Source of the DNA: an uncultured Saprospiraceae bacterium
GTDB lineage: Bacteria; Bacteroidota; Bacteroidia; Chitinophagales; Saprospiraceae
Direction of reading: 5' to 3'
NCBI GenBank assembly: GCA_964626595.1
Contig: CAZVFU010000005.1
Location: 4,892 to 68,891, forward strand
DNA: 64,000 nucleotides
Numbering within the stretch: position 1 is the stretch's first letter; each line of letters begins with the position of its first letter. Position numbers and translations under genes: made by a program. A model generated the notes under the pieces. The model worked only from the letters and a program-made list of their open reading frames with translations. It was not told where the DNA came from and searched no databases. Positions 1-64,000 of this stretch are shown here, in pieces.

Positions 1-17
1 CACTTTCTGGCCCCAGA

Positions 18-917
18 ATGTATTTTCAGCTGAATCAAAGGATGTATAAAAGCGCTCGAGGTGCCCAATGGGATATTGTCGTAAGTAATGATTTTGATAC
101 CCTTTTAGCGGGCTATCGTATATCCAGGGCAAGTCATGCAGCCTGGGTCCTCGACGCACATGAGCATTTTATTGAAGTGCCGGAGTTGATAGGTAGGGAT
201 AGCAAGCGATACGCTTGGCATGCCTTAGGGCTTTGGGCTAGCAAGCGCCTTGATGCTGCTTATACCGTTTCGGATTCACTATCCCGGATTTTGACAAGTA
301 CCTATGGGATTTCCTTTTCTACCATTGAAAATAGGCCCTGGTATCGCAGCGATTTTCGCGAGATAGACCCTGAGCCTCGTTTGTTATTTTATCAGGGCGC
401 ATTAAATCGAGGGCGCGGGTTAGAAACAGCTATTTTAGCTATGCGGGAAATGCCTAATTATAAATTGCAACTCGCCGGCGATGGGGATATCCGTGGGGAA
501 CTGGAAGCACTGGTACGGCGCTACCATCTCAGTGATCGTATTGAATTGCTGGGGCGGATTTCTCCTGATAAACTGGATGACTATACGGCCCGTGCATGGT
601 TGGGTTTAAATTTACTCGAAGGCCAGGGATTAAATTATTACTACTCGCTGGCCAATAAATTTTTTGACTATGCGCAGTGGGGAGTCCCTTCTGTAAACCC
701 GTCTTTTCCTGAATACAAAAAATACCAAAAGAGGTACGGAGGGTGTCTTCTGTTGGAGCATCTTAATCCGTCACAGTTCAAAAGTGCTGTGTTTTCACTC
801 GAAGATGATCCCGAAGCCTACTCCCGCTTGAAAGCAGGAGCTTTGAAAATGAAAGCAGAGTGTCATTGGGAGACTCAAATTTCAGAATTAGAAAAAATAT
901 ATTCTTCAGTTTTATAG
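18..917 (+). CDS. Glycosyltransferase, GT-B fold, family 4 / group 1-like; probably 5'-truncated by the window edge
   Basis: The 299-aa ORF has a GT4-like C-terminal half (LLFYQGALNRGRGLE, KLQLAGDGD, LGLNLLE...NKFFDY). The frame stays open back to nt 3, so the true start may lie upstream of the window. Confidence 0.65.
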   Translation: MYFQLNQRMYKSARGAQWDIVVSNDFDTLLAGYRISRASHAAWVLDAHEHFIEVPELIGRDSKRYAWHALGLWASKRLDAAYTVSDSLSRILTSTYGISFSTIENRPWYRSDFREIDPEPRLLFYQGALNRGRGLETAILAMREMPNYKLQLAGDGDIRGELEALVRRYHLSDRIELLGRISPDKLDDYTARAWLGLNLLEGQGLNYYYSLANKFFDYAQWGVPSVNPSFPEYKKYQKRYGGCLLLEHLNPSQFKSAVFSLEDDPEAYSRLKAGALKMKAECHWETQISELEKIYSSVL

Positions 918-1025
918 GTAGAGATTTGATTACAGAGGTCTCAACGTAAAAACTATCCGAATTCCCATACGCCTTTGACTAAGATGCATCTCATTAAAGA
1001 AAGATAATATTTTTCTAAAGTATTT

Positions 1026-3167
1026 CTACTGCGCTTTTCCCACAAGGTCTAGCAAAAAGGCATACTCTCTGGCTGTATCTTTATAGCGTTCAAACCGACC
1101 TGAAGCCCCTCCATGACCGGTATCCATATTGGTGTAGAGTAAAATCGGCGCAGTCCCTTGTTGATGATCCCGAAGTCTGGCGACCCATTTTGCGGGTTCC
1201 CAATATTGAACCTGAGAATCGTGAAGGCCGGTGGTTGCTAAAATCGCAGGATACTCTTGATCGGTAATATTGTCGTAGGGCGAGTAAGACTTGATATACT
1301 CGTACGCATCTTTTTCGTTGGGATTGCCCCACTCATCGTATTCTCCAGTGGTCAAAGGAATGGTTTCGTCTAACATGGTGGTCAGCACGTCCACAAAAGG
1401 AACAGCAGCAACAATACCTCGAAATAGATCTGGGCGCATATTGACAACTGCACCCATCAATAATCCGCCGGCACTTCCGCCCATAGCCAATAGCTGATCG
1501 GATTCAGTATCATTATTTTCAATGAAATGGGAAGCCACATCAATAAAGTCTGTAAAGGTGTTTTTCTTGTTCATTAATTTACCATCCTCGTACCATTTTC
1601 GCCCCATTTCTTCACCACCTCGAATGTGAGCAATGGCAAACATGACGCCCCGATCCAATAAACTCAATCGCACATGAGAAAAATAGGGATCTATGGAATA
1701 ACCATAAGATCCGTATCCATATAATAGCAGAGGTTGGGGAGAGCTTCGATCCAAATCCTTATGGTACACCAGGGAAACGGGAACCTGCTCGCCATCTCTT
1801 GCTGTGACAATAATACGCTCCGAAAGGTAATTGTCTTTTGAGAAAGAGCCGCGGACGTCTTGCTCTTTGATCAACTCCAGTCTTCCAGAGTCAACGTGAT
1901 AATCCATAGAGCTCATGGGGGTTGTCATGGACGTATACTGAATTCGAATCACCCGGGAATCTTTTTCCTCATTTACACCTATGTAGCTGGTGTAAGCATC
2001 CTCTTCAAAATCAATATAAAAGGGATCATCTTTCCAATCATACAATGCAATTTTGGATATTCCTTTCACGCGCTCTGAAACAGCCAGACCTCCTTCAAAC
2101 AATTCAACATCCTGAATGAGAATGTCTTCCCGATGTGCAATTTTCTCTTCCCAATTTGTCTTCCCGGTGGCTTGCTCTTCGCAAGTCATGATTTGAAAAT
2201 TTTCGGCTTCCCAATTTGTTAAAATGTAGAAGGTGTTATCTAAATGGTCGATATCGTATTCAAGGCCGCGTTCGCGGGAGTGAAATAGAATAGGTTCGCG
2301 ATCAGGGGTATCTGCGGGAACGATTCGATACTCGCTTGTTTTGGTAGCTGAAGAAGCGATGAAAATATATTTATTCGATTTTGATTTATCCACATAACAA
2401 ACAAAAGTCGGATCTTTTTCTTCATAAACTAAGTGGATGGATTGCTCGTCATGAATATTCTGTCGCCAAATTTGAAAAGGTCTTAAGGTGGCATCCTTTC
2501 GACTGAAAAACACCGTTGTATTGTCATTTGCCCAACTGGTTTGGCCAGTTGTGTTTTGAATGGTGGTTTCAAGTGTTTTTCCACTTTTGAGATCTTTAAA
2601 ATATATCGTATAAATTCGGCGGCTCAATGTATCTACACCATAGGCTAACCATTGGTTATCTGGGCTCACAGATAATCCGGTAACCTGATAATAAGCATAT
2701 CCGTCTGCCAGTTCATTTACATCTAGAATGATTTCTTCCTCTGCATCAAGGCTTCCCTTCTTTCGAGCATAAATGGGGTGCTCCAGCCCCTCTTCATATT
2801 TGACGTAATAGTAGTACCCGTTCTTTAGGTATGGTGCGGAAGTATCATTGGGCGCAATTCGGGATTTGATTTCCTCAAAAAGAGAATCCTGGAATCCTTG
2901 CAGCCCACTCATGACACTATCCAAATATCTATTTTCGGCCTCTAAATGTGCCTTGACATCAGGGGCAGTTCTTTCATTCAACCAGTAATAGGGATCGTGG
3001 CGTTCATCATTGTGTTTGGCTAAGATCGTATCTTTTTGTGCAGCTTGGGGAGCCGTGACCTCCTGTGCTTTGTCAAGTATATTCATATCTTTATTTTTTG
3101 CGTCTTTACATTGAAACAATAACAAGAGCGAACCTAAAAGGATGAAGAGTATTGAGTATCGTTTCAT
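1026..3167 (-). CDS. ptrB: Oligopeptidase B (protease II), S9A prolyl oligopeptidase family, with N-terminal signal or lipoprotein-like peptide
   Basis: 713 aa. It has the GGSAGG nucleophile elbow (MGGSAGGLLMGAV), VPFVDVLTTMLDETIPLTTGEYDEWGNP, YSPYDN and DTGHGG, which match the oligopeptidase B catalytic domain after a beta-propeller-length N-terminal half. The N-terminus MKRYSILFILLGSLLLLFQC is hydrophobic. Confidence 0.9.
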   Translation of the reverse strand: MKRYSILFILLGSLLLLFQCKDAKNKDMNILDKAQEVTAPQAAQKDTILAKHNDERHDPYYWLNERTAPDVKAHLEAENRYLDSVMSGLQGFQDSLFEEIKSRIAPNDTSAPYLKNGYYYYVKYEEGLEHPIYARKKGSLDAEEEIILDVNELADGYAYYQVTGLSVSPDNQWLAYGVDTLSRRIYTIYFKDLKSGKTLETTIQNTTGQTSWANDNTTVFFSRKDATLRPFQIWRQNIHDEQSIHLVYEEKDPTFVCYVDKSKSNKYIFIASSATKTSEYRIVPADTPDREPILFHSRERGLEYDIDHLDNTFYILTNWEAENFQIMTCEEQATGKTNWEEKIAHREDILIQDVELFEGGLAVSERVKGISKIALYDWKDDPFYIDFEEDAYTSYIGVNEEKDSRVIRIQYTSMTTPMSSMDYHVDSGRLELIKEQDVRGSFSKDNYLSERIIVTARDGEQVPVSLVYHKDLDRSSPQPLLLYGYGSYGYSIDPYFSHVRLSLLDRGVMFAIAHIRGGEEMGRKWYEDGKLMNKKNTFTDFIDVASHFIENNDTESDQLLAMGGSAGGLLMGAVVNMRPDLFRGIVAAVPFVDVLTTMLDETIPLTTGEYDEWGNPNEKDAYEYIKSYSPYDNITDQEYPAILATTGLHDSQVQYWEPAKWVARLRDHQQGTAPILLYTNMDTGHGGASGRFERYKDTAREYAFLLDLVGKAQ

Positions 3168-3279
3168 TTTATGTAATTTTTGCCAACGAAGATAGATATT
3201 TTCTAAGGGCTTCCCATTTTAGAAAATGATCGAACTACCTTAAACCGAATACGGAATAATTTGAGATATTTGCCCGCCG

Positions 3280-4617
3280 ATGAAAGAACTTCCCTCATAT
3301 AGGCACATTTTTAATCTCTCGTTTCCCATCATGTTGGGAAGTGCAGCTCAGAATTTAATTGCATTAACGGATTCTTTGTTTCTCTATCACTTTTCTGATG
3401 TGGACTTCGCCGCTATTGGGCTGGTTAGCGTATTTTATCTGACGATTAATGCAATTGGCTTTGGTTTCTCTAAGGGTGGGCAGATCATGATGGCAAGACG
3501 GTTTGGCGAGAAAAACTTTCTTCTGCTTGGCAAGACGTTCCGAATGCTGTTTTTCTTCGAGTTGCTGCTCGCTGCAGGTATGTTTCTTTTTCTCTGGTAT
3601 GGAACCCCCTGGCTTTTCAAACTCTTAATTCAATCCAATGAAGTGTACGACCGGTGCTTAGATTATCTGGTTCATCGCTCGTGGGGTGTGTTTTTTGCGT
3701 ATGCGGGTTTATGTATGATGGCTTTGTATATGGGTATTTCCAGATCCAAATTTATCATTGTAAATACGGTCGTGCTTGCCATAGTCAACATATTTCTGGA
3801 TTACGTTTTAATATTCGGTCACTGGGGATTCCCGGAGTGGGGGATAAAAGGGGCAGGCCTGGCCAGTAGCTCCTCGGAAGCCGTAGCAGTTCTGTTGTTT
3901 CTGGCTTATGCCCTGTATGACAAAAAACTACGTCCTATGCAACTCTGGAATTGGGGTCGAGTAAAACTCAATTTGCTTCAAAGTATTTTTAGAATTGCAT
4001 CTCCAATAGTTATTCAATATGCAGTTGGAGTAGGAAGCTGGTTTGTTTTCTTTTTATTGATTGAAAAAATGGGAGAGGAGCCGCTGGCCATAACAAATCT
4101 AGGGCGAATAATCTACCTGGGATTGAGCATTCCTTGTTGGGGGTTTGCTTCCGGAGTGAATACCCTGGTCAGCAATGCTATAGGACAGGGGCACCCCAAA
4201 CTAGTTCTTCCAATTATCAGAAGAACAGCCTGGTTCACATTCCTTTTTACCGTTTTACTTGCTCTACCTGTTATTATTCTTCCTCAGTACGTACTTTATC
4301 CCCTATTTGGTCGGGAAGATATGGCTTTGTTTGTAGCCGCTCAGCCAGTCTTTTATGTCATATTACTTATTTTAATGACATTTTCTATAGCAAGCATATA
4401 CTTCAATGGCCTAAGTGGAACCGGGGCCACGCTCTTTGCTCTTAAAATGCAATCATCTACCGCTGTTGTTTATGTCGGCATTTTATTTTTTGCTATTCTT
4501 ATTCTGGATGTTTCACTCCCCTGGGCCTGGGCTATCGAAATCTTTTACTGGGTTTTGATATTTTTGTTATCCTTTTATTATCTCCGGACTGAAAAATGGA
4601 AAGATGTTGTATTCTAA
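3280..4617 (+). CDS. MATE family efflux transporter
   Basis: 445 aa and about 12 predicted TM helices. The N-terminal pattern (FNLSFPIMLGSAAQNLIALTDSLFL) and overall size are typical of MATE/NorM-like transporters. Confidence 0.8.
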   Translation: MKELPSYRHIFNLSFPIMLGSAAQNLIALTDSLFLYHFSDVDFAAIGLVSVFYLTINAIGFGFSKGGQIMMARRFGEKNFLLLGKTFRMLFFFELLLAAGMFLFLWYGTPWLFKLLIQSNEVYDRCLDYLVHRSWGVFFAYAGLCMMALYMGISRSKFIIVNTVVLAIVNIFLDYVLIFGHWGFPEWGIKGAGLASSSSEAVAVLLFLAYALYDKKLRPMQLWNWGRVKLNLLQSIFRIASPIVIQYAVGVGSWFVFFLLIEKMGEEPLAITNLGRIIYLGLSIPCWGFASGVNTLVSNAIGQGHPKLVLPIIRRTAWFTFLFTVLLALPVIILPQYVLYPLFGREDMALFVAAQPVFYVILLILMTFSIASIYFNGLSGTGATLFALKMQSSTAVVYVGILFFAILILDVSLPWAWAIEIFYWVLIFLLSFYYLRTEKWKDVVF

Positions 4618-4772
4618 AGGCAAACCCATAAAAAATAAGCTTTTCTCTCTCATGCCCTCTGACTCTTCATAATCCTTTTAGATAACAGATCATATTTTCG
4701 ATAAAGACGCCTATCATAATTCTTTGGAAATTTGACATGCGCTTGTTCCTCTGACTTGTACCTTTCTTTTTC

Positions 4773-4780
4773 TATCTTTG
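4773..4780 (+). promoter_or_regulatory. Candidate Bacteroidota -7 promoter box (TAnnTTTG) upstream of smc
   Basis: TATCTTTG lies 7 nt before the ATG at 4787, which would imply a very short or absent leader. This is a motif match only. Confidence 0.25.
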
Positions 4781-4786
4781 TCGGCT

Positions 4787-7700
4787 ATGAAGCTTCTCCG
4801 CCTTGAAATGAAGGGATTTAAGAGTTTTGCCCGGGAAACTGTCATTCATTTTAATGAAAGAATTACCGGTGTCGTCGGCCCAAATGGGTCGGGTAAATCT
4901 AATGTCGTTGATGCTATTCGTTGGGTTTTGGGAGAGCAGAAGTCTTCAGAACTCCGGCTGGAAAAAATGGGCGATATTCTGTTTAATGGAACTCAAAAAA
5001 GAAAACCCGCGCCTGTCGCTCGGGTTTCTGTCACCTTTGAAAATGACAAAGGCCTCATTAATTCCGAGTACTCCGAATTATCCGTGACTCGAATTTTATA
5101 TCGATCGGGAGAAAGTGAATACCGACTCAATGATGTCTCCTGTCGACTTAAAGACATCCGCTCTGTTCTTTTAGATACAGGCATTGGAAGTAATTCCTAT
5201 GCCATTATCGCTTTGGGTATGGTGGATGATATCCTTAGCGATAAAGATCAGGCCAGAAGAAAAATGTTCGAGCAAGCGGCTGGAATTTCCAAATACAAAT
5301 CTCGCAAGCGCGAAACGCTCAACAAACTAAAACTGACAAAAGCGGACCTGGATCGGGTAGAAGACTTGCTGCACGAACTCGAGAATACACTTAAACAACA
5401 AAAAAAGCAGGCTCGAAGAGCTGAAAAATACTTGAACTTAAAGGATAAATATAAATCCTATAGCATCGATTTAGCGATATTGAACTCCAGTCGTGCCCGG
5501 TCGGACTTCAAGTCGATAAAAGAGGAGTTGGGGCAAGTACAATCTGCATTTGACGAAATTACAGCCCAAATCAATACGAAAGAGGCAGAAGTAGAGAGTA
5601 AAAAGCAGATTAATCTCGAAAAAGAAAGCTCAGTATCTCAAAATCAAAGAGACCTTTCTGCGATTGTTCGCGAAACCCAATCTCTTGAAAACAAAAGGGA
5701 TATTACCCGCCAAAGTATTTCCTACGGACAGCAGGCGATTAAAAGACTGGAAAATCAAATTTCAGACAAAACTCAAAAGCTAAAAGAGTATACGAGCACC
5801 ATTACTCGCCTTGAGTCTGAAATTCTCGCGGAGAATGCGATCCTAAAAGAGCGTCAGGATGCTCTTGAGAAACTTAAGACTCAAAAGACAGAAAGTCAGA
5901 AATCATATCAGGAAATAAAATCGGGGCGATCTGATCGACTGCAGAAATTGCAAGTTCTCCAACAGCAGGAATATGATTGGAAACAAAAAATTGCTGTACT
6001 CGAATCGCGTGTTGAAACTATCCAAAGCCAAATGAAACGCTTTGATGAGCAATTGGAATCGCAATCGCAGCGAAAAAGTGAGTTGAAGGCAGAATGGGAC
6101 CGCCAAAATGAATTATTGATCCAGCTGGAACACAATCTTAACCAACTTCAAAAGAATGAAGCCGAGCGCAAAGAAATGCTGGTTTCCCTTGAAGAGCAAA
6201 AGGAGGAAAAGACAAAAGAAGCTCAGGAGCTGGAGCGGAAATACGACGCTCTTCAAAATGAATTTAAATTGCTCAAAAACCTGGTTGAAAAACTCGAGGG
6301 ATTTCCGGAATCGACCAAATTTCTCATGCGCTCAAAGAAATGGAACAAGCCAGCAGCCCTCTTTTCGGATGTGCTGATTTCTCCAGCAGAGTATCGAGCC
6401 GCATTGGAAAATTATTTAGAAAATTATCTCAGTCACTTTATCGTGAACCAGGCTCAGGATGCATTGGAAGGGATCAAATTGCTCAAAGAATCCCAAAAGG
6501 GTAAAGCACACTTTTTGCTAAACAATATCTCTGAAAACTCATCTCAAACTCAGGACATACCTCAGGCAAAACCCGCCTTGCAAGTTGTCGAAACCGACTC
6601 CGCCTACGCCGGCTTAATTGGACAGCTACTTCACGAGGTTTATCTGGTTGAGAACGAAGACCTGGGCTATAGCCTTTCTCAGCAATATCCGGACTATACC
6701 TTCCTCGTCAAGGATGGTAGCGCTTCCTTTCACAAATCACTCATGAGCGGAGGATCCTCCGGCCTATTTGAAGGAAAACGGCTAGGGCGAAAGAAAAACC
6801 TGAAAAAAATTGAAAGGGAAATCCATTCGATTTCTCAGGATTTGCAAAATAGGCATCAAACCATCCAATCTCTGACTCATGAGATTCATGGCCTGAAAAA
6901 AGAACAGCAAGAAGAGGAAATGAGAGCCCTGCAGGCTAAACTTGCAGATGCGAAAAGCGCCACGCAAAAAACGAGTTTACAGCTTTCAAACCTGGATGAA
7001 GCAGCCGGGGAATTCCAAAGCCAAAAACAAAATTTAGCGACCGAAAAATCCGAAATTCATAAACAAATTATCCATATCCAGGAGCAATGGGAAGGCCTGA
7101 AAAAGGAAAAGTTTGAGCTGGAAAAAAAAGTCGAACAAGTCGACTCCATTTACGAACAGCATGCACAGACTTTTTCTGAACTATCCCAAAAATACAATGA
7201 GGCACATATCAAGCTCATTCAGCAGGAAAATAGATGTAGCCAGCTAGAAAAAGATCTACAATACCAGAAATCCAGAAAGACGGAACTCTCAGATTTGCTC
7301 GAACAGCATAAAACGGAAATTGAAGAGCAAACAGAAGAGCAAAAAAAGCACAAGCAAACAGAAATTGAAACCAAAAACCGGCTAGCTCAACTATACCGGG
7401 ATAAAGAACACAAAAGTGAAGCCCTTAATGCTGCGGAACGCATTTATTTTGAAGCGCGAAACATGATATCGGGACTTGAAAAAGAGGTGAAGCAGCTTCT
7501 CCAGCAACAGAGACAAAAGCAGGAACTTATCCAATCCCTGAAAGAGCGCCACACGGAGTCTAAAATGGTTCTTCATGGTATTTCTGAACGCCTGAAAGTG
7601 GAATTCGATATTTCAATAAATCAGATTATTGATCAGTCCCCCGATTTCGAGGGTACCCGTGAGGAATTGGATCATGAGTTGACGAAGATCAAGGGAAAGT

Positions 7701-8350
7701 TGCAAAATTTTGGCGATGTGAATCCCATGGCTGTCGAAGCATTTAAAGAAACGCAGGAGCGTTATGACCTGATGCTCAATCAGAGAAATGACATTCTTGA
7801 TGCTCAGGATAAATTGGAAACTACGATTAAGGAAATTGAAAAGCAGGCCACAGAACAATTCATGGAGGCTTTCGAAAAAATACGGACCAATTTTATTGAT
7901 GTGTTTCGCACCCTATTCACCGAAGGTGATGACGCAGATCTAATTCTCAGCGATCCCGAGGATCCTCTGGAGTCACTCGTCGAAATCGTCGCAAAACCGA
8001 AAGGAAAACGCCCTAAAAGCCTATCGCAGTTGTCGGGCGGTGAGAAAACGCTGACCGCGACTGCACTATTGTTCGCTCTCTATCTACTGAAACCAGCCCC
8101 GTTTTGCGTTTTTGACGAGGTGGATGCCCCATTGGATGATGCTAATATTGAAAAATTCAATCGCATTATTAAGCGATTTGCGGAGCAGTCCCAGTTCATC
8201 ATCGTTACTCATAATAAGTCCACTATGGCTGCCGTCGACATTATTTATGGCGTGTATATGAACGAACCTGGCGTTTCCGGCCTCAGTCCGGTCGATTTCC
8301 GAAAATTGGAGCACAAGTCAGTGACAGATACACTTTCTACAGCCAATTAA
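4787..8350 (+). CDS. smc: Chromosome segregation protein SMC
   Basis: It has an N-terminal Walker A (GPNGSGKSN), about 900 aa of coiled-coil-like Glu/Lys/Gln-rich sequence with a central hinge, the C-terminal signature LSGGEKTLTA and Walker B FCVFDEVDAPLD. The ORF track starts at TTG 4778; I prefer ATG 4787 (MKLLRLEMKGFKSF). Confidence 0.95.
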   Translation: MKLLRLEMKGFKSFARETVIHFNERITGVVGPNGSGKSNVVDAIRWVLGEQKSSELRLEKMGDILFNGTQKRKPAPVARVSVTFENDKGLINSEYSELSVTRILYRSGESEYRLNDVSCRLKDIRSVLLDTGIGSNSYAIIALGMVDDILSDKDQARRKMFEQAAGISKYKSRKRETLNKLKLTKADLDRVEDLLHELENTLKQQKKQARRAEKYLNLKDKYKSYSIDLAILNSSRARSDFKSIKEELGQVQSAFDEITAQINTKEAEVESKKQINLEKESSVSQNQRDLSAIVRETQSLENKRDITRQSISYGQQAIKRLENQISDKTQKLKEYTSTITRLESEILAENAILKERQDALEKLKTQKTESQKSYQEIKSGRSDRLQKLQVLQQQEYDWKQKIAVLESRVETIQSQMKRFDEQLESQSQRKSELKAEWDRQNELLIQLEHNLNQLQKNEAERKEMLVSLEEQKEEKTKEAQELERKYDALQNEFKLLKNLVEKLEGFPESTKFLMRSKKWNKPAALFSDVLISPAEYRAALENYLENYLSHFIVNQAQDALEGIKLLKESQKGKAHFLLNNISENSSQTQDIPQAKPALQVVETDSAYAGLIGQLLHEVYLVENEDLGYSLSQQYPDYTFLVKDGSASFHKSLMSGGSSGLFEGKRLGRKKNLKKIEREIHSISQDLQNRHQTIQSLTHEIHGLKKEQQEEEMRALQAKLADAKSATQKTSLQLSNLDEAAGEFQSQKQNLATEKSEIHKQIIHIQEQWEGLKKEKFELEKKVEQVDSIYEQHAQTFSELSQKYNEAHIKLIQQENRCSQLEKDLQYQKSRKTELSDLLEQHKTEIEEQTEEQKKHKQTEIETKNRLAQLYRDKEHKSEALNAAERIYFEARNMISGLEKEVKQLLQQQRQKQELIQSLKERHTESKMVLHGISERLKVEFDISINQIIDQSPDFEGTREELDHELTKIKGKLQNFGDVNPMAVEAFKETQERYDLMLNQRNDILDAQDKLETTIKEIEKQATEQFMEAFEKIRTNFIDVFRTLFTEGDDADLILSDPEDPLESLVEIVAKPKGKRPKSLSQLSGGEKTLTATALLFALYLLKPAPFCVFDEVDAPLDDANIEKFNRIIKRFAEQSQFIIVTHNKSTMAAVDIIYGVYMNEPGVSGLSPVDFRKLEHKSVTDTLSTAN

Positions 8351-8369
8351 TTTACTTTTTGTGAATGCC

Positions 8370-8536
8370 TGGGCGTGTCCGCCTGCCGGCGGACCGGGCT
8401 ATTCGCTCATAGTCAGGGCTCTATGTGCCGGCATCCGTATGGCTGCGCAGGGCTTCCTTTCGGTCGCCTTCTCGCTTTACGGCTGCTTCGTCACCTACAG
8501 CCCTGCCTGCCGCTGCTATCCCTCACGCAGGGGGGA
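8370..8536 (+). repeat. GC-rich hairpin-dense intergenic element, copy A
   Basis: It starts TGGGCGTGTCC. A perfect 7-bp hairpin follows (GTCCGCC tgcc GGCGGAC, 8377-8394), then CCGGGCTATTCGCT and a GC-rich interior with further stems (CAGGGCT...AGCCCTG). It ends GCTGCTATCCCTCACGCAGGGG. The same architecture occurs at 30480-30703 (-), 39904-40079 (+) and 55105-55295 (-). Confidence 0.6.
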
Positions 8537-8662
8537 TCTTTATATGACAGACTGAAGTCCAAAACGATAAAGGAATGATTCAGTCCTAGTCTGGGAAAGG
8601 GACAATCTGTGAGTCGAGATCATATATAGGTAAAGTTTTTATATAAAATTTAACAATATGAC

Positions 8663-8670
8663 TATATTTG
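8663..8670 (+). promoter_or_regulatory. Candidate -7 promoter box (TAnnTTTG) upstream of thyA
   Basis: TATATTTG lies 23 nt before the thyA ATG. Motif match only. Confidence 0.3.
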
Positions 8671-8692
8671 TGTCACCATATAAAGAAATAGT

Positions 8693-9487
8693 ATGCGAAC
8701 ATATTTAGATTTGTTGCAGGATATTTTAGATCAGGGTGTCGATAAATCTGATAGGACAGGGGTCGGAACGCGATCTGTTTTCGGGAGGCAAGTTCGCTTT
8801 AACTTGCAAGAAGGATTTCCCCTGATTACCACGAAAAAAGTCCATTTAAAATCTATCATTTACGAACTGCTCTGGTTCTTAAAAGGAGATACCAACGTGA
8901 AGTATCTGCAAGAGCATAATGTTCGCATTTGGAATGAATGGGCTAAAGATGATGGAAGTTTAGGTCCGATTTATGGGAGACAATGGAGAAGTTGGCCCGA
9001 TGGCTCTGAAAGTGGAATCGATCAGATTCAACAAGCCATTGAGGCGATTAAAACCAATCCGGATTCTCGACGAATAGTTGTCAGTGCCTGGAATGTTGCT
9101 GAACTTGAAGAGATGCAGCTGAACCCCTGCCACGTAATGTTTCAGTTTTATGTTGCAGAGGGAAGGCTCTCATGTCAATTGTATCAGCGATCTGCAGATG
9201 TGTTTTTAGGGGTGCCCTTCAATATAGCCTCCTATAGTTTATTGACAATGATGATCGCTCAAGTTTGTGATCTGCAAATTGGTGAATTTGTACACACATT
9301 TGGCGATCTTCACTTATATCAAAATCACTTTGAGCAAGCCCGGCTTCAGTTAAGTCGAGAACCTAGAGCTTTACCTACGATGAAAATAAACCCGAACGTA
9401 AAAAATATTGATCAATTTTCTTACAATGACTTTCAGCTCCTGAATTATGATCCACATCCATCCATTAAAGCAAAGGTGGCGGTATGA
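8693..9487 (+). CDS. thyA: Thymidylate synthase (ThyA type)
   Basis: 264 aa. Near-canonical ThyA blocks are present: [22 protein letters not shown]-like [15 protein letters not shown], the active-site PCH ([12 protein letters not shown]), [18 protein letters not shown] and GDLHLYQNH. Confidence 0.97.
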
Positions 9488-9563
9488 GAAGATGCTGCAA
9501 TTTAGACAAGTTCTAAATAAAATCGATTAGCATGGCTTTATTGGTTTTAGACGGAAAGGATTC

Positions 9564-9571
9564 TATTTTTG
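9564..9571 (+). promoter_or_regulatory. Candidate -7 promoter box (TAnnTTTG) upstream of the actA operon
   Basis: TATTTTTG lies about 70 nt upstream of the actA ATG. Motif match only. Confidence 0.3.
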
Positions 9572-9641
9572 AGTGACCAAATTAAGACGCAGATAAGCGT
9601 GATATACGACAATGATTGACCTACATAATTAGACATTAGAT

Positions 9642-11096
9642 ATGAACTATAAATTGCTATCATTATGTGTGTTTCTACTTACTTTTTCCTTAACTGGGCT
9701 CACTTTGCATGCCCAGGAAGGTGAAGAAAGTGAATCTGGCACAGCAGCAGTTGACCTGGATGCGGGAAAAAGTTTATTCCGCTCGCAGTGTGCATCCTGT
9801 CACAATAAGAATATGAAGGATGACCTCACTGGGCCAGCTTTGGGTGGTACACAAGAAAGGTGGGCCGAATATCCCCGTGAAGACCTTTACACTTGGATTC
9901 GATATTCTCAGCGTATGATTTCTGACGGTCACCCTCGCGCGACTGAACTCTGGGGTACTTGGAAGCCAACCGTCATGAATAATTTCCCCAATCTTACGGA
10001 TCAGGAAATCGAAAATGTCTTGGCCTACATCCAGGGCGTATATGAAGGTACATATCCACCTAAAGCGGCCGGAGAAGAGGTTGCTGCAGTAGATGTGGGA
10101 ACAGAAGAGGATTCCTCAAATACCTTTCTTTTCATCACCTTGGCTTTGATTCTCTTTATTCTATCATTTGTACTGGCCCGTATTATCGGTGTTTTAAATG
10201 CAATTGCGCGGGCCAAAGCAGAGGGAACAGTGGCTCCTTCCCGAAGTATTTGGCAAGTTCTTACCTCTAAATCAGTAGTTGGACTCCTTATTTTTGCCTT
10301 AGTTGTGGTAGGAGGGTATACGACAGTAAATAATGCCATTAACTTAGGTCGTCAGCAGGGTTATGCGCCTCAGCAACCGATTAAGTTTTCTCACGAAACT
10401 CATGCTGGTCTACACAAAATCGACTGCCAATACTGTCACGATGGAGCGCGTCGAAGTAAGCACTCCGTCATTCCAGCGGCTAACACTTGTATGAATTGCC
10501 ACAGAGCAATTAAAAAAGGGTCAAAATATGGAACGCAAGAATTGACAAAGGTTTTTGCATCCATTGGTTACGACCCGATAAACGATACATATATTGAGGA
10601 CTATGAAGAAATGTCCAATGAAGAGATAGCAGACATCTACAAAAAATGGATTGAAGCGGAATATGTTAAGGATAATGAACTGGACATTATTGATGAGGAG
10701 GGTAAACTTGTCAGAGATGATCAATGGGACGAAATTGTCAGTTCTCTCACGAACGAGCAAAAAGAGTCAGTAGCGGGACCGATCGAATGGGTTCGCATAC
10801 ATAATATGCCTGATCATGTCTATTTTAACCATGCCCAACATGTTACTTCCGGGCAAGTAGAATGTGAGCAGTGCCACGGAGCAGTGGAAGAAATGGAGGT
10901 GCTGGCTCAATATGCCCCTCTATCGATGGGGTGGTGCATAAATTGCCACAGACAATCTGAAGTTAAAGGATTTCAAGATAATCCTTACTATCATAAAGAG
11001 TTTGAACACTATCATAACGAATTACAGAATGGTGAGCGCGAAAAAGTGACTGTCGAGGATATTGGCGGTTTGGAATGCCAAAAATGTCACTATTAA
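9642..11096 (+). CDS. actA: Alternative complex III subunit ActA: multiheme cytochrome c with an extra N-terminal monoheme cytochrome c domain
   Basis: It has six CxxCH motifs. CASCH lies in an N-terminal class-I-like domain, followed by a TM helix and then CQYCH, CMNCH, CEQCH, CINCH and CQKCH. It also has a signal peptide and sits first in the act cluster. Confidence 0.9.
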   Translation: MNYKLLSLCVFLLTFSLTGLTLHAQEGEESESGTAAVDLDAGKSLFRSQCASCHNKNMKDDLTGPALGGTQERWAEYPREDLYTWIRYSQRMISDGHPRATELWGTWKPTVMNNFPNLTDQEIENVLAYIQGVYEGTYPPKAAGEEVAAVDVGTEEDSSNTFLFITLALILFILSFVLARIIGVLNAIARAKAEGTVAPSRSIWQVLTSKSVVGLLIFALVVVGGYTTVNNAINLGRQQGYAPQQPIKFSHETHAGLHKIDCQYCHDGARRSKHSVIPAANTCMNCHRAIKKGSKYGTQELTKVFASIGYDPINDTYIEDYEEMSNEEIADIYKKWIEAEYVKDNELDIIDEEGKLVRDDQWDEIVSSLTNEQKESVAGPIEWVRIHNMPDHVYFNHAQHVTSGQVECEQCHGAVEEMEVLAQYAPLSMGWCINCHRQSEVKGFQDNPYYHKEFEHYHNELQNGEREKVTVEDIGGLECQKCHY

Positions 11097-11128
11097 CCTC
11101 ATTCATCTAATCTAGGAACTCAATTACA

Positions 11129-14100
11129 ATGAAGAATAACGATAATATCTGGGTCGGAACAAAAGATCTAAATGGTGATAAAGAATTCGTGGAGAATAGT
11201 AAAAAAGAATTCTTTGAATTGCCCGTGGCAAACGAACTGTCTAAGGACGAATCAGAGTCCGGCCTTAAATCAAATCGGCGAGACTTTCTGAAATACCTGG
11301 GGTTTGGTCTGGGTGCAGCCACAGTTGCTGCGGCTTGTGAAACTCCTGTACGTCGAGCTATACCTTATGTAAACAAACCGGATGCGATAGTTCCCGGTGT
11401 GGCTAACTATTATGCTTCAAGTTTTGTGAATGGCTCTGACTTCTTACCCGTATTGGTTAAGACTCGAGAGGGCCGTCCTATTAAGATCGAAGGGAATAAG
11501 CAATCACCACTTACAGAGGGAGGTACAAGTGCTCGCGCCCAAGCCTCTGTTTTAGAACTGTACGATTCTACGCGGGTTAAGAGCCCGGGTAAAATTAAGG
11601 GTACTTCAGTTGATAAAATTTCCTGGGCGGATCTGGATAAAAAGATAGGGGAGAAGCTAACGACGAATTCTAAAGTGAGAATTGTAGCTGGTTCAAACTA
11701 CAGCCCTTCTATAAAATCAGCATTCAACGAGTTCAAGAAAAAGTATCCCAATTCGAAATGGGTTAGTTACGATGCAAGTTCCAACTCCGCCTTGCTTTTA
11801 GCCAATGAAAAAGACTTCGGTCAAAAAGCAGTACCTAATTACCGCTTTGATGAAGCGGATGTGGTAATCAATTTTGGGGCTGACTTTTTGGGGAGCTGGA
11901 TATCTCCAGTGGAATATGCTAAACAGTGGAGTAAGAAACGGAAAGTAAAAGACTACAAAAAGCCCGAGATTTCCAGAATGATTGCTTTTGAATCGTTTAT
12001 GTCGTTGACAGGATCAAATGCAGATAGTCGCGTACTTATAAAACCATCTGAACAAGGCTTGGCCATTGCTAAATTGCATAATGAAATTGCACGAGCAAAA
12101 GGCGGAAGTACAGTAAGTCTTGATGGTCAGTTGAGCTCTGAAAAGGTAGAAAAGGGTGTAAAAGCTGCAGCTAAAGACTTACTTGAAGCTAGCCGGGCTG
12201 GGAAGAAATCACTCGTTGTATCCGGTTCGAATAATACTGCTGAACAACAGTTAGTGAATCACATGAACTATTTGCTCGGCAATTATGGCTCAACAATTCG
12301 ATGGGATCGGAAAACCAATATTAGCCAATCAATAGATGCTGAAATGAATGCACTTATTGATGAGGTGAAAGCTGGGAAAATCGATGCCATTATTTTTGCC
12401 GATGGTGTCAATCCCGTTTACAGCCACCCTCGCGGAGCTGAATTGAAAAAAGGATTGTCTAAAATAGATCTGTCTATTTCGACAAGCATCTTACCTAATG
12501 AAACATTTAGTGCTTGTTCATGGGCGGCTCCTGAACCCCATTATCTTGAATCCTGGGGCGATGCAGAACCCAAAACAGGTCATTTCGCATTTGTTCAGCC
12601 TACCATTTCACCTTTGTTCGATTCCCGCAATATGATTACTTCGCTTCTGAGTTGGAGTGGAAAAGAAGGGAGTGAGTCTGAGGACGCTACTGAATATGCG
12701 TATCAATATATCCGAAGTGTTTGGGAGAAAAATGTATTTCCAAGTCAGAGTGAATTTATGAGCTTCCGCTCATTCTGGGATAATGCACTGCATGAAGGCT
12801 TTTATGAATTGCCTGAATCTGCAAATCAAGTTGTTTATGCAGGATCTGTCAGTGGTTTGGGTAATAAAATAAATAGTCCGGTTTCTTCTGGTCTTGAAAT
12901 AGCCTTTTTTGAAACTGTAAATATGGGTGACGGCTCTTATGCTAATAACCCATGGTTGCAAGAAATGCCCGACCCCTTAGTTAGAACGGTATGGGATAAC
13001 TGCTTGAATATTCCTGTAGAATGGGATGGTGGAAACAGTATTGATGGTTGGAAAAACCTGAATGATGGAGATATCGTTTCTATTTCAAATTCTGCAGCAG
13101 AGAAAGATGTTACTGTGGTTCAGCAATATGGAATGAAAAACGATACTGTAGCCCTAGCTATTGGATATGGTCGCGAAGTGGCGGGAAGGTCCGGAGCAGG
13201 AGTTGGTGTGAATGTTTATCCTATGCTATCTCTAGATTCTGATGGCAATGTGCAGTATTTTTCTTCTATTCAGGTTAGTGATAAAAAAGGAGTTGATAAA
13301 TCCTTTGCAAGCGTTCAGTATCATCACACTTTCGGTGTATCCGATAAGGACCCGGAATCTGGAGAAACTATAAATGTCGATGAAAAAGCGATTGTTACGC
13401 TCTCAGAAGGGTATCAGGGTTCAATAACTGACCGAACGATTATACGACACGCAGATGCTTCCCAGCTAGAAAAAGCTGTACATGATTTAGAACATGAACG
13501 TGAACATCATCAGCACCTCAATGAACAATCCCTGTATCCCGGGCATGAAGACTTGTACAATAAGGGACATAAGTGGGAGTTGAGTGTAGATCTCAGTGCC
13601 TGTATTGGTTGCGGTGCTTGTCAGGTAGCTTGCATATCTGAAAATAACGTTCCTGTAGTGGGTAAGAGTGAAGTTCGTAAACATCATGAGATGACATGGC
13701 TTCGCATTGATCGTTATTTTTATGGTGATTTTGACAGTCCCAATACCGCTTATCAACCTATGATGTGCCAACATTGTGATAATGCTCCTTGCGAAAATGT
13801 TTGCCCTGTAGCTGCAACAAATCACAGTAGTGAAGGTCTGAATCAAATGACATACAATCGATGTATAGGTACGCGATATTGTGCAAATAATTGTCCGTAT
13901 AAAGTTCGTCGATTTAATTGGCTGGACTATACAACGGCTGACCTTTGGGGATTAAATGAGAATAAGGTATTTGATGGAGAATCAGAACCGTTTTATGCAG
14001 AAAACCTAACGCGAATGGTTCTTAATCCGGACGTTACGGTTCGAACCAGAGGCGTAATCGAAAAGTGTAGTTTTTGTGTTCAGCGCATTCAGGAAGGAAA

Positions 14101-14344
14101 ATTGCGTGCTCGCACAGAAAAGCGAGCATTACGTGAAGCGGATATTACCACGGCATGTGCCTCAGCCTGTCCAACCGGAGCGATCCAGTTTGGAGATGTA
14201 AACAATGAAGAGACAAAGGTTACAAAGGATAAAAATGATCCTATGACGTATTATGCCCTGGAGGAAGTTAATACGCAATCCTCAGTTGGGTATAAAATGA
14301 AGGTGGTTAACAGAAACCCTGATATAAGTAGCGTAGATGCTTAA
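11129..14344 (+). CDS. actB: Alternative complex III subunit ActB (molybdopterin-oxidoreductase-like domain fused to a 4Fe-4S ferredoxin domain)
   Basis: 1071 aa. It has a twin-arginine signal (SNRRDFLKYLGFGLGAA) and C-terminal Cys clusters (CIGCGACQVAC, CQHCDNAPCENVCP, CIGTRYCANNCP, CSFCVQR...CASACP) typical of the PsrB/ActB2 module. Confidence 0.92.
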   Translation: MKNNDNIWVGTKDLNGDKEFVENSKKEFFELPVANELSKDESESGLKSNRRDFLKYLGFGLGAATVAAACETPVRRAIPYVNKPDAIVPGVANYYASSFVNGSDFLPVLVKTREGRPIKIEGNKQSPLTEGGTSARAQASVLELYDSTRVKSPGKIKGTSVDKISWADLDKKIGEKLTTNSKVRIVAGSNYSPSIKSAFNEFKKKYPNSKWVSYDASSNSALLLANEKDFGQKAVPNYRFDEADVVINFGADFLGSWISPVEYAKQWSKKRKVKDYKKPEISRMIAFESFMSLTGSNADSRVLIKPSEQGLAIAKLHNEIARAKGGSTVSLDGQLSSEKVEKGVKAAAKDLLEASRAGKKSLVVSGSNNTAEQQLVNHMNYLLGNYGSTIRWDRKTNISQSIDAEMNALIDEVKAGKIDAIIFADGVNPVYSHPRGAELKKGLSKIDLSISTSILPNETFSACSWAAPEPHYLESWGDAEPKTGHFAFVQPTISPLFDSRNMITSLLSWSGKEGSESEDATEYAYQYIRSVWEKNVFPSQSEFMSFRSFWDNALHEGFYELPESANQVVYAGSVSGLGNKINSPVSSGLEIAFFETVNMGDGSYANNPWLQEMPDPLVRTVWDNCLNIPVEWDGGNSIDGWKNLNDGDIVSISNSAAEKDVTVVQQYGMKNDTVALAIGYGREVAGRSGAGVGVNVYPMLSLDSDGNVQYFSSIQVSDKKGVDKSFASVQYHHTFGVSDKDPESGETINVDEKAIVTLSEGYQGSITDRTIIRHADASQLEKAVHDLEHEREHHQHLNEQSLYPGHEDLYNKGHKWELSVDLSACIGCGACQVACISENNVPVVGKSEVRKHHEMTWLRIDRYFYGDFDSPNTAYQPMMCQHCDNAPCENVCPVAATNHSSEGLNQMTYNRCIGTRYCANNCPYKVRRFNWLDYTTADLWGLNENKVFDGESEPFYAENLTRMVLNPDVTVRTRGVIEKCSFCVQRIQEGKLRARTEKRALREADITTACASACPTGAIQFGDVNNEETKVTKDKNDPMTYYALEEVNTQSSVGYKMKVVNRNPDISSVDA

Positions 14345-14381
14345 TTTGAAAGAAACGAAATAATAAGGAAAACATATTTGA

Positions 14382-15794
14382 ATGAGTGCGATAACTTCAC
14401 CAATTCGAGAGCCCTTAGTAAAGGGAAATAAGACTTACCATCAAATTACGGAGGATATATGTGCTCCGACAGAACGGGCACCTTCAGTTGCATGGGTTTT
14501 GGCCTTCATGGTTTCAGTCGGGTTTTTGGCTCTATTTGCATTTACTGTCCTTTGGACGATTTGGATAGGCATTGGCAGTTGGAACTTGAATCGAACGATA
14601 GGTTGGGGCTGGGATATCACCAACTTTGTATGGTGGGTAGGTATAGGCCACGCAGGGACTCTAATATCGGCAATTTTGCTACTTTTTCGACAAAAATGGC
14701 GTACAGGGGTAAACCGAGCAGCTGAGGCCATGACAATTTTTGCAGTTATGTGTGCGGGGCAATTTCCTCTCATACATATGGGGCGAATTTGGTTAGCTTT
14801 CTTTGTTTTTCCTTATCCAAATACCCGGGGACCTCTTTGGGTGAATTTCAACTCCCCGCTTTTATGGGATGTTTTTGCTATCAGTACCTACTTTACGGTA
14901 TCTCTTTTGTTTTGGTACACCGGCTTAGTTCCTGATTTTGCAACAGTTCGGGATAGAGCTAAGGGTATTCGCAAAAAATTATACAATGTCCTGTCCTTTG
15001 GATGGACTGGCTCTGCGAAACATTGGCAACGGTGGGAGTCACTATCGCTTGTTCTTGCGGGATTAGCTACTCCACTTGTATTATCTGTACACACCATTGT
15101 AAGTTTTGACTTTGCCACATCAGTTATTCCTGGATGGCACACCACTATTTTTCCTCCCTACTTTGTTGCGGGGGCAATTTTTTCCGGGTTTGCAATGGTT
15201 CAAACTCTCATGTTGATGGTGCGAAAGGTGCTTCGACTTCAAGATTATATAACGATAGGTCATATTGAAAGTATGAATAAGGTGATCTTACTTACGGGTA
15301 CAATCGTAGGTGTAGCTTACTTAACTGAATTGTTCATTGCCTGGTATTCTGGATATGTGTATGAACAATTTGCTTTCTATAACCGGGCATTAGGACCTTA
15401 TTGGTGGGCCTATTTTGCAATGATGACATGTAATCTCGTTTCACCTCAAATATTCTGGTTCAGAAAAATGAGACGAAATGTATTTGTAACCTTTGTAATG
15501 TCCATCTTCGTAAATATCGGGATGTGGTTTGAACGTTTCGTAATCATTGCTACTACTTTGGCTCGGGATTACCTGCCTTCTAGCTGGAGCTATTATGTGC
15601 CTAGCTGGGTGGAAGTTGGAATCTTTTTAGGAAGTCTTGGGTTATTTTTTACTCTCTTTCTAATATTTGTCCGAGTGGCTCCTGTTGTTGCTATTGCTGA
15701 GATCAAATCGATCTTAAAGTCTAATGGTGACCAATATGTCGAGCAAAACAAAAAATATATTGAGGAGAAGCAATTTTCCGGTCAACAAGTATAA
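14382..15794 (+). CDS. actC: Alternative complex III subunit ActC (NrfD/PsrC-like quinol-interacting membrane subunit)
   Basis: 470 aa, polytopic. It has the NrfD-like pattern ([26 protein letters not shown]) and the expected position after actB. Confidence 0.9.
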
Positions 15795-15800
15795 AATATT

Positions 15801-16328
15801 ATGGCAAATAAAAATGTAATATTTGGTCTCTATGATGATGAGCAGGATCTTTTGTCGGCAGTCAAAACGGCTAAAGAAGAGCATCTGGAAATTATGGATG
15901 TTTTTTCACCCTTTCCCGTGCATGGCTTAGACCCTATTATGGGATTGAAGGAGTCACGTCTTCATATCGTAGGCTTTATCTTTGGATTAATTGGAACGAT
16001 CACAGCTTTTGGATTTATGAGTTGGGCACTGGCTTCTGATTGGCCAATCATATATGGTGGAAAGCCATACTGGCCTGTTCCTTCTTTTATTCCTGTCACC
16101 TTTGAGTTGACAGTCCTTTTTGCCAGTATCGGAATGGTTGTGACGTTTTACACTGTCTGTGGTATGGGCCCAGGGGTTTCTAATCCGACATTACACGATA
16201 GAATTACTGATGATAAGTTTTGTGTAGCCTTTCAATTAAAAGAAGAGGGAGAATCCGAAGACAAAAATAAATACGAGAAGTATTTTGAATCAACTGGAGC
16301 CTCCTTAGTAGATACAAAGACGATATAA
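15801..16328 (+). CDS. actD: Alternative complex III subunit ActD (DUF3341-like)
   Basis: 175 aa. The soluble N-terminal part (GLYDDEQDLLSAVKTAKEE...MDVFSPFPVHGL) is followed by two TM helices, and the gene sits 6 nt after actC. Confidence 0.8.
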   Translation: MANKNVIFGLYDDEQDLLSAVKTAKEEHLEIMDVFSPFPVHGLDPIMGLKESRLHIVGFIFGLIGTITAFGFMSWALASDWPIIYGGKPYWPVPSFIPVTFELTVLFASIGMVVTFYTVCGMGPGVSNPTLHDRITDDKFCVAFQLKEEGESEDKNKYEKYFESTGASLVDTKTI

Positions 16329-16337
16329 ATAGATAAC

Positions 16338-17162
16338 ATGGATTTACGACAAAATATACAGCAAGGTATTTTATTTGGGCTTTTTATCCTGGTAATGTAC
16401 TCCTGTTCCCCTGTAGAGGGTGATTATCCAGGCAGAGATTACGTTCCAGACATGAAACATAGTATTGCTTACGAGTCTAACTATTATGACTATTACAGTT
16501 ATAATACCTGGGGATCTGAGGATGACTACCATTCTTTTGCCAACCCGCGTAAGCCAGTAGACCGAACCATTCCGCGGGGGTATGCAGCTGTGTCAAGCGC
16601 TGAAACCGTCGTAGGCTCAGCAAAGCAAAGCCGGATTGATCACGAAAGAGCTCCGAATGGCTTTGTTCCATATTACTATGAAGACACAGAGGAGGAGCGC
16701 ACTCGAGCAACTGAAGAAATGACATTAAATCCATTTCCAATCACAACTGCCGGTTTAGAAAAAGGGGAGTTGTTATACGATATCAATTGCGGTATCTGTC
16801 ATGGAGAGAAGGGCGATGGCTTGGGCTATTTAGTTCGTGAGGACGGAGGCGTATATCCGGCTCAGCCCGCTAACCTGATTTCTGATGAATTTGTAGCGGC
16901 CTCTCCAGGTCGGTTTTACCATTCGATTATGTATGGTAAGAATGTTATGGGTGCTTATAAAGATAAATTGTCTTATAAGGAGAGATGGGATGTCATTCAT
17001 TATATCAGGACCCTTCAAGCTGATGAGAAGGATTTGGTATACACCCCGGATGAAAACACCCTTAATTCTTATGGCGTCCCGGAATCAGATATGGAAAAAC
17101 AGTCTGAAGGTGTTGAGACCAATGCCGATATGGATGAAGTCATCGGAAGTCTGGTTGATTAG
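16338..17162 (+). CDS. actE: Alternative complex III subunit ActE (monoheme cytochrome c, probable lipoprotein)
   Basis: It has a single CGICH heme motif with a downstream Met (IMYGKNVMGAY) and a lipobox-like N-terminus ILVMYSC. It sits between actD and actF. Confidence 0.8.
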   Translation: MDLRQNIQQGILFGLFILVMYSCSPVEGDYPGRDYVPDMKHSIAYESNYYDYYSYNTWGSEDDYHSFANPRKPVDRTIPRGYAAVSSAETVVGSAKQSRIDHERAPNGFVPYYYEDTEEERTRATEEMTLNPFPITTAGLEKGELLYDINCGICHGEKGDGLGYLVREDGGVYPAQPANLISDEFVAASPGRFYHSIMYGKNVMGAYKDKLSYKERWDVIHYIRTLQADEKDLVYTPDENTLNSYGVPESDMEKQSEGVETNADMDEVIGSLVD

Positions 17163-17204
17163 AAGTGTGATCAGATTTAAATACAAAAAGAAGAATATCA
17201 TAGC

Positions 17205-18482
17205 ATGGGAAATGTAAAATTGGTTCAAAATTTCACTTTTGACTCGCAAATGAAAAAGGTTTTGTTTGCTTTCATGGGGGTGGGTATCCTCTGTCTGGTT
17301 ATTAATCTACTTGTAGATAATAGTCATTATACGAGATTGTGGTCAAATCTCCTTCACAACATCGTTTTCTTTACAGGCATTTCATTGATGGGCTTGTTTT
17401 TTCTTACAGCAAATGTTATCGCTGAGTCTGGTTGGTATACTGGCTTTAAGCGAATTTGGGAAGCTATGTATGCATTTTTACCTGTTGGACTTATTTTAAT
17501 GGCTATTTTAGGTATAGGCGTTATATTTGATTTTCATTATTTATATCATTGGGGAATCGAAGATGAGGTAGCCAATGATAAATTGATGCAGGCGAAGTCA
17601 TCTTTTCTGAATCCAACTTGGTATTTAATTGCCACTTTAGGCTTTGGTGCAGTTTGGGTCATTATCGGAAGAATCATTCGCAATTATTCCATTCGCGAGG
17701 ATGAAGAAGGTGATATGTCCTTTACTTTTCATAAAAAAATCTATAAGTGGTCGGCTATTTTTCTCCCGATTGGTGGTTTTACGGGTGCAGCTGCCGTTTG
17801 GCTTTGGATCATGAGTGTGGACCCTCACTGGTATAGTACCCTGTTCGCATGGTATTCAATGATCAGTTGGTTAGTGGCCATGTTTGCCTTGACTCTGATT
17901 GTTCTGGCATTCCTAAAGTCTAAAGATTATTTCCAAAATGTTTCTAAAGACCATATCCATGACCTGGGTAAGTATTTATTTGCCTTTAGTATATTTTGGA
18001 CATACTTGTGGTTCTCCCAATACATGCTTATTTGGTACGGTAATGTCGGAGAAGAGACCATTTATTTTCGTCAAAGAGTTGATGAGTATCCCGTCCTATT
18101 TTATGGCAATCTCGTGATTAACTTTATCCTACCTTTCTTTGTCTTAATGCGTAATGATACTAAAAGAAAATATGGTACGATTCTATTCGCATCTATCTTT
18201 GTCTTTGTAGGTCATTGGCTGGACTTTTTCTTAATGTTAAAACCCGGGATTTTGCACACAGAACACGAAATTTCGCATCACGCTCACGGTGCTGCAGCAG
18301 AGGCTGGACATCACGCATCGTCATTTGAAGCGGGTTTTACAATTCCGGGACTATTAGAGATAGGAATTTTTGTTGGGTTTTTAGGTTTGTTCTTATACTT
18401 GTTTTTCAATCGGCTGGCAAGTGCTAAGTTGGTTCCTGAAAGAAGTCCGTTTTTAGAAGAAAGTCTTCATCACGAAGTCTAA
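17205..18482 (+). CDS. actF: Alternative complex III subunit ActF (second NrfD-like membrane subunit)
   Basis: 425 aa, polytopic membrane protein and the last gene of the act block. The assignment rests mostly on position and topology. Confidence 0.8.
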   Translation: MGNVKLVQNFTFDSQMKKVLFAFMGVGILCLVINLLVDNSHYTRLWSNLLHNIVFFTGISLMGLFFLTANVIAESGWYTGFKRIWEAMYAFLPVGLILMAILGIGVIFDFHYLYHWGIEDEVANDKLMQAKSSFLNPTWYLIATLGFGAVWVIIGRIIRNYSIREDEEGDMSFTFHKKIYKWSAIFLPIGGFTGAAAVWLWIMSVDPHWYSTLFAWYSMISWLVAMFALTLIVLAFLKSKDYFQNVSKDHIHDLGKYLFAFSIFWTYLWFSQYMLIWYGNVGEETIYFRQRVDEYPVLFYGNLVINFILPFFVLMRNDTKRKYGTILFASIFVFVGHWLDFFLMLKPGILHTEHEISHHAHGAAAEAGHHASSFEAGFTIPGLLEIGIFVGFLGLFLYLFFNRLASAKLVPERSPFLEESLHHEV

Positions 18483-18521
18483 CGATAAAGAGAATATAGA
18501 AATAGAAAAAATAAATAGATC

Positions 18522-19970
18522 ATGACAATATTGCTCAGTATTTTAATCCTCGCGCTTCTGGTTATTGTAGTCGTGCAGATCGGCAAAGTAACAGAATTAG
18601 CTGGTGCTATTCGGGGAGAAGAAGATGCCCAGCGCGAAAGTGATTATTGGAACTCGCGCCTTGGGATGGTGTTTATGGTGGTATTTTTAGCGGCTACCAT
18701 TTTATCGGCTTTTTATTACAAAAACTGGATGTTGGGTTTCGGTCCCCATGAGGCGGCTTCAGAGCATGGCAGCAGTGTGGATATGATGTTTGCCATCACT
18801 TTATTCTTTACGGGAATCGTTTTTGTGATTACTCACATCGCCTTATTTTGGTTTGCCTATAAATACCGTTATAACCCCAACCGTAAGGCTATTTTTAATG
18901 CTCACGATAATAGACTTGAAATTATTTGGACAATTGTTCCAGCAATTGTGATGACTATATTGGTTGTATATGGCTTAGATGCCTGGAATACGGTTATGGC
19001 GGATGTTGGTCCTGATGAAGATTATATCGAGATTGAGGCTACGGGAATGCAATTTGCCTGGATGATACGGTATCCTGGTGAAGATGGAGAGTTAGGAGCG
19101 AGAGATTATCGTAGAATAACTGGGTCCAACCCCTTAGGTCAAATTTGGACAGATGATGCCAATCTCGATGATTTCCAGCCTACAGATATTGTTCTGCCAG
19201 TGGATAAAAAAGTTAGAGTTCGAATTACTGCACGTGATGTTTTGCATAACTTTTACCTTCCCCATTTCAGGGTGAAAATGGATGCTGTTCCGGGTATGCC
19301 TACTTACTTCGTTTTTACTCCCACAAAAACTACAGAAGAGTATAGAGAGGAGCTTAAAAAGTATTCTGAATATCGTGTTCCTGCAGATCCTGAAGATCCG
19401 AATGGTCCCGAAAAGTGGGAAGTTTTTGATTATGAACTTGCCTGTGCTGAACTTTGCGGGAATGGTCATTTTTCCATGCGTAAAGTAGTTCGAATTGTGA
19501 CTGATGAAGAATATGAAGCTTGGTTAGATGAGCAGTCATCCTACTATATGGGGTCAATTCGAAATACTGATGATGATCCTTTTGCAGGACAGTTACTTTC
19601 CAGTGAAATAGAAATGGCTGTTCAGGGGTTCATGGATTCTTATGGTTTTTTGGCATCTATGGACAGCGAATCACTTACGGAGATAGATGATGAAATGCTA
19701 ACTGAAAGTATAAATGTTGATGCTTTCTTCACTCCTGAAGATGACCAATTAAGCGATAAAAATGCATTAAGTATCCTTGATTCAATTATTTCTAATTTAT
19801 CAGATGTAGACGCTATGAATGTCTCATTGGACTCCGAAACTGAAAATCAACAATTATATTACAATAGAATTGAATCTGTAAAGAACTATTTAGTTAGCGG
19901 TGGCATTTCTATTGATAGGATTAAGACTAAATCTTCATCCGATGATGAAGAGGAACCTACAGAAATTTAA
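18522..19970 (+). CDS. ctaC: Cytochrome c oxidase subunit II (CuA) with an acidic C-terminal extension of about 140 aa and no heme c motif
   Basis: It has two N-terminal TM helices, CuA ligands HNFYLPHF and CAELCGNGHFSM, and no CxxCH anywhere in the protein. Confidence 0.92.
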   Translation: MTILLSILILALLVIVVVQIGKVTELAGAIRGEEDAQRESDYWNSRLGMVFMVVFLAATILSAFYYKNWMLGFGPHEAASEHGSSVDMMFAITLFFTGIVFVITHIALFWFAYKYRYNPNRKAIFNAHDNRLEIIWTIVPAIVMTILVVYGLDAWNTVMADVGPDEDYIEIEATGMQFAWMIRYPGEDGELGARDYRRITGSNPLGQIWTDDANLDDFQPTDIVLPVDKKVRVRITARDVLHNFYLPHFRVKMDAVPGMPTYFVFTPTKTTEEYREELKKYSEYRVPADPEDPNGPEKWEVFDYELACAELCGNGHFSMRKVVRIVTDEEYEAWLDEQSSYYMGSIRNTDDDPFAGQLLSSEIEMAVQGFMDSYGFLASMDSESLTEIDDEMLTESINVDAFFTPEDDQLSDKNALSILDSIISNLSDVDAMNVSLDSETENQQLYYNRIESVKNYLVSGGISIDRIKTKSSSDDEEEPTEI

Positions 19971-19993
19971 AGACAGAATTTTAAATTCAGATT

Positions 19994-21859
19994 ATGGCAG
20001 CTGAAGTACAGCAAATTAATACGGACGAGCTCATAGAGAAGTACGGTCACGATGATCACTTTCACGAAGAAGAGCACGAATCACTCGATAAGTATCAGTC
20101 GAATTTTATTTCGCACTATATTTTTTCGATGGATCATAAAATGATCTCAAAGCAATTCCTGATTACCGGAATGATTTGGGCTTTTATAGGTGGTGCTATG
20201 TCACTTATTTTCCGGCTACAGCTCGGGTTTCCTGAGGAAAGTTTAGCTTGGTTGCAGCCCATATTGGGAAAATGGATTGTTATCAACGAAGCCGGAATAG
20301 GGACTTTGTCTCCTGATTTTTACTATGCACTAGTTACAATGCATGGTACGATATTGGTCTTTTTTGTACTAACTGCAGGCTTGTCTGGTACGTTTAGTAA
20401 CCTTTTAATTCCACTTCAGGTTGGAGCTAGAGATATGGCATCTCCATTTATGAATATGCTTTCATTTTGGTTTTTCTTTCTGGCCGGTGTCGTTATGTTT
20501 TTCTCACTCTTCGTAAGTACCGGGCCTTTTATGGGTGGTTGGGTTGCTTATCCTCCTTTATCTGCCCTTGAACAGGCATCTAGTGGATCTGGTGTCGGGA
20601 TGACACTATGGTTAGTTTCTTTGGCTCTATTTGTCGTTTCCATTTTACTCGGAGGTATTAATTATATTTCTACAGTATTGAATATGCGTACTAAAGGACT
20701 TAGTATGTGGAGATTGCCTCTTACCATTTGGGCATTTCTCATAACTGCGGTGATTGGTCTTTTGAGTTTCCCTGTGCTTTTTAGCGGTTTCTTACTGCTC
20801 ATTTTTGATAGAAGTTTTGGAACTAGTTTTTATCTAAGTGAAATTTTTATTGGAGGCGAGGCTTTGGATCACGTGGGAGGAAGCCCTATTCTTTATCAGC
20901 ATTTGTTTTGGTTTTTGGGGCACCCGGAAGTCTATATTATAGTTTTGCCAGCCTTCGGAATTGTTTCTGAAGTTCTTTCTGTGCATTCCCGCAAGCCTAT
21001 TTTTGGATATAAAGCGATGGTCTTTTCCATTCTAGCAATCGCCTTTTTAAGCTTTTTAGTTTGGGCCCATCACATGTTTATGGCGGGTATTAATCCGTTT
21101 ATTGCTATGATTTTTGTGATATTCACTTTGATCATCGCAGTTCCTTCAGCGGTTAAAGTCTTTAACTGGATTGCTACATTATACGGTGGGAATATTAGGT
21201 TTAATTCTGCCTCTTTATTTGCAATTGGTTTCGTTTCCATGTTTATTAGTGGTGGTTTGACTGGAATCTTTCTTGGAAATTCAGCTATCGATATCCAAAT
21301 GCATGACACCTATTTCGTGGTAGCTCACTTCCACATTGTAATGGGAGTTGCCGCCTTCTTTGGGATGTATGCCGGGATTTATCATTGGTTTCCCAAGATG
21401 TACAGCCGCTTTATGAATGAAACATTGGGGAAAATCCACTTTTGGGTTACCTTAATTGGTGCTTATGTTATCTTTTGGCCAATGCATTACTTAGGCATTG
21501 CTGGTGTTCCCCGAAGGTATTACAGCTTTGAAAACTTTAACGCATTTAATGATTTTGCAACGATGAATCAAGTGATTACGATTGCTGCAATAATTGTTTT
21601 CGCTGCGCAATTGGTCTTTGTAGTTAACTTTTTCTACAGTATTTGGAAAGGACGCCAGTTGAAAGTTCAGAATCCCTGGGGAGCAACTACACTTGAATGG
21701 ACTACTCCGATTAAGAATATTCATGGTAATTGGCCTGGAAAAATTCCAACAGTGCACCGTTGGTCTTACGATTATAGCAAAGAAGAAGGAAGTGAGGTTG
21801 ATTATATTCCCCAAGTTGTTCCTTTAGCTGAGGGCGAGAAAACAGATGGCGCACATTAA
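19994..21859 (+). CDS. ctaD: Cytochrome c oxidase subunit I
   Basis: 621 aa. Canonical heme-copper oxidase blocks are present: LFWFLGHPEVYIIVLPAFG, WAHHMF, HDTYFVVAHFHIVM. Confidence 0.97.
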   Translation: MAAEVQQINTDELIEKYGHDDHFHEEEHESLDKYQSNFISHYIFSMDHKMISKQFLITGMIWAFIGGAMSLIFRLQLGFPEESLAWLQPILGKWIVINEAGIGTLSPDFYYALVTMHGTILVFFVLTAGLSGTFSNLLIPLQVGARDMASPFMNMLSFWFFFLAGVVMFFSLFVSTGPFMGGWVAYPPLSALEQASSGSGVGMTLWLVSLALFVVSILLGGINYISTVLNMRTKGLSMWRLPLTIWAFLITAVIGLLSFPVLFSGFLLLIFDRSFGTSFYLSEIFIGGEALDHVGGSPILYQHLFWFLGHPEVYIIVLPAFGIVSEVLSVHSRKPIFGYKAMVFSILAIAFLSFLVWAHHMFMAGINPFIAMIFVIFTLIIAVPSAVKVFNWIATLYGGNIRFNSASLFAIGFVSMFISGGLTGIFLGNSAIDIQMHDTYFVVAHFHIVMGVAAFFGMYAGIYHWFPKMYSRFMNETLGKIHFWVTLIGAYVIFWPMHYLGIAGVPRRYYSFENFNAFNDFATMNQVITIAAIIVFAAQLVFVVNFFYSIWKGRQLKVQNPWGATTLEWTTPIKNIHGNWPGKIPTVHRWSYDYSKEEGSEVDYIPQVVPLAEGEKTDGAH

Positions 21860-21876
21860 TCTGAAAGTAGTAAGTA

Positions 21877-22797
21877 GTGGAAACGAATCGTTCAATTTTT
21901 CATAACTCGAAATGGAATCAAATCCATCAAATCATAGTGTCTAACACAATGGTGCTGGCGGAGTTATTTAAACTTCGATTGAGTCTTCTCGTTGTTTTTT
22001 CTTCTGTAATGGGAGCAATAATAGTGGGCGGTTTGTCGGTTCTTAGCTTTTTTGAATTTGTGTTGCTTTTTTCTGGTGGGCTTTTGACAAGTGGCAGTGG
22101 ATCGGCAGTTAACCAACTTTTGGAAAAGGATACGGATAAGCTTATGGCGAGGACAAAGGGTCGTCCTTTAGCTACTGATACCATGGGCGTATCATCGGCA
22201 TTATTGATTATTGGAATAAGCCTGTGTTTGGGTTTACTTGCTTTATACCTCTTAAGTCCTTTGGCTGCTATTATTTCTACCTTGGCATGGATTCTGTATG
22301 GATTCGTTTATACTCCGATGAAGAAAATGTCTCCTTTTGCAGTCTTTGTTGGGGCTATTCCTGGAGCACTCCCTGTTTTAATTGGCAGTGTGGCTGTAGA
22401 AGGGCATATCAGTTTTCTAGCGTTCATCTTGTTTGCCATACAGTTTATTTGGCAGTTTCCTCACTTTTGGGCTATCGCCTGGGTCGCAGACTCAGATTAT
22501 AAAAGAGCGGGCTTTAAGCTTTTACCAAATGTAAATAGTACCAAGGATGAGTCTGTTGCCTGGCAATGTTTTGTTTACTCATTACTTCTGGTCCCAGTTT
22601 CTTTAGTCTTGTGGTATAATGGGTTTTTGTCTTTAGTTGGCTTGTCAGTTTTTAATATGTTCAATGTAGCGTACATTTTTTATTCATGGCAATTATATAG
22701 TCATGTCACTGATGATGCAGCGAAAAAGCTTATGTTTTACTCATTTCTTTATCTACCGTTGGTTCTATTGTCCCTGAGTTTTTTAATTATCGAATAA
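21877..22797 (+). CDS. cyoE: Protoheme IX farnesyltransferase (heme O synthase)
   Basis: It is a UbiA-family polytopic protein with GSAVNQLLEKDTDKLMARTKGRPL and a second motif FIWQFPHFWAIAW. The start is uncertain (GTG 21877 or ATG 21949). Confidence 0.9.
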   Translation: METNRSIFHNSKWNQIHQIIVSNTMVLAELFKLRLSLLVVFSSVMGAIIVGGLSVLSFFEFVLLFSGGLLTSGSGSAVNQLLEKDTDKLMARTKGRPLATDTMGVSSALLIIGISLCLGLLALYLLSPLAAIISTLAWILYGFVYTPMKKMSPFAVFVGAIPGALPVLIGSVAVEGHISFLAFILFAIQFIWQFPHFWAIAWVADSDYKRAGFKLLPNVNSTKDESVAWQCFVYSLLLVPVSLVLWYNGFLSLVGLSVFNMFNVAYIFYSWQLYSHVTDDAAKKLMFYSFLYLPLVLLSLSFLIIE

Positions 22798-22798
22798 C

Positions 22799-23380
22799 AT
22801 GGATACGAGTTTATCAACAAGACGGGAATCGCTATACAAATACAATACGAATAAATTTAGTTTGTATATAGCGTTAGGCAGTATTGTCATGATGTTTACA
22901 GCTTTCACCTCTGCTTACATAGTAAGGCAGTCGGCTGGGAATTGGCTTGAATTCCCACTTCCTGATCTCTTCTATATTAGTACGGGTATCATATTATTTA
23001 GTAGTTTAACACTGCACTTAAGCTACAATAGTTTTAAAAGGGCTAGTGAGAACCTGTATAAAGTTCTGTTGCTTGTAAGTTTCATCTTGGGAATTGGCTT
23101 TGTCATTTCTCAATATTATGCCTGGATGGAGCTGTATGCAATGGGGATTGATCTCAAACGCAATCCTTCGGGTGCTTTTGTTTATGTAATATCCGGCGCT
23201 CATGCAGCCCACGTGCTTGGAGGCATCGCTACATTAATAGTAGCTCTCATTCATGCATTTGTTCTTCCATTTCGAGTAACGGATAAAAGAAAAAATAGAT
23301 TTCAATTAGTGCTCATTTATTGGCATTTTGTTGATTTTCTATGGATATATTTGCTATTGTTTTTTTCTCTACAGAGATAG
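22799..23380 (+). CDS. Cytochrome c oxidase subunit III-like protein (short form)
   Basis: 193 aa with 5 TM helices. It has a C-terminal Cox3 signature (YWHFVDFLWIYLLLFF) and starts 1 nt after the cyoE stop. Confidence 0.75.
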   Translation: MDTSLSTRRESLYKYNTNKFSLYIALGSIVMMFTAFTSAYIVRQSAGNWLEFPLPDLFYISTGIILFSSLTLHLSYNSFKRASENLYKVLLLVSFILGIGFVISQYYAWMELYAMGIDLKRNPSGAFVYVISGAHAAHVLGGIATLIVALIHAFVLPFRVTDKRKNRFQLVLIYWHFVDFLWIYLLLFFSLQR

Positions 23381-23400
23381 ATACAAACTAAAACACAACA

Positions 23401-24237
23401 ATGTCAGAAGAACTACTACAAACTACTGAAGAAAAAGAGCAAGAAAATTGGTCAGGAGGAGAGTCTCCTTTTAAGACTTCTTATGGAAAACTCATGATGT
23501 GGTATTTCCTCTTGTCTGATGCATTTACTTTTGCAGGTTTGCTGATTGCTTACGGTGCGCTGCGATTTAGTAATCCAACCTGGCCGGTTCCGGATTTTGT
23601 TTTTTCCACTGCTCCTTTTGGAGTCACAGGAGCTCCCTTAATATTTGTTACCATTATGTCTTTTGTTCTGATCATTAGTTCTGGAACAATGGTTCGAGCC
23701 GTGCAGGAAGGAGCTAGAGAGAATAAAAATGGAGTGGTTTTCTGGCTTTTGATGACCGTTTTCGGTGGCTTAGCTTTTTTAGGTTGTCAGGCATGGGAGT
23801 GGAATAATCTTATTGCAGAAGAGCATATGACTATTTTTACCAATCCATTTGGCACCCATACTGAAGATGGCGTTTATTTAGAGGGGGACGGGCACTATAT
23901 TCAAGAAGGAGACGAGTTCAAGGCCGGAGAATCCTATTTAATTCATAAACACCACGGGGATTGGGATCCACTTTCATTTAAAACGGAGTCTGGTATAGTA
24001 AAGCAACAAGAGTTTGGACCAAAGGCATTCGGGGCCTTATTCTTTTTCATTACGGGTTTCCACGGCTTCCACGTTTTTTCTGGAGTCGTTTTTCTATTCA
24101 TTATTATGCTTAATGTCGCCAGTGGTTTATATGTAGAGCGTAAGAATGGTTATGAAATGGTAGAAAAAGTCGGTCTGTATTGGCACTTTGTAGATCTCGT
24201 GTGGGTATTTGTTTTTCTCGTATTTTATCTCTTATAA
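23401..24237 (+). CDS. ctaE: Cytochrome c oxidase subunit III
   Basis: 278 aa. It contains FFFITGFHGFHVFSGV and YWHFVDLVWVFVFLVFY, which are typical of Cox3. Confidence 0.85.
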   Translation: MSEELLQTTEEKEQENWSGGESPFKTSYGKLMMWYFLLSDAFTFAGLLIAYGALRFSNPTWPVPDFVFSTAPFGVTGAPLIFVTIMSFVLIISSGTMVRAVQEGARENKNGVVFWLLMTVFGGLAFLGCQAWEWNNLIAEEHMTIFTNPFGTHTEDGVYLEGDGHYIQEGDEFKAGESYLIHKHHGDWDPLSFKTESGIVKQQEFGPKAFGALFFFITGFHGFHVFSGVVFLFIIMLNVASGLYVERKNGYEMVEKVGLYWHFVDLVWVFVFLVFYLL

Positions 24238-24251
24238 AAAAACAGCTAATT

Positions 24252-24674
24252 ATGGAAATGTCAAGAGCTGAAGGCATAAGTAAAGTTAAGAAAGGTCTTT
24301 TATTACTTGGTGCGGTTACAGTCGCAGAAGTCCTTATTTCTCTTTTGGGAAAAGGATATCTTATTCCGGGTTTGGAAGAGTATAGTATTCTATTTGCTTT
24401 TACAGGGCTGGCGATGATTTTGCTTTCTTTGTACAAGGCCTACTTTATCGTATATGAGTTTATGCACCTTCGCTATGAAGTGAAGGGAATGGCTCTTACT
24501 ATCCTTCTTCCTACTATGCTACTCATTTGGGGGCTTATTGCTTTTCTTTGGGAAGGGAATACCTGGGGAGATCGCAGAGAAGAAGTGAAGTATGAAATTT
24601 CTGAAGAAGTAGATCAACAGCTTAAGGAATCTGAAGGTGAGCCTGTAAAAGAACTGAATACAGATGAACATTAA
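24252..24674 (+). CDS. Cytochrome c oxidase subunit IV family protein (bacterial type)
   Basis: It is a small protein with 3 TM helices and KAYFIVYEFMHLRYE, which resembles the prokaryotic COX4 motif. I chose ATG 24252 because the track ORF start (24180) overlaps ctaE. Confidence 0.75.
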   Translation: MEMSRAEGISKVKKGLLLLGAVTVAEVLISLLGKGYLIPGLEEYSILFAFTGLAMILLSLYKAYFIVYEFMHLRYEVKGMALTILLPTMLLIWGLIAFLWEGNTWGDRREEVKYEISEEVDQQLKESEGEPVKELNTDEH

Positions 24675-24697
24675 GACATGTTTCTTATTTCTTCATT

Positions 24698-25279
24698 ATG
24701 TCAGATAAAAGAAGCACTCTTCAGCGCAGTTTGCGCACTTTAGGTTTATTATCTCTTTTAGTAATTTTCCCCTTGACCAGTTGGTATTTTCTTCAAACTG
24801 GCCTGAACTTTACTAAAGATAAATATGATAAAATGGAAGAGTTGGCTCATGTCGATTCTTTTGTGATGTACCCTTTATTTGGAGACTCCATTACCAATCA
24901 AACCATAATTGGGCGCATGTCCATTATAGCCAATCCAGGCAGTTCTTCCCGCTTTCTCGACTCTCTTTCATTGATACACGAAGACTTGGTTGAAGAGGAA
25001 TGGGTTTGGCTCTTTATTTTGAATGGAAAAGATGTAGTTGAGGATAAGTCAGTGTTTTCTTTATATCCTTTTTTAGTGGATTCTTCGGCTGTAAAACTTG
25101 TTAATGGGTTTCAATATAAAGAAGGGACTGGAATGTTTAGTGAGGATATTGAGTTCAAACCTTATGAATTGGGTTTGATTGACACTAAAGGGGTGTTGCG
25201 ATATAAATATGATATCAGAAAACAGGATCAGCTGGATCTTTTCATTAGTCACCTTGTTCTTTTAGTTCCTAAAGAGTAG
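24698..25279 (+). CDS. Membrane-anchored protein at the SCO/SenC position of the oxidase operon; SCO-like spacing but no Cys
   Basis: 193 aa with one N-terminal TM helix. The layout loosely resembles thioredoxin-fold SCO proteins (GRMSIIANPGSSS where CxxxC is expected; LIDTKGVLRYKY near the C-terminus). The protein contains no cysteine. Confidence 0.45.
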   Translation: MSDKRSTLQRSLRTLGLLSLLVIFPLTSWYFLQTGLNFTKDKYDKMEELAHVDSFVMYPLFGDSITNQTIIGRMSIIANPGSSSRFLDSLSLIHEDLVEEEWVWLFILNGKDVVEDKSVFSLYPFLVDSSAVKLVNGFQYKEGTGMFSEDIEFKPYELGLIDTKGVLRYKYDIRKQDQLDLFISHLVLLVPKE

Positions 25280-25284
25280 ATTTT

Positions 25285-25821
25285 ATGGATTCGCCTAAGC
25301 CCAATATTCAGTTAGCACGGAAATTAGAGCTTTATGCTACTATTTTTTCGATTGCTGTTCTTTTATTAGTTATTGCTATGAGGTATGTATCCCTGGATAT
25401 ATCTCTCGATGTTATGATATTACCTCCGTTCCATGCCATTATTAATACCCTGACAGCACTTTGTTTGATATTAGCCTTATTTTTTGTTAAGCGAGGGAAT
25501 ATTAAAAAGCATATGCAATCTAATATTTTAGCTTTAGTCTTCAGCGCTATTTTTTTAGTTTCCTATGTAGTTTATCACGTATCCACAGAGCCAACTACTT
25601 ACGGAGGTGAAGGGTATATTCGGATATTGTATTATGTTCTTTTAGCAACGCATGTTTTCTTAGCCGCGGCTAGTCTCCCTTTCATACTATTTACCTTTAT
25701 CCGAGCTTACACCGGACAGGTAGACCGCCATAAAAAAATGGCTAGATGGGTTTTTCCCGTTTGGTTGTATGTAGCTATTACCGGTCCGATTTGCTACCTT
25801 ATGCTAGCTCCTTATTATTGA
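25285..25821 (+). CDS. DUF420 family membrane protein (CtaM-like, oxidase-associated)
   Basis: 178 aa with 4 TM helices. It contains PPFHAIINTLTALCL, KRGNIKKHM, FLVSYVVYH and THVFLAAASLP, which fit the DUF420 pattern, and it sits in an oxidase operon. Confidence 0.75.
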   Translation: MDSPKPNIQLARKLELYATIFSIAVLLLVIAMRYVSLDISLDVMILPPFHAIINTLTALCLILALFFVKRGNIKKHMQSNILALVFSAIFLVSYVVYHVSTEPTTYGGEGYIRILYYVLLATHVFLAAASLPFILFTFIRAYTGQVDRHKKMARWVFPVWLYVAITGPICYLMLAPYY

Positions 25822-25852
25822 ACTCTACCTTAGTTGAAATCGTTATACTACC

Positions 25853-26110
25853 ATGAAAAAGATGAGTAAATTTCTGTTGGGATTATTTTTGGTGATCAGT
25901 CTATCACTTGTAAATACAACTCAGGTAGAGAGTCAGTGTCCTATGTGTAGAATGAGTGCCGAGAGCAATTTGAAGGAAGGAGGATCTGCCGGCAAAGGCC
26001 TCAATAAAGGCATTTTTGTTTTACTTGCCACGCCCTATGTTATTGTGGGTGCCATTGGGTTTGTTTGGTACCGAAATCGCAGGCGTAAAGTCACAGAGTC
26101 AGTGGACTGA
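25853..26110 (+). CDS. Small bitopic membrane protein with a periplasm-facing CPMC motif
   Basis: 85 aa. It has a signal peptide, a QCPMCRMSAESNLKEGG segment, one TM helix (IFVLLATPYVIVGAIGFVWY) and a basic tail RNRRRK. It is the last co-oriented ORF of the cluster. Confidence 0.5.
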   Translation: MKKMSKFLLGLFLVISLSLVNTTQVESQCPMCRMSAESNLKEGGSAGKGLNKGIFVLLATPYVIVGAIGFVWYRNRRRKVTESVD

Positions 26111-26151
26111 TTTTGTGTTCATTACTGCGATTACTTACCTACCTATTTCTA

Positions 26152-26688
26152 TTATTGGAGAGTATAGCGTACTGCAAAACCTCCAAGGTTTAGTTTTAAA
26201 CCTCTTCCCGTATCAAAGAATGCCCTATTGCTTCCAATTTCAAATGTTGGCATGATGTCAAAGCTTATATTTAAGGGGATGTCATCAAATTTATAATCTA
26301 AACCTATAACACCCGTGACGCCAAAAAAGACAATATTATCAAAATTGCGGAAGTTGTCAAATCCTACCAATCCTCCAACTCCCCAATACCATCTCAAGTT
26401 GTCTAACTCCTCAATGGCATCTAAATCATAATGTACTTGATAGCTGGCAGCTATTCTGGTTGTGCTCCAACCTGATAAACCTCTTCCACGATAACTCACT
26501 ATTCCTTCGAGGGCATGATTGTTGCTTATAAAGTGTTTTCCAGTCGCATTTAACCCCCAACCTAACCTCAATCCGATAGCTGAGGTATAAGCTCTACTAT
26601 CCGATTTTTGACTATATAATTGGGAAGTAGAGAGTACGGAAAGCAATAGAGATACTGCTAAAATTGGGATTAACTTTTTCATATCCAT
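26152..26688 (-). CDS. Small outer-membrane beta-barrel protein (porin-family-like)
   Basis: 178 aa. It has a signal peptide, alternating hydrophobic beta-strand pattern (IGLRLGWG, EGIVSY, GVGGLVGF) and a C-terminal aromatic-rich strand AVRYTLQ. Confidence 0.6.
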   Translation of the reverse strand: MDMKKLIPILAVSLLLSVLSTSQLYSQKSDSRAYTSAIGLRLGWGLNATGKHFISNNHALEGIVSYRGRGLSGWSTTRIAASYQVHYDLDAIEELDNLRWYWGVGGLVGFDNFRNFDNIVFFGVTGVIGLDYKFDDIPLNISFDIMPTFEIGSNRAFFDTGRGLKLNLGGFAVRYTLQ

Positions 26689-26886
26689 CTAAATTTTGAT
26701 TAGCTATAAATATATGTATAAAAATTTAGGAAAGGTCTTGTTTTTGCTTTAATTTTCAGAGTTTAGTTTGAATTTGCTATTTTTACAATAGTGAATTTTT
26801 TGGGATGCATTGATTAAAAGTATGCCTAAATCAATTCTTTTTGGTCCCTATAGTTTTGATAAATTAGACTTCATGTCCTCTAATCC

Positions 26887-27207
26887 ATGGAAAATAAAGT
26901 TAGACTTAAAATCGCTGGCCTTTTACTGTTTTACATTTTTTCCATTGTATTACTTTTTTTGCCACCTGATTACTTTGATTCCGGGCAGTCAATTTGTGTA
27001 TCTGTTTTGCTCTTTGACATTCAATGCTATGCTTGTGGATTAACTCGAGCCATTCAACATCTCATTCATTTTGAGTTTCAAGAGGCTTTTGCTCTGAATC
27101 GTCTCGTAGTCATTGTGTTTCCTCTCATCGTTTATTTAGTTCTATTTGAAACCTTCAAAGTTTATAAAGAGTATAAGGGGATTTCGGGGGCTAAGCAAAG
27201 AAAATAG
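26887..27207 (+). CDS. DUF2752 domain membrane protein
   Basis: 106 aa. The Cys pattern C...CYACGLTRA followed by hydrophobic helices is characteristic of DUF2752. Confidence 0.7.
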   Translation: MENKVRLKIAGLLLFYIFSIVLLFLPPDYFDSGQSICVSVLLFDIQCYACGLTRAIQHLIHFEFQEAFALNRLVVIVFPLIVYLVLFETFKVYKEYKGISGAKQRK

Positions 27208-27448
27208 AAGAGGAGATCCCTTCTTCCACAGAATATGGCTTTCTTTTTCCTTAGTTCCAGAAATATATAAAAAATCACCAGGGCCGCCTATTCTCTTATT
27301 TTTTTTCCAAGTGAGTGTATGATCTTATTTCTATTGATGTGAAGCACGATTAAACTGCATCAATTATTTCTTTCCTGCAAGTAGGGAGCCATTGACTGGT
27401 ATGTTATATTTCCCGGCTATATTTTGAATTCGGAAAATTCTCAAATAC

Positions 27449-27483
27449 AAAAAAAGGCCACTGGAATTCAGTGGCCTTTTTTT
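27449..27483. terminator. Bidirectional Rho-independent terminator
   Basis: An 8-bp stem GGCCACTG / CAGTGGCC (27456-27476) has a 5-nt loop, an A-run on the left and a T-run on the right. It lies between the convergent DUF2752 and TM2 genes. Confidence 0.7.
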
Positions 27484-27502
27484 AAAAGCTATGTGACAGA
27501 TA

Positions 27503-27949
27503 TTAGAACTTGCCAGTCAAAATGTTTATCAAGTCGACTAAGGCCCAAATACCACACCCACCAAGTGTAAGAATAAAAAGTATATTCCAACCTGCGGGTT
27601 TTCCTCTATACCATCTATGGGCGGCAAATCCACCTAAGAAAAACCACAAAGCTAAAGTAATCCACATTTCATTGTCATCAGCAGCGCTATCTGTGATTCC
27701 GATAACCTGAGCAACTTTGTGAACGGCCTTGACTGACTTTTTCTTAACCCATGAGAAGAGTTTTCCAAACCCTTTCTTTTCGTTTTTAGCATAATGAGCC
27801 TGGTTTAATTCCAAAGCAGCCGGGGCATAAGTTTGCTCCATGACGGGCTCTATACCGTTTTCAGTAATTGTGTTGTTGTTTTCTGCAAATCCCAGGGAAG
27901 CAAGAAAAAACAGTAAAGCAGTGACAAAGAATAGTTTCTGTTGGTTCAT
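27503..27949 (-). CDS. TM2 domain-containing membrane protein
   Basis: 148 aa. The C-terminal part FLGGFAAHRWYRGK...LTLGGCGIWALVD matches the TM2 domain signature, and there is an N-terminal signal peptide. Confidence 0.75.
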   Translation of the reverse strand: MNQQKLFFVTALLFFLASLGFAENNNTITENGIEPVMEQTYAPAALELNQAHYAKNEKKGFGKLFSWVKKKSVKAVHKVAQVIGITDSAADDNEMWITLALWFFLGGFAAHRWYRGKPAGWNILFILTLGGCGIWALVDLINILTGKF

Positions 27950-28134
27950 AATTTGAAATTTTAGTTTACCGAATGTAATAAAAGATTTATCAAATTAAAA
28001 AGAAACCTTCTATTTTGTGAATTAAATTTTTCTAGTTAGGCATAGTTGTCATTTTCAGGAGGTAATTATCACGATTTCCTATATCTAATCTCACTATGCC
28101 CCTCCAATCTTTACATGATATCAGGAACTGTTTA

Positions 28135-28653
28135 TTATAATGACAATAGATAAAAACCACCTACGCGAATTTGCATGTAATTTAGACTTCCCTCTGTTAG
28201 GATCAGATTAAATGGAATATTTGCTGTGAGACCAATTTCGTCTGTCAACATATAGGAGCCGTATACTCTTGGCGAAAATCCCAATTCAGAGTTTCCGCTG
28301 CCGCTGTATAAGCCTAAACCGAGACCTGCTCCAATTTGAAGTGCTTCCTTTTCATAAAACTTATAACGGCCTACAGCGATAACCTCGGTGAGCGTAAAAT
28401 CCGCGTCAAATGAACCGAAGATTGTGTTGACGGAAGAATTGAATGTTGTACCACCAATTTCTAAACCTGCAGATAATTCTTCCGAGATTCCGTAATATCC
28501 ATTAATATTCCAGGCAAATCCACCTCCGTAGGCATCGCCGATGTCTCCTACAGGAATACCTGCACCTAAATTTAAACCAACCTCAATTTCTTGAGCTATA
28601 GAAGTGGCTGATAAGCAAAACAAGGCCGCGAATGTAAGTAATAGATTTTTCAT
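28135..28653 (-). CDS. Small outer-membrane beta-barrel protein (porin-family-like)
   Basis: 172 aa. It has a signal peptide, Gly-rich alternating strands (GLNLGAGIPVG, GLGLGLYSG) and a C-terminal RVGGFYLLSL. Confidence 0.6.
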   Translation of the reverse strand: MKNLLLTFAALFCLSATSIAQEIEVGLNLGAGIPVGDIGDAYGGGFAWNINGYYGISEELSAGLEIGGTTFNSSVNTIFGSFDADFTLTEVIAVGRYKFYEKEALQIGAGLGLGLYSGSGNSELGFSPRVYGSYMLTDEIGLTANIPFNLILTEGSLNYMQIRVGGFYLLSL

Positions 28654-28963
28654 AATTCTAAAGTTTTTTGGTTTAGACTAAGATAAGGATTTTTTGCCTT
28701 TTTATAGTGTTTCAACAGTAATAGTTGGTTTCGTCAATTCGTGATTATCACTTTAAAATTATTAAACACAAGTGGTTCGGCCCCCTATCATCCACCTTGC
28801 GTTATTTTGAAATATCGCTCAAGTTCGAGGGTTGGCCTTATAATAGGAAGTTGATTTATAATTTATTATAATTTCAAATCCTATCTATCTTGTAAAGTTT
28901 ATGAATAATGCGGGTCAATTACTCTTTCTGATGTTGATGGGGATCACCAAATCAGTACTTTCT

Positions 28964-30451
28964 TTATTTATACAGCACATCCATTTTTTGACGATAAATA
29001 TCAGTTAGTTTGCTTGACACGGGTTGATGCCCAAGTATGTTTTCCATCAGTTCCAGACTTTCATACTTCCGACCATGGCGGAATATTTTTGTGTTCAACC
29101 ACTCTAATACCCTTGAAAAATCCATCGCAGCAATATCTTCCTCAATACGCGTAAGATCTTTCTTCATCTTGGCGAATAATTCAGCTGCGTATATACTCCC
29201 CAGAGTGTAGGTAGGGAAATAGCCCAGTCCGCCATGTGCCCAGTGGACATCTTGCAAAATACCTTGATTCGGAGAGCTTACTTTAAGCCCCATTTTATCT
29301 AAATACTGTTGATTCCAATACGCTTCTAAGTCATCTACCTGAAGTTGGTTCTCCAATAGTTTCTTCTCAATGTCGTATCGAATAATAATGTGACGATGGT
29401 AGTGAAGCTCATCGGCTTCGGTGCGGATTAAGTTAGGCGAAAGAAAGTGCATAGCTTTTAAGAAGGAGCGAACATCTTCCTTTGGTGCATAACTTCCATA
29501 GGCTTGTTTAAGTTTTGGGTAAAGATGATTCCAAAATGGAATCGACTTTCCAATTTGGACCTCCCAAAATCGCGCCTGAGATTCATGGATAGATAAGCTA
29601 GCAGCTTGGCCGAGGGGTAGTCCCTCGTATTCACTTTTGGGCAATCCCTGTTCGTACAATGCATGACCTCCTTCGTGAATACTTCCCCAAATGATGGGGC
29701 TTATATGTTTTTCGCTGCTATGGGTCGTTAATCGAATGTCATGTGGCGACAGCGAAATGGTAAAAGGGTGCTGTGAAATATCTTGTCGGCCGCGATTGAA
29801 GTCAAATTTCATCTTTCGAAGGATATCCAGGCTGAATTCCCATTGTGTATTTTGGGGTACTTCTGCTTTTAAGATATGACGGTAATCTTCCTGCCGTTCT
29901 TCACATTCTGATATCAATACTTGTAATTCCTTGTCTAATGTCTGAAAGAGGGGGTCGAGCGTTTTTACTCGAAGTCCTTTATCGTACAAATTGAGCATAG
30001 CATCATAGGGGTGGTCCTGATACCCTCTGAGTTCTGCTTCCTCTCTTTTCATATCCAATAAGGGTTCAAAGGCGTTCAAAAAGATATTGGCATCTTGGTT
30101 TGCTCTTGCATTAACCCAAGCGGAGTAGGATGCTGAGATCAGCTCTGAACGTTTTTCAACAAATGATGCTGATAATTGACTGGCAATTTGGTAGTCGTAT
30201 AAACTTCTTTCGACATTAATTTGCTGTTCGTTCGTTAAATCTTTTCCTAATAACTTTTCCAAAAGGAGGCCTGTGGACTTGGATGTGAATTTCTGATGGG
30301 ACAGACTGCTCAAGTAGGCGATTTGTTTACTTCGAAATGCGGATGCCTCAGTGGGCATCATTACCTCCTGATCCCACTGTAAATTTGCGATAGTGGAGTC
30401 CAGAAAATATATTTCCTTCATGAGCTTGTGATAATCATCGTATAGGTTCAT
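28964..30451 (-). CDS. Carboxypeptidase, M32 family (Taq-type metallocarboxypeptidase)
   Basis: 495 aa. It has the HEGGHALYEQG (HExxH) zinc site, HESQARFWE, IRTEADELHY and GYFPTYTLG, which are conserved M32 blocks. Confidence 0.9.
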   Translation of the reverse strand: MNLYDDYHKLMKEIYFLDSTIANLQWDQEVMMPTEASAFRSKQIAYLSSLSHQKFTSKSTGLLLEKLLGKDLTNEQQINVERSLYDYQIASQLSASFVEKRSELISASYSAWVNARANQDANIFLNAFEPLLDMKREEAELRGYQDHPYDAMLNLYDKGLRVKTLDPLFQTLDKELQVLISECEERQEDYRHILKAEVPQNTQWEFSLDILRKMKFDFNRGRQDISQHPFTISLSPHDIRLTTHSSEKHISPIIWGSIHEGGHALYEQGLPKSEYEGLPLGQAASLSIHESQARFWEVQIGKSIPFWNHLYPKLKQAYGSYAPKEDVRSFLKAMHFLSPNLIRTEADELHYHRHIIIRYDIEKKLLENQLQVDDLEAYWNQQYLDKMGLKVSSPNQGILQDVHWAHGGLGYFPTYTLGSIYAAELFAKMKKDLTRIEEDIAAMDFSRVLEWLNTKIFRHGRKYESLELMENILGHQPVSSKLTDIYRQKMDVLYK

Positions 30452-30479
30452 ATGTTGCTTTTCTAATGTATAAATATAT

Positions 30480-30703
30480 GCTCGGCGGGTGGCCGGGGTA
30501 GGGGTAGTAGCGGCCCGCCGACTTCTGAGGCGGCGGGGTCTCGGCCATTGAAATTTTAGCTTTGAATGAAAAGATTTTGGGTTTGAAGCAGATCTTTTTA
30601 GTTATCAAATCCAGGCCGAGACGAAACAAGGTGCACCCGCGAATGGCCCGACCGCGAGCTGCGGGGCTGGCCTGAGAAGTTGCTAAAGCTCGCGGGACCC
30701 CTA
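30480..30703 (-). repeat. GC-rich hairpin-dense intergenic element, copy B (minus orientation, with an AT-rich internal insertion)
   Basis: The reverse complement starts AGGGGTCCCGCGAGC. It has a hairpin CCGCGAGC...GCTCGCGG (30652-30695), then TCGGGCCATTCGCG, and ends GCTACTACCCCTACCCCGG. A 9-bp inverted repeat GTCTCGGCC/GGCCGAGAC (30538-30546 / 30614-30622) brackets a 67-nt AT-rich segment. Confidence 0.55.
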
Positions 30704-30734
30704 TAAAAAAAAAGCCCTGCTAAAAAACAGGGCT
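30704..30734 (-). terminator. Rho-independent terminator of trxA
   Basis: On the minus strand, AGCCCTG ttttttag CAGGGCT is followed by a run of 9 T. It lies 22 nt after the trxA stop. Confidence 0.75.
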
Positions 30735-30756
30735 TAAAATAATTCGGTGTTCAAAA

Positions 30757-31074
30757 TTAAATCTGGGCGTCAATTTTTGCCTTTAATCCCTCTTTCGAGG
30801 TAAGACCTACTTGTTTATCAACGATCTCTCCATTTTTGAGGAAAAGGATTGTCGGAATGGATCGAATGCCATATTTCATGGAAACATCGGAGTTTTTATC
30901 CACATTGACTTTCCCAATTTTTGCTTTCCCTTCGTATTCTTCAGCTAATTCTTCTACGATGGGACCAATCATTTTGCAAGGTCCACACCATTCTGCCCAA
31001 AAGTCGATGACGACGAGTCCGTCATTGTCTAAAACTTCTTGCTTGAAATTGCTGTCGGTGAATTCTTGTGCCAT
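30757..31074 (-). CDS. trxA: Thioredoxin
   Basis: About 105 aa counted from MAQEFTDSNF. It has the WCGPC active site in FWAEWCGPCKMIGP and canonical thioredoxin length. The track ORF extends upstream to 31146, but I prefer ATG 31074. Confidence 0.95.
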   Translation of the reverse strand: MAQEFTDSNFKQEVLDNDGLVVIDFWAEWCGPCKMIGPIVEELAEEYEGKAKIGKVNVDKNSDVSMKYGIRSIPTILFLKNGEIVDKQVGLTSKEGLKAKIDAQI

Positions 31075-31128
31075 ATTGTATATAAATTTTCGTTTTGTGT
31101 GTACTTTGCTATTATAAACGCAAAGCCT

Positions 31129-32187
31129 GTGAATAAGTTGCCACAAATTTACGGAATTCTACTCGCACTCCTTACAGTCGGGTTGCATTTTTTGTCAGGA
31201 CGGCTTTTCCCCGGAATGACTGAACTCCTGTATTTGCACTTTATCTATGTAGTTGTGAAATGGGTATTATGGCCCTTGACTGTTTGGCCTGTTTCGGCTT
31301 TCAGTATTTTTGCCGGCTTTGTATTTATAATTTTTGGTTTTTGGGTATACCGGGCGTTTCAGATGAAATTTTCGATCTGGAAGTTCTCTTTGGGAGTGCT
31401 AAATGTTGCTGGGTTGCTTATTGGCCTATTTTATTTGAATTGGGGCTTTAATTATTCTTTACCTAAGATGGTCGAGCGGCTGGGATGGGATGTGCCAGAG
31501 TATGAGGCCAGCCGGATATCGTCTTTATATGCGTCCGTCACTCATGAGATGCTTTCAGCTCGCAAAGATTGGGTTGAGGAAGGGACTGGATCTCCTAATT
31601 TAGATGAAGATTTCATTCGGTCAGAGGTGGGCCGTATTCAAAAAGCATGGTTGATAGAGAAGGATCTGTATGTTTCTGTCCCGGCACAGATTCGTCCTTT
31701 GCCAAAAGGACTGCTGCTTCGGATTAGTACGGCTGGGTTTTACTTTCCTTTTGGTGGCGAGGGGTACTGGGATGCGGGTTTGCATGATTTAGTGGTTCCT
31801 TTCGTTATGGCCCACGAGCTGGCCCATAATTATGGCATCACAGATGAAGGTGAAGCTAATTTTATCGCCTTTCATACTTGTATTCAATCTGAACATGCTT
31901 TTATTCGGTATTGTGGATACCTCAATTTTTGGCGGTATGTGGCAAGACAATTTAGATATATGGATCCGGAAGGGTTTGAGAAAGAATGGGCCTGTTTGTC
32001 TGATACAATTAAAAACGATCTCATTCAGATACATGAACAGCATGATTTATACCCAGACATCCTTCCTCAAGTCAGAGATGTTATTTACGATACCTTCCTG
32101 CGCGCTCAGGGCGTTCAATCGGGACTTGAATCATATGCCGAGGTGGTCAAGTTGGAGTTAGCCTATCGAGCTTTGGAAAATCATTAA
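31129..32187 (+). CDS. DUF3810-like membrane protein with a HExxH metalloprotease-like motif
   Basis: It has N-terminal TM helices followed by VMAHELAHNYGITDEGEANFIAF. I set the start to GTG 31129 because the track start (31039) overlaps trxA, but the start remains uncertain. Confidence 0.7.
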   Translation: MNKLPQIYGILLALLTVGLHFLSGRLFPGMTELLYLHFIYVVVKWVLWPLTVWPVSAFSIFAGFVFIIFGFWVYRAFQMKFSIWKFSLGVLNVAGLLIGLFYLNWGFNYSLPKMVERLGWDVPEYEASRISSLYASVTHEMLSARKDWVEEGTGSPNLDEDFIRSEVGRIQKAWLIEKDLYVSVPAQIRPLPKGLLLRISTAGFYFPFGGEGYWDAGLHDLVVPFVMAHELAHNYGITDEGEANFIAFHTCIQSEHAFIRYCGYLNFWRYVARQFRYMDPEGFEKEWACLSDTIKNDLIQIHEQHDLYPDILPQVRDVIYDTFLRAQGVQSGLESYAEVVKLELAYRALENH

Positions 32188-33023
32188 GGGTTGTAAAACA
32201 AAGCGGCTCCCGGCTGCCAACCAAATTCGGGCTGAATATAGCTGCCACTATGTCCACCAAAGGAATCGAAATAAAAGCCAAAACCAAGCGTGAATGCGCC
32301 AAGAGAAGGGAAGTAGCTCATTTTAATATCCCACTCGGGTGCGAGTAAATACCGAACCCCCATCCCCAGAACTAAATCTGAATTGACGTCCAGGTAAAAC
32401 GAGCCGTAAAGGCGAAATTCCGGAGAGACTTCATACTTCGAGGATAAAAGAACGGATGCATTTTCAAATGATGATCCGATTATTGGGAACAAATGTTGTA
32501 CCCATAATCCAAGCTCAAGTTGATCTAATGGCTGTGACCAAATCGCCAAATCCATCGTAAGTTGCTGTTCTATTTCGTATTGCGGTGCGTTTCGTTGTCC
32601 AAAATTTAATTGGGTTCCCAATGAAAACTTATCCGTAAGTTTTCGTCCATATTGACCGGAGAAGTGCAGTAAATGCACGGCTGAATTTCCTGTATATCTT
32701 GCCTGAAGGCCGAAATGTTGGGTTGACTGGAAAACAAATTTCGCGCCCGCCTGAAAATGCTGTAAGCCAAAATCGCCAGCAGTTAAATTTCTAAAAGAGA
32801 CGGCATATTGTTGACTCCCTTGAGCTAGGCCGAGCGCGGGGCTAGCCAATGCGGAAAGCCCCAAATCCTCAACCGCCTGACTTTGTCCTGTATTTAAGGC
32901 TGCAAAGTGAGGATAGTCTTTTATGAAATTTTGGGACTGGCCTTCTGTTGAACTACAGAATACAGTGAGCAGTAATAAAGAGAATCCAGATAAGAATTTG
33001 CACATTGTTCTAAAAGATTGCAT
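32184..33023 (-). CDS. Outer-membrane beta-barrel protein, family unassigned
   Basis: 279 aa. It has a signal peptide (FSLLLLTVFCSSTEGQ) and amphipathic strand periodicity, and it ends AALFYNP. Confidence 0.5.
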   Translation of the reverse strand: MQSFRTMCKFLSGFSLLLLTVFCSSTEGQSQNFIKDYPHFAALNTGQSQAVEDLGLSALASPALGLAQGSQQYAVSFRNLTAGDFGLQHFQAGAKFVFQSTQHFGLQARYTGNSAVHLLHFSGQYGRKLTDKFSLGTQLNFGQRNAPQYEIEQQLTMDLAIWSQPLDQLELGLWVQHLFPIIGSSFENASVLLSSKYEVSPEFRLYGSFYLDVNSDLVLGMGVRYLLAPEWDIKMSYFPSLGAFTLGFGFYFDSFGGHSGSYIQPEFGWQPGAALFYNP

Positions 33024-33176
33024 ATTCGTAATGTGGTAAAGTTACGTAGAAATCACGAACGGCGAAATACTTCTTCAATGGGGCGAGTTATTTTTCTCTT
33101 AATCATAGCCCTGATGCTGATTCTAATCATTTATGGTTTAGTTCAAACCCTGGACTTTTCAGTTGAGTAGTCCATT

Positions 33177-33698
33177 TTATTGAGATTTGGTATAAGATTG
33201 TTTGTATTGACTCCAGGGCGTCTTTTTGAAGTGGTCATCACCGATGTAAGTCATTATCGTTTTGAAAGTGGTGGCATCCTGATACCCTTTCACAGGCTGG
33301 ATAACCTCAGCTTCTTCATTTAGGAATATAAAAGTGGGGTAGGAGAGTTGGTTGCGGGAAATATGAGCAGCCAATTCGTGATAGTCTCGCTTTCCTTTTC
33401 GCTCTCTTAGCTTGAAAACCTTTCCCTTAAATTGAATACTTTCTTTTTGTTCGGCATTAAATTTTACCGGATAAAAATTAGAGTTCAGATATTCAATGAT
33501 AAAGGGATCGGTCATTGTGGTTTTGTCCATTCGTTTACACCAACCACACCAATCCGTATATAAATCTACAAAGATTTTTTTCTGTTCCTTTTTTTGTGCC
33601 TCTATAGCTTCTTCAAAACTCATCCATTGCACTTTTTGTGCTTCGGAGTGAATTGGGCCCAAAAAGAAAAACGAAATCAACACAAAAAATCGACACAT
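33177..33698 (-). CDS. Secreted thioredoxin-fold protein (Thioredoxin_7/DUF255-like)
   Basis: 173 aa. It has a signal peptide and a WCGWC redox motif in DLYTDWCGWCKRMD. Confidence 0.75.
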   Translation of the reverse strand: MCRFFVLISFFFLGPIHSEAQKVQWMSFEEAIEAQKKEQKKIFVDLYTDWCGWCKRMDKTTMTDPFIIEYLNSNFYPVKFNAEQKESIQFKGKVFKLRERKGKRDYHELAAHISRNQLSYPTFIFLNEEAEVIQPVKGYQDATTFKTIMTYIGDDHFKKTPWSQYKQSYTKSQ

Positions 33699-33873
33699 TA
33701 CACTGGATTTTATATCAAGTATACGTAATATTAGTTAAAATGATTTTTTCTCACTTACTTATCCACTGACTTTAATAGAAATTTAACTATTTAAGTGCTT
33801 TATACCTATTCTTTTCTTCTCTATCGTAAGGAAACATTAACTTGCCCGTTGATTGGGTAATGTTATTTGCCAA

Positions 33874-34569
33874 ATGTTAGATAGAGGTTCCATTGCAATT
33901 TTATTGTTTAGCTTTTCCCCTGAGCGTTCAGCAAGAGAAAAAACCTGGCTGCGCAATAGGGGTAAGAATATCGAATTACATCAGCGAGTCCATAAGCGCA
34001 TAAAGTGTTTAGCTCGACGAGCAGGTGTTGACTTCTTCCATATTGACGAAGGTCAGCAACTGGGAAGGGATTTTCAGGATCGTCTTTGGAATGCTGTTGA
34101 GCATGTCTTTAATCAAGGTTATCGTGCGGTGCTGACTCTGGGTGGTGATACGCCGACTTTAACTGACATCATCCTTCAACGAAGCTTGAATCAACTTCAG
34201 TGCGAGCATAATGTTTTGGGGCCCAGCAGAGACGGGGGGACCTATTTGATTGGCTTTCAAAGAGCTTGGTTTCTAAATATCCGTCACCATCAAATTCAAT
34301 GGCATGCCGGCACCGATTTTGATCAGCTTTTATCTCTATTGACGCAGGAGGAAGTTTGGATCGCTCCTGTTTTATCGGATTGGGATACATTTACAGACAT
34401 TCAGTATCAATTGTGTCAGCAGCCCGCGTTTTGGCTTTGGAGAGTAATCATTTCTGATTTGCTCATTTCGTCTTGCGAAATCACATTTGTGAGAAGTGTT
34501 TATAGAAAAGTTCAAAATTTGGTTTTCGGTTTAGGCATGCGGGCTCCTCCTCTGCGGCAACTTTTTTAG
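33874..34569 (+). CDS. DUF2064 family protein (CofC/MobA-like nucleotidyltransferase fold; TIGR04282-like)
   Basis: IAILLFSFSP..., QQLGRDFQDRLWNA, LTLGGDTP and LGPSRDGGTYLIGF follow the DUF2064 block order as I recall it. I prefer ATG 33874 over the TTG at 33853. Confidence 0.7.
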   Translation: MLDRGSIAILLFSFSPERSAREKTWLRNRGKNIELHQRVHKRIKCLARRAGVDFFHIDEGQQLGRDFQDRLWNAVEHVFNQGYRAVLTLGGDTPTLTDIILQRSLNQLQCEHNVLGPSRDGGTYLIGFQRAWFLNIRHHQIQWHAGTDFDQLLSLLTQEEVWIAPVLSDWDTFTDIQYQLCQQPAFWLWRVIISDLLISSCEITFVRSVYRKVQNLVFGLGMRAPPLRQLF

Positions 34570-34607
34570 TTTTTCCCTTTGCAACTTTGAAAACCAAAAG
34601 ACTTAAA

Positions 34608-37600
34608 ATGAACTTAGCCTTACGTCTATACGTATGCAGATTTATCTGTATCCATCTTCTGATTGTGCCCTTTTTTGCGGGAGCTCAATCATCCCTTACC
34701 GTTTATTTATTTGACCGCGATCTGGACCAGCCCATTTCAGCTCATAGTGTTGTTCTGGAGCATGCCCCGAGTGGCCTTCAACTTTCCGGATTGACTGACA
34801 ATCAGGGAATCTTTACTTTTAAGAATTTAACCGCACGAGCGAATTACAGCTTAATTTCCCTGGAATCCCCCCAGTACAGACCAGACACTATTTCTAATAT
34901 TTCTTTGCGCTCACGAGAGGAAAAGTATCTGGATATGGGGGTGTCAAGCCGGCAATCGATAGATTTGGATGAAATTGTTATTAAAGCCCGACCCTCTCAG
35001 CGTATCAATAGGACCAACGCCGAGGTGGCCTTTGAATTGGATGAAAAAAATATTCAGGCTATTCCTGTGGAGGGACGTGATATTACTCGTGTCCTCTACC
35101 GCATGCCTAACGTTTCTCAAGCGACAGGATTTTATCCAGAGGCTCCCAATGTGAGTATTAATGGGGCAAATCCGCTGTATTCCACCTACTTAATTGATGG
35201 CATGGACAATAACGAGCGTTTTCTAGGTGGTCAAAAGTTTCCGATACCGACTGGATTCACTCAAAATATTACGCTCTTAACCAACAATTATAGCGCGGAA
35301 TATGGACTGGCTGGAAATGGAGTTTTAAATATTACGACCAAGTCGGGAACCAATGAATTCTCCGGCGAGGCCTTCACTATTACACGCCCGGGAGCTGTCA
35401 TCGATGGCAATACCCGGTTTCCACAACGCGATCTATCCGGCAACTTAGTCAAAGAAGGCTTCCAGCGGTATCAGGCTGGCGTCGGTTTCGGAGGCGCGCT
35501 TGTGGAAGATAAGACCTTTTATTACCTCAATGTTGAGCACACAACTGACCTCAAACAAAATATTTTGAGCTCACCATCTCTTGGTGTAAGTGAGAACGTA
35601 AATGGGCAAAATCAGTTTACCTATATTTCAGGTAAAATTGACCAGATTTGGAGTAAAAAATTTCGCTCCTCTCTTAGATATAATGAGGGAATCGTACGCG
35701 TGGAAAATCCGGGCGGTGGTTTGACGGGTGGAGTTACATTTCCATCTGCCGGACTCGTTCAAGATCGATTGTCCCGGCACGTGGCATTGAAGAATACTTA
35801 TCATACGAATAGCTTGAGTATTCAGACAAACTTACAATACTCTCGCTTTCGATGGAATTACGGTCGGCCTCTTCAAGGAGGGAATAGCCCTCAGGTTACT
35901 CTACTTGACGCGATGGAGGTTCCGGCTGCCGTACTGGGACACCCTGGATTCGTTTTCGATCAAACTGAGCACACCTTTCAATGGCAACAAAAACTCATGC
36001 TCTACGTCGGTAATCATCGCATCAAAGCGGGTGGTGGGATTATTCACAGCAGACACTCCCTTTTTGGAGGAGGAAATCCCAATGGGAATTATCGGGTGAA
36101 ACTCAGTGAGAGCCAACAAAACAACCTACCCCGGGGATTAGGCTCGAACCTGTCGATTGAAGATTTACCTTCAGATATTGAGGTTTTGAACTATAATGTG
36201 GAGTTACGCCCCAATTCCTTCGGTCGGAATCAAACGGTGTACTCTTTGTTTGTTGAAGATCAATTTCGACTCAATCACCGCATGAATGTCACAGCAGGTC
36301 TGCGTTATGATTATGATAAGCTGACCGAAGATCCCAATGGAAACGGAGATGTTAACAATCTGGCGCCCCGCCTTAATCTGAATTACAAATTGACTGATAA
36401 ATCTGTCCTTCGCGCTGGGTATGGCATGTTTTACGACAAGATCATTTACGCAGTAATAAGTGATGCGCTCCAACAAAATACGGTTTCTCCGGACTATGCC
36501 AGACAGGTAGAATATCTGCTTGCTCAAAACGGCCTGTATGGAGATTATAATATCGAAGACGTATTGTTTAATGGAAATTTGCAAGCTGGCCAGAATCAGG
36601 TTGAATTTTTAGAAGGGCCCACTGCTGAAGAGGTGGATATTCCGCGAGACCTGATTTTTAGCAATGAGCGCCGTATTTTACCCCCTAATGGATTGATAAA
36701 TCCGGTTACACATCAATTTTCTATAGGCTACCAGAATCAGCTAAATGAGACCACCTTATTTTTCGTTGACCTCATGCACAATCGATCTTATCATTTATTC
36801 CGACTTCGAAATTTAAATCGCGCGGCTCCGTATGACATCGATCCGGATAATGTTGAAATACGAACTATGGCCCAGGCAGACGCTCAGCGCTTGGCACCTG
36901 TTCTTTTTGATGAAGAGTCGGGTTTGCCGTATGTCGATGTCCTGGGTGAGCGCCTGTATGGAGGTGCCCGGAATGTCATGCTGACAGAGACAGCTGGTGA
37001 AAGCCGGTACTATGCAGCTTCTTTCAATATGCAAAAGCAAAGAGGAGAAGATGACTACTCCTTTTTATTAAACTATACGCTCTCTCGACTTCGAAATAAT
37101 ACTGAAGACATTAATTTTCGTGCGATGGATGCCAATGATTTTGAGGCCGAATGGGGCCCCTCTATAAATGATCGCTCACATATTATTAACGGTATTTTTA
37201 CCTATTATCTGGAAAGTAGCTGGCAATTCACTCTGGCTGCATTATTGCAAAGCGGACAGCCCATCAATCGCATTCCGGATGCGACCCAATTTGGCACGAC
37301 AGATTTGAATGGAGATGGTTCTTCCTTCGGCGATGCTTATGTGGGTAATAGCGATCGACATCCTGGAGAGTCTCGAAATTCGGATCGATTACCCTGGGCT
37401 AATACTTTTGACGTATCCATAACTTATGAATGGCAGCTGGGCAAGAATGCGCTGGAGCTCCGAGCTGATGTGTTTAATATTTTTAATGCACAGAATCTAA
37501 GTGGCTACAGTAACAATGCCACGCAGAGTAACCAAATTCAGCCGGGGTCGATTGCCAGTGGAGTGCTTATCCGCCGAAATGCATCTCCTCCTCGTCAATT

Positions 37601-37628
37601 CCAATTTAGTCTACGTTACCTTTGGTAA
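34608..37628 (+). CDS. TonB-dependent receptor with an N-terminal carboxypeptidase-regulatory-like domain
   Basis: About 1006 aa. It has a signal peptide, a CarboxypepD_reg-like segment (LTVYLFDRDLDQPIS...GIFTFKNL), a plug region (DEIVIKARP...IQAIPVEGRDITRVLYRMPNV), a long beta-barrel and a terminal RYLW. The track start is TTG 34587. Confidence 0.85.
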   Translation: MNLALRLYVCRFICIHLLIVPFFAGAQSSLTVYLFDRDLDQPISAHSVVLEHAPSGLQLSGLTDNQGIFTFKNLTARANYSLISLESPQYRPDTISNISLRSREEKYLDMGVSSRQSIDLDEIVIKARPSQRINRTNAEVAFELDEKNIQAIPVEGRDITRVLYRMPNVSQATGFYPEAPNVSINGANPLYSTYLIDGMDNNERFLGGQKFPIPTGFTQNITLLTNNYSAEYGLAGNGVLNITTKSGTNEFSGEAFTITRPGAVIDGNTRFPQRDLSGNLVKEGFQRYQAGVGFGGALVEDKTFYYLNVEHTTDLKQNILSSPSLGVSENVNGQNQFTYISGKIDQIWSKKFRSSLRYNEGIVRVENPGGGLTGGVTFPSAGLVQDRLSRHVALKNTYHTNSLSIQTNLQYSRFRWNYGRPLQGGNSPQVTLLDAMEVPAAVLGHPGFVFDQTEHTFQWQQKLMLYVGNHRIKAGGGIIHSRHSLFGGGNPNGNYRVKLSESQQNNLPRGLGSNLSIEDLPSDIEVLNYNVELRPNSFGRNQTVYSLFVEDQFRLNHRMNVTAGLRYDYDKLTEDPNGNGDVNNLAPRLNLNYKLTDKSVLRAGYGMFYDKIIYAVISDALQQNTVSPDYARQVEYLLAQNGLYGDYNIEDVLFNGNLQAGQNQVEFLEGPTAEEVDIPRDLIFSNERRILPPNGLINPVTHQFSIGYQNQLNETTLFFVDLMHNRSYHLFRLRNLNRAAPYDIDPDNVEIRTMAQADAQRLAPVLFDEESGLPYVDVLGERLYGGARNVMLTETAGESRYYAASFNMQKQRGEDDYSFLLNYTLSRLRNNTEDINFRAMDANDFEAEWGPSINDRSHIINGIFTYYLESSWQFTLAALLQSGQPINRIPDATQFGTTDLNGDGSSFGDAYVGNSDRHPGESRNSDRLPWANTFDVSITYEWQLGKNALELRADVFNIFNAQNLSGYSNNATQSNQIQPGSIASGVLIRRNASPPRQFQFSLRYLW

Positions 37629-37640
37629 AAATATACCCTT

Positions 37641-38603
37641 ATGAATCATCCATTTGAACATCTCGAGTCTGTTTATTGGGTTTTTACACAGCTCTGTAAT
37701 GACGAATGCGACCATTGCTATAATAGCTCTGGTCCCCAAGGAGAGCGCATATCCCAGGAGGACTGCTTCAAAATTATTGATCACTTACCCCCATCTATGG
37801 ACCGTCTCATACTATCTGGTGGAGAGCCACTGGCGGACCGGAAGAAACTCTACGCCATTTTGGATCGCCTGGAGGAGAAGTATCAGGGGGAAGTCGAAAT
37901 TATGCTCCAGACCAACGGGGACCTATTAAATCCTGAACGCTTAGATACCTTGATCGATAAAGGTGTGACGCGTTTTGATATTGCGAGTATCGATCGATAC
38001 CATAAGCATGCAGGTGGCCGACTCATGGAATTAAGCGATCTTTTTGAAGCAGCAGGTGTAGATGGTCAGGATTCAGATCCCTTAATTGACAAAGAGAATT
38101 ATGTGAAAAATAAGAGATTGAGTTGGGGGTATTGGGGCGCCTCCGAAGATATGTGGCTCGGCGGAAATTGGGCACGTGGCCGGGCTCTGGAAAAGGATAA
38201 TTGGATGCGCGATCCCGATCATAACTTCTGTGCCATTTTATCCGGCGCTCGAAATTTCCTCGGTGGGTATGATGACATACCTCAGGAAATTAGCATACAG
38301 CTTTGGAAAATTAATCCCTGCTGCCCCGGCACGCTGTTCCCTATGGGTGATGCTCGGAAAGACTACATCCCCGATGTCCTCCTAAATGTCAGTAAACATC
38401 CTGTCTTTCAGGCACTGCAAAAAGGAGAACCCTGGGAAATGGGAAAACACCTGGGCATTTCTCGACAGGAAGCCAAAGTAAAAACCCAAGCTGTTGAAAA
38501 CATTTGTCTGTATTGCGACCAGTTTTTTCAAGAAAATATGCAAGATTGGAATACGGGTACATTTACACCACTACCTGTAGTTAATCCTTCTTCAGCAGAT
38601 TAA
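37641..38603 (+). CDS. Radical SAM enzyme, subfamily unassigned, with a Cys-containing C-terminal domain
   Basis: 320 aa. The CxxxCxxC motif (CNDECDHC) spans residues 19-26, followed by SGGEPL and MLQTNGDLL motifs. Five further Cys lie in the C-terminal half (NFC, INPCCPG, CLYC). It has no signal peptide and starts 12 nt after the TonB-dependent receptor stop. Confidence 0.85.
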   Translation: MNHPFEHLESVYWVFTQLCNDECDHCYNSSGPQGERISQEDCFKIIDHLPPSMDRLILSGGEPLADRKKLYAILDRLEEKYQGEVEIMLQTNGDLLNPERLDTLIDKGVTRFDIASIDRYHKHAGGRLMELSDLFEAAGVDGQDSDPLIDKENYVKNKRLSWGYWGASEDMWLGGNWARGRALEKDNWMRDPDHNFCAILSGARNFLGGYDDIPQEISIQLWKINPCCPGTLFPMGDARKDYIPDVLLNVSKHPVFQALQKGEPWEMGKHLGISRQEAKVKTQAVENICLYCDQFFQENMQDWNTGTFTPLPVVNPSSAD

Positions 38604-38719
38604 CGCAAGTACCATACAAATCTTAGCTCCGCTATTGTGCGCTTTATGTTATACTGAAATGAAAAAGGAGCTGGTTTCTGTACTTCATTTCTTATATTAG
38701 CGTCCCAAATAAGATAATT

Positions 38720-39700
38720 ATGGCAAGAGAAATAGCACTACGAGACGCGATTCGCGAAGGAATGTCCGAAGAAATGAGAAATGATGAGAACGTATTTCTC
38801 ATGGGAGAAGAAGTGGCCGAATATAATGGTGCATATAAGGTAAGTAAGGGAATGTTGGATGAGTTTGGCGCCCGGCGAGTTATTGATACACCGATAGCCG
38901 AATTGGGTTTTGCGGGTATTGGAGTAGGAGCCGCCATGAATGGCCTGCGTCCCATCGTAGAATTTATGACCTGGAACTTTGCCGTTTTAGCCTTTGATCA
39001 GGTCATCAATAATGCGGCGAAGACTTTGTCCCAATCTGCTGGCGAATTTACATGTCCTATCGTATTTCGTGGCCCATCTGGTGCTGCAGGGCAGCTGGCT
39101 CAGCAGCACAGTCAGACCTTCGAGAGTTGGTTGGCTAATACTCCGGGACTCAAAGTGGTGTCATGCATTGATCCCTATGACGCCAAGGGTCTGATCAAAT
39201 CTGCGATTCGCGATGAAGATCCCGTTTGTATGATGGAAAGTGAGCAGTTTTACGGTCTCAAGGGAGATGTGCCGGAAGAGGATTATACCGTGCCCATTGG
39301 AAAGGCCGCCATTCGTCGGGAGGGATCCGATGTGACCCTTGTTTCCTACAACAAAATGATGCTCGAAACATTAGCGGCAGCCGAAGAATTAGCCAAAGAA
39401 GGAATTGAAGCCGAAGTGATCGATCTTCGCACGATTCGCCCCCTCGATTACCATACGCTCGTAGATTCATTGAAAAAAACGAATCGCATGGTCGTAGTAG
39501 ACGAGTCATGGCCATTTGCCGGAGTATCTAGTGAGATTGCTTACGAGATGCAAAAATATGCTTTTGATCATCTTGATGCGCCTATAACCCGCATTAATTC
39601 TGCTGACACCTCCCTTCCTTACGCACCCACATTGGTTGACGAATATTTGCCTAATCCGGAAAAAATCATCAAGGGAGTCAAGGAAGTTCTTTATCTATAG
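38720..39700 (+). CDS. 2-oxoacid (pyruvate/acetoin/branched-chain) dehydrogenase E1 component, beta subunit
   Basis: 326 aa. It contains GEEVAEYNGAYKVSKGMLDEFG, RVIDTPIAELGFAGIGVGAAMNGLRPIVEFM and a C-terminal transketolase-like domain. No E1-alpha gene lies adjacent in this window. Confidence 0.9.
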   Translation: MAREIALRDAIREGMSEEMRNDENVFLMGEEVAEYNGAYKVSKGMLDEFGARRVIDTPIAELGFAGIGVGAAMNGLRPIVEFMTWNFAVLAFDQVINNAAKTLSQSAGEFTCPIVFRGPSGAAGQLAQQHSQTFESWLANTPGLKVVSCIDPYDAKGLIKSAIRDEDPVCMMESEQFYGLKGDVPEEDYTVPIGKAAIRREGSDVTLVSYNKMMLETLAAAEELAKEGIEAEVIDLRTIRPLDYHTLVDSLKKTNRMVVVDESWPFAGVSSEIAYEMQKYAFDHLDAPITRINSADTSLPYAPTLVDEYLPNPEKIIKGVKEVLYL

Positions 39701-39888
39701 GGTGCCTCCGGAAACTGTTTTTTGATGTCAAAATGAAAAAATACCTGCATAAGCATGACGTGATGAGGGAGCTTAGCCATAGCTAAGAGACTAAAGAACA
39801 ACGAAGCTTACGCGCATATTTTACATTTAGACCATTTCGCATGAAATGATCGTTCACACGAAAGGATAGTTTTCGGATGTACCCTATA
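39696..39888. repeat. Element of about 190 nt bounded by 23-nt imperfect inverted repeats, followed by a T-run
   Basis: The left arm TATAGGGTGCCTCCGGAAACTGT (39696-39718) overlaps the E1-beta stop codon. The right arm is ATAGTTTTCGGATGTACCCTATA (39866-39888). About 19 of 23 positions are complementary, and TTTTTTTT follows. Confidence 0.5.
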
Positions 39889-39903
39889 TTTTTTTTAATC
39901 TTT

Positions 39904-40079
39904 TGGGCGTCTCCCGGCGCCTGGAATGCGCCGGGTCAGGCTGTCCATGGGTTCCGTCCTTCTGCGAGTATTCAGCACAGGAAAGTGTGCTGAATACTCG
40001 CTTCGGACTCGCCTCCCGGTCGCTATCCGACTAAAGTCGGCGCGCCCGATCGCGACCATTCCCATCCTTGACGCAAAGG
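39904..40079 (+). repeat. GC-rich hairpin-dense intergenic element, copy C
   Basis: It starts TGGGCGTCTCC. A perfect 8-bp hairpin CCCGGCGC ctggaat GCGCCGGG (39913-39935) is followed by TCAGGCTGTCCAT and a perfect 16-bp hairpin (39964-40001). It ends CATTCCCATCCTTGACGCAAAGG. Confidence 0.6.
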
Positions 40080-40408
40080 TTTGAGGAAATTTTCTCCTTT
40101 AGTCTGGAATAAATGCCTTTTGGGATTCTATGCCCAAATGAAGTCCTCTCAATAAAGATTTTTCATCCGAGATGCTAGAAAAATCTTCGTACCTCGCGAA
40201 AGCTAGTATCTTACTTCGCTGTCATCATGGGGTTTAACGAGAACCTATTTGCTGTTAACTCCTCAGTATTGTTTTATACCAACTAAAGGATAATTATAGT
40301 TAACTCCGCTTTCGCAAAGCTCAACCAGATTTCCCTCTGATTTTGGGAGCCAGGACCCATTCCACTGATTTTATTTAATCTCCCTGTGATTAAATGATTG
40401 AGATTACT

Positions 40409-40416
40409 TACATTTG
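40409..40416 (+). promoter_or_regulatory. Candidate -7 promoter box (TAnnTTTG) upstream of the TonB-dependent receptor
   Basis: TACATTTG lies 26 nt before ATG 40442. Motif match only. Confidence 0.3.
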
Positions 40417-40441
40417 ATCAGGAAACACACACCCAACACCT

Positions 40442-42709
40442 ATGAGAATTATTATTATTGCCTTTATCCTATTGTGCTCCACATGGGTTTGGGCACAGGA
40501 TGCCACCATACGAGGAAATGTATATGACTCCGAGAGTGGTGAACCGATCATGTTTGGAAACGTATTAGTCCAGGGGACTTCAATAGGCGCTAACACAGAC
40601 GTAGATGGGTTTTTCTCCATTAAAACGAAGCCCGGAACATACAATATTGTATTTTCTTATCTAGGATATGACTCTACCTCTGTTGAGGTAACAGTAGAGC
40701 CTGGTGATATCGAATATGTTTCAGCAAAATTAGATCCTTCCGGTGTCCAATTATCCACGGTGGATGTCTCAGCCAAACGGGATCGTGCTCGCACTGAAGT
40801 CCAAATTTCAACTCAGCGTGTTTCACAAGAAGATATTCAATCGCTACCATCTATAGGTGGAGATGCGGATATAGCTCAATATCTCCCGGTATTACCTGGT
40901 ATTATTTTCACCGGCGATCAGGGGGGGCAGCTATATATTCGGGGAGGTTCTCCCGTCCAAAACCTGGTTTTGTTAGACGGTATGACCTTGTATAATCCCT
41001 TTCACTCCATTGGTTTATTCTCCGTATTTGAAACAGAATTGGTTCAAGATGTAGAAGTCCAATCGGCAGCCTTTAGCGCTGAATATGGAGGTCGGGTTTC
41101 TGCTGTATTAGATATCAAAACCAAAAGTGGAAATCGTAAGCGATGGGGTGGAAGTGCCGGGGTAAGCCCATTTCAGGCTAAAGTAGTTGTTGATGGCCCG
41201 CTGATCCCGCAAACAGAAGATAGGGAGTCTTCTCTCTCTCTTGTTTTTGCGGCCAAAGAGGCACTTATTGATGAGACCGATGATATTTTATACAACTATG
41301 CATTTGATTCTGTAGGTCTGCCCTTCAACTACAGAGACTTTTATGGGAAACTTTCCTACATCATAGGTAATGGATCCAAAGCGGACCTATTTGGGTTCAA
41401 TTTCACAGATCAGGTAAATTTTCCCGGTGTGGCCAACTTAGATTGGGATGCTACTGGAGGTGGTTTGAACTTTAAAGTTATTCCTTCCAGTTCAAGCTTA
41501 ATTCTTTCGGGGATCATTGCAGCCTCATCCTATGATATTAGCTTGCTTGAAACAGATGGTAATCCTCGGAACAGCAGTATAAACACCATAAATGCCAATT
41601 TGGATTTTACTTATTACGGAGGCCAAAGTGAATTCAATTATGGCGTAGGGATGAATAGCATAGGTACAGAATTTCGTTTTCAAAATTTCGCCGGTTTTAA
41701 TTTTGAGCAGGAAGATTTTAATACTGAACTATCTGGTTATCTAAAATATAAACAACAGATAGGAGACCTTATTTTGGAGCCCTCTGTACGTTTAATGTAC
41801 TATTCTTCAATTAATGAAATCACGGTTGAGCCTCGTTTCCGGTTCAAATACAACATCAGTCGAAACCTTCGATTTAAAGGTGGAGTCGGATACTACACTC
41901 AGAACTTATTAAGTACGGTGAATGATCGGGATATTGTCAATTTATTTGTTGGTTTTCTGCTCGGTCCTAAAGAGGGATTGATTGATCCCGAAACGAATTC
42001 GCGCACAGATTCCCGCTTGCAAAAGGCATGGCATTATGTAGCTGGCGTGGAATACGACATAGGCCGAAATCTTACTTTCAACCTGGAAGGATATCTCAAA
42101 TCCTTCAATCAAATGATCAATATCAATCGAAACAAATTGTCGGCTAGCGATCCCAATTATGTTGTCGAAACAGGTGAAGCGTATGGAATGGATTTTAATA
42201 TGGATTTCAAGAAAGGCAATTGGGATGTCTGGCTGACGTACTCTCTAGCATTTGTGAATCGCTTTGACGGGGAACAAACTTATCCTACTAATTTTGATCG
42301 CCGACACAACTCCAATGTGCTGATTACTTATAAGTTCGGAAATGAAAACAGTTGGGAGGTAAGTGGAAGATGGAATTTAGGAACTGGGTTTCCCTTTACC
42401 CTCACAGAAGGGTTTTATGGACGGTACAATTTTAATGACGGGCTGAATGAAGACTTAACTACGGGGAACCCTGAACTGGGAATTGTTTTTGACGATCGAA
42501 TTAATGGTGGGCGTTTACCCACTTACCATCGATTGGATCTATCTTTGAAAAAGACCTGGAAATTATCAAAGTATGGCGCTATCGAGTTAAATGTTAGTGC
42601 CACAAACGCATATAATCGTCAGAATATTTTCTTCTTTGACCGAGTCGAATACGATCGAGTGGATCAATTGCCGATTATGCCTGCAATTGGTATTACTTAT
42701 AGGTTCTAA
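40442..42709 (+). CDS. TonB-dependent receptor with an N-terminal carboxypeptidase-regulatory-like domain
   Basis: 755 aa. It has a signal peptide, a CarboxypepD_reg-like segment (ATIRGNVYDSESGEPIMFGNVLV...DGFFSI), a plug (SLPSIGGDADIAQYLPVLPGI...LYIRGGSPVQNLVLLDGMTLYNPFH), a beta-barrel and a terminal ITYRF. Confidence 0.85.
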   Translation: MRIIIIAFILLCSTWVWAQDATIRGNVYDSESGEPIMFGNVLVQGTSIGANTDVDGFFSIKTKPGTYNIVFSYLGYDSTSVEVTVEPGDIEYVSAKLDPSGVQLSTVDVSAKRDRARTEVQISTQRVSQEDIQSLPSIGGDADIAQYLPVLPGIIFTGDQGGQLYIRGGSPVQNLVLLDGMTLYNPFHSIGLFSVFETELVQDVEVQSAAFSAEYGGRVSAVLDIKTKSGNRKRWGGSAGVSPFQAKVVVDGPLIPQTEDRESSLSLVFAAKEALIDETDDILYNYAFDSVGLPFNYRDFYGKLSYIIGNGSKADLFGFNFTDQVNFPGVANLDWDATGGGLNFKVIPSSSSLILSGIIAASSYDISLLETDGNPRNSSINTINANLDFTYYGGQSEFNYGVGMNSIGTEFRFQNFAGFNFEQEDFNTELSGYLKYKQQIGDLILEPSVRLMYYSSINEITVEPRFRFKYNISRNLRFKGGVGYYTQNLLSTVNDRDIVNLFVGFLLGPKEGLIDPETNSRTDSRLQKAWHYVAGVEYDIGRNLTFNLEGYLKSFNQMININRNKLSASDPNYVVETGEAYGMDFNMDFKKGNWDVWLTYSLAFVNRFDGEQTYPTNFDRRHNSNVLITYKFGNENSWEVSGRWNLGTGFPFTLTEGFYGRYNFNDGLNEDLTTGNPELGIVFDDRINGGRLPTYHRLDLSLKKTWKLSKYGAIELNVSATNAYNRQNIFFFDRVEYDRVDQLPIMPAIGITYRF

Positions 42710-42904
42710 AGTGCGATTTTTAATATCTGAGTACAGAATTTGATAGCGTAGGCTTTTATTCTATTCCAATGCTAGAGGATAAAAGTCTCACTGGTGTTGC
42801 GAGAGCCTCAGAGTATGTTTAAGATTCGTGTAGACCAGGGAAATTCACGTCGATGTCTATCTGATTTCATGGCATGGGGTTGTGAGTTGCAATTTCGAGT
42901 ATAT

Positions 42905-42931
42905 AAAAAAAGGCCGGATTCACATCCGGCC
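42905..42931 (-). terminator. Rho-independent terminator (strong for the minus-strand gene, weak for the plus-strand receptor gene)
   Basis: The stem GGCCGGAT / ATCCGGCC (42912-42931) has a 4-nt loop. A 7-T run follows on the minus strand, but only TTT follows on the plus strand. Confidence 0.7.
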
Positions 42932-42959
42932 TTTACTATTGTGGCTATTAAAAATTCGA

Positions 42960-43595
42960 TTAATTTCTTTTAAACTCTTTTTTCACTTTTCCTTTTGTGT
43001 CAACCATACCTTCCGTCGCGTAGGCATTTCCTCGCCCATCATAATCCACCTTTTTAAGAATGGGTTTTCGATTCACCAATTTGTGAATGGTTCTGCTAAT
43101 CATAAGACGAGACTCTTTTTCTCCTGCTTTCTTACCCAAGGGCGAATTCATGGCCACTTCAAGTAATTCTGAATTAATGAGTGGCTGCTTTGCCTCATGG
43201 ATGCCTTTGATCATGATTTGATCCCATTCTCCCAATTCATGTTTTTCCCCATTCTGAGTCGTGTAAGTGAAAGTATGTGACCCTTTAGGTGGCCTCCCTG
43301 GTCCGCGACCTGAAGTCTTTTTCTTATTTGACTTCGTTTTTTTCTTCGGTTTTGCTTTTCTCTTCGAGCCCAGAGTTGATTTTTTGGCCTCTGAACTTGG
43401 TTTCGACACCACAGAAGATTTAGCCAAGTCCACGACATTTGCTATTTCATTCGAATCCAAATCCGTAAGGGATTTAGATAATGAATTAATTTGATCAGTT
43501 ATTCGATCTACCTGATACAAAAGTTGTCTTAATTCTGACTGATATTGTGTAATCAGTTTCCTTTTTTCGAATTCAGTTAATGTTATTTTCCCCAT
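42960..43595 (-). CDS. Lysine-rich putative DNA-binding protein with an AT-hook-like motif
   Basis: 211 aa. An N-terminal heptad-like helix (EFEKRKLITQYQSELRQLLYQVDRITDQINSL) is followed by a basic linker KRKAKPKKKTKSNKKKTSGRGPGRPPKG with a GRP core, then a globular C-terminal part of about 100 aa. Confidence 0.5.
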   Translation of the reverse strand: MGKITLTEFEKRKLITQYQSELRQLLYQVDRITDQINSLSKSLTDLDSNEIANVVDLAKSSVVSKPSSEAKKSTLGSKRKAKPKKKTKSNKKKTSGRGPGRPPKGSHTFTYTTQNGEKHELGEWDQIMIKGIHEAKQPLINSELLEVAMNSPLGKKAGEKESRLMISRTIHKLVNRKPILKKVDYDGRGNAYATEGMVDTKGKVKKEFKRN

Positions 43596-43861
43596 TTTTT
43601 TTATTTTGTTTGTATAAAGAGCGAATATAACATTTGTTTATTAATAATTGTTTTGCTTTGCGGGTTCTATTTTTTGAATCTCCAGTATGAGTTTTATCAT
43701 CCATTTAGCATCTGAAGTGCTTTAAATGTATAGTAATATATTTCAGTTAGACTAGGTATAAAGTACTCACTATAAAGCACTTTAATGAAGTGAAGTAGAA
43801 AATATAATGTAGGATATCAGGGTTTAAGTCAATGAGTTTACAGATATTTGCAAAAAAAACA

Positions 43862-44743
43862 ATGATTCTATTAGATGGCAAGCTAACATCGCAGAAAATT
43901 GTTCAGGATATTAAAAGTGAGGTTCAACAGCTGGCTGCAGACAACGAACGTCCACCCCATTTGGGTGCTATACTCGTAGGAGAGAATCCGGCAAGTCGTG
44001 TGTATGTTCGAAATAAAATTCGAATGTGTGATGAGGTCGGTTTCGATTCTACTGTCATTCGCTTACCCGCTCAAACTCAGGAGTCCGAATTGCTTGAAAA
44101 AGTCAATGCCTGGAATCGAGATGATTCATTAGATGGTTATATTGTCCAGCTGCCACTCCCTGATCATATTCGCGCGGATAGAATAAACTTAGCCATTGCT
44201 CCTAAAAAGGATGTGGACGGATTTCACCCACATAATGTAGGTCGAATGAGTTTAGGTCTACCTGCCTATTTGCCAGCTACACCTCAAGGCATTTTGACTC
44301 TTTTAGAACATTATCAAATCAAATTAGAAGGAAAACGGGTAGCTGTCTTAGGACGGTCTAATATTGTTGGTCGCCCGATAAGTATTCTATTATCCCAAAA
44401 TCGACCGGTCGGAAATGCTACCGTAACGGTATTGCACAGTAGATCCAAAGACACTCATTCTGAGTTGAAAAAAGCTGATGTTATTATAGCCGCCATCGGA
44501 TCCCCTAATTTTGTGACAGTCGATATGGTAAAAGAGGGGGCAATTGTTATTGATGTAGGTATTAATCGTGTTGAGGATTCGTCTCGGAAAAAGGGTTACC
44601 GCTTATGCGGGGATGTGGACTTTAATAGTGTAAAGGGAAAGGTAGATTATATTACACCTGTTCCTGGAGGGGTTGGGCCGATGACCGTTGTTTCGCTGCT
44701 CATTAACACCTTGAAAGCAGCTAAAAAAGAGGTATATGGTTAA
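43862..44743 (+). CDS. folD: Bifunctional methylenetetrahydrofolate dehydrogenase/cyclohydrolase
   Basis: It contains LLDGKLTS, VGENPASRVYVRNK, GYIVQLPLP, GRSNIVGRPISILL and TPVPGGVGPMTV. I prefer the ATG at 43862 over the track start 43832. Confidence 0.93.
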   Translation: MILLDGKLTSQKIVQDIKSEVQQLAADNERPPHLGAILVGENPASRVYVRNKIRMCDEVGFDSTVIRLPAQTQESELLEKVNAWNRDDSLDGYIVQLPLPDHIRADRINLAIAPKKDVDGFHPHNVGRMSLGLPAYLPATPQGILTLLEHYQIKLEGKRVAVLGRSNIVGRPISILLSQNRPVGNATVTVLHSRSKDTHSELKKADVIIAAIGSPNFVTVDMVKEGAIVIDVGINRVEDSSRKKGYRLCGDVDFNSVKGKVDYITPVPGGVGPMTVVSLLINTLKAAKKEVYG

Positions 44744-45569
44744 GTCGATTCCCACAGTTAAATTGAGTATCTCCAGTGATAAAATTGATTCTGACGTATC
44801 TTATTTTTTGAATCAGTTTCCATTTTTGGGCTTAGAAGAGCAAAGTGAGACCTGGATATGGTATTGGGAGGTGGAAAGCTGGGAAAACCATGGGAATGAT
44901 GTTCAGGAATATTTAAATCGGAAAAAAATCATATTCGAATCTGAGTATTTGGAGGGGGAAAATTGGAATGCGAATTGGGAGAAAAGTTTTTCTCCGGTAT
45001 TTATCGATTCATTTTGTCAAATCCGAGCTCACTTTCACAATCCTCTGGATGGGTTCGAACATGATATAGTCATAGATCCCAAGATGGCTTTTGGAACCGG
45101 GCATCACGATACCACTTATCAAATGATGGCTGCAATGGCCTTGCTGAATTTTAAGAACAGTTCGATTGTGGACCTGGGCACGGGCACAGGAGTTCTGGCT
45201 ATCCTGGCAGAAAAAATGGGAGCATCTAATATTATTGCCATCGATAACGACCCGTCTGCTATTGAAAATTCAATAGAAAACGCAAAACTCAATTCGTGTA
45301 ATAATATTGATATTCGGTTAGGAGATGTTTCTGTAGTGATGGATGAGATCGCAAAGTCTGATATTCTGCTTGCTAACATTAATCGGAATGTTCTATTAGA
45401 ATTGGAACCTGTTCTCGCTTCTGCGGCTAAGCATGGCACAGAGTTAGTTTTAAGTGGCATACTCAGGAAAGATAAACAACTTATTCTCGATCAATATGCC
45501 AATCACTGGCAGCCACAGATCCACAGCCAAAAAGGGGACTGGGTCTGTATATATGGTAAGAAATCATAA
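44736..45569 (+). CDS. prmA: Ribosomal protein L11 methyltransferase
   Basis: It has DPKMAFGTGHHDTTYQMM and the SAM motif I DLGTGTGVLAI. The start overlaps the folD stop by 8 nt (ATGGTTAA). Confidence 0.85.
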   Translation: MVKSIPTVKLSISSDKIDSDVSYFLNQFPFLGLEEQSETWIWYWEVESWENHGNDVQEYLNRKKIIFESEYLEGENWNANWEKSFSPVFIDSFCQIRAHFHNPLDGFEHDIVIDPKMAFGTGHHDTTYQMMAAMALLNFKNSSIVDLGTGTGVLAILAEKMGASNIIAIDNDPSAIENSIENAKLNSCNNIDIRLGDVSVVMDEIAKSDILLANINRNVLLELEPVLASAAKHGTELVLSGILRKDKQLILDQYANHWQPQIHSQKGDWVCIYGKKS

Positions 45570-45640
45570 AATATTGGAACTTTATTCCAATAGCAGAAGT
45601 TAATTACTTTGATAGGTTTTACCTATTCATGGGGATGAAG

Positions 45641-45673
45641 GCGCTATGGCTACAAAGCTGTAGCGCTTTTTTT
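45641..45673 (+). terminator. Probable Rho-independent terminator after prmA
   Basis: An imperfect hairpin GCGCTATGGCT...AGCTGTAGCGC is followed by TTTTTTT. Confidence 0.6.
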
Positions 45674-45896
45674 GTTGAGGTATTTGTTTTTTTACATAAC
45701 AAAGTAAGCCTATTGAGGGCTTGTAATTATAGATCCATTAGCTTTGCAAGACTCAACATTTTTTTGTTAATAAGTATTTAAAAGGAGTCAACCTTATCTT
45801 TAAATTTCATTAATTCAAGGTTCTGATGATGGCTGTTTTGACTTTGAGTGAATAAAATAACTATCAGTTGTCGTTCGGGGAACAGTGAGGTGATTT

Positions 45897-46472
45897 CTAA
45901 GTATTATTCGGCCCCTTAATTTTCCTGAATGCACGATAAACCTGATGGGTGGGTAGACCCACAATATTGGTATAGGAACCTTCTATTTTTCGCACCTTAC
46001 AATGACCAATCCACTCCTGAATGGCATAGCTTCCAGCCTTATCATAGGGTTGATAGTTATCGACGTAGAATTCCGCTTCTTTTTGAGAAATAGTGTCCAT
46101 AAAAACATTCGAGACCACTTTTTGTGCAATTTCCTGCTGTTGATATTGGAGGTGAAATCCCGTGTGGACCTGATGATTTTTACCACTTAAAGCTAATATC
46201 ATGTTTATGGCTTCTGATCGATTTTTGGGTTTTCCTAAAATTTTAGAATTTAGAATAACCACGCTATCGGCAGCTAAGATACAGGCTGACTTGCCCCACT
46301 GATCTCTTGCTGCAGCACCCTTTTTTTGTGCGAGATAAAGTGCCACTTTGTGTGCAGATATGTTGGATGGGACGCTTTCGTCAATATCGGTGGGATTTAC
46401 TTCAAATTTTAAGCCCAGTTCTGCAAGGAGTTGCTTTCTCCGAGGACTCCCAGAAGCTAAAATAATTTCCAT
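45897..46472 (-). CDS. maf: Maf-like nucleoside triphosphate pyrophosphatase
   Basis: 191 aa. It has ILASGSPRRKQLL at the N-terminus and DKAGSYAIQE near the C-terminus. Confidence 0.9.
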   Translation of the reverse strand: MEIILASGSPRRKQLLAELGLKFEVNPTDIDESVPSNISAHKVALYLAQKKGAAARDQWGKSACILAADSVVILNSKILGKPKNRSEAINMILALSGKNHQVHTGFHLQYQQQEIAQKVVSNVFMDTISQKEAEFYVDNYQPYDKAGSYAIQEWIGHCKVRKIEGSYTNIVGLPTHQVYRAFRKIKGPNNT

Positions 46473-46481
46473 AGTCTGTCT

Positions 46482-47399
46482 TTAGAAAAGTAAGATATAA
46501 AGTAAACCCAGAACTATAAGAATTTTTATCCATTGGTTAATTCGGTAGTAGTCTGATTTAATTTTAGCCCGCCATAATAATATGATAATGATGGTCAGAG
46601 TTCCTATCAAGCAAAAAGAAAAGTAAATAAAATTAAAAGCGCTAACCTGTGTATATATTAAACTTCCCCAGAAAAGAAATCCAAAGAAGAGAATGGTAGC
46701 AAACATAATGGCGTAGAGCCGGGCTCGCTGAGGACCAATAACAGCAGGAAGGGTAACGGCTCCAGCATGAATATCTCCTTTTACAGACTCGATATCTTTT
46801 ACGTATTCTCTAAGAATATTCACTCCAAAACAGAAGAAAGAAAAGCTCCAAATGAGTTTATGCTGTAAGGAGTAAAAGATCTCAACCTGAAGAATGTTTT
46901 TCCATTCCGGGACTAGAAGAACAATGGGGACAGATGCTACAAAAAGAGAGACCATAGTATTTCCGGTAAACGGGAGTCGTTTAAACCATTTGGAGTAGGC
47001 CCAAAGGAAAAATACAATAAATGGATAGGATACAAAAAGACTTAATCTTCCGAGTTCGTAACTCAGGTACCCAGATAAAAGGGCGCCAATCAGTACGATA
47101 ATGACGTATATTCTGTAAGTATCTTCTATGCTAATCCACTTTCCTACAATTTGGCTCGCGGGTTTATTGATCTGGTCGACTTGAACATCATACAAATCGT
47201 TTACTGCATTTCCACCTGCGGCAATAGCAATGGTGCACAATACAAATAGGATAAACTCAAAGGTGCTCAGGTATGGGCTAAAATTATTTTGAAGTATGAC
47301 GGGCTTCAGTAAGGAATACCATACAAGCGATTGGGTGAAGGCTATAAGAAGCAGGTTGGGGAATCTAACTAGGCGCCATATGATATCAAATCCCGCCAT
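46482..47399 (-). CDS. UbiA-family prenyltransferase (DGGGP-synthase-like subgroup)
   Basis: 305 aa, polytopic. The first Asp-rich motif is NAVNDLYDVQVD and the second region is KDIESVKGDIHAGAVTLP. Confidence 0.8.
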   Translation of the reverse strand: MAGFDIIWRLVRFPNLLLIAFTQSLVWYSLLKPVILQNNFSPYLSTFEFILFVLCTIAIAAGGNAVNDLYDVQVDQINKPASQIVGKWISIEDTYRIYVIIVLIGALLSGYLSYELGRLSLFVSYPFIVFFLWAYSKWFKRLPFTGNTMVSLFVASVPIVLLVPEWKNILQVEIFYSLQHKLIWSFSFFCFGVNILREYVKDIESVKGDIHAGAVTLPAVIGPQRARLYAIMFATILFFGFLFWGSLIYTQVSAFNFIYFSFCLIGTLTIIIILLWRAKIKSDYYRINQWIKILIVLGLLYILLF

Positions 47400-47402
47400 C
47401 TT

Positions 47403-47909
47403 TTAGTACTTCCAGTTTGATTGAATTTTTAGTACTTTCTCAATAATCTCACGAACACATCCTTCCCCGCCTTTCGTGGAAGCAATATAATGAGCACAGG
47501 TCTTGATCTCCGGAACAGCATCAGAAGGGCAGCATGCTAATCCGACGGCCTTCATAGCATGGATGTCTGGCAAATCGTCACCCATGTAAAGTAAATCCTT
47601 AGGATCGAGTCCATCAGATTCTACGAGTTGATTAAAAACGGAGAGTTTATCGTCTATACCTGTATAGATGCTGGAAACGCCTAAGCTAGACAACCTTTTG
47701 CGAACACCGTTAGAGCTACCTCCGGTGATTACGGATATTCCATACCCCTGTCTGAGAGCCACTTTAACGGCATAGCCGTCTCTAGTTGTCATAGAACGGA
47801 GTAAGTTCCCATCTTCAGTGAGTAAGACCTGACTATTCGTAAAAACGCCGTCAACATCAAAAATGAAGTGTTTAACCTCCTGAAAGCGACGAAGGAATTC
47901 TTCAGACAT
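47403..47909 (-). CDS. kdsC: 3-deoxy-D-manno-octulosonate 8-phosphate phosphatase (HAD-IIIA, KdsC family)
   Basis: 168 aa. It contains FIFDVDGVFTN, RDGYAVKVAL, VITGGSS and MGDDLPD. Confidence 0.85.
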   Translation of the reverse strand: MSEEFLRRFQEVKHFIFDVDGVFTNSQVLLTEDGNLLRSMTTRDGYAVKVALRQGYGISVITGGSSNGVRKRLSSLGVSSIYTGIDDKLSVFNQLVESDGLDPKDLLYMGDDLPDIHAMKAVGLACCPSDAVPEIKTCAHYIASTKGGEGCVREIIEKVLKIQSNWKY

Positions 47910-48051
47910 ATATGTAAATTTATTACGTTCAAATGTACAAAAATCTCACTTAGAATGGTTTATATTCATGCCTTGTTCCTAAAAGTTAAAAGCCGAGGGC
48001 TGGGTAGCCAAGGTGGATTATTACTTGAAGATCACTGCATTATAAGTATAT

Positions 48052-50670
48052 ATGGAAAATCAAATGTCATCGGAGTCTAAGGAGAGGGAAGCGAAAAAAT
48101 TCAAGTTTGAGGGCATTCGGACGTATTCGTCCACCGAATGGTTGATGGACAATCGGAAAAAGTATCGTCAGGTATTCGATAAAAGAGAGATCTCATTTAT
48201 CTACGTAGAATTAGCTTTAGAAAACTTGGAGTATGGAGTTCAGTTTTGGGATGCTCAAGTTGATTTAGTTTGCTATTGGAAGCGCGGAGGGCGCGAGATA
48301 GAGTTTTGCAAATTGAATCCGGAAGTTAAAGTGGCTCCGGATGATCGTCAAGTTTTTATTCGGGAGGGATGGGGCAACCATAGTAAGTCCATTTGGAAAA
48401 AGGGTGTATATTTTTGGAAAGCCACCGTTAATGGCAAAGAAGTCGGGCGAAAGTATTTTTTCATTGAGGATAGTGGAGATGGTGGTGAGTTAGATCGATC
48501 TTCCTTTGTTGATATTGGGTCTATAAAATTATATGAGGGCCCTTTTGATGATATCGCTCAGGAGGACAGAACTTATTTGAGGCAGTTTGCAGCTGACAAG
48601 ACAAGGTATTTATATGCAGAAATTCAGTTAGATAATATTCACGATAGTAAAATCTGGCATTGCGAATTATTTGTCAAAATTTTTACAGCCTCACGTGAAT
48701 TAAAAGGGGAAGTAATTCGGTTGAAAAAAGTAAGAGAGTATGACGAAACCATAGAATTTGTAGTGGGATGGGGAAGTCGTGACCCCGGAACCTGGCGAAA
48801 AGGCTTGTATACCTTAGAATTGGTTTTTATGGATGAAGTGCTTGCTGTTGTTCCTTTTGAGGTGGGGGAAAGTCATCTCAAAGGCTATAATCGCATTTAT
48901 ACTTCAGATGGTGAAATACCGATTGCATTTGAAGCTGAGGAAGATGATTTAGATAGTCTGGAGGACGTGCTTCTGCGCTTGGATAAAATGGTGGGACTAG
49001 ATGATATTAAAAATCAAGTAAAGGAACACGCACATTATTTACAATTTTTGAAATTGAGATCTGATAGAGGGTTCTCGGATAGCCAAAGCATTTCTCTGCA
49101 CAGCGCATTTTTAGGTAAACCCGGTACTGGAAAAACAACTGTTGCTCAGATGATGGGCAAAATTTATAAGAAAATGGGCTTTTTAAGCCGTGGCCATGTG
49201 GTCGAAGTAGATCGTGCTGACTTGGTTGGTGAGTATATTGGGCAAACAGCCCCCAAGGTGAAAGAGGCTCTAGAGAGTGCAGAAGGAGGTGTTCTTTTTA
49301 TCGATGAAGCGTATTCATTAGCTCGAGAAAATGATGATAGTAAAGACTTTGGCAGAGAAGTGATTGAGATTCTGGTCAAGGCGATGACACAACCCGATTC
49401 TGATTTTGCAGTCATTGTGGCGGGATATCCCAGAGAAATGGAGTACTTTTTATCTTCGAACCCTGGATTTCGTTCCCGCTTCAGACAGATGTTCTTTTTT
49501 CCGGATTATCTGCCTCAGGAACTCAATCAAATTGCGGTTCAACTAGCGGCTAAAAGAGAAGTGGAGTTTACTGATGATGCAGAAGCATACTTGCAAAAAC
49601 TCATATTGCGCGCGTTTCGCAGCCGGGATTACTCTTTTGGAAATGCACGATTCGTTGATCAGCTCATTGAAAAATCCAAAGTTCAATTGGGATTGCGAGT
49701 GATGACCTCTGAAAGCGTTCAAGCCCTTGACAATGAATCGCTGTCAACAATTACATTGAAGGATGTTCAGAAAATAAATGTTCAAGCCTCGAAACCCATA
49801 GCAGACATTCCGGTCGATGAAGAACTTCTGACTGAATCTCTTAAGGAGCTAGATCACCTGGTGGGACTAGAGGAGGTGAAAACGGAGATTAGGGATATGG
49901 TTCGGGTTGTGCGTCATTATGATAAGGTGGGCTTATCGGTACTCAGTCGCTTTCATCTTCATACCGTCCTGGTAGGTAATCCAGGAACGGGAAAAAATAC
50001 GGTCGCTCGGATACTTGCAAAAATTTACCGAGGGCTGGGAATATTGGAGCGTGGTCATTTGGTTGAAACGGATCGCCATGGATTGGTTGCAGGTTATGTT
50101 GGCCAGTCTGCTATCAAAACGAATGAGAAAATTGAGAAGGCCCAGGGTGGTGTTCTTTTTATTGATGAGGCCTATGGCTTAAGTAGTTCGGCGGGAATGG
50201 GTGCTGACTTTGGCAATGAGGTCATTGAAACCCTTCTTAAGCGCATGGAGGATCTTCGAGGTCAGTTTTTCGTATTTGTAGCGGGTTATCCAGATAAAAT
50301 GAAACGCTTTTTGGAAGTGAATCCAGGTTTGCGCTCTCGATTTGACAAGACCTTGGTTTTTTCTGACTATACGCCGGACGAACTTATGGAGATATCGGCA
50401 CGCTTACTTGTGGAAGAGGAAGTTCAATGGGATGGCAAAACAAAAGACCAATTGATGGCTTACTACACTAAATCTTATAAACAGCGCGATTCGTTTTCCG
50501 GAAATGCTCGAATGGTCAGGAGTTTAATTCGAGAAGCACTAAAATTTCGGGCGGTTCGAATATCAAAAAATGAAGAACCTGTGGAAGAGAAATTATTATG
50601 GGAGGATATTTTGTTAGGTATTCGAACGCTGGATGCATTTAATTTTGGAGGTTCAAAGATTGGGTTTTAG
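48052..50670 (+). CDS. Tandem CbbX/SpoVK-type AAA+ ATPase with a duplicated N-terminal domain of unknown function
   Basis: 872 aa. Module 1 has [12 protein letters not shown]...[12 protein letters not shown]...NPGFRSRF. Module 2 has [12 protein letters not shown]...[12 protein letters not shown]...NPGLRSRF. Residues 17-280 approximately form two mutually similar units of about 125 aa ([17 protein letters not shown] versus [17 protein letters not shown]). Confidence 0.85.
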
Positions 50671-50801
50671 TTTGAAAATTTATGGTTTCTCGCCTCCTGA
50701 GTGCAGAAATTTTTTCTAAAGATTATAATTCGCCTTGACGGTATGGGTTGTGATTTACGAGTTTTTTTATAGGCTTTACAGAATATAAGTTAAAAACATC
50801 A

Positions 50802-51581
50802 TCAAACCGCGTGTATAAACTCCCAGGGTTTAGTCCATGACTTTGATGTATAATTGACTTTTTGAGATTCCCCTTCAAATTTTCGCCACATGATCTGAAG
50901 ATGGTCTGTTTTTAGGATAAGGCTGCATTTATTTTCTATATAGTCTAAAATTGGGCTATCTATTGCGAAGGGGTTTGGGATTATTATTGTAGCCTCTTCG
51001 TTCGCGATTTTAAGTAATTGGTCTATAGTTGAGCTATTCAACTCTTTTTTGTCATATATACAAATACAATCATATTTCGGCCTACCGGGCTTGCTCATAA
51101 GAACATCCAGGGAAGGATATTGATTTAGTGCATGATGCTCTGAATAATATTTTTTTTGAATGATTTGGCTTTGGAGTGGGTGAGGGTCTATGAGTGTGGA
51201 GCTGTCAGCACCCGCCATGTGGCAATATAATCCCAACCATCCTCCATCAGATCCATATTCTAGAAAATGCGACCCTTTGGTAAAAATAAAGTGTCGAAAA
51301 ATGTGCTCGTGGATGATACTTTTTAAGGGGGGGGTAAAACTTCTTTCTTTCTTCTTCTTAAAGGAATTTTCCTTATTAAAGGTGGCCTTTCTTTTGTCTA
51401 ATACAATAAATGGATAATACTGCCTGTTTTTATCCAACACAAATTCTACATATTCAAATACAAAAGGCGAATGGATGGAATAAATTGATTTCGCATTCCA
51501 CCAGTGCTTCATTTGATTTAAAAAGGGATCTATTTTGAACATATTCTCATATCGCTTATTCGCAGAAAAACGGTTTTTCAC
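50802..51581 (-). CDS. Hypothetical protein, possibly a class I SAM-dependent methyltransferase-like fold
   Basis: HSPFVFEYVEFV at the N-terminus and FLEYGSDGGWLGLY (motif-I-like) resemble a Bacteroidota methyltransferase-like family as I recall it. The start is ambiguous (51581, 51542 or 51512). Confidence 0.45.
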   Translation of the reverse strand: MKNRFSANKRYENMFKIDPFLNQMKHWWNAKSIYSIHSPFVFEYVEFVLDKNRQYYPFIVLDKRKATFNKENSFKKKKERSFTPPLKSIIHEHIFRHFIFTKGSHFLEYGSDGGWLGLYCHMAGADSSTLIDPHPLQSQIIQKKYYSEHHALNQYPSLDVLMSKPGRPKYDCICIYDKKELNSSTIDQLLKIANEEATIIIPNPFAIDSPILDYIENKCSLILKTDHLQIMWRKFEGESQKVNYTSKSWTKPWEFIHAV

Positions 51582-52089
51582 TTTGACTCTCCTATTGTCT
51601 CTGATTTGTACATTTCTAGTCAGTAAAGTCTATAGCCAAAAATACAATTTATCGACCGGGATTCGCCTTGGAACAGAAATTGGCATGACCTCAGTCTTCC
51701 GGGTTTCAAAAACGAACAGTGTGGAAGGTGTTTTGCAGTACTCCAATTTATACCACGCTACCAGGTTTGGTTTGAATTATAGAAAACATCATGGATTTCT
51801 CGGAAGGCGATTTAATCTATTCCTGGGAGGAGGTCCCGGATACAGTTGGTATCATACCCACGAAATAAATGAAATGGGAACTTCTGCACTTCATGCGAAT
51901 GTTGTGGTGGGTATAGAAGGTGTGCTGGGCCGCACCCATATCTCATGGGATTACCGGCCGACCTATTCTTTTGGAGGCCCAAGAGTATTTTATAGTGAAA
52001 CTGCCTTATCTTTGAGATATGTAATATTTAAAAGAAAATGGAGACCATTCAAAAAATTACGAAATATCAAACCCTTTTGGAAAAAGTAA
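51535..52089 (+). CDS. Small outer-membrane beta-barrel protein, related in pattern to the 26152-26688 product
   Basis: It has a signal-like LTLLLSLICTFLVSKVYSQ. GIRLGTEIG and VEGVLQY parallel IGLRLGWG and LEGIVSY in the other protein. The TTG start is uncertain, and the basic C-terminal tail overlaps the next ORF. Confidence 0.5.
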   Translation: MNIFSYRLFAEKRFFTLTLLLSLICTFLVSKVYSQKYNLSTGIRLGTEIGMTSVFRVSKTNSVEGVLQYSNLYHATRFGLNYRKHHGFLGRRFNLFLGGGPGYSWYHTHEINEMGTSALHANVVVGIEGVLGRTHISWDYRPTYSFGGPRVFYSETALSLRYVIFKRKWRPFKKLRNIKPFWKK

Positions 52090-54938
52090 GAATCCTTTTA
52101 TGTATATCCATTCTTATAGGTATATACTGTGTTCATGCTCAATCCCAATCCTTCTCCAGACAGTACATTGATGAGTTGAGGCGCGGAAGTGGAGGAGTTG
52201 CTGTAGCAGTAACTGATGTCAATTTAGATGGGCTGGAAGATATCGTTAGGTTCAATAATGCGAGAGAATTACAAATATTGCTGCAGCTTCCAGATGGCGA
52301 ATTTGAAATGCACGAATCGTTTGCCCCATTGGTTTTCAGGCAATGGAATATTTTGGGTCTCCCGTTGAATGAGGATCGATGGCTGGATTGGATTAGCGCT
52401 GGAAATGATTCAGGAGTTAATTATTGGATTTCAGACTCGATTGGAGGATATGAATATTTACTGGACAATCGATACAAATTTTTTGCTCAAGGTTCGAATG
52501 CGATTGATTTTGATGAATCGGGAAGCCTGGATATTTTCATGTGCAGTGACTTGAGCGAAAATTACACCCTTAAAAATGAAGATGGAATTCCTTTTGACAG
52601 GGAAAGAGTCTTGCCTCCCAGCCATCCAGACAGTTTTTTTCGTTCTGGAAATTATGGTAGTGTTTGGGAAGACATCAATGAAGATGGGAAGCCGGATCTG
52701 TACATCTCCAAATGCTCTATTTTTGCGAATCATCCTTCAGACCCCCGGAGAATCAATCAATTTTATATTTCTCAGCCTGATGGCTCCTATATTGAAGTTG
52801 CTCAGGAATGGAACATCGCTGATTCTGCTCAATCCTGGGCGTCCGCTTTTGCAGATGTAGACAATGATGGGTTAATGGATTTGCTGGTTATTAATCACGA
52901 TGAGCCTGCCGCATTATATATGAACCAGGGAGATGAGTTTCAAAAATCTCAGGCTTTCGAAGAACTCAACTTGCAATTTAATAGTGTTCAGGTTTTAGCT
53001 CGGGATTTTGATTGTGATGGGCATGTGGATTTCTTGATAACAGGAGAAAGAGCGACTATCCTTTTAAATGATCAAGAGGGCGGATTTTCTGAGCATGCAG
53101 ACCTTTTGGGACGGTACCAAAATTCCATTAGCTCAGCTCAAATAGGCGATTTTAATCAGGATGGATATTTGGATATTTTTTCAACTCGGCACGGTCTGTA
53201 TAACAATCCACAGGATCGGGATGATATTTTGTTATTAAATCCATTCTCCTCTACAAAAAATAATTTTATACGATTCCAAATTGTAGATTCCAGCTATTTT
53301 AAAATGAGTGGAACTCAGGTAGAAGTGCGACTGTATTCTGACCTAGGTATGCAACGGCGGACATTACGCGTGGGTGAATCCTATGGTGTTTGTGGATCTA
53401 ATATTCTTCATTTTGGAATAGGGGAGGATTCGGCTGTGGATTCGGTAGTCTTTACATGGCCGGGAGGGAAAAAGGAAAGCTATATTCCGCCTCAGGTTAA
53501 TACTCTATTTTTATACACAGCAGGAGTAGGGATGCGTGCAGAACGTGAACTTGAATTTGCAAATTCGTGCTTTTCAGTTGGCGATACTACTCGAATACTG
53601 GGTATAGATCCAAGATCAGATGATCTAAGATTATATTATAATGAGAATGAATGGAACTATGGAGAAAATCAAGGGGTATCTGAAGAGGGACGGTATTTTT
53701 GGATTGATCGGGATAGTTCAGGTGCCTGGTTTCGAGCCAGCCCTCTTTATTTATCAGCTGACATTGACATTGATTCGCGTCTAAATTTTTCCGGCGAGCT
53801 TGAGGTGTGCGGTCGAGATGCTTTATTTTTAGAACCCTTAAACTCCGAGCATTTCCTATTTTGGAACACAGGAGAGATGAACTCTACCTTGATGGTAGAA
53901 GAGCCTGGATTATTCCAGGCCATCTTTTCACACTGTGGAGACACCGTATTATCGGAATGGGTGGATGTGGACTATCGGCCTGATATAACTATACGAGCCA
54001 TTAACGATACAGTCGGCATTGGGACACGGGCTATGCTCCGGGCTGTTGGTTCTGATATAAACTGGTACGAGTTCGAGGATAGTGAGGTGCCACTTCAAAG
54101 GGGAAGCGGGCTTTTTATCATATCCCAGCTGGACAGGGACACGGTTCTTTTTGCGGAAAGTCAAATGCAGTTTGAGCGCATGGATCTGAATGTAGGACCG
54201 CTCATCTCGGAGGAAAATTCAGCATTGCCAAATCCATGGTTTAACGCACAAATTGAATTTACAGCGCTTTCTGATTGTCGATTAAAAGAAATAACGGTTC
54301 GCGCAGTGGAGGCCGGTCGGCGTGAGTTCATTTTACGTAATTTGGATGGTCAGGTCATAGAGCGTTCTGGCTTTTCTTTGGATAGTCATACCATACATAA
54401 AATTGATTTAGGATGGAATCTGAACGGAGGGACCTCCTATGTTTTAACTACTGATGGCGCCATTAATTTTAGTGAATTTGATTTTTCAGGACCTCAATTG
54501 TATCAAGTAGACCAGGATTCCTTTGATTATCCGTATACAGATGGTGAGTATATTTCGATAACAGGTACAAACGGCGGTATTGATGAATTTTATTATTACT
54601 CCAACTGGGTCATAGAGGTTCCACCCGATACTTGTGCAAGTGAGCGAGTTCCGGTGCGAGGAATCATCGATTCCTCTCTGAGTGGATCAAGTCGAGCAGG
54701 GCATTCAGCATTAGAGGTTTTTCCAAATCCAGCCGCTGATTTTGTAATGGTTAAGGTTAGTGGTATAGAGAATGGTCTTCTGCAGTTTCGATCCGCTGAC
54801 GGTCGCAAGGTATTTGAGGGAGTTATGAATAGGGGGGCTCATCGGATCCCATGCCATAGCTGGCCAGCCGGAATGTATATTGCGCATTTCGAACAGGGAA
54901 ATACTTCAGCACAGAAATTGGTCTTTATTGTTCGTTAA
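52038..54938 (+). CDS. Secreted FG-GAP/VCBS repeat plus UnbV/ASPIC-like protein with a T9SS C-terminal sorting domain
   Basis: It has repeated Dx[DN]xDGxxD loops (DVNLDGLEDIV, DINEDGKPDLYI, DVDNDGLMDLLV, DFDCDGHVDFLI, DFNQDGYLDIF). An ASPIC-like block follows (VEVRLYSDLGMQRRTLRVGESYGVCGSNILHFGIG). The C-terminus is LEVFPNPAADFVMVKV...YIAHF...QKLVFIV. The start is uncertain (ATG 52038 or TTG 52077). Confidence 0.8.
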   Translation: METIQKITKYQTLLEKVRILLCISILIGIYCVHAQSQSFSRQYIDELRRGSGGVAVAVTDVNLDGLEDIVRFNNARELQILLQLPDGEFEMHESFAPLVFRQWNILGLPLNEDRWLDWISAGNDSGVNYWISDSIGGYEYLLDNRYKFFAQGSNAIDFDESGSLDIFMCSDLSENYTLKNEDGIPFDRERVLPPSHPDSFFRSGNYGSVWEDINEDGKPDLYISKCSIFANHPSDPRRINQFYISQPDGSYIEVAQEWNIADSAQSWASAFADVDNDGLMDLLVINHDEPAALYMNQGDEFQKSQAFEELNLQFNSVQVLARDFDCDGHVDFLITGERATILLNDQEGGFSEHADLLGRYQNSISSAQIGDFNQDGYLDIFSTRHGLYNNPQDRDDILLLNPFSSTKNNFIRFQIVDSSYFKMSGTQVEVRLYSDLGMQRRTLRVGESYGVCGSNILHFGIGEDSAVDSVVFTWPGGKKESYIPPQVNTLFLYTAGVGMRAERELEFANSCFSVGDTTRILGIDPRSDDLRLYYNENEWNYGENQGVSEEGRYFWIDRDSSGAWFRASPLYLSADIDIDSRLNFSGELEVCGRDALFLEPLNSEHFLFWNTGEMNSTLMVEEPGLFQAIFSHCGDTVLSEWVDVDYRPDITIRAINDTVGIGTRAMLRAVGSDINWYEFEDSEVPLQRGSGLFIISQLDRDTVLFAESQMQFERMDLNVGPLISEENSALPNPWFNAQIEFTALSDCRLKEITVRAVEAGRREFILRNLDGQVIERSGFSLDSHTIHKIDLGWNLNGGTSYVLTTDGAINFSEFDFSGPQLYQVDQDSFDYPYTDGEYISITGTNGGIDEFYYYSNWVIEVPPDTCASERVPVRGIIDSSLSGSSRAGHSALEVFPNPAADFVMVKVSGIENGLLQFRSADGRKVFEGVMNRGAHRIPCHSWPAGMYIAHFEQGNTSAQKLVFIVR

Positions 54939-55104
54939 ATATCAGCTCAATTGCTTTGAGTTATTATGAGGCATTTTGGGTATTATTAATGCATATCGAT
55001 ATGCGAAAGCAGCTTCGCATGTGTGACGATTGCGAATCAATCTATAAGGATCGATGCTATTTCTGATCATGATATTTCCTGCTTAGATTTCATTAGAAAC
55101 ATTT

Positions 55105-55295
55105 CCGTGAGCGATGCGAAGTAGTGCCGCCCAAAAGGCGGCAGATCCGCAGTTGGGCCGTGTAGCGTTGGCCGGGAGCCGAGTGAAGCCCCGGAATCCC
55201 GAGGATCGCTGCAATCGATCTCGTGGATGGAGGGGGTATCTGAACGAGCTACGTAGCGTAGCGACGCGAGGAGCGAAGCCCGAGCGGCACGGCCA
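55105..55295 (-). repeat. GC-rich hairpin-dense intergenic element, copy D (minus orientation)
   Basis: The reverse complement starts TGGCCGTGCCGCTCGGGCTTCGCT. It contains hairpins GCTACG cta CGTAGC and TGCCGCC tttt GGGCGGCA, and it ends CTACTTCGCATCGCTCACGG. It lies 32 nt downstream of the tRNA-His 3' end on the same strand. Confidence 0.55.
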
Positions 55296-55327
55296 GAAAA
55301 TAAAAATGAAAAAGTGGGATAATCAAG

Positions 55328-55402
55328 GGTGGCTAGTCGGAATTGAACCGACGACCTCTAGAACCACAATCTAGCGCTCTAACCGACTGAGCTATAGCCA
55401 CC
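55328..55402 (-). tRNA. tRNA-His (anticodon GTG)
   Basis: I folded the cloverleaf by hand. The acceptor stem is GTGGCTA/TAGCCAC with the His-specific extra G-1 paired to C73. The D arm is GCTC/GAGC, the anticodon stem is CTAGA/TCTAG with loop TTGTGGT, and the T arm is GTCGG TTCAATT CCGAC. CCA is not encoded. Confidence 0.95.
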
Positions 55403-55419
55403 ATGATAAGGTAAAAATG

Positions 55420-55507
55420 CGGAGGAGGAGGGATTCGAACCCCCGGTGCCCGTGAAGGCACGTCGGTTTTCAAGACCGGTGCATTAAACCAGCTCTGCCA
55501 CTCCTCC
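55420..55507 (-). tRNA. tRNA-Ser (anticodon TGA), class II with a long variable arm
   Basis: The acceptor stem is GGAGGAG/CTCCTCC and the anticodon loop is CTTGAAA. The variable arm is GTGCC...GGCAC and the T arm is GGGGG TTCGAAT CCCTC. It is 88 nt long and CCA is not encoded. Confidence 0.93.
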
Positions 55508-55517
55508 GATTGGATGG

Positions 55518-55525
55518 CAAAGATA
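55518..55525 (-). promoter_or_regulatory. Candidate -7 promoter box (TAnnTTTG) for the tRNA-Ser/tRNA-His transcript
   Basis: TATCTTTG on the minus strand ends 10 nt before the tRNA-Ser 5' end. Confidence 0.35.
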
Positions 55526-55663
55526 CATTAAAAATATATTCGTACAAGAAATTATATTATTTTTTGCGAGACCAACCTTTCGGACCCTAATATCCGTATA
55601 TGATAATAATAGGAGTGTTGGGAAAATACGCTTATATTGTGTATTCTCAAGTACGCACAGAGC

Positions 55664-56221
55664 ATGGAGGATAAAACGAAACAAGTACGAAGTTGGATTC
55701 GAGACAGTATCCAAAATAATCGGAGTAGTCAACGGAAGTTGTATGGCTATTTTTTCACTGATATGTGCAGAATGGTAGAAAAATATACGCGTGATAAAGA
55801 CGCTGTGATTTCGATTGTGAACAATGGCTTTTTGCGTATTTTTCAGAATTTAAGTTCTTATGACCAAAACCGGCCTTTTAAGCCCTGGGCAAAAACTTTG
55901 GTTTTCAGGGCACTCAGTGACTACTTTAGATCCAAATCCTCTGCGGCTACAGTAGTACCGATTTTTGATCGCGATGCGATTCATTATCAACCTGCCCTTG
56001 ATAATCTGTTTTTGGAAGATCTTATGGAACATTTAAAACAATTACCAAATACCACCCGAAAGGTATTCACTCTTTACGCTGTAAAGGGTTATAAGCATCG
56101 CGAAATCGCGGAGATGCTATCGATCAGTTCGGGGACCTCGAAATGGCATGTTTCTCAGGCTCGAAGTATTTTAAGGAAGCATATTTCAAATATGAAAGAT
56201 GGGGAGGCATATGGACTATAG
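55664..56221 (+). CDS. ECF-type RNA polymerase sigma-70 family factor
   Basis: About 185 aa. It has a region-2-like segment (VISIVNNGFLRIFQNLSSYD...FKPWAKTLVFRA) and a region-4 HTH (YAVKGYKHREIAEMLSISSGTSKWHVSQARSILRK). I prefer ATG 55664 over TTG 55637. Confidence 0.85.
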   Translation: MEDKTKQVRSWIRDSIQNNRSSQRKLYGYFFTDMCRMVEKYTRDKDAVISIVNNGFLRIFQNLSSYDQNRPFKPWAKTLVFRALSDYFRSKSSAATVVPIFDRDAIHYQPALDNLFLEDLMEHLKQLPNTTRKVFTLYAVKGYKHREIAEMLSISSGTSKWHVSQARSILRKHISNMKDGEAYGL

Positions 56222-57392
56222 AAATCAACATCCATGGGAAGAAGAGGGCTGGAATGCTCTTGAGCCGATGCTCGATCAGCAAATGCCGGTTGCGAGTCGT
56301 TTCCGGGGCCGTAAATATATCAATGCGGTTTTATGGCTTTTTTGTTTTTTTACTGTCGCGGGCTGGGGCGTGCTCGATTACAGAGATCATCAGGGGAATT
56401 CAAATGAAATAGAAAAAGCAGAACCTAATATGGCCTCTGCCGATCTTTCCTATGCTGCATCTTCCAATGATGTGGAGTTGACTGATTTCCAACCCGAAAG
56501 CAGTTCTCGTTCATATTATGGTGACCTACTTTTTGCTAATGCAGGGGATTACCTAATCGAAGATAATAATCGGATGCCCTATTCAGTTGCCTTGAATCGG
56601 TTTTCAGCTGATGCAGAGATGCAGTTGCATTCGCTGTCCGAACCTGAAATCTTGAGCCAGCGATTAGCAGGAATCCGATCTTTGTTGCCTCGAACCTCCG
56701 CTCACTTAGGAACACAGATACTATATAATCCGCCCTCTCTTTCTTCACAGGTTTTAACTAAACCTTCTTATCCTCGAAATCCTGTTTTGGGATCCTTTGT
56801 TGAAGTTCATATTCAAAATCAAAATTCTGACTTATGGGGTGGTGGAGTATTTTTTGGACTTTCTTATACAGGTAAATCTCCCTGGCAAACCAGTTTTTCT
56901 GTAGGATACCAATACTTGAAATCCAGAACACTCGAGGCAGATGGAGCCTACTCTGTCCCACTCGTACTACCCGGATCCAACCCGGATAATCCTCAAACTA
57001 ATGAAAACATTTTTCCTTCTTTAGATTTACCTCAAGTTCAGATTCATGCTCACCGAATAGGTTTCACCGGCCAATTTGATTGGAATATTGCCGGTCGATT
57101 TGGATTGGGGGCTATTGCCAGAGCCTCTTTGGATTGGTATACCATGAATCCCGATCTATCGAATTCCTCTATTCGCTATTATTATCCAGATTTAGGATTC
57201 AATAAGCGAGATGAACCCCATTCTTATTTTCACCTCGGAGCAGGGATCAATTCCTCATATAAGCTGGGATCTTCTTGGTCTATTCAATTGCGAGGTATGC
57301 TGACGAAGAGTTTCACCGGGCTTAATACAAAACCATCCTACATAGATGCTTACATTTGGTCTTTAGAGTCTGGCGTGCGTTACCAATTCTAA
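56211..57392 (+). CDS. Putative anti-sigma-like membrane protein with a beta-barrel-like C-terminal domain
   Basis: The start overlaps the sigma factor stop by 11 nt. A hydrophilic N-terminus of about 40 aa is followed by one TM helix (INAVLWLFCFFTVAGWGVL), a low-complexity linker and about 200 aa of alternating beta-strand pattern ending GVRYQF. Confidence 0.45.
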   Translation: MDYRNQHPWEEEGWNALEPMLDQQMPVASRFRGRKYINAVLWLFCFFTVAGWGVLDYRDHQGNSNEIEKAEPNMASADLSYAASSNDVELTDFQPESSSRSYYGDLLFANAGDYLIEDNNRMPYSVALNRFSADAEMQLHSLSEPEILSQRLAGIRSLLPRTSAHLGTQILYNPPSLSSQVLTKPSYPRNPVLGSFVEVHIQNQNSDLWGGGVFFGLSYTGKSPWQTSFSVGYQYLKSRTLEADGAYSVPLVLPGSNPDNPQTNENIFPSLDLPQVQIHAHRIGFTGQFDWNIAGRFGLGAIARASLDWYTMNPDLSNSSIRYYYPDLGFNKRDEPHSYFHLGAGINSSYKLGSSWSIQLRGMLTKSFTGLNTKPSYIDAYIWSLESGVRYQF

Positions 57393-57546
57393 GCGCATCC
57401 TCAGTAGATTTATCAAATCCTGGATTGAAAATTAGCTGCAAATACTTCTATAGAATTTAGAAAGGACTAAAAGCCATAATTTGGGTGAGAAGTATAAGGT
57501 TCTTTTATCGAGAACTTTCTAATTATCTGATATTTCTCAGAATAAA

Positions 57547-57897
<351 letters not shown>

Positions 57898-57949
57898 CTA
57901 AGATTTGATAGCAAAAATGATACTTTTGCTGTAGAAAACAATCATACGA

Positions 57950-59047
57950 ATGCAAAGTTTTATAAAAGATATTTTTCTTGCAACGATCATCATTCTGTTA
58001 GCAGGGCTTCAAGCAGGAATAGCACAAGTGGTTTTCGAAATCAATGACTTCAAAGCAGAAAAGGAAAGTCTAAGCACAGTGCAGGGGGCCCAACTATTTT
58101 CAGACTTTTTAAGGATTTGTCCGGCTGAGGCCAACACTCAAGGTGCTGCATGGTATTCTGAGAATAAGATCTTTTTGAAAGATGGATTCTATACTGAGTT
58201 TGAGTTTAAGATTAGAAATAATGATAATGTTTATGATGGGGGAGATGGGTTTGCCTTTGTAATTCAGAATCAGGGACCTGGAGTTATCGGTGGAATGGGG
58301 AATGATTTAGGATACAAGCAATTAGACCGAGCTGTTGCTATTGAGTTTGATATATTCCAAAATGAGGACGAAGAGAGTGCCAATCATGTTTGTTTGTCCT
58401 TCTTTGATCCATCTATGGGGTATTATAGAAAATATGCGACGGTTCATTCCATACCCGAACTGAATGATGGAGAATCCCATTTTGCGCGAATAGAATATCG
58501 AAATGAAGAACTAATTTTTTACCTGGATAGTTACTTGTTTCCCATATTGACGGTTCGTTTGGATATCCCTTTACGGATCAACTCTGAGGATGGTTATGGT
58601 TGGGTTGGGTTTTCAGCCGGAACATCTGAGGCCTATGCGCATCACGATTTGCTGAGCTGGACCATGGGTAATTACAGCCCACCTCCCAAAGATATTGATG
58701 TAAAGGATGTGAAAATTGAAGAGTCGGATGAAATCGTTGTAAAGAATAGAAAATTAATCATATCTATTTGGGATGATGACTTATTAGATCGAGATACCGT
58801 TTCAGTCAAAGTAGGCGATGAATGGATCCTAACAGATTATGAAGTTAGAAGAGAAAAGAAAGTCATTTACTATACCTTAAAGGGTTTTTCCAGTGATCTG
58901 GTGATGTATGCGCATAATATGGGGCTCATTCCACCCAATACCGCAGCTATTGAAGTAAATGACGGTCAAAATAAATACCGGTTTAAAATGAAGGCAGATT
59001 TGACCAGCTCTCAATCCGTTAGATTCCGATATCAGGCTCCCGATTAG
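57950..59047 (+). CDS. Secreted L-type (legume-like) lectin domain protein with an unassigned C-terminal domain
   Basis: It has a signal peptide. GDGFAFVIQNQGPGVIGG...LGY...AVAIEFDIFQN...HV and WVGFSAGTSEAYAHHDLLSW resemble the bacterial L-type lectin fold. The C-terminal 120 aa approximately are unassigned. Confidence 0.6.
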   Translation: MQSFIKDIFLATIIILLAGLQAGIAQVVFEINDFKAEKESLSTVQGAQLFSDFLRICPAEANTQGAAWYSENKIFLKDGFYTEFEFKIRNNDNVYDGGDGFAFVIQNQGPGVIGGMGNDLGYKQLDRAVAIEFDIFQNEDEESANHVCLSFFDPSMGYYRKYATVHSIPELNDGESHFARIEYRNEELIFYLDSYLFPILTVRLDIPLRINSEDGYGWVGFSAGTSEAYAHHDLLSWTMGNYSPPPKDIDVKDVKIEESDEIVVKNRKLIISIWDDDLLDRDTVSVKVGDEWILTDYEVRREKKVIYYTLKGFSSDLVMYAHNMGLIPPNTAAIEVNDGQNKYRFKMKADLTSSQSVRFRYQAPD

Positions 59048-59078
59048 GATCGGCTTGCCACATCATTTGAGAGCACTA

Positions 59079-59777
59079 TTAGCGTGATTCACTGAACAAA
59101 TCTACATTCGAATAAAGCGCTAAAGCCTCAACGGCTGTATTTTTAAAGTTGACATTTGCGGATTTGTGCAGTCTGGAAGGTAAACTTTGTTTACGCTGGG
59201 TATTGAGGTCTTTATTCTCCAGAAAGTTATAGATAATATTGATCATCTTGGAGTAACGCTCATAATCGTCTACCTGAGGCTGAGGACGCATATCTAATAA
59301 ATGAGCAGCGCGAAAGAATAAGGTTTGATGGTAAAATGCATATTGAGATGGATCCATTCCTGAAATTAACAAGCTTACCCACTGCACGTCCCAATTTGCA
59401 TCTGCAATAATACTATTGGGATGTGACTTCTTATAATGATGAACCATCTCTTCTGCCATATAACGAAAGGAGTCAATGCGATCCTGAATCGGGCGACTGT
59501 TATTGAACAGGATATTTATGGACTCTTGAACTATTTCGGGATCTTCATCGTAAAATAGAATCAACGTTTCTATGGGGCGGTATCGTTCCCGTTTCCATAA
59601 TCTTTGGGTCCGTGTACTTTTGAATGCAGCTAAAACCTGCTCTTTTATCGATAGACTTTGATCTTTTATATTCGCCCAATTCGTGGGATATTCATACAGT
59701 GCTTCCCATTTTTGATCAAGGTGTGGGATTTGCTCGAGATAGGAATCGATAATCTCATGGACAACAGTTAGCTTCAT
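59079..59777 (-). CDS. Hypothetical cytoplasmic protein
   Basis: The 232-aa ORF has no recognisable motif, signal peptide or TM helix. It starts 42 nt downstream of the porin-like gene on the same strand. Confidence 0.5.
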   Translation of the reverse strand: MKLTVVHEIIDSYLEQIPHLDQKWEALYEYPTNWANIKDQSLSIKEQVLAAFKSTRTQRLWKRERYRPIETLILFYDEDPEIVQESINILFNNSRPIQDRIDSFRYMAEEMVHHYKKSHPNSIIADANWDVQWVSLLISGMDPSQYAFYHQTLFFRAAHLLDMRPQPQVDDYERYSKMINIIYNFLENKDLNTQRKQSLPSRLHKSANVNFKNTAVEALALYSNVDLFSESR

Positions 59778-59819
59778 AAAGGGTGTGATTATTTGGAGGA
59801 GCTTAGATTAAAAACTGCT

Positions 59820-61460
59820 CTAAAATCGCATAATAATTCCACCTAGAATATTTCGACCTATAATCGGATATTGATTCCATCGCTGTCGGGTATTATTCGT
59901 TAAGTTATAAGCGTGAAAGAATACGCCCCAATGCTCAGCAAAGAAATAATCTGCACCTAAGCTTAAGTCAAACAGTCCTTCCAGTTGGTCAATTTGATTA
60001 TCGGAGTCCAGGTAGTCCACCCCATTTTGAAATCGAATATCAAACCAGAAGTTCAACTTTTGAGATAAAAGAGAATATTCAGTTCTGAAATCCGCAGTAA
60101 ATGTAGGCGTATGAATCGGAGACTCCAGGGAGTCCAAACTAAAAAAGGTTTGATTCAAAGTCAGGGAGGTCGTTAGATTCTCAGTCACCGGATAATTGAG
60201 ATTGAGGCTGATATCGATCGCGCTTCCACTTTCGTAATACGCATCAAATAAGCGTGTATCCTTAAAATCAGGTGTAAAGAAGGCCAGATTAGAAAAGTTC
60301 TGGTAGGCTACTTCAAGATTATACTTCAGCTGATTATACCTTCCTTTTGCTCCGGCAAAAATTTCCCATTGTCGAGTGGCATACAATGAATCCATTGTAT
60401 TCGTAAAGTATGGATTGCGCTGACTTAGCTGGGAAAATCCTTGCGCTTGCAAAGAGCCGGCACTTCCCAAATATGCAATAAGCTGATCTTCAAGTACACT
60501 ATACTGAGCATGGATTTCGGGGAAAATCAATGAGGTTTCATTGGCATTTCCGACAAAAAGTCCGACACGGGCTGAGAATTTCTCGGTTTGATAGGAGTAA
60601 CTGGGCTTGAAGGTGAAAATATTAAGACCTATGGGGTCTGCAGATATAGAATCTGTAAAATTAATGAACCGGGCTTGACCCTCTACTTCAATTGCTTGCT
60701 GATCTGAAATTTCCCAGGCGACCTGAGCTAATAGCTGGAATTGATTTTCACTGGCTAATAAATTGTCAGATGTATTTTCATAGGCTGTTTTTAACTTGTA
60801 TTGCAAGCCCCAGGAATTGGACTCCTTACTTCCCAGAGAGAAATCAGCATGAAACAGATTGAATCGTCTGGCTGCATCTTCTCGCGAAAAGGAATCAACT
60901 TCATGATCATAGCCATATAAGTCGTTGATCAGATGATCGTACTTCAAGTGTCCATCGATGTAAAAGGACGGGCCAAAAATGTATTCCCCACCTAGTCCGA
61001 GATGAGTGCGACCTATAATTTGGTTTTCAAGGTTATTTCGATTGTCGACACTATAGTGGCTCCCTTCTGCATATGCTTGATAATTACTTCCCCGGAAACT
61101 AGTGTATCCATCTGCCAGGGGACTTTTTGGCGTACCATAGCCTGCCCTTAAGTAAGTTGAATATGACTTTTCCAATTCAGTTCGCCCCATACCCAGTGCT
61201 CGGATTTCTGGAGGTTGATAGTCGTAATCAAGTTGCCGATCCTGTATTCTAAAATTATACGACAACTGTGTGGTATCAAAGGGGGGAAGTTGAGGGTTCA
61301 TAAGCAGGCGCTCAGCAGAACCGAGTCGAGCATCAAAATCCCGAACCACCTGAACCTCTTCTGATGGCAATTGAACCTGAGCCAGACTGCTGGAAAGGAT
61401 CCCCAAGCTTAAAAGATTCAGGAGTATCAATAGCCTTATTATACAATTACTCATCTTCAA
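59820..61460 (-). CDS. Putative outer-membrane porin (Porin_10-like beta-barrel)
   Basis: 546 aa. It has a signal peptide and long alternating-strand sequence ending GGIIMRF. It overlaps the upstream TPR gene by 14 nt, a pairing I recall as common in Bacteroidota. Confidence 0.6.
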   Translation of the reverse strand: MKMSNCIIRLLILLNLLSLGILSSSLAQVQLPSEEVQVVRDFDARLGSAERLLMNPQLPPFDTTQLSYNFRIQDRQLDYDYQPPEIRALGMGRTELEKSYSTYLRAGYGTPKSPLADGYTSFRGSNYQAYAEGSHYSVDNRNNLENQIIGRTHLGLGGEYIFGPSFYIDGHLKYDHLINDLYGYDHEVDSFSREDAARRFNLFHADFSLGSKESNSWGLQYKLKTAYENTSDNLLASENQFQLLAQVAWEISDQQAIEVEGQARFINFTDSISADPIGLNIFTFKPSYSYQTEKFSARVGLFVGNANETSLIFPEIHAQYSVLEDQLIAYLGSAGSLQAQGFSQLSQRNPYFTNTMDSLYATRQWEIFAGAKGRYNQLKYNLEVAYQNFSNLAFFTPDFKDTRLFDAYYESGSAIDISLNLNYPVTENLTTSLTLNQTFFSLDSLESPIHTPTFTADFRTEYSLLSQKLNFWFDIRFQNGVDYLDSDNQIDQLEGLFDLSLGADYFFAEHWGVFFHAYNLTNNTRQRWNQYPIIGRNILGGIIMRF

Positions 61461-64000
61461 GTTCTTTTATCTTTTCTAATTTATGATTTGCTTCATCTAA
61501 CAACTCCTCGGACTCTCCAAAATTTTCAATGACCGCTTCCAGGGCCGCTTTGGCATTAAAAATATCATCCTGCTTGACTAAAATATCAGACAATAGGATC
61601 AATGACCTGGCTACCCAATAAGGATAGGCGGAACTCTCTTTGTAAGATTCCCTGCTTAGCTCTTCTGCAAGTTCATATTCTTTCTGTACGTAGTATATTT
61701 TCGCGATCTGATATCGCGCTTCTGCGCTCCGCTCATCATCACTCAGTCGACTCACTTCGTTAAATGCATTCAGCGCCTGATCCCATTGTTTCTCCTCTAA
61801 TGCCACCTTACCTCTGTAATACATGGCCTTTCCCTTTTGGTCGTTTGAACTGCGTGGATTCTGGAATACCTGATCGGACAGATCTAAAACGGCCTTTGTA
61901 TCCTGGGCTCGAAATGCAGCCTCCATACCTCCCACCTGAGCTGTCAATTCATCCTCTTCAGATTGAGCGACTTTTGACCAGCGCTGGAAATATTCCGTCG
62001 ATTTCTCAAAATCCTCAATATAGTTGTAACTTATAAGGGCTGCCTTTTGACAGGCCGGAGCGTAATAAGGCGACGGTCCACGCTGAATGACTTTTTCATA
62101 TCCAGCCAGGGCGGGTTTATACATTCCTTCGGCGAGATAGGATTCGCCCATTCGGAAAGAAGCACTCAGGGCATGGATTCCGTTAGGGAATTGTTCCAGG
62201 TACCGTTGGTAAGCTTTGGCCGCACGCTCGTAGTTCCCATTTTCAAATTGAGCCTCTGCTGCCCTGAAGTTAAGCGAATCCTTGCTTCGCTCACCCAGAG
62301 AGACACCGCTCTTCTCCTCGAGAAATTTGACATAAGCCTCCGGTTGGCCCATATCCTGCACATAAATCTCTTCAATACCCGTAAGCGCTTCGGCAGATTG
62401 TTCCGGTTGCGGATTCTTATCAAATACCGCTTTATAATAATTTAAGGCTGTTTTCGTATCTCCAAGGTTATAGGACAATAATCCCAACCGGAGCAGGGCA
62501 TCCACCACCAATTCCGAAGTAGCCCCGTAATCCGTAACGAGCTTATTGAGTGGTCTTATCGCCTGATTCAACTGCCCGAGTTCGGTAAGGGTGGATCCTA
62601 ATTCCAGAAGTGCGTTATCGGCATAGGTGCTATTCGGATAGTTCTTGACTAACTGATTTAATGACTCTACTTTTCGTTCTCTCTGGCCTTGGAGACCGTA
62701 AATAATGGATTTTTGAAATTGGGCATAAACAAAGCCACTACTTCTGCGCTCGATGGTCTGATCGTAAGCTGATATGGCTGCATCGTATTTATTGAGTTTG
62801 AAAAGACAATCGCCCAGTCTGAGTAAGGCATCGCCATAAATATTATCAGTGATATATTGATTCTTGATCTGGATTCGATGGGTTTTGATTCCCTGAACAG
62901 CCTGTTTGAAATACGATTCAGCCTGTCCGTATTCGCTTTGTTTGATGTAGTTGTATCCCAACATGTAGTGGGCTATATAGGGACTCGACCCGGGAGGCAG
63001 ATTTGACACGCTTTTTGTTTGATCTAAATAACTCAATAGCAAATTTGTGCTTTCTCCATATTTTTGTTGTCTCGAGAAAATGTCAGCCTTCCAAAAGGTA
63101 GCCTGTGCTACCCATTTTTGCTCAATGGGGTGGTCCAATGATTTCTCCAGACTTTGTAATGCTAAATCAAAATTCTTTTCTCTAAAATGCTGAGTTGCTC
63201 TGAAAAAAGTGATTTTTTGATACGCACTGAGCAAATCCGGTGACGGATCCTCAATGCTTTCAATAGTAGCTACTGCCTTTTTATAGTCGCGTGTTTTGAG
63301 AAACACATCCGAAAGGATTTCTTGCGCTTCTTTATGATAGTCACTGCTGGGAGGCACTTTAGAAAGAGCATTTACAGCTTCCCTGTCAAACCCCATTTCC
63401 GCAGATAGTTTCCCGTAATTGAAAGAAGCCTCTAAGGCCACCGATTCATCGTCTCCCCTTCGCGAGGCATTAGCAAATGCATTCCGAGCTGATTCCTTAT
63501 CTTTTAACTTCAAATAGGCATCTGCGAGATAAAGATTTGCATTTTGTCCTCGCCGATTATTTTCGTCGGATATTTTTGAAAAGGTGGATATAGCCTCTTC
63601 GTAGTGTCCGGTTTGATACTGAACATAGGCCAATTGGTAATAATCATCCGAAGACATACGATTCCGCCGACTGTAGGATTCCAAATGGGGTAAGGCCAAC
63701 TCAAACTCTTCTCTTTGAATGTAGGAAAGAGCAAGCACATATGCGATTTTATCCTTTTCCTGTACCTGATCTTCTTCCAACTTGCCCGGCGCGTAATCTA
63801 TGACAGCGTCAAATTGGTCGAGTTCAAATAAAATTTGACTTTTATAAGCCGGAATGAATCGGCCGTACTTTCTAGACGACTCAATTTTCTCAAAGTAGGG
63901 GAGAGCCTTATCATATATGCCTTGCTCATAATAACTCATGGCGATATAGTAGTTCGAGGGATAGTAATTCGGCCCCTGCGAGTTCGAGATCAAATTTAAT
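61447..64000 (-). CDS. Large tetratricopeptide (TPR) repeat protein, 5'-truncated by the window edge
   Basis: More than 848 aa of repeated 34-aa TPR-like units (A..Y..A...Y..G.Y..A). The frame is open to the window end. Confidence 0.85.
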   Translation of the reverse strand, partial: LNLISNSQGPNYYPSNYYIAMSYYEQGIYDKALPYFEKIESSRKYGRFIPAYKSQILFELDQFDAVIDYAPGKLEEDQVQEKDKIAYVLALSYIQREEFELALPHLESYSRRNRMSSDDYYQLAYVQYQTGHYEEAISTFSKISDENNRRGQNANLYLADAYLKLKDKESARNAFANASRRGDDESVALEASFNYGKLSAEMGFDREAVNALSKVPPSSDYHKEAQEILSDVFLKTRDYKKAVATIESIEDPSPDLLSAYQKITFFRATQHFREKNFDLALQSLEKSLDHPIEQKWVAQATFWKADIFSRQQKYGESTNLLLSYLDQTKSVSNLPPGSSPYIAHYMLGYNYIKQSEYGQAESYFKQAVQGIKTHRIQIKNQYITDNIYGDALLRLGDCLFKLNKYDAAISAYDQTIERRSSGFVYAQFQKSIIYGLQGQRERKVESLNQLVKNYPNSTYADNALLELGSTLTELGQLNQAIRPLNKLVTDYGATSELVVDALLRLGLLSYNLGDTKTALNYYKAVFDKNPQPEQSAEALTGIEEIYVQDMGQPEAYVKFLEEKSGVSLGERSKDSLNFRAAEAQFENGNYERAAKAYQRYLEQFPNGIHALSASFRMGESYLAEGMYKPALAGYEKVIQRGPSPYYAPACQKAALISYNYIEDFEKSTEYFQRWSKVAQSEEDELTAQVGGMEAAFRAQDTKAVLDLSDQVFQNPRSSNDQKGKAMYYRGKVALEEKQWDQALNAFNEVSRLSDDERSAEARYQIAKIYYVQKEYELAEELSRESYKESSAYPYWVARSLILLSDILVKQDDIFNAKAALEAVIENFGESEELLDEANHKLEKIKELEDE

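Follow-up and report, generated by a model that had tools for sequence, protein, structure and literature searches.

An interspersed structured element of Bacteroidota that extends the Flavo-1 motif, with four diverged copies in a Saprospiraceae genome

Four GC-rich intergenic islands (A to D) in a 64,000-nt stretch of DNA from an uncultured Saprospiraceae bacterium, hereafter called the window, are diverged copies of a structured repeat that is interspersed across Bacteroidota. We term this repeat the "extended Flavo-1 element". Its copies share a three-way-junction fold with covarying helices, they keep a conserved core at the same genomic sites in related organisms while the tips of their hairpins are hypervariable, and they occur elsewhere as a discrete module. 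The central hairpin of the element corresponds to Flavo-1, an orphan RNA motif (Rfam RF01705; Weinberg et al. 2010, PMC2864571). The explanation that we prefer, and that in our judgment has nearly an even chance of being right, is that extended Flavo-1 is a long-lived interspersed structured repeat of the REP or ERIC kind, which would be recognized through its folded core and often passively transcribed.

The window has 41.2% GC overall, and the islands reach 65% (A), 58% (B), 62% (C), and 65% (D). Apart from these four islands, the only 100-nt segments with at least 60% GC are a marginal stretch inside an ORF (3816-3916) and tRNA-Ser. All four islands are located between ORFs or tRNA genes. 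A preliminary description, made by inspecting the letters of this DNA, had recognized the contrast between the islands and their AT-rich surroundings, and had correctly assigned the adjacent genes (SMC, ThyA, thioredoxin, peptidase M32, E1-beta, and tRNA-His). It also placed the islands at the right positions and on the right strands, although its 3' limits were 5-15 nt too long. Refined coordinates are given in Table 1.

On the strand listed for each copy, the element begins with (T)GG, followed by a 5-nt strand, a hairpin, YC, and a 3-nt strand plus C. A variable interior leads to A-Y, after which a strand complementary to the 3-nt strand, a T, and a strand complementary to the 5-nt strand complete the element. 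The two ends of the element pair to form a 5-bp helix (P1), which is followed by a variable hairpin (P2) and then by a long central hairpin (P3/P4) with conserved pyrimidine-pyrimidine mismatches. Copy A begins 20 nt past the smc stop codon, copy C 204 nt past the stop codon upstream of it, and copy D 32 nt past tRNA-His. Copy B lacks the 5' GG, which is present in its counterpart in a related genome (L214). The interior of copy C holds two hairpins, one of them a perfect 16-bp stem, and this copy has an RNA folding z-score of -5.9. For copy D, two placements of P3 (Table 1) and two of the middle block can be drawn, and a convincing P2 hairpin was not found.

Table 1. Positions of the four copies, their helices, and neighboring features within the window
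Feature	Coordinates	Strand	Details
Copy A	8370..8528	+	159 nt; canonical "A-type"
Copy A, P1	8373-8377 with 8524-8528	+	GCGTG/CACGC
Copy A, P2 hairpin	8378-8393	+	linker CC at 8394-8395
Copy A, P3	8396-8398 with 8520-8522	+	GGG/CCC
Copy B	30495..30703	-	about 209 nt
Copy B, P1	30701-30697 with 30499-30495	-	GGGGT/ACCCC
Copy B, P2		-	CCGCGAGC/GCTCGCGG
Copy B, middle block		-	TCGGGCCATTCGC
Copy B, AT-rich tip		-	closed by GTCTCGGCC/GGCCGAGAC
trxA intrinsic terminator	30705..30734	-	AGCCCTG...CAGGGCT plus T-run; between trxA and copy B
Copy C	39904..40074	+	171 nt; "C-type"
Copy C, P1	39907-39911 with 40070-40074	+	GCGTC/GACGC
Copy C, P2		+	CCCGGCGC/GCGCCGGG; P3 is AGG/CCT
Copy D	55105..55295	-	191 nt; most diverged of the four
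Copy D, P1	55292-55288 with 55109-55105	-	CCGTG/CACGG
Copy D, P3 (option 1)	55267-55265 with 55113-55111	-	GCG/CGC
Copy D, P3 (option 2)	55283-55278	-	canonical-looking TCGGGC; one mismatch
tRNA-His	55327..55401	-	upstream of copy D; ARAGORN and Rfam tRNA

The kinship of these copies is not evident when they are compared only with each other. Pairwise Smith-Waterman alignments of A to D show no significant excess over shuffles (best z = 2.5), a repeat search within the window does not link them, and a MAFFT alignment of the four has 52% mean column identity and no significant signal. Direct alignment, which had been suggested as a check on the family, thus performs no better than with shuffled sequence, and the family therefore had to be established outside the window. 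These outcomes, together with the finding that Rfam reports nothing on the islands, whether at its gathering thresholds, at E ≤ 10, or in a 221-nt slice, are compatible with A to D being GC-rich islands of independent origin, such as distinct RNAs, remnants of genes, or foreign DNA, that resemble each other by chance. However, four further observations refute this interpretation, to which we give almost no chance. A structure-and-motif descriptor in its strict form matches copies A and C, with one match in 20 block-shuffled windows used as controls. Dropping the rule on P2 closure adds copy D (three matches in the 20 controls), and dropping the 5' GG rule adds copy B (five matches). Each descriptor match in the window coincides exactly with an island. 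Copy A is also matched by an nhmmer profile built from metagenomic family members (E = 1.1e-7), copies B and C are retained in relatives with the core motifs of the family, and in a set of 14 diverse copies the bases of P1 and P3 covary. Family membership rests on this combination of outside copies, descriptor, same-site copies, and compensatory changes, which bears out the proposal that the four islands share one architecture.

The outside copies were collected with the pattern TGGGCGTG-N110-140-CTATCCCTCACGC, which occurs in more than 119 metagenome stretches. Among the matches listed, the sources are soil, marine, peat, wastewater, and salt-pond samples, and the contigs mostly have 30-48% GC. 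The earlier impression that similar repeats exist in other Bacteroidota is supported. A literature search for the conserved strings returned chance matches only, such as 16S primers. There are four copies in the 64-kb window and two in each of two 23.5-kb loci (L047 and L019). Several subtypes coexist in one genome, and one subtype can appear at differing loci in distant genera; for example, a C-type copy is positioned behind smc in the distant genome L019.

In a set of 88 non-redundant copies, the paired fraction of cells is 77%, compared with 70% in shuffled controls and 41-58% if the partner strand is shifted along. The covariation score, 0.225 versus 0.121, was reached in none of 500 shuffles. 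Pairing of P1 and P3 amounts to 95.7% in the 14 diverse copies, both partners have changed in seven of ten pairs, and P1 occurs in six different sequences, all of which pair. The claim that stems stay in place and remain paired although their bases are exchanged is supported. Metagenome contigs from the same species (L001-L010), at 98%-99.5% identity, were unusable for covariation. A covariance model from which the variable parts had been excised was discarded because it misplaced 3' ends, since long insertions are required to fit real copies. HDV-like, hammerhead, twister, hatchet, and tRNA-like RNAs were also considered and rejected, since there is no Rfam match and their topologies do not fit.

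Relatives with the same gene order reveal which parts of the element are maintained. Copy A has a counterpart at 13578-13746 of L047, a syntenic locus whose SMC is 72% identical, and copies B and C are retained in L212, L213, and L214, which are syntenic and have 92%-95% identical E1-beta proteins. At the B and C sites, cores are 82%-100% identical, tips 12%-55%, and flanks 22%-43%. Tips in these relatives have been replaced by unrelated near-perfect palindromes that carry no wobble signature for either strand. One of them is a perfect palindrome without a loop, and the hairpin arms have no other occurrence in the sequences collected. As had been suspected, the short ORFs called within the copies are artifacts, since close relatives have entirely different sequences and lengths in these regions. 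The presence of same-site copies with near-invariant cores across genus-level divergence argues for a selected function or a specific recognition event. Isolated mismatches in P2 stems comprise nine G-U and nine A-C pairs against 671 Watson-Crick pairs. G-U pairs thus do not outnumber A-C pairs, and RNA-level selection is not demonstrated for these variable stems. The tips are a clear example in nature of apparently "compensatory" change in stems, which may come from DNA replication rather than from RNA selection, and their behavior is a warning for covariation-based RNA discovery.

The preliminary description could name no characterized family for these islands, and this point has changed. 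Matches of the Flavo-1 covariance model fall on the P3/P4 hairpin of family members, on the strand opposite to the one listed in Table 1. Two related copies score 49.7 bits (L161) and 48.4 bits (L164), both above the Rfam gathering score of 42 bits. Ten other related copies score 30-40 bits, and copies on Bacteroides plasmids 32.6 and 25.2 bits, all below this threshold. A search of the whole window found no Flavo-1 match at E ≤ 10, and neither did a 221-nt search around copy A. Rfam searches therefore leave the window copies unmatched while assigning related copies with the same ends to Flavo-1, so the membership of A to D is indirect, via these intermediates.

The details of the central hairpin agree with this assignment. 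Taken as the reverse complement, the P3/P4 arms GGGAUAGCAGCGGAAAGCCC ... GGACUUGCAGCGGAUAGCCC agree with ccGAUuGaAGcGGAAauCC ... GauUguAgCGgAaAGCggG in the consensus of the model, and they are arms of the GAUUG-AGCGGAAA type with fixed internal mismatches that defines Flavo-1. Likewise, GGGCTATCCGCTGCAAGTCC and GGGCTTTCCGCTNCTATCCC, the arms in the consensus of our family, correspond to the arms of the Flavo-1 model in reverse complement. Copy A retains GGGCTATTCGC ... CCGCTGCTATCCC and copy B retains GGGCCATTCGC ... GCCGCTACTACCCC, and copies C and D keep the pairing pattern of the arms through compensatory changes.

All four copies in the window are sense to the gene upstream, and the preliminary description had placed each copy immediately 3' of the preceding gene and in its orientation. 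For the family as a whole this pattern is no more than a weak tendency: In 94 non-redundant contexts, the upstream gene has the orientation of the element in 48 cases and the opposite one in 34, and the spacers include 20 tandem-sense, 11 tandem-antisense, 18 convergent, and 14 divergent examples. A real orientation bias is confined to copies that lie no more than 30 nt from a stop codon, of which 31 are sense and eight antisense (p = 3e-4). The genes adjoining copies are diverse and share no common function.

This bias is one reason to consider that the element is a cis-acting structured RNA in a 3' UTR or trailer on the listed strand, selected as RNA and transcribed together with the gene upstream, where it would control 3'-end formation, RNA stability, or some downstream event. 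Such a role is also consistent with the strong purifying selection on cores in relatives, and with a P1 helix that joins ends more than 100 nt apart and hence requires a single-stranded fold. Moreover, one position of P4 retains a U-G pair in three different helix sequences (39 G-U versus three A-C), and U-G closes P2 in 28 of the 88 copies. The conserved P4 wobble points to RNA on the listed strand. On the other hand, the overall orientation bias is weak, 14 copies reside in divergent spacers, the adjoining genes have no function in common, and the mismatches in P2 stems do not favor G-U. Copy B is located behind a conserved canonical terminator of trxA, whose hairpin and T-run are kept in L212 and L214, and is therefore not a simple 3' UTR. 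Published transcriptomes likewise give no consistent sense signal. In Flavobacterium psychrophilum, Flavo-1 matches are sense, antisense, or untranscribed (PMC9723704), and published transcriptome data list neither a mapped transcription start nor an annotated sRNA at a plasmid copy in Bacteroides thetaiotaomicron. We consider a cis-acting RNA of this kind rather unlikely.

The opposite strand also has features in its favor. It is the strand modeled by Rfam, it folds more stably in 68 of the 88 copies (by a mean of 3.5 kcal/mol), and on it the conserved unpaired or mismatched positions are all purines. Unpaired purines are usual for RNA. By eye, A-type copies carry U-G, whereas same-site C-type copies in relatives carry A-C, which would be G-U on the opposite strand. 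These features would suit independent sRNA genes, the "Gene; sRNA" of the Rfam entry, with G-A-rich internal loops and a protein-binding or trans-acting role. Yet the conserved P4 wobble becomes an A-C mismatch on that strand, no promoter or terminator motif occurs at a fixed distance (the flanks read TTT...AAA on either strand), Flavo-1 matches are often untranscribed, and the B. thetaiotaomicron plasmid copy has no annotated start or sRNA. A trans-acting sRNA with hundreds of highly diverged copies in each genome would also be unusual, and we give sRNA genes little chance of being the answer. The signals for the strand conflict, as do those for the type of molecule that forms the fold.

The flanks were also examined for transcription signals. 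T is found at the three positions before GGGCG in 76%, 86%, and 100% of copies, the last value being fixed by the search pattern, and at positions +1 to +3 after the element A is present in 44%-55% and T in 15%-20%. An intrinsic terminator was rejected, as there is no U-tract, the +1 to +3 positions are A-rich, and copy B has a separate terminator upstream. The promoter box of Bacteroidetes is TAnnTTTG. The TTTG upstream of the element was rejected as such a promoter because the conserved A at -6 and T at -5 do not correspond to this box, and because a start site there would cut P1.

Several properties suggest that the element can move. A 78-nt version is present as a discrete block, 80%-92% identical, in many otherwise unrelated plasmids of Bacteroidales, and copies occur on conjugative Bacteroides plasmids and beside rteC in ICE-like DNA. 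Sharp ends, the TTT just upstream, stems that behave as DNA palindromes, and the sharing of subtypes between distant genera could all reflect a non-autonomous transposon that is active at present, either a MITE or a palindromic element of IS200/IS605 or RAYT type, whose transposase would read folded single-stranded DNA ends. PATEs, which are palindrome-associated elements of the IS200/IS605 type, have subterminal hairpins at both ends, insert on the 3' side of a set tetra- or pentanucleotide, show a strand bias relative to replication, and depend on a TnpA gene in the genome. The observations that bear on them here are the T-rich upstream positions, the distribution of window copies, two per strand even though the sign of the GC skew is constant throughout, and the lack of a TnpA match in the search described below. 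However, copies within a genome are so diverged that there is no sign of a recent burst, and the same sites with selected cores remain occupied across genus-level divergence. The four P1 sequences in one genome fit a need for pairing, not an end specific to a transposase. A MITE in particular was rejected, since the sole terminal inverted repeat is the 5-bp P1; the flanks, T-rich upstream and A-rich downstream, show no direct duplication, and no IS with these ends is present in the loci examined. Neither an empty site nor a target-site duplication was seen, and a tblastn search of 2.6 Mb of loci with an approximate IS200 TnpA query, which is a weak test, found no TnpA or RAYT gene. A transposon that is active today is thus quite improbable. 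With no insertion polymorphism and no duplication, we infer mobility solely from the modular distribution.

In the repeat model that we prefer, the element would be a module of about 80-210 nt whose ends pair in P1 and in which P2 and P3/P4 leave a three-way junction. Its functional core would be the junction and the lower central hairpin. This lower part holds one conserved U-G as well as the fixed mismatches, which are pyrimidine against pyrimidine here and purine against purine on the complementary strand. This core is a putative recognition site for a trans-acting protein that would bind the folded single strand. The hairpin tips would carry no information, turn over at the neutral rate, and be remade as near-perfect palindromes, probably by replication events of the template-switch type. 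Copies would spread by some DNA-level process and then persist for long periods at fixed intergenic sites, as REP, REPIN, and ERIC elements do. Where a copy is sense and just behind a gene, as copy A is, it would be transcribed as a 3' trailer, and its stable GC-rich junction would presumably hinder 3'-to-5' decay or read-through. Against this model, no binding protein, transposase, or partner gene was found among the neighbors of copies, and a dedicated host RNA would explain the same-site conservation of the core equally well or better.

Another possibility, to which we assign a low probability, is that the element represents a novel type of DNA-level structured repeat in Bacteroidota, with the three-way junction as a scaffold that a putative enzyme reads as single-stranded DNA or RNA and with tips that are actively remade palindromes. 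If true, extended Flavo-1 would be a site of programmed or strongly favored template-switch or hairpin processing, and possibly the footprint of a mobilization system analogous to, but distinct from, RAYT/REPIN.

The REP, BIME, and REPIN sequences of Enterobacteria and Pseudomonas are abundant, extragenic, and palindromic, are often found at the 3' ends of genes, and are long-lived at the same sites. REPs fold as single strands, and transcribed REPs can stabilize the upstream mRNA. The stems of extended Flavo-1 also behave as DNA palindromes. In contrast, REPs are 20-40-nt hairpins tagged with GTAG or CGTC and are near-identical within a genome, whereas the elements described here are three-way junctions of 80-210 nt with a conserved mismatched helix and wholly differing tips, and the copies in the window cannot be aligned with one another. 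Furthermore, the two conserved arms of extended Flavo-1 are direct rather than inverted repeats. REPs with the CGTC tag have stems of 8-9 bp, loops of 4-5 nt, and an unpaired tag (PMC3733652). The tag-like CGTG or CGTC of our elements lies inside the paired P1, and we therefore reject REP or REPIN identity.

The attC sites of integrons also conserve structure rather than sequence, fold as single-stranded DNA, and are recognized through specific unpaired bases. Extended Flavo-1 resembles them in keeping its structure while its sequence varies. However, attC sites are 57-141 nt long, carry R and L boxes (GTTRRRY), and are arranged in cassette arrays beside an integrase, none of which is found here.

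ERIC (or IRU) elements of Enterobacteria offer the closest analogy for how extended Flavo-1 might work. ERIC is an imperfect palindrome of about 127 bp that is solely intergenic, occupies the same sites in different species, and occurs in either orientation. It has internal sites at which extra sequence is inserted, and it exerts orientation-dependent effects on mRNA decay. The two differ in that ERIC belongs to another phylum, has no sequence relationship to extended Flavo-1, and lacks both the junction of closing helix and side hairpin and the hypervariable perfect tips.

The most direct comparison is with Flavo-1 itself. Like Flavo-1, the present family belongs to Bacteroidetes (the host of the window is a member of Saprospiraceae, and its SMC is 72% identical to that of a Saprospiraceae MAG), has many copies per genome, is intergenic, and has no assigned function. 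It differs in adding the closing helix P1 and the side hairpin P2, which together make a three-way junction, and in having much longer, hypervariable tips of up to about 100 nt. In Rfam, the motif is modeled on the opposite strand and listed as "Gene; sRNA", whereas our data include signals for either strand and for either kind of molecule. Outside Flavobacteriia, Flavo-1 is only the central arm of this larger three-way junction, and the covarying closing helix P1 gives the element exact ends. The present Rfam model misses such copies, and genome annotations therefore undercount the family. Since 2010, Flavo-1 has been without a function, defined ends, or a settled strand. These findings make the role of Flavo-1 directly testable, and the short plasmid and ICE copies reside in organisms that can be genetically manipulated.

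The window is 41.2% GC, and stretches of at least 60% GC (100-nt sliding window) are confined to four islands, termed copies A to D, to a borderline stretch within an ORF, and to tRNA-Ser. The preliminary description had reported these islands as intergenic and had named their neighboring genes. All four indeed lie between ORFs or tRNA genes, and the named neighbors are correct in each case. The shared architecture it proposed is also real, and can be stated more sharply as a set of end pairings. In every copy (4/4) the last 5 nt are the exact complement of a 5-nt segment close to the 5' end (helix P1), and a 3-nt segment of the conserved middle block can pair with the three nucleotides just ahead of a T and the terminal strand (P3). 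A descriptor was built in the order GG, P1, closed hairpin, YC, P3, Y ... A-Y, P3', T, P1'. In its strict form it recovers A and C; release of the hairpin closure adds D, and release of the GG rule adds B, with 1, 3, and 5 matches, respectively, in 20 shuffled windows (block-shuffled for the strict form). Each match in the window falls exactly on an island, and the table gives the copies with their limits refined accordingly.

At the level of primary sequence, a MAFFT alignment of the four copies gives a mean column identity of 52%, a repeat search reported none of at least 16 nt in common, and when aligned locally in pairs they do not outscore shuffles (best z = 2.5). Alignment better than shuffled sequence was the first measure by which the preliminary description proposed to judge its idea, and by this measure the idea would fail. 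The short ORFs called inside copy D and inside elements of the related genomes L212 and L214 (86, 56, and 53 aa, respectively) differ between relatives in strand, length, and sequence; they are artefacts of GC-rich DNA, which is how such ORFs were originally viewed.

Positions of elements and associated features in the window and in outside loci (L numbers)
Feature	Sequence	Position	Strand	Remarks
Copy A	window	8370-8528	+	P1 GCGTG/CACGC; SMC and thymidylate synthase flanking
Copy B	window	30495-30703	-	P1 GGGGT/ACCCC; thioredoxin and M32 peptidase flanking
Copy C	window	39904-40074	+	P1 GCGTC/GACGC; pyruvate dehydrogenase E1-beta subunit upstream
Copy D	window	55105-55295	-	P1 CCGTG/CACGG; tRNA-His upstream
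ORF inside copy D	window	55114-55374	+	antisense overlap with tRNA-His
Spacer before copy C	window	39701-39903		about 190 extra nt from stop codon to copy C
Spacer with further extra DNA after copy C	window	40075-40441		
Same-site element	L212	10982-11180		this and next three compared with copies C and B
Same-site element	L214	10982-11200		
Same-site element	L212	2408-2692		
Same-site element	L214	1616-1889		
ORF inside element	L212	11078-11248		
ORF inside element	L214	11082-11243		
Element near 16S rRNA gene	L152	1930-2068 / 1-1366		metagenome contig; about 560 nt upstream of the gene, co-oriented
Short form	L211	2484-2562		B. fragilis plasmid Q1F2-p2
Element with partial second 5' end	L175	680-827	-	
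TCCCGAT-type palindrome	L117	932		inside element (variable hairpin)
TCCCGAT-type palindrome	L134	2686		inside element (variable hairpin)
TCCCGAT-type palindrome	L186	143		inside element (variable hairpin)
TCCCGAT-type palindrome	L099	1308		outside element
TCCCGAT-type palindrome	L146	8676		outside element
TCCCGAT-type palindrome	L166	8084		outside element

Same-species contigs are 98-99.5% identical and uninformative for comparison. Species-representative genomes scanned with the SMC protein put the organism in Saprospiraceae (phylum Bacteroidota). The nearest genome, L047 (SMC 72% identical, syntenic with the window), carries an A-type element behind smc in the same place as copy A, with a further copy 9 kb upstream. 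In a distant Saprospiraceae genome, L019 (SMC 43% identical), a C-type element (TGGGCGTCTCCC ... CATGGGTTC ... GACCATTCCGATCGTTGACGC) stands directly behind smc, and another copy has the P1 CCGTG/CACGG. A search pattern derived from the copies of these two genomes, TGGGCGTG-N110-140-CTATCCCTCACGC, matches at least 119 metagenome stretches. Among the matches listed, samples are from soil, ocean, peat, wastewater, and salt ponds, with a GC content of 30-48% in the majority of contigs; two matches in high-GC contigs look like chance. The consensus reads T GGGCGTG YCCC-[variable hairpin]-GGG TC GGGCTATCCGCTRCAAGTCC-[variable]-GGGCTTTCCGCTNCTATCCC T CACGC.

A structure was tested on 88 non-redundant copies: P1 as the closing helix, the side hairpin P2 directly after it, and a central hairpin made of P3 (GGG/CCC, then UA/UA and GC/GC, separated by fixed C-U, U-C, and C-U mismatches) and P4 (AAGUCC/GGGCUU). 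Paired cells make up 77%, versus 70% in shuffles and 41-58% with the partner strand slid, and the covariation score (0.225 versus 0.121) was equalled by none of 500 shuffles. P4 occurs as AAGUCC/GGGCUU, AUCUUUU/AAAAGGAU, and UUACUCC/GGGGUAA. Because the search pattern fixed P1 and most of P3, these helices were given a test of their own on 14 diverse copies (all four from the window, L019, the outside loci L138b and L133b, plasmid copies, and same-site copies in related genomes), in a test that was not blind because the blocks were extracted by hand. Here 95.7% of cells are paired, seven of the 10 pairs have changed on both sides, none shows one-sided changes, and 0/500 shuffles reach the score. 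From these pairing and covariation results, the element is a three-way junction with exact ends.

Three contigs from relatives (L212, L213, and L214; E1-beta 92-95% identical) are syntenic with window 28-50 kb, and both the B site and the C site are occupied by elements there. Compared with the window, they are 82-100% identical in the cores (5' end, middle block, and 3' end), 22-43% in flanking intergenic DNA, and 12-55% in P2 and the inner hairpin tips, so the tips are unrelated in sequence. Despite this, every tip at the shared sites folds into a stem of 8-17 bp that is perfect or nearly so. The center of one tip in L214, CATAGAGCTCTATG, is a perfect palindrome without a loop, and another stem has three A-C mismatches. 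At each locus the core is strongly constrained; the tips change at the speed of neutral DNA and yet stay palindromes. No second occurrence of the hairpin arms was found in the sequence examined. Template switching in replication is known to create and repair hairpins in one event, and would explain tips that are hypervariable yet perfect. Between E1-beta and the gene that follows it, the window has a spacer of 741 nt, compared with 306-316 nt in L212-L214.

A short version of 78-83 nt, with P1 GCGTT/AACGC, was found by blastn in 57 plasmids of Bacteroides, Phocaeicola, Parabacteroides, and Butyricimonas, including p5482 of B. thetaiotaomicron, and recurs with 80-92% identity as a discrete block in plasmids that are otherwise unrelated. 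In Q1F2-p2 its first base is the G of the TAG that ends a serine recombinase gene, which leaves no spacer between coding sequence and element. In L175, a partial second 5' end (TGGGCGTGTGCGTGACGTTGGTCAGT) immediately precedes a complete element and may be left over from a nested or tandem insertion. Also recurrent in metagenome contigs is an 18-nt perfect palindrome, TCCCGATAGCTATCGGGA, with variants TCCCGAT-N4-6-ATCGGGA, which appears to be another palindromic repeat, smaller than the element and able to sit inside it.

The element probably spread through a DNA-level process: it is found as a discrete block in unrelated plasmids, and across the family copies lie in both orientations and in all spacer types (20 tandem-sense, 11 tandem-antisense, 18 convergent, and 14 divergent). 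An active MITE or PATE could also account for such spread; we regard this as very unlikely, and no target-site duplication was found at the flanks of the copies. T occupies the three positions ahead of GGGCG in 76%, 86%, and 100% of copies, respectively (the pattern itself fixed the third value), and A occupies the three positions after the element in 44-55%. Neighboring genes are functionally diverse. One subfamily lies directly 3' of genes that we take, by eye, to be rteC-like (L091, L123, L159, L165, L168, L172, L173, L178, L185, and L205), some with several copies (three each in L159 and L185, two in L178), which suggests carriage on CTnDOT-type conjugative elements.

Copies had originally been described as lying 3' of, and co-oriented with, the upstream gene, and hence as possible 3'-UTR or trailer RNAs. 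Across 94 non-redundant contexts this orientation is a weak tendency and not a rule (48 co-oriented, 34 opposite; p = 0.15). The only clear asymmetry is among copies no more than 30 nt from a stop codon, where the 5' end faces the stop in 31 copies and the 3' end in eight (p = 3e-4). This bias speaks for a dedicated cis-acting 3'-UTR RNA. Copy B, however, lies beyond a canonical trxA terminator that is kept in relatives, so it is not simply a 3' UTR, and we consider a dedicated RNA of this kind unlikely overall.

The strand bearing any functional RNA is indicated both ways. The orientation of the preliminary description is favored by U-G at the same P4 place across three helix versions (G-U 39, A-C 3), by a U-G pair that closes P2 in 28 of the 88 copies, and by the sense bias beside stop codons. 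The opposite strand, that of the Rfam motif Flavo-1, folds more stably in 68 of 88 copies (mean 3.5 kcal/mol), and on it the conserved mismatches are all purine-purine, as is usual in RNA. A trans-acting sRNA on that strand is nonetheless very unlikely in our estimate; in published transcriptome data, the B. thetaiotaomicron plasmid copy has no mapped transcription start or sRNA. Neither strand is favored by isolated mismatches in P2 stems (nine G-U and nine A-C among 671 Watson-Crick pairs) or by U-G in A-type copies versus A-C in the relatives' same-site C-type copies (read by eye). G-T and A-C mismatches that are rare and equally frequent in otherwise perfect stems would be expected from transitions in a DNA palindrome, not from selection on a single RNA strand.

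The best-supported account, which we hold tentatively, is a structured repeat interspersed in the manner of REP and ERIC elements. A putative trans factor would recognize its conserved junction together with the mismatched lower hairpin, and spread would have been followed by long persistence at fixed sites. Sense copies behind genes are probably transcribed passively, and the stable GC-rich junction in such transcripts could protect the mRNA 3' end. The most unusual feature is a conserved scaffold bearing hypervariable perfect hairpins.

Rfam has no match in the window, whether the cutoff is relaxed to E <= 10 or the search is narrowed to a slice of 221 nt. On small plasmid loci it reports Flavo-1 (RF01705) at 32.6 and 25.2 bits, and on twenty small metagenome loci at 49.7 and 48.4 bits (threshold 42), with ten others at 30-40 bits. 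The part matched is the P3/P4 hairpin, and the strand is the reverse of that in the original reading. Flavo-1 was put forward in 2010 as a probable Bacteroidetes RNA that is not cis-regulatory (PMC2864571), and has been ranked among the most abundant Rfam sRNA families, without a function (PMC9029176). Given the matches in related loci, the window copies are an extended, diverged form of this known orphan motif. Compared with Flavo-1 as modeled by Rfam, they add P1, P2, and tips of up to about 100 nt, and the Rfam model misses them.

Follow-up and report, generated by a model that had tools for sequence, protein, structure and literature searches.

A three-gene locus of an uncultured Saprospiraceae bacterium is the retained core of a Bacteroidota operon combining a TonB-dependent receptor with a radical-SAM enzyme

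The locus described here lies in a 64-kb stretch of DNA (the window) and shares features with several known systems. One is the arsenosugar pathway of cyanobacteria, whose gene set includes ArsS and ArsM. The radical-SAM enzyme ArsS adenosylates dimethylarsenite to yield 5'-deoxy-5'-dimethylarsinoyl-adenosine (PMC13598754). ArsS is the precedent for transfer of a 5'-deoxyadenosyl group to a substrate by such an enzyme, a reaction that gene context suggests, by analogy, for the protein studied here. As in the cyanobacterial set, which includes TIGR04282 and TIGR04283 proteins, the present radical-SAM family is partnered with DUF2064/CofC-like, GT2, rhodanese, DUF547 and nucleoside-cleaving proteins, and in five loci an ArsM-like methyltransferase is encoded directly upstream. 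In contrast, our enzyme lies outside the ArsS family and has a C-terminal domain without any match, and the system has an ABC importer and a TonB-dependent receptor of its own. The DUF2064 protein of the window also fails the TIGR04282 cut-off, and any role of arsenic is putative.

The importer found in relatives of the locus is related to that of the Escherichia coli ydjXYZ-ynjABCD-ynjE locus, which encodes the putative ABC transporter YnjBCD. The binding proteins of the relatives belong to the same YnjB family (NF008633, 397 bits against a cut-off of 203) and share 38% identity with the E. coli protein. Both in E. coli and in some loci of a distant clade, the importer genes are followed by a rhodanese gene. 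However, the E. coli locus has no radical-SAM, DUF2064 or TonB-dependent receptor genes, while the window lacks the ABC genes of this importer. In haem-uptake operons with ChuW/HutW and phosphonate operons with PhnJ, an outer-membrane receptor and/or an ABC importer accompanies a radical enzyme whose target is the compound brought in. The logic of an importer co-transcribed with a radical enzyme for its cargo is thus shared, but neither the HemN-like ChuW nor PhnJ has any known sequence relationship to the present protein, the other partner genes differ, and the chemistry that we propose would build rather than degrade.

The locus and its three proteins

Three intact, co-oriented genes occupy the plus strand, and the ORF listing places them exactly 38 and 12 nt apart, in agreement with the approximate distances given in the initial annotation. 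The features of the locus are as follows.

33177-33698, divergent from the trio: thioredoxin-fold gene
33763-33789, no strand assigned: conserved block CCACTGACTTTAATAGAAATTTAACTA, candidate promoter/operator in the 175-nt divergent intergenic region
33874-34569, plus strand: DUF2064 variant, 231 aa, first operon gene, a divergent TIGR04282 paralogue with a CofC/MobA-like nucleotidyltransferase-type fold (reading frame from 33853; ATG at 33874 chosen, as it fits the N termini of orthologues in alignment A7)
34608-37628, plus strand: TonB-dependent receptor of the outer membrane, 1006 aa; N-terminal signal peptide; domains: carboxypeptidase-regulatory-like, plug, barrel (reading frame from 34587; the ATG at 34608 is also the start called in L002, an identical contig)
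37641-38603, plus strand: radical-SAM enzyme of an uncurated family, 320 aa (PF04055 and PF13353, Pfam)

The CCACTGACTTTAATAGAAATTTAACTA block is the best-conserved stretch of the intergenic alignment (window, L083, L084 and L085) and is a candidate promoter or operator common to the trio and the upstream thioredoxin-like gene. The latter, already noted in the initial annotation, is real, as shown by its Thioredoxin_7, Thioredoxin_2 and DsbH-like matches (Pfam). It is retained beside the operon in the closest relatives only, and it is not part of the system.

The assignment of the first gene to DUF2064 was confirmed (PF09837, 63.5 bits against a cut-off of 25.8), and its product is matched by PDB 3cgx (E = 4e-12). 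Membership in TIGR04282 was rejected: the protein scores 73 bits against a cut-off of 134, over profile positions 72-189 only, and has no G-K-x-K-T-R-L motif, whereas genuine members in relatives score 162-213 bits. In alignment A7, G-G/N/S-D-x-P and D-G-G-x-Y-L are retained, S-A-R-E-K-T-W-L stands in place of the missing N-terminal motif, a deletion of about 20 residues follows downstream, and the C-terminal tail of about 50 residues ends in R-[AG]-P-P. The protein is a divergent, fast-evolving paralogue of TIGR04282 proteins and may be non-catalytic, given its rapid evolution and the missing N-terminal motif of nucleotide-binding type.

The second gene product has the succession of a plug and a 22-strand-type barrel that defines TonB-dependent receptors (OMP_b-brl_4, 200 bits; TonB_dep_Rec_b-barrel, 53 bits; Plug, 30.2 bits against a cut-off of 23.9). 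Its identification as a receptor therefore stands, but the CarboxypepD_reg domain that had been read with it is only a weak, sub-threshold match (28.2 against 32.3 bits).

The third protein matches the Radical_SAM profile (55 bits against 29.5) and also Fer4_12. Its CX3CX2C cysteines, C19, C23 and C26 (CNDECDHC), are invariant in alignment A2, as are G60, G61 and E62 of the GGE SAM-binding motif in alignment A1, and the strings CNDECDHCYNSSGP and SGGEPL, on which the initial annotation had relied, are both present in the translation. No curated radical-SAM family of NCBIfam was reached, the best score being 43 bits against cut-offs of 130-650, and N_Twi_rSAM gave 27.5 bits against 170. SPASM (PF13186) had no match in the protein. 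The C-terminal 197 residues match nothing in Pfam or NCBIfam at E <= 1, and thus neither DUF3641 nor a SPASM model. ArsS (TIGR04167) is absent from the best 25 of the 43 NCBIfam matches, and with no DUF3641-type C terminus either, identity with ArsS was rejected. The view that this enzyme is not ArsS thus withstood the profile scan of the trio, which placed it in no characterised family.

In the AlphaFold model (pLDDT 83.7), the radical-SAM fold comes nearest to the twitch type. The closest PDB folds are the twitch enzymes EpeE/YydG and BtrN (PDB 8ai1 and 4m7t; TM 0.5-0.6), and the best single match is the peptide epimerase EpeE (E = 9e-9, TM 0.56). The model has in common with them a partial TIM-barrel core and a Cys-bearing C-terminal domain, in which Cys197, Cys227/228, Cys289 and Cys292 are conserved (alignments A1 and A2) and could carry one auxiliary Fe-S cluster. 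Identity to these enzymes is, however, only 16%, their substrates are a peptide and an aminoglycoside precursor, and the sequence of the present protein reaches no twitch or SPASM model.

Loss of ABC genes from a conserved operon

Relatives were collected from a sample of 600 pattern matches in species genomes, at least 561 of which encode a relative of the radical-SAM protein. The best 80 loci, with radical-SAM identities of 65-75%, all belong to Bacteroidota (Saprospiraceae, Lewinellaceae, Hymenobacter, Pontibacter, Flavobacteriaceae, Chitinophagaceae, Fulvivirga and Microscilla) and have a single gene order: DUF2064 variant, receptor, YnjB-family binding protein, two permeases, ATPase and radical-SAM enzyme. 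Some loci include optional genes before the radical-SAM gene, coding for two ThuA-like proteins or the ArsM-like methyltransferase. Genes were counted in the 56 loci with at least 9 kb of upstream sequence. The ATPase is present in 54 of them and the binding protein in 51; full-length receptor orthologues (45-61% identity) occupy the same position in 48, and the DUF2064 gene comes first in 42. YnjBCD-type ABC genes sit between the receptor and radical-SAM genes. The radical-SAM gene is the final operon gene in all loci, and in most it overlaps the gene before it or lies directly against it.

A tblastn search revealed no YnjBCD-type importer genes at the window locus or elsewhere in the 64 kb. 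Relatives with radical-SAM proteins 79-85% identical to that of the window have the same reduced trio between identical flanks, which bears out the description of the trio as a true three-gene operon. The lineage of the window has thus lost the ABC genes from the operon locus while keeping the trio intact, and these three genes are a pared-down version of an operon conserved in Bacteroidota. The layout that had appeared unusual in the initial annotation, a receptor packed between two cytoplasmic enzymes, exists because of this loss and is not a design feature. In turn, the frequency of the ATPase and of the YnjB-type binding protein supports the suggested coupling to uptake more strongly than could be seen from the window.

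Arsenosugar-type neighbours of the radical-SAM family

In a clade of about 30% identity, the radical-SAM gene is followed by those for a YnjB-family binding protein (484 bits), a fused permease and an ATPase, with a rhodanese next in some loci and TIGR04282, TIGR04283 and DUF547 sometimes nearby. The ABC genes overlap the radical-SAM gene in clades at 51% and 58% identity. At 42% identity, the enzyme is encoded between TIGR04283 (210 bits against 182) and TIGR04282 (162 against 134), and the genes overlap. At 37% identity, genes for a nucleoside hydrolase, a DUF547 protein and a kinase that matches the S-methyl-5-thioribose kinase family best precede the radical-SAM gene. In Bacteroidota, TIGR04282 (213 bits), TIGR04283 (215 bits), rhodanese NF045521 (210 bits), purine nucleoside phosphorylase (PNP) and DUF547 genes lie within 10 kb of the operon in only about 14 of 83 loci, from four classes, and none is present in the 64 kb of the window. 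In one locus, L081, the PNP gene starts 7 nt past the radical-SAM stop codon. The ArsM-like methyltransferase that directly precedes the radical-SAM enzyme in five loci scores below the family cut-off (163 against 263 bits) and has Gly at the position of one of the conserved ArsM cysteines.

No second CX3CX2C protein is encoded in any of the 163 loci, and therefore no canonical ArsS-type enzyme is present there. Across distant lineages, the radical-SAM family is linked both to YnjBCD-type importers and to the gene set named after arsenosugars by NCBI, i.e., TIGR04282, TIGR04283, DUF547 and rhodanese with PNP, or with a nucleosidase and a methylthioribose-kinase-like kinase, and it sits at the position that ArsS has in canonical sets. 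The idea of a different DUF2064 and radical-SAM partnership, raised in the initial annotation, is thereby substantiated, by the gene sandwich of the 42% clade, with both flanking proteins above their cut-offs, and by the genuine set members near the Bacteroidota operon. For TIGR04282 and TIGR04283, the arsenosugar label is itself based on association.

Proposed function and rival explanations

All function assignments for the operon rest on guilt by association. Our tentative proposal, which we find plausible but somewhat short of probable, is that the trio is the retained core of a Bacteroidota operon for uptake and modification of a substrate, in which the radical-SAM enzyme takes the place of ArsS and is adenosylating. 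The receptor and an inner-membrane importer, encoded here or elsewhere, would import a scarce small substrate. The radical-SAM enzyme would reductively cleave SAM and join the 5'-deoxyadenosyl group to this substrate like ArsS, going beyond mere hydrogen abstraction. Adenine would be removed by the phosphorylase, or by nucleosidase and kinase, to give a 5-substituted ribose-1-phosphate, and DUF2064-type nucleotidyltransferase-fold proteins and the GT2 enzyme would activate the ribose and pass it to an acceptor, possibly a lipid. The leading guess for the substrate is a metalloid, e.g., a methylated arsenic species, or a selenium species, because of the ArsM-like methyltransferase in five loci and the rhodanese and arsenosugar-type neighbours. 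We know of no precedent for dedicated high-affinity arsenic import. Against adenosylation, the nearest solved folds, a peptide epimerase and a dehydrogenase, abstract hydrogen and none is adenosylating, and the phosphorylase, or nucleosidase and kinase, could equally dispose of 5'-deoxyadenosine as a by-product. Further points against the proposal are the small share of Bacteroidota loci with arsenosugar-type genes within 10 kb, the below-cut-off score and missing cysteine of the ArsM-like protein, and the possibly non-catalytic state of the DUF2064 variant in the window.

A first rival explanation is that the operon serves nutrient release or salvage, a reading that we consider possible but on the unlikely side. 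The importer would bring in an organic compound on which the radical-SAM enzyme performs hydrogen-abstraction chemistry (C-X cleavage, dehydrogenation or rearrangement) like ChuW or PhnJ, and the phosphorylase, or nucleosidase and kinase, would merely clear the inhibitory 5'-deoxyadenosine. Consistent with this, the coupling of the radical-SAM gene to the importer is very tight, EpeE and BtrN both abstract hydrogen, arsenosugar-type genes are absent within 10 kb in most loci, and the kinase of locus L166 resembles methylthioribose kinase, a type used in 5-deoxyribose salvage. However, no isomerase or aldolase of the 5-deoxyribose shunt is found beside the kinase or phosphorylase in loci with gene calls, no carbon-skeleton catabolic enzymes recur in the Bacteroidota operon, and neither the recurrent TIGR04283/radical-SAM/TIGR04282 sandwich nor the DUF2064 gene heading the operon is explained.

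It is less likely still that the operon takes up a pyrimidine- or thiamine-type compound. YnjBCD is the system most closely related to ThiBPQ, which imports thiamine, and the radical-SAM enzyme would in this case remodel an imported pyrimidine-related molecule. The permeases and ATPase of the relatives do have ThiP/ThiQ among their weak best matches, together with 2-aminoethylphosphonate and polyamine transporters. Moreover, in about 27 loci of the 30% clade, genes for cytosine deaminase (798 bits), uracil phosphoribosyltransferase, a URC1-like GTP cyclohydrolase II (778 bits) and a fourth protein, which has no family scan match and which we take to be DUF1688-like, lie directly upstream in the same orientation. 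These loci nevertheless all fall within a single high-GC lineage group, in which every member shares at least 60% identity with the others, and may reflect lineage synteny; the Bacteroidota loci have no such genes, and no riboswitch, TPP or other, was found upstream of the operon in the window and seven relatives. Maturation of a ribosomally synthesized peptide, with the radical-SAM enzyme acting as EpeE does and the receptor moving the peptide, appears very improbable despite EpeE being the top fold match and several weak NCBIfam matches being peptide maturases. As the initial annotation had observed, no plausible precursor-peptide ORF is present in the window flanks, and ORF clustering in 83 loci revealed no further conserved gene family, although its minimum of 80 aa would miss a short precursor. 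A SPASM or RiPP-recognition domain and protease or exporter genes are also lacking, and the genes that consistently accompany the enzyme encode an importer and enzymes for small molecules. As for chance adjacency of three unrelated genes, its sole support was that the window alone could not exclude it, and it is refuted by the orthologous arrangement across Bacteroidota classes and the occurrence of its parts in other lineages.

The operon represents a good experimental lead rather than a solved function. A bolder extension of the adenosylation proposal, which we regard as unlikely, is that Bacteroidota, and other phyla by way of YnjBCD-type importers, deliberately acquire a metalloid or another trace element with a TonB-dependent receptor and an ABC transporter dedicated to it, and fix it into 5'-deoxyribosyl sugars or lipids by a hitherto unrecognised adenosylating radical-SAM family that arose independently of ArsS. 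If true, an uptake route dedicated to organo-element biosynthesis would be described for the first time, and the orphan YnjBCD transporters of the E. coli type would gain a function.

The trio and the operon from which it derives

The three genes of the trio are read in the same direction and are separated by gaps of 38 nt, then 12 nt.

Genes of the trio in the window
33874-34569, + strand: DUF2064 variant, 231 aa (open reading frame; DUF2064, 63.5 bits)
34608-37628, + strand: TonB-dependent receptor, 1006 aa (Plug, TonB-dependent receptor barrel and OMP_b-brl_4; carboxypeptidase-regulatory-like domain sub-threshold)
37641-38603, + strand: radical-SAM protein, 320 aa (Radical_SAM and Fer4_12 domains)

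By scanning one genome per species, we found a relative of the radical-SAM gene in at least 561 genomes, and the best 80 loci came from Saprospiria, Cytophagia, Flavobacteriia and Chitinophagia. Using tblastn and ORF clustering (minimum 80 aa), we established the operon order as DUF2064 variant, receptor, YnjB-family binding protein, two permeases, ATPase and radical-SAM gene. Among the 56 loci with at least 9 kb of upstream sequence, the ATPase gene is present in 54, the binding-protein gene in 51, the receptor gene in 48 and the DUF2064 gene in 42. The binding protein scored 397 bits against NF008633 (PRK11622; cut-off 203) and is 38% identical to E. coli YnjB.

The trio with the same flanking genes as in the window was also found in L002, a 100% identical contig, and in the relatives L083-L085. 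Within this lineage the radical-SAM proteins are 79-85% and the receptors 74-82% identical, but the DUF2064 variants only 39-46%. Because other relatives carry the ABC genes and these loci show the trio within the same flanks, we conclude that the window's lineage lost the ABC genes at this locus and kept the trio intact. That loss accounts for the layout that the initial annotation could not match to a described system, with an outer membrane receptor packed between two cytoplasmic enzymes. The layout is real, but it is not a design of its own. A second TonB-dependent receptor with a SusC-like N terminus (40442-42709) and a gene for a secreted DsbH-like thioredoxin-fold protein (33177-33698) also lie in the window. 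Both are syntenic with the trio only in its closest relatives, L083-L085, and are not part of the conserved operon.

An Rfam scan gave no match in the window at gathering thresholds and none in 33000-39000 at E <= 1, and in seven relatives it showed neither a riboswitch nor another known RNA leader ahead of the operon. The only hit, a cobalamin riboswitch in a Saprospiraceae genome (L012, 13014-13183; 92 bits), lies some 2 kb past the operon and is probably the control element of an unrelated gene. In a promoter and terminator scan of the window, site counts were not above those of shuffled sequence. A hairpin followed by a T-rich run is present within the leader at 33842-33860, 14 nt before the start codon of the DUF2064 gene, and is not conserved in L083 or L085. 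Of the upstream regions of 37 loci, 15 contain the motif [CT]GTAA[GA]G (15-107 nt ahead of the DUF2064 ORF, counted from its first start codon), an enrichment over the 2.4 expected from shuffles; its carriers are the window, Flavobacteriia, Hymenobacter and Pontibacter. We make no claim for it, since the Bacteroidetes -7 promoter box overlaps with it and the window's closest relatives lack it.

The radical-SAM family and the DUF2064 variant

The radical-SAM protein reached no curated NCBIfam family, the best being NirJ2 at 43 bits. ArsS is missing from its 25 best NCBIfam families, in agreement with the earlier reading that it does not look like the ArsS type; both protein strings quoted for that reading are present in the translation. 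A search of 5.8 billion proteins yielded 1213 matches, the best 120 of which all have at least 67% identity, with the named ones all from Saprospiraceae, Lewinellaceae or other Bacteroidota. Clustering at 50% left only 26 representatives at E <= 1e-30, and identity across Bacteroidota classes is 65-75%. The family thus occupies a narrow part of sequence space but is populous. The June 2026 release of Pfam/NCBIfam holds no model for it beyond the generic radical-SAM domain, and we found no paper on the family or the operon in the searchable literature.

Alignments of the family show the CX3CX2C and GGE motifs, as well as conserved C-terminal cysteines at Cys197 (N-F-C), Cys227/228 (P-C-C-P) and Cys289/292 (C-x-x-C-D), in a region for which neither Pfam nor NCBIfam gave a match at E <= 1. 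AlphaFold modelled the protein with confidence (pLDDT 83.7). Among solved structures, the twitch-type EpeE/YydG and BtrN come closest in fold; sactisynthases, viperin and MoaA rank next. TM values are about 0.5-0.6, at 16% identity. The model thus suggests a member of the twitch/SPASM structural class without a close solved relative. A distant homologue with 25% identity (L174, 3876-4772; L175, 2679-3575) is encoded within a tightly packed run of small genes, all in one direction, which includes a cell-wall hydrolase and an HD protein and looks phage-like.

The DUF2064 protein of the window scored 73 bits against TIGR04282 (cut-off 134), with a match limited to the C-terminal two thirds of the profile, and is by this measure not a member of that family. 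We aligned the operon-leading DUF2064 proteins with genuine TIGR04282 proteins. The G-x-D-x-P and D-G-G-x-Y-L motifs are retained in the former, which lack the N-terminal G-K-x-K-T-R-L and have a deletion of about 20 residues. A C-terminal extension ending in R-[AG]-P-P is common to the operon-leading variants and absent from genuine TIGR04282 proteins. In Puia (L072), a canonical TIGR04282-like gene occupies the operon-leading place instead of the variant, and at two Saprospiraceae loci the binding-protein and permease genes are separated by a genuine TIGR04282 gene (181 bits). In view of these loci and of the alignment, the variant looks like a diverged TIGR04282 paralogue.

Accessory genes and neighbours in other clades

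Two adjacent paralogous genes encoding proteins of about 210 aa are found inside the operon at 29 of 83 loci (about 40%), for example L001 (4855-6122), L039, L045 and L058, and are absent from the window. The hhalign probability for their paralogy is 87%, and the pair gave no Pfam, NCBIfam or PDB sequence match. Sequence searches with the two proteins, or with the binding protein, gave no solved structure. One of the two, which is highly conserved and rich in invariant His, Trp and Cys, folds like ThuA or class I glutamine amidotransferases. This ThuA-like fold, assigned to the accessory protein unkB, is uninformative as to the substrate. At five Flavobacteriia loci, L058 (9260-9997), L039, L055, L071 and L078, a gene for an ArsM-like methyltransferase directly precedes the radical-SAM gene. 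At 163 bits, the protein falls short of its family's cut-off (263). Three conserved cysteines are retained, but the position of the cysteine in ArsM's S-N-C-V is taken by Gly.

At least one arsenosugar-type gene lies within 10 kb at about 14 of 83 loci, in four classes. Four Flavobacteriia loci carry, after the radical-SAM gene, genes for a rhodanese (NF045521, 210 bits versus a cut-off of 145), for TIGR04282 (213 versus 134) and for a purine nucleoside phosphorylase. DUF547 and TIGR04283 (215 versus 182) are also present at two of the four, and a fatty-acid hydroxylase at one. At L081, the phosphorylase gene starts 7 nt past the radical-SAM stop codon. More distant clades show related arrangements. 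At 42% identity to the window protein, a tight operon runs from TIGR04283 through the radical-SAM gene to TIGR04282, both glycosyltransferase-type genes exceeding their cut-offs. At 37% identity the radical-SAM gene accompanies DUF547, a nucleoside hydrolase and a kinase that scored best against the S-methyl-5-thioribose kinase family. In the clades at 51% and 58% identity, it overlaps ABC importer genes.

In a clade of about 30% identity from high-GC soil metagenomes, the radical-SAM gene always precedes importer genes, which encode a YnjB-family binding protein (484 bits), a fused permease and an ATPase. At some loci a rhodanese gene comes next, an order also seen in E. coli ynjBCD-ynjE, and some have TIGR04282, TIGR04283 and DUF547 in the vicinity. 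Directly upstream, in the same orientation, several loci of this clade (L091, L093, L101, L142, L145, L153 and others) carry genes for a URC1-like GTP cyclohydrolase II, a uracil phosphoribosyltransferase and a cytosine deaminase. A further gene there, which we take to be DUF1688-like, gave no match in the family scan. These upstream genes look like a pyrimidine-catabolism cluster.

In E. coli K-12 (L176, 1833401-1840774), the neighbours of ynjBCD are two DedA-family genes, a 4Fe-4S ferredoxin-type gene, the AhpD-like ynjA and the rhodanese gene ynjE. At L151, an ORF of 723 aa adjoins TIGR04282, TIGR04283 and DUF547 genes and, judging only by its N-terminal sequence, may encode a DedA/TVP38-like protein. 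Proteobacteria may therefore share this gene network.

Proposed function and alternatives

The radical-SAM family thus has two associations that cross lineages, one with YnjBCD-type importers and the other with a set of TIGR04282, TIGR04283, DUF547 and nucleoside-cleaving genes, beside which it sits where ArsS normally does. No second CX3CX2C protein was found in any of 163 loci, and these loci therefore contain no canonical ArsS-type enzyme. ArsS adds a 5'-deoxyadenosyl radical to dimethylarsenite (PMC13598754). By analogy, the recurring partner enzymes would add up to a coherent chain acting on such a product. The base would be removed by the phosphorylase, or by a nucleosidase together with a ribose kinase; the CofC/MobA-like nucleotidyltransferase-fold protein would activate the resulting ribose-1-phosphate, and the GT2 glycosyltransferase would move the ribosyl unit to an acceptor. 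On the strength of the two associations, the ArsS precedent and this chain, we tentatively favour, as a possibility still short of even odds, an ArsS-like adenosylation of a compound supplied by the receptor and importer. As for the substrate, the family names, together with the rhodanese and the ArsM-like methyltransferase, hint at arsenic or some other metalloid or chalcogen. Against arsenic, the methyltransferase is below its cut-off and lacks one ArsM cysteine, and we know of no precedent for deliberate arsenic import.

The main rival is that the imported nutrient undergoes ordinary hydrogen-abstraction chemistry and that the nucleoside enzymes, part of the putative chain in the favoured reading, merely clear 5'-deoxyadenosine; we regard this as rather unlikely. 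The cytosine deaminase, uracil phosphoribosyltransferase and URC1-like genes of the soil clade suggest instead a pyrimidine- or thiamine-type substrate, but in a single clade they may reflect lineage synteny. A role in peptide maturation is effectively excluded, as is chance adjacency of the trio, whose genes recur together in the longer operon. As the initial annotation had noted, the flanks in the window contain no credible precursor-like small ORF, and ORF clustering (minimum 80 aa) showed no further conserved family in the loci; we accordingly rejected a RiPP system. An F420-type pathway combining CofC-like and CofG/H-like proteins was also rejected, given that CofG/H is not among the 25 best families of the radical-SAM protein and that no CofD or CofE was seen among the neighbours.

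A radical-SAM enzyme with DUF2064 and GT2 partners is a kind of system already known; what is new here is a non-orthologous enzyme with dedicated uptake machinery. The family is widespread, in at least 561 species genomes, yet unrecognised by curated models, and its near-obligate tie to YnjBCD-type importers provides the first testable handle on a transporter family still called "putative" in E. coli K-12. Its occupancy of the ArsS place beside TIGR04282 and TIGR04283 points to either a second, independent 5'-deoxyribosyl organo-element enzyme, which would enlarge the small set of adenosyl-transferring radical-SAM enzymes, or a wider chemistry for the "arsenosugar" gene set. Either outcome bears on how Bacteroidota, abundant in the sea and in soil, cycle arsenic and selenium.
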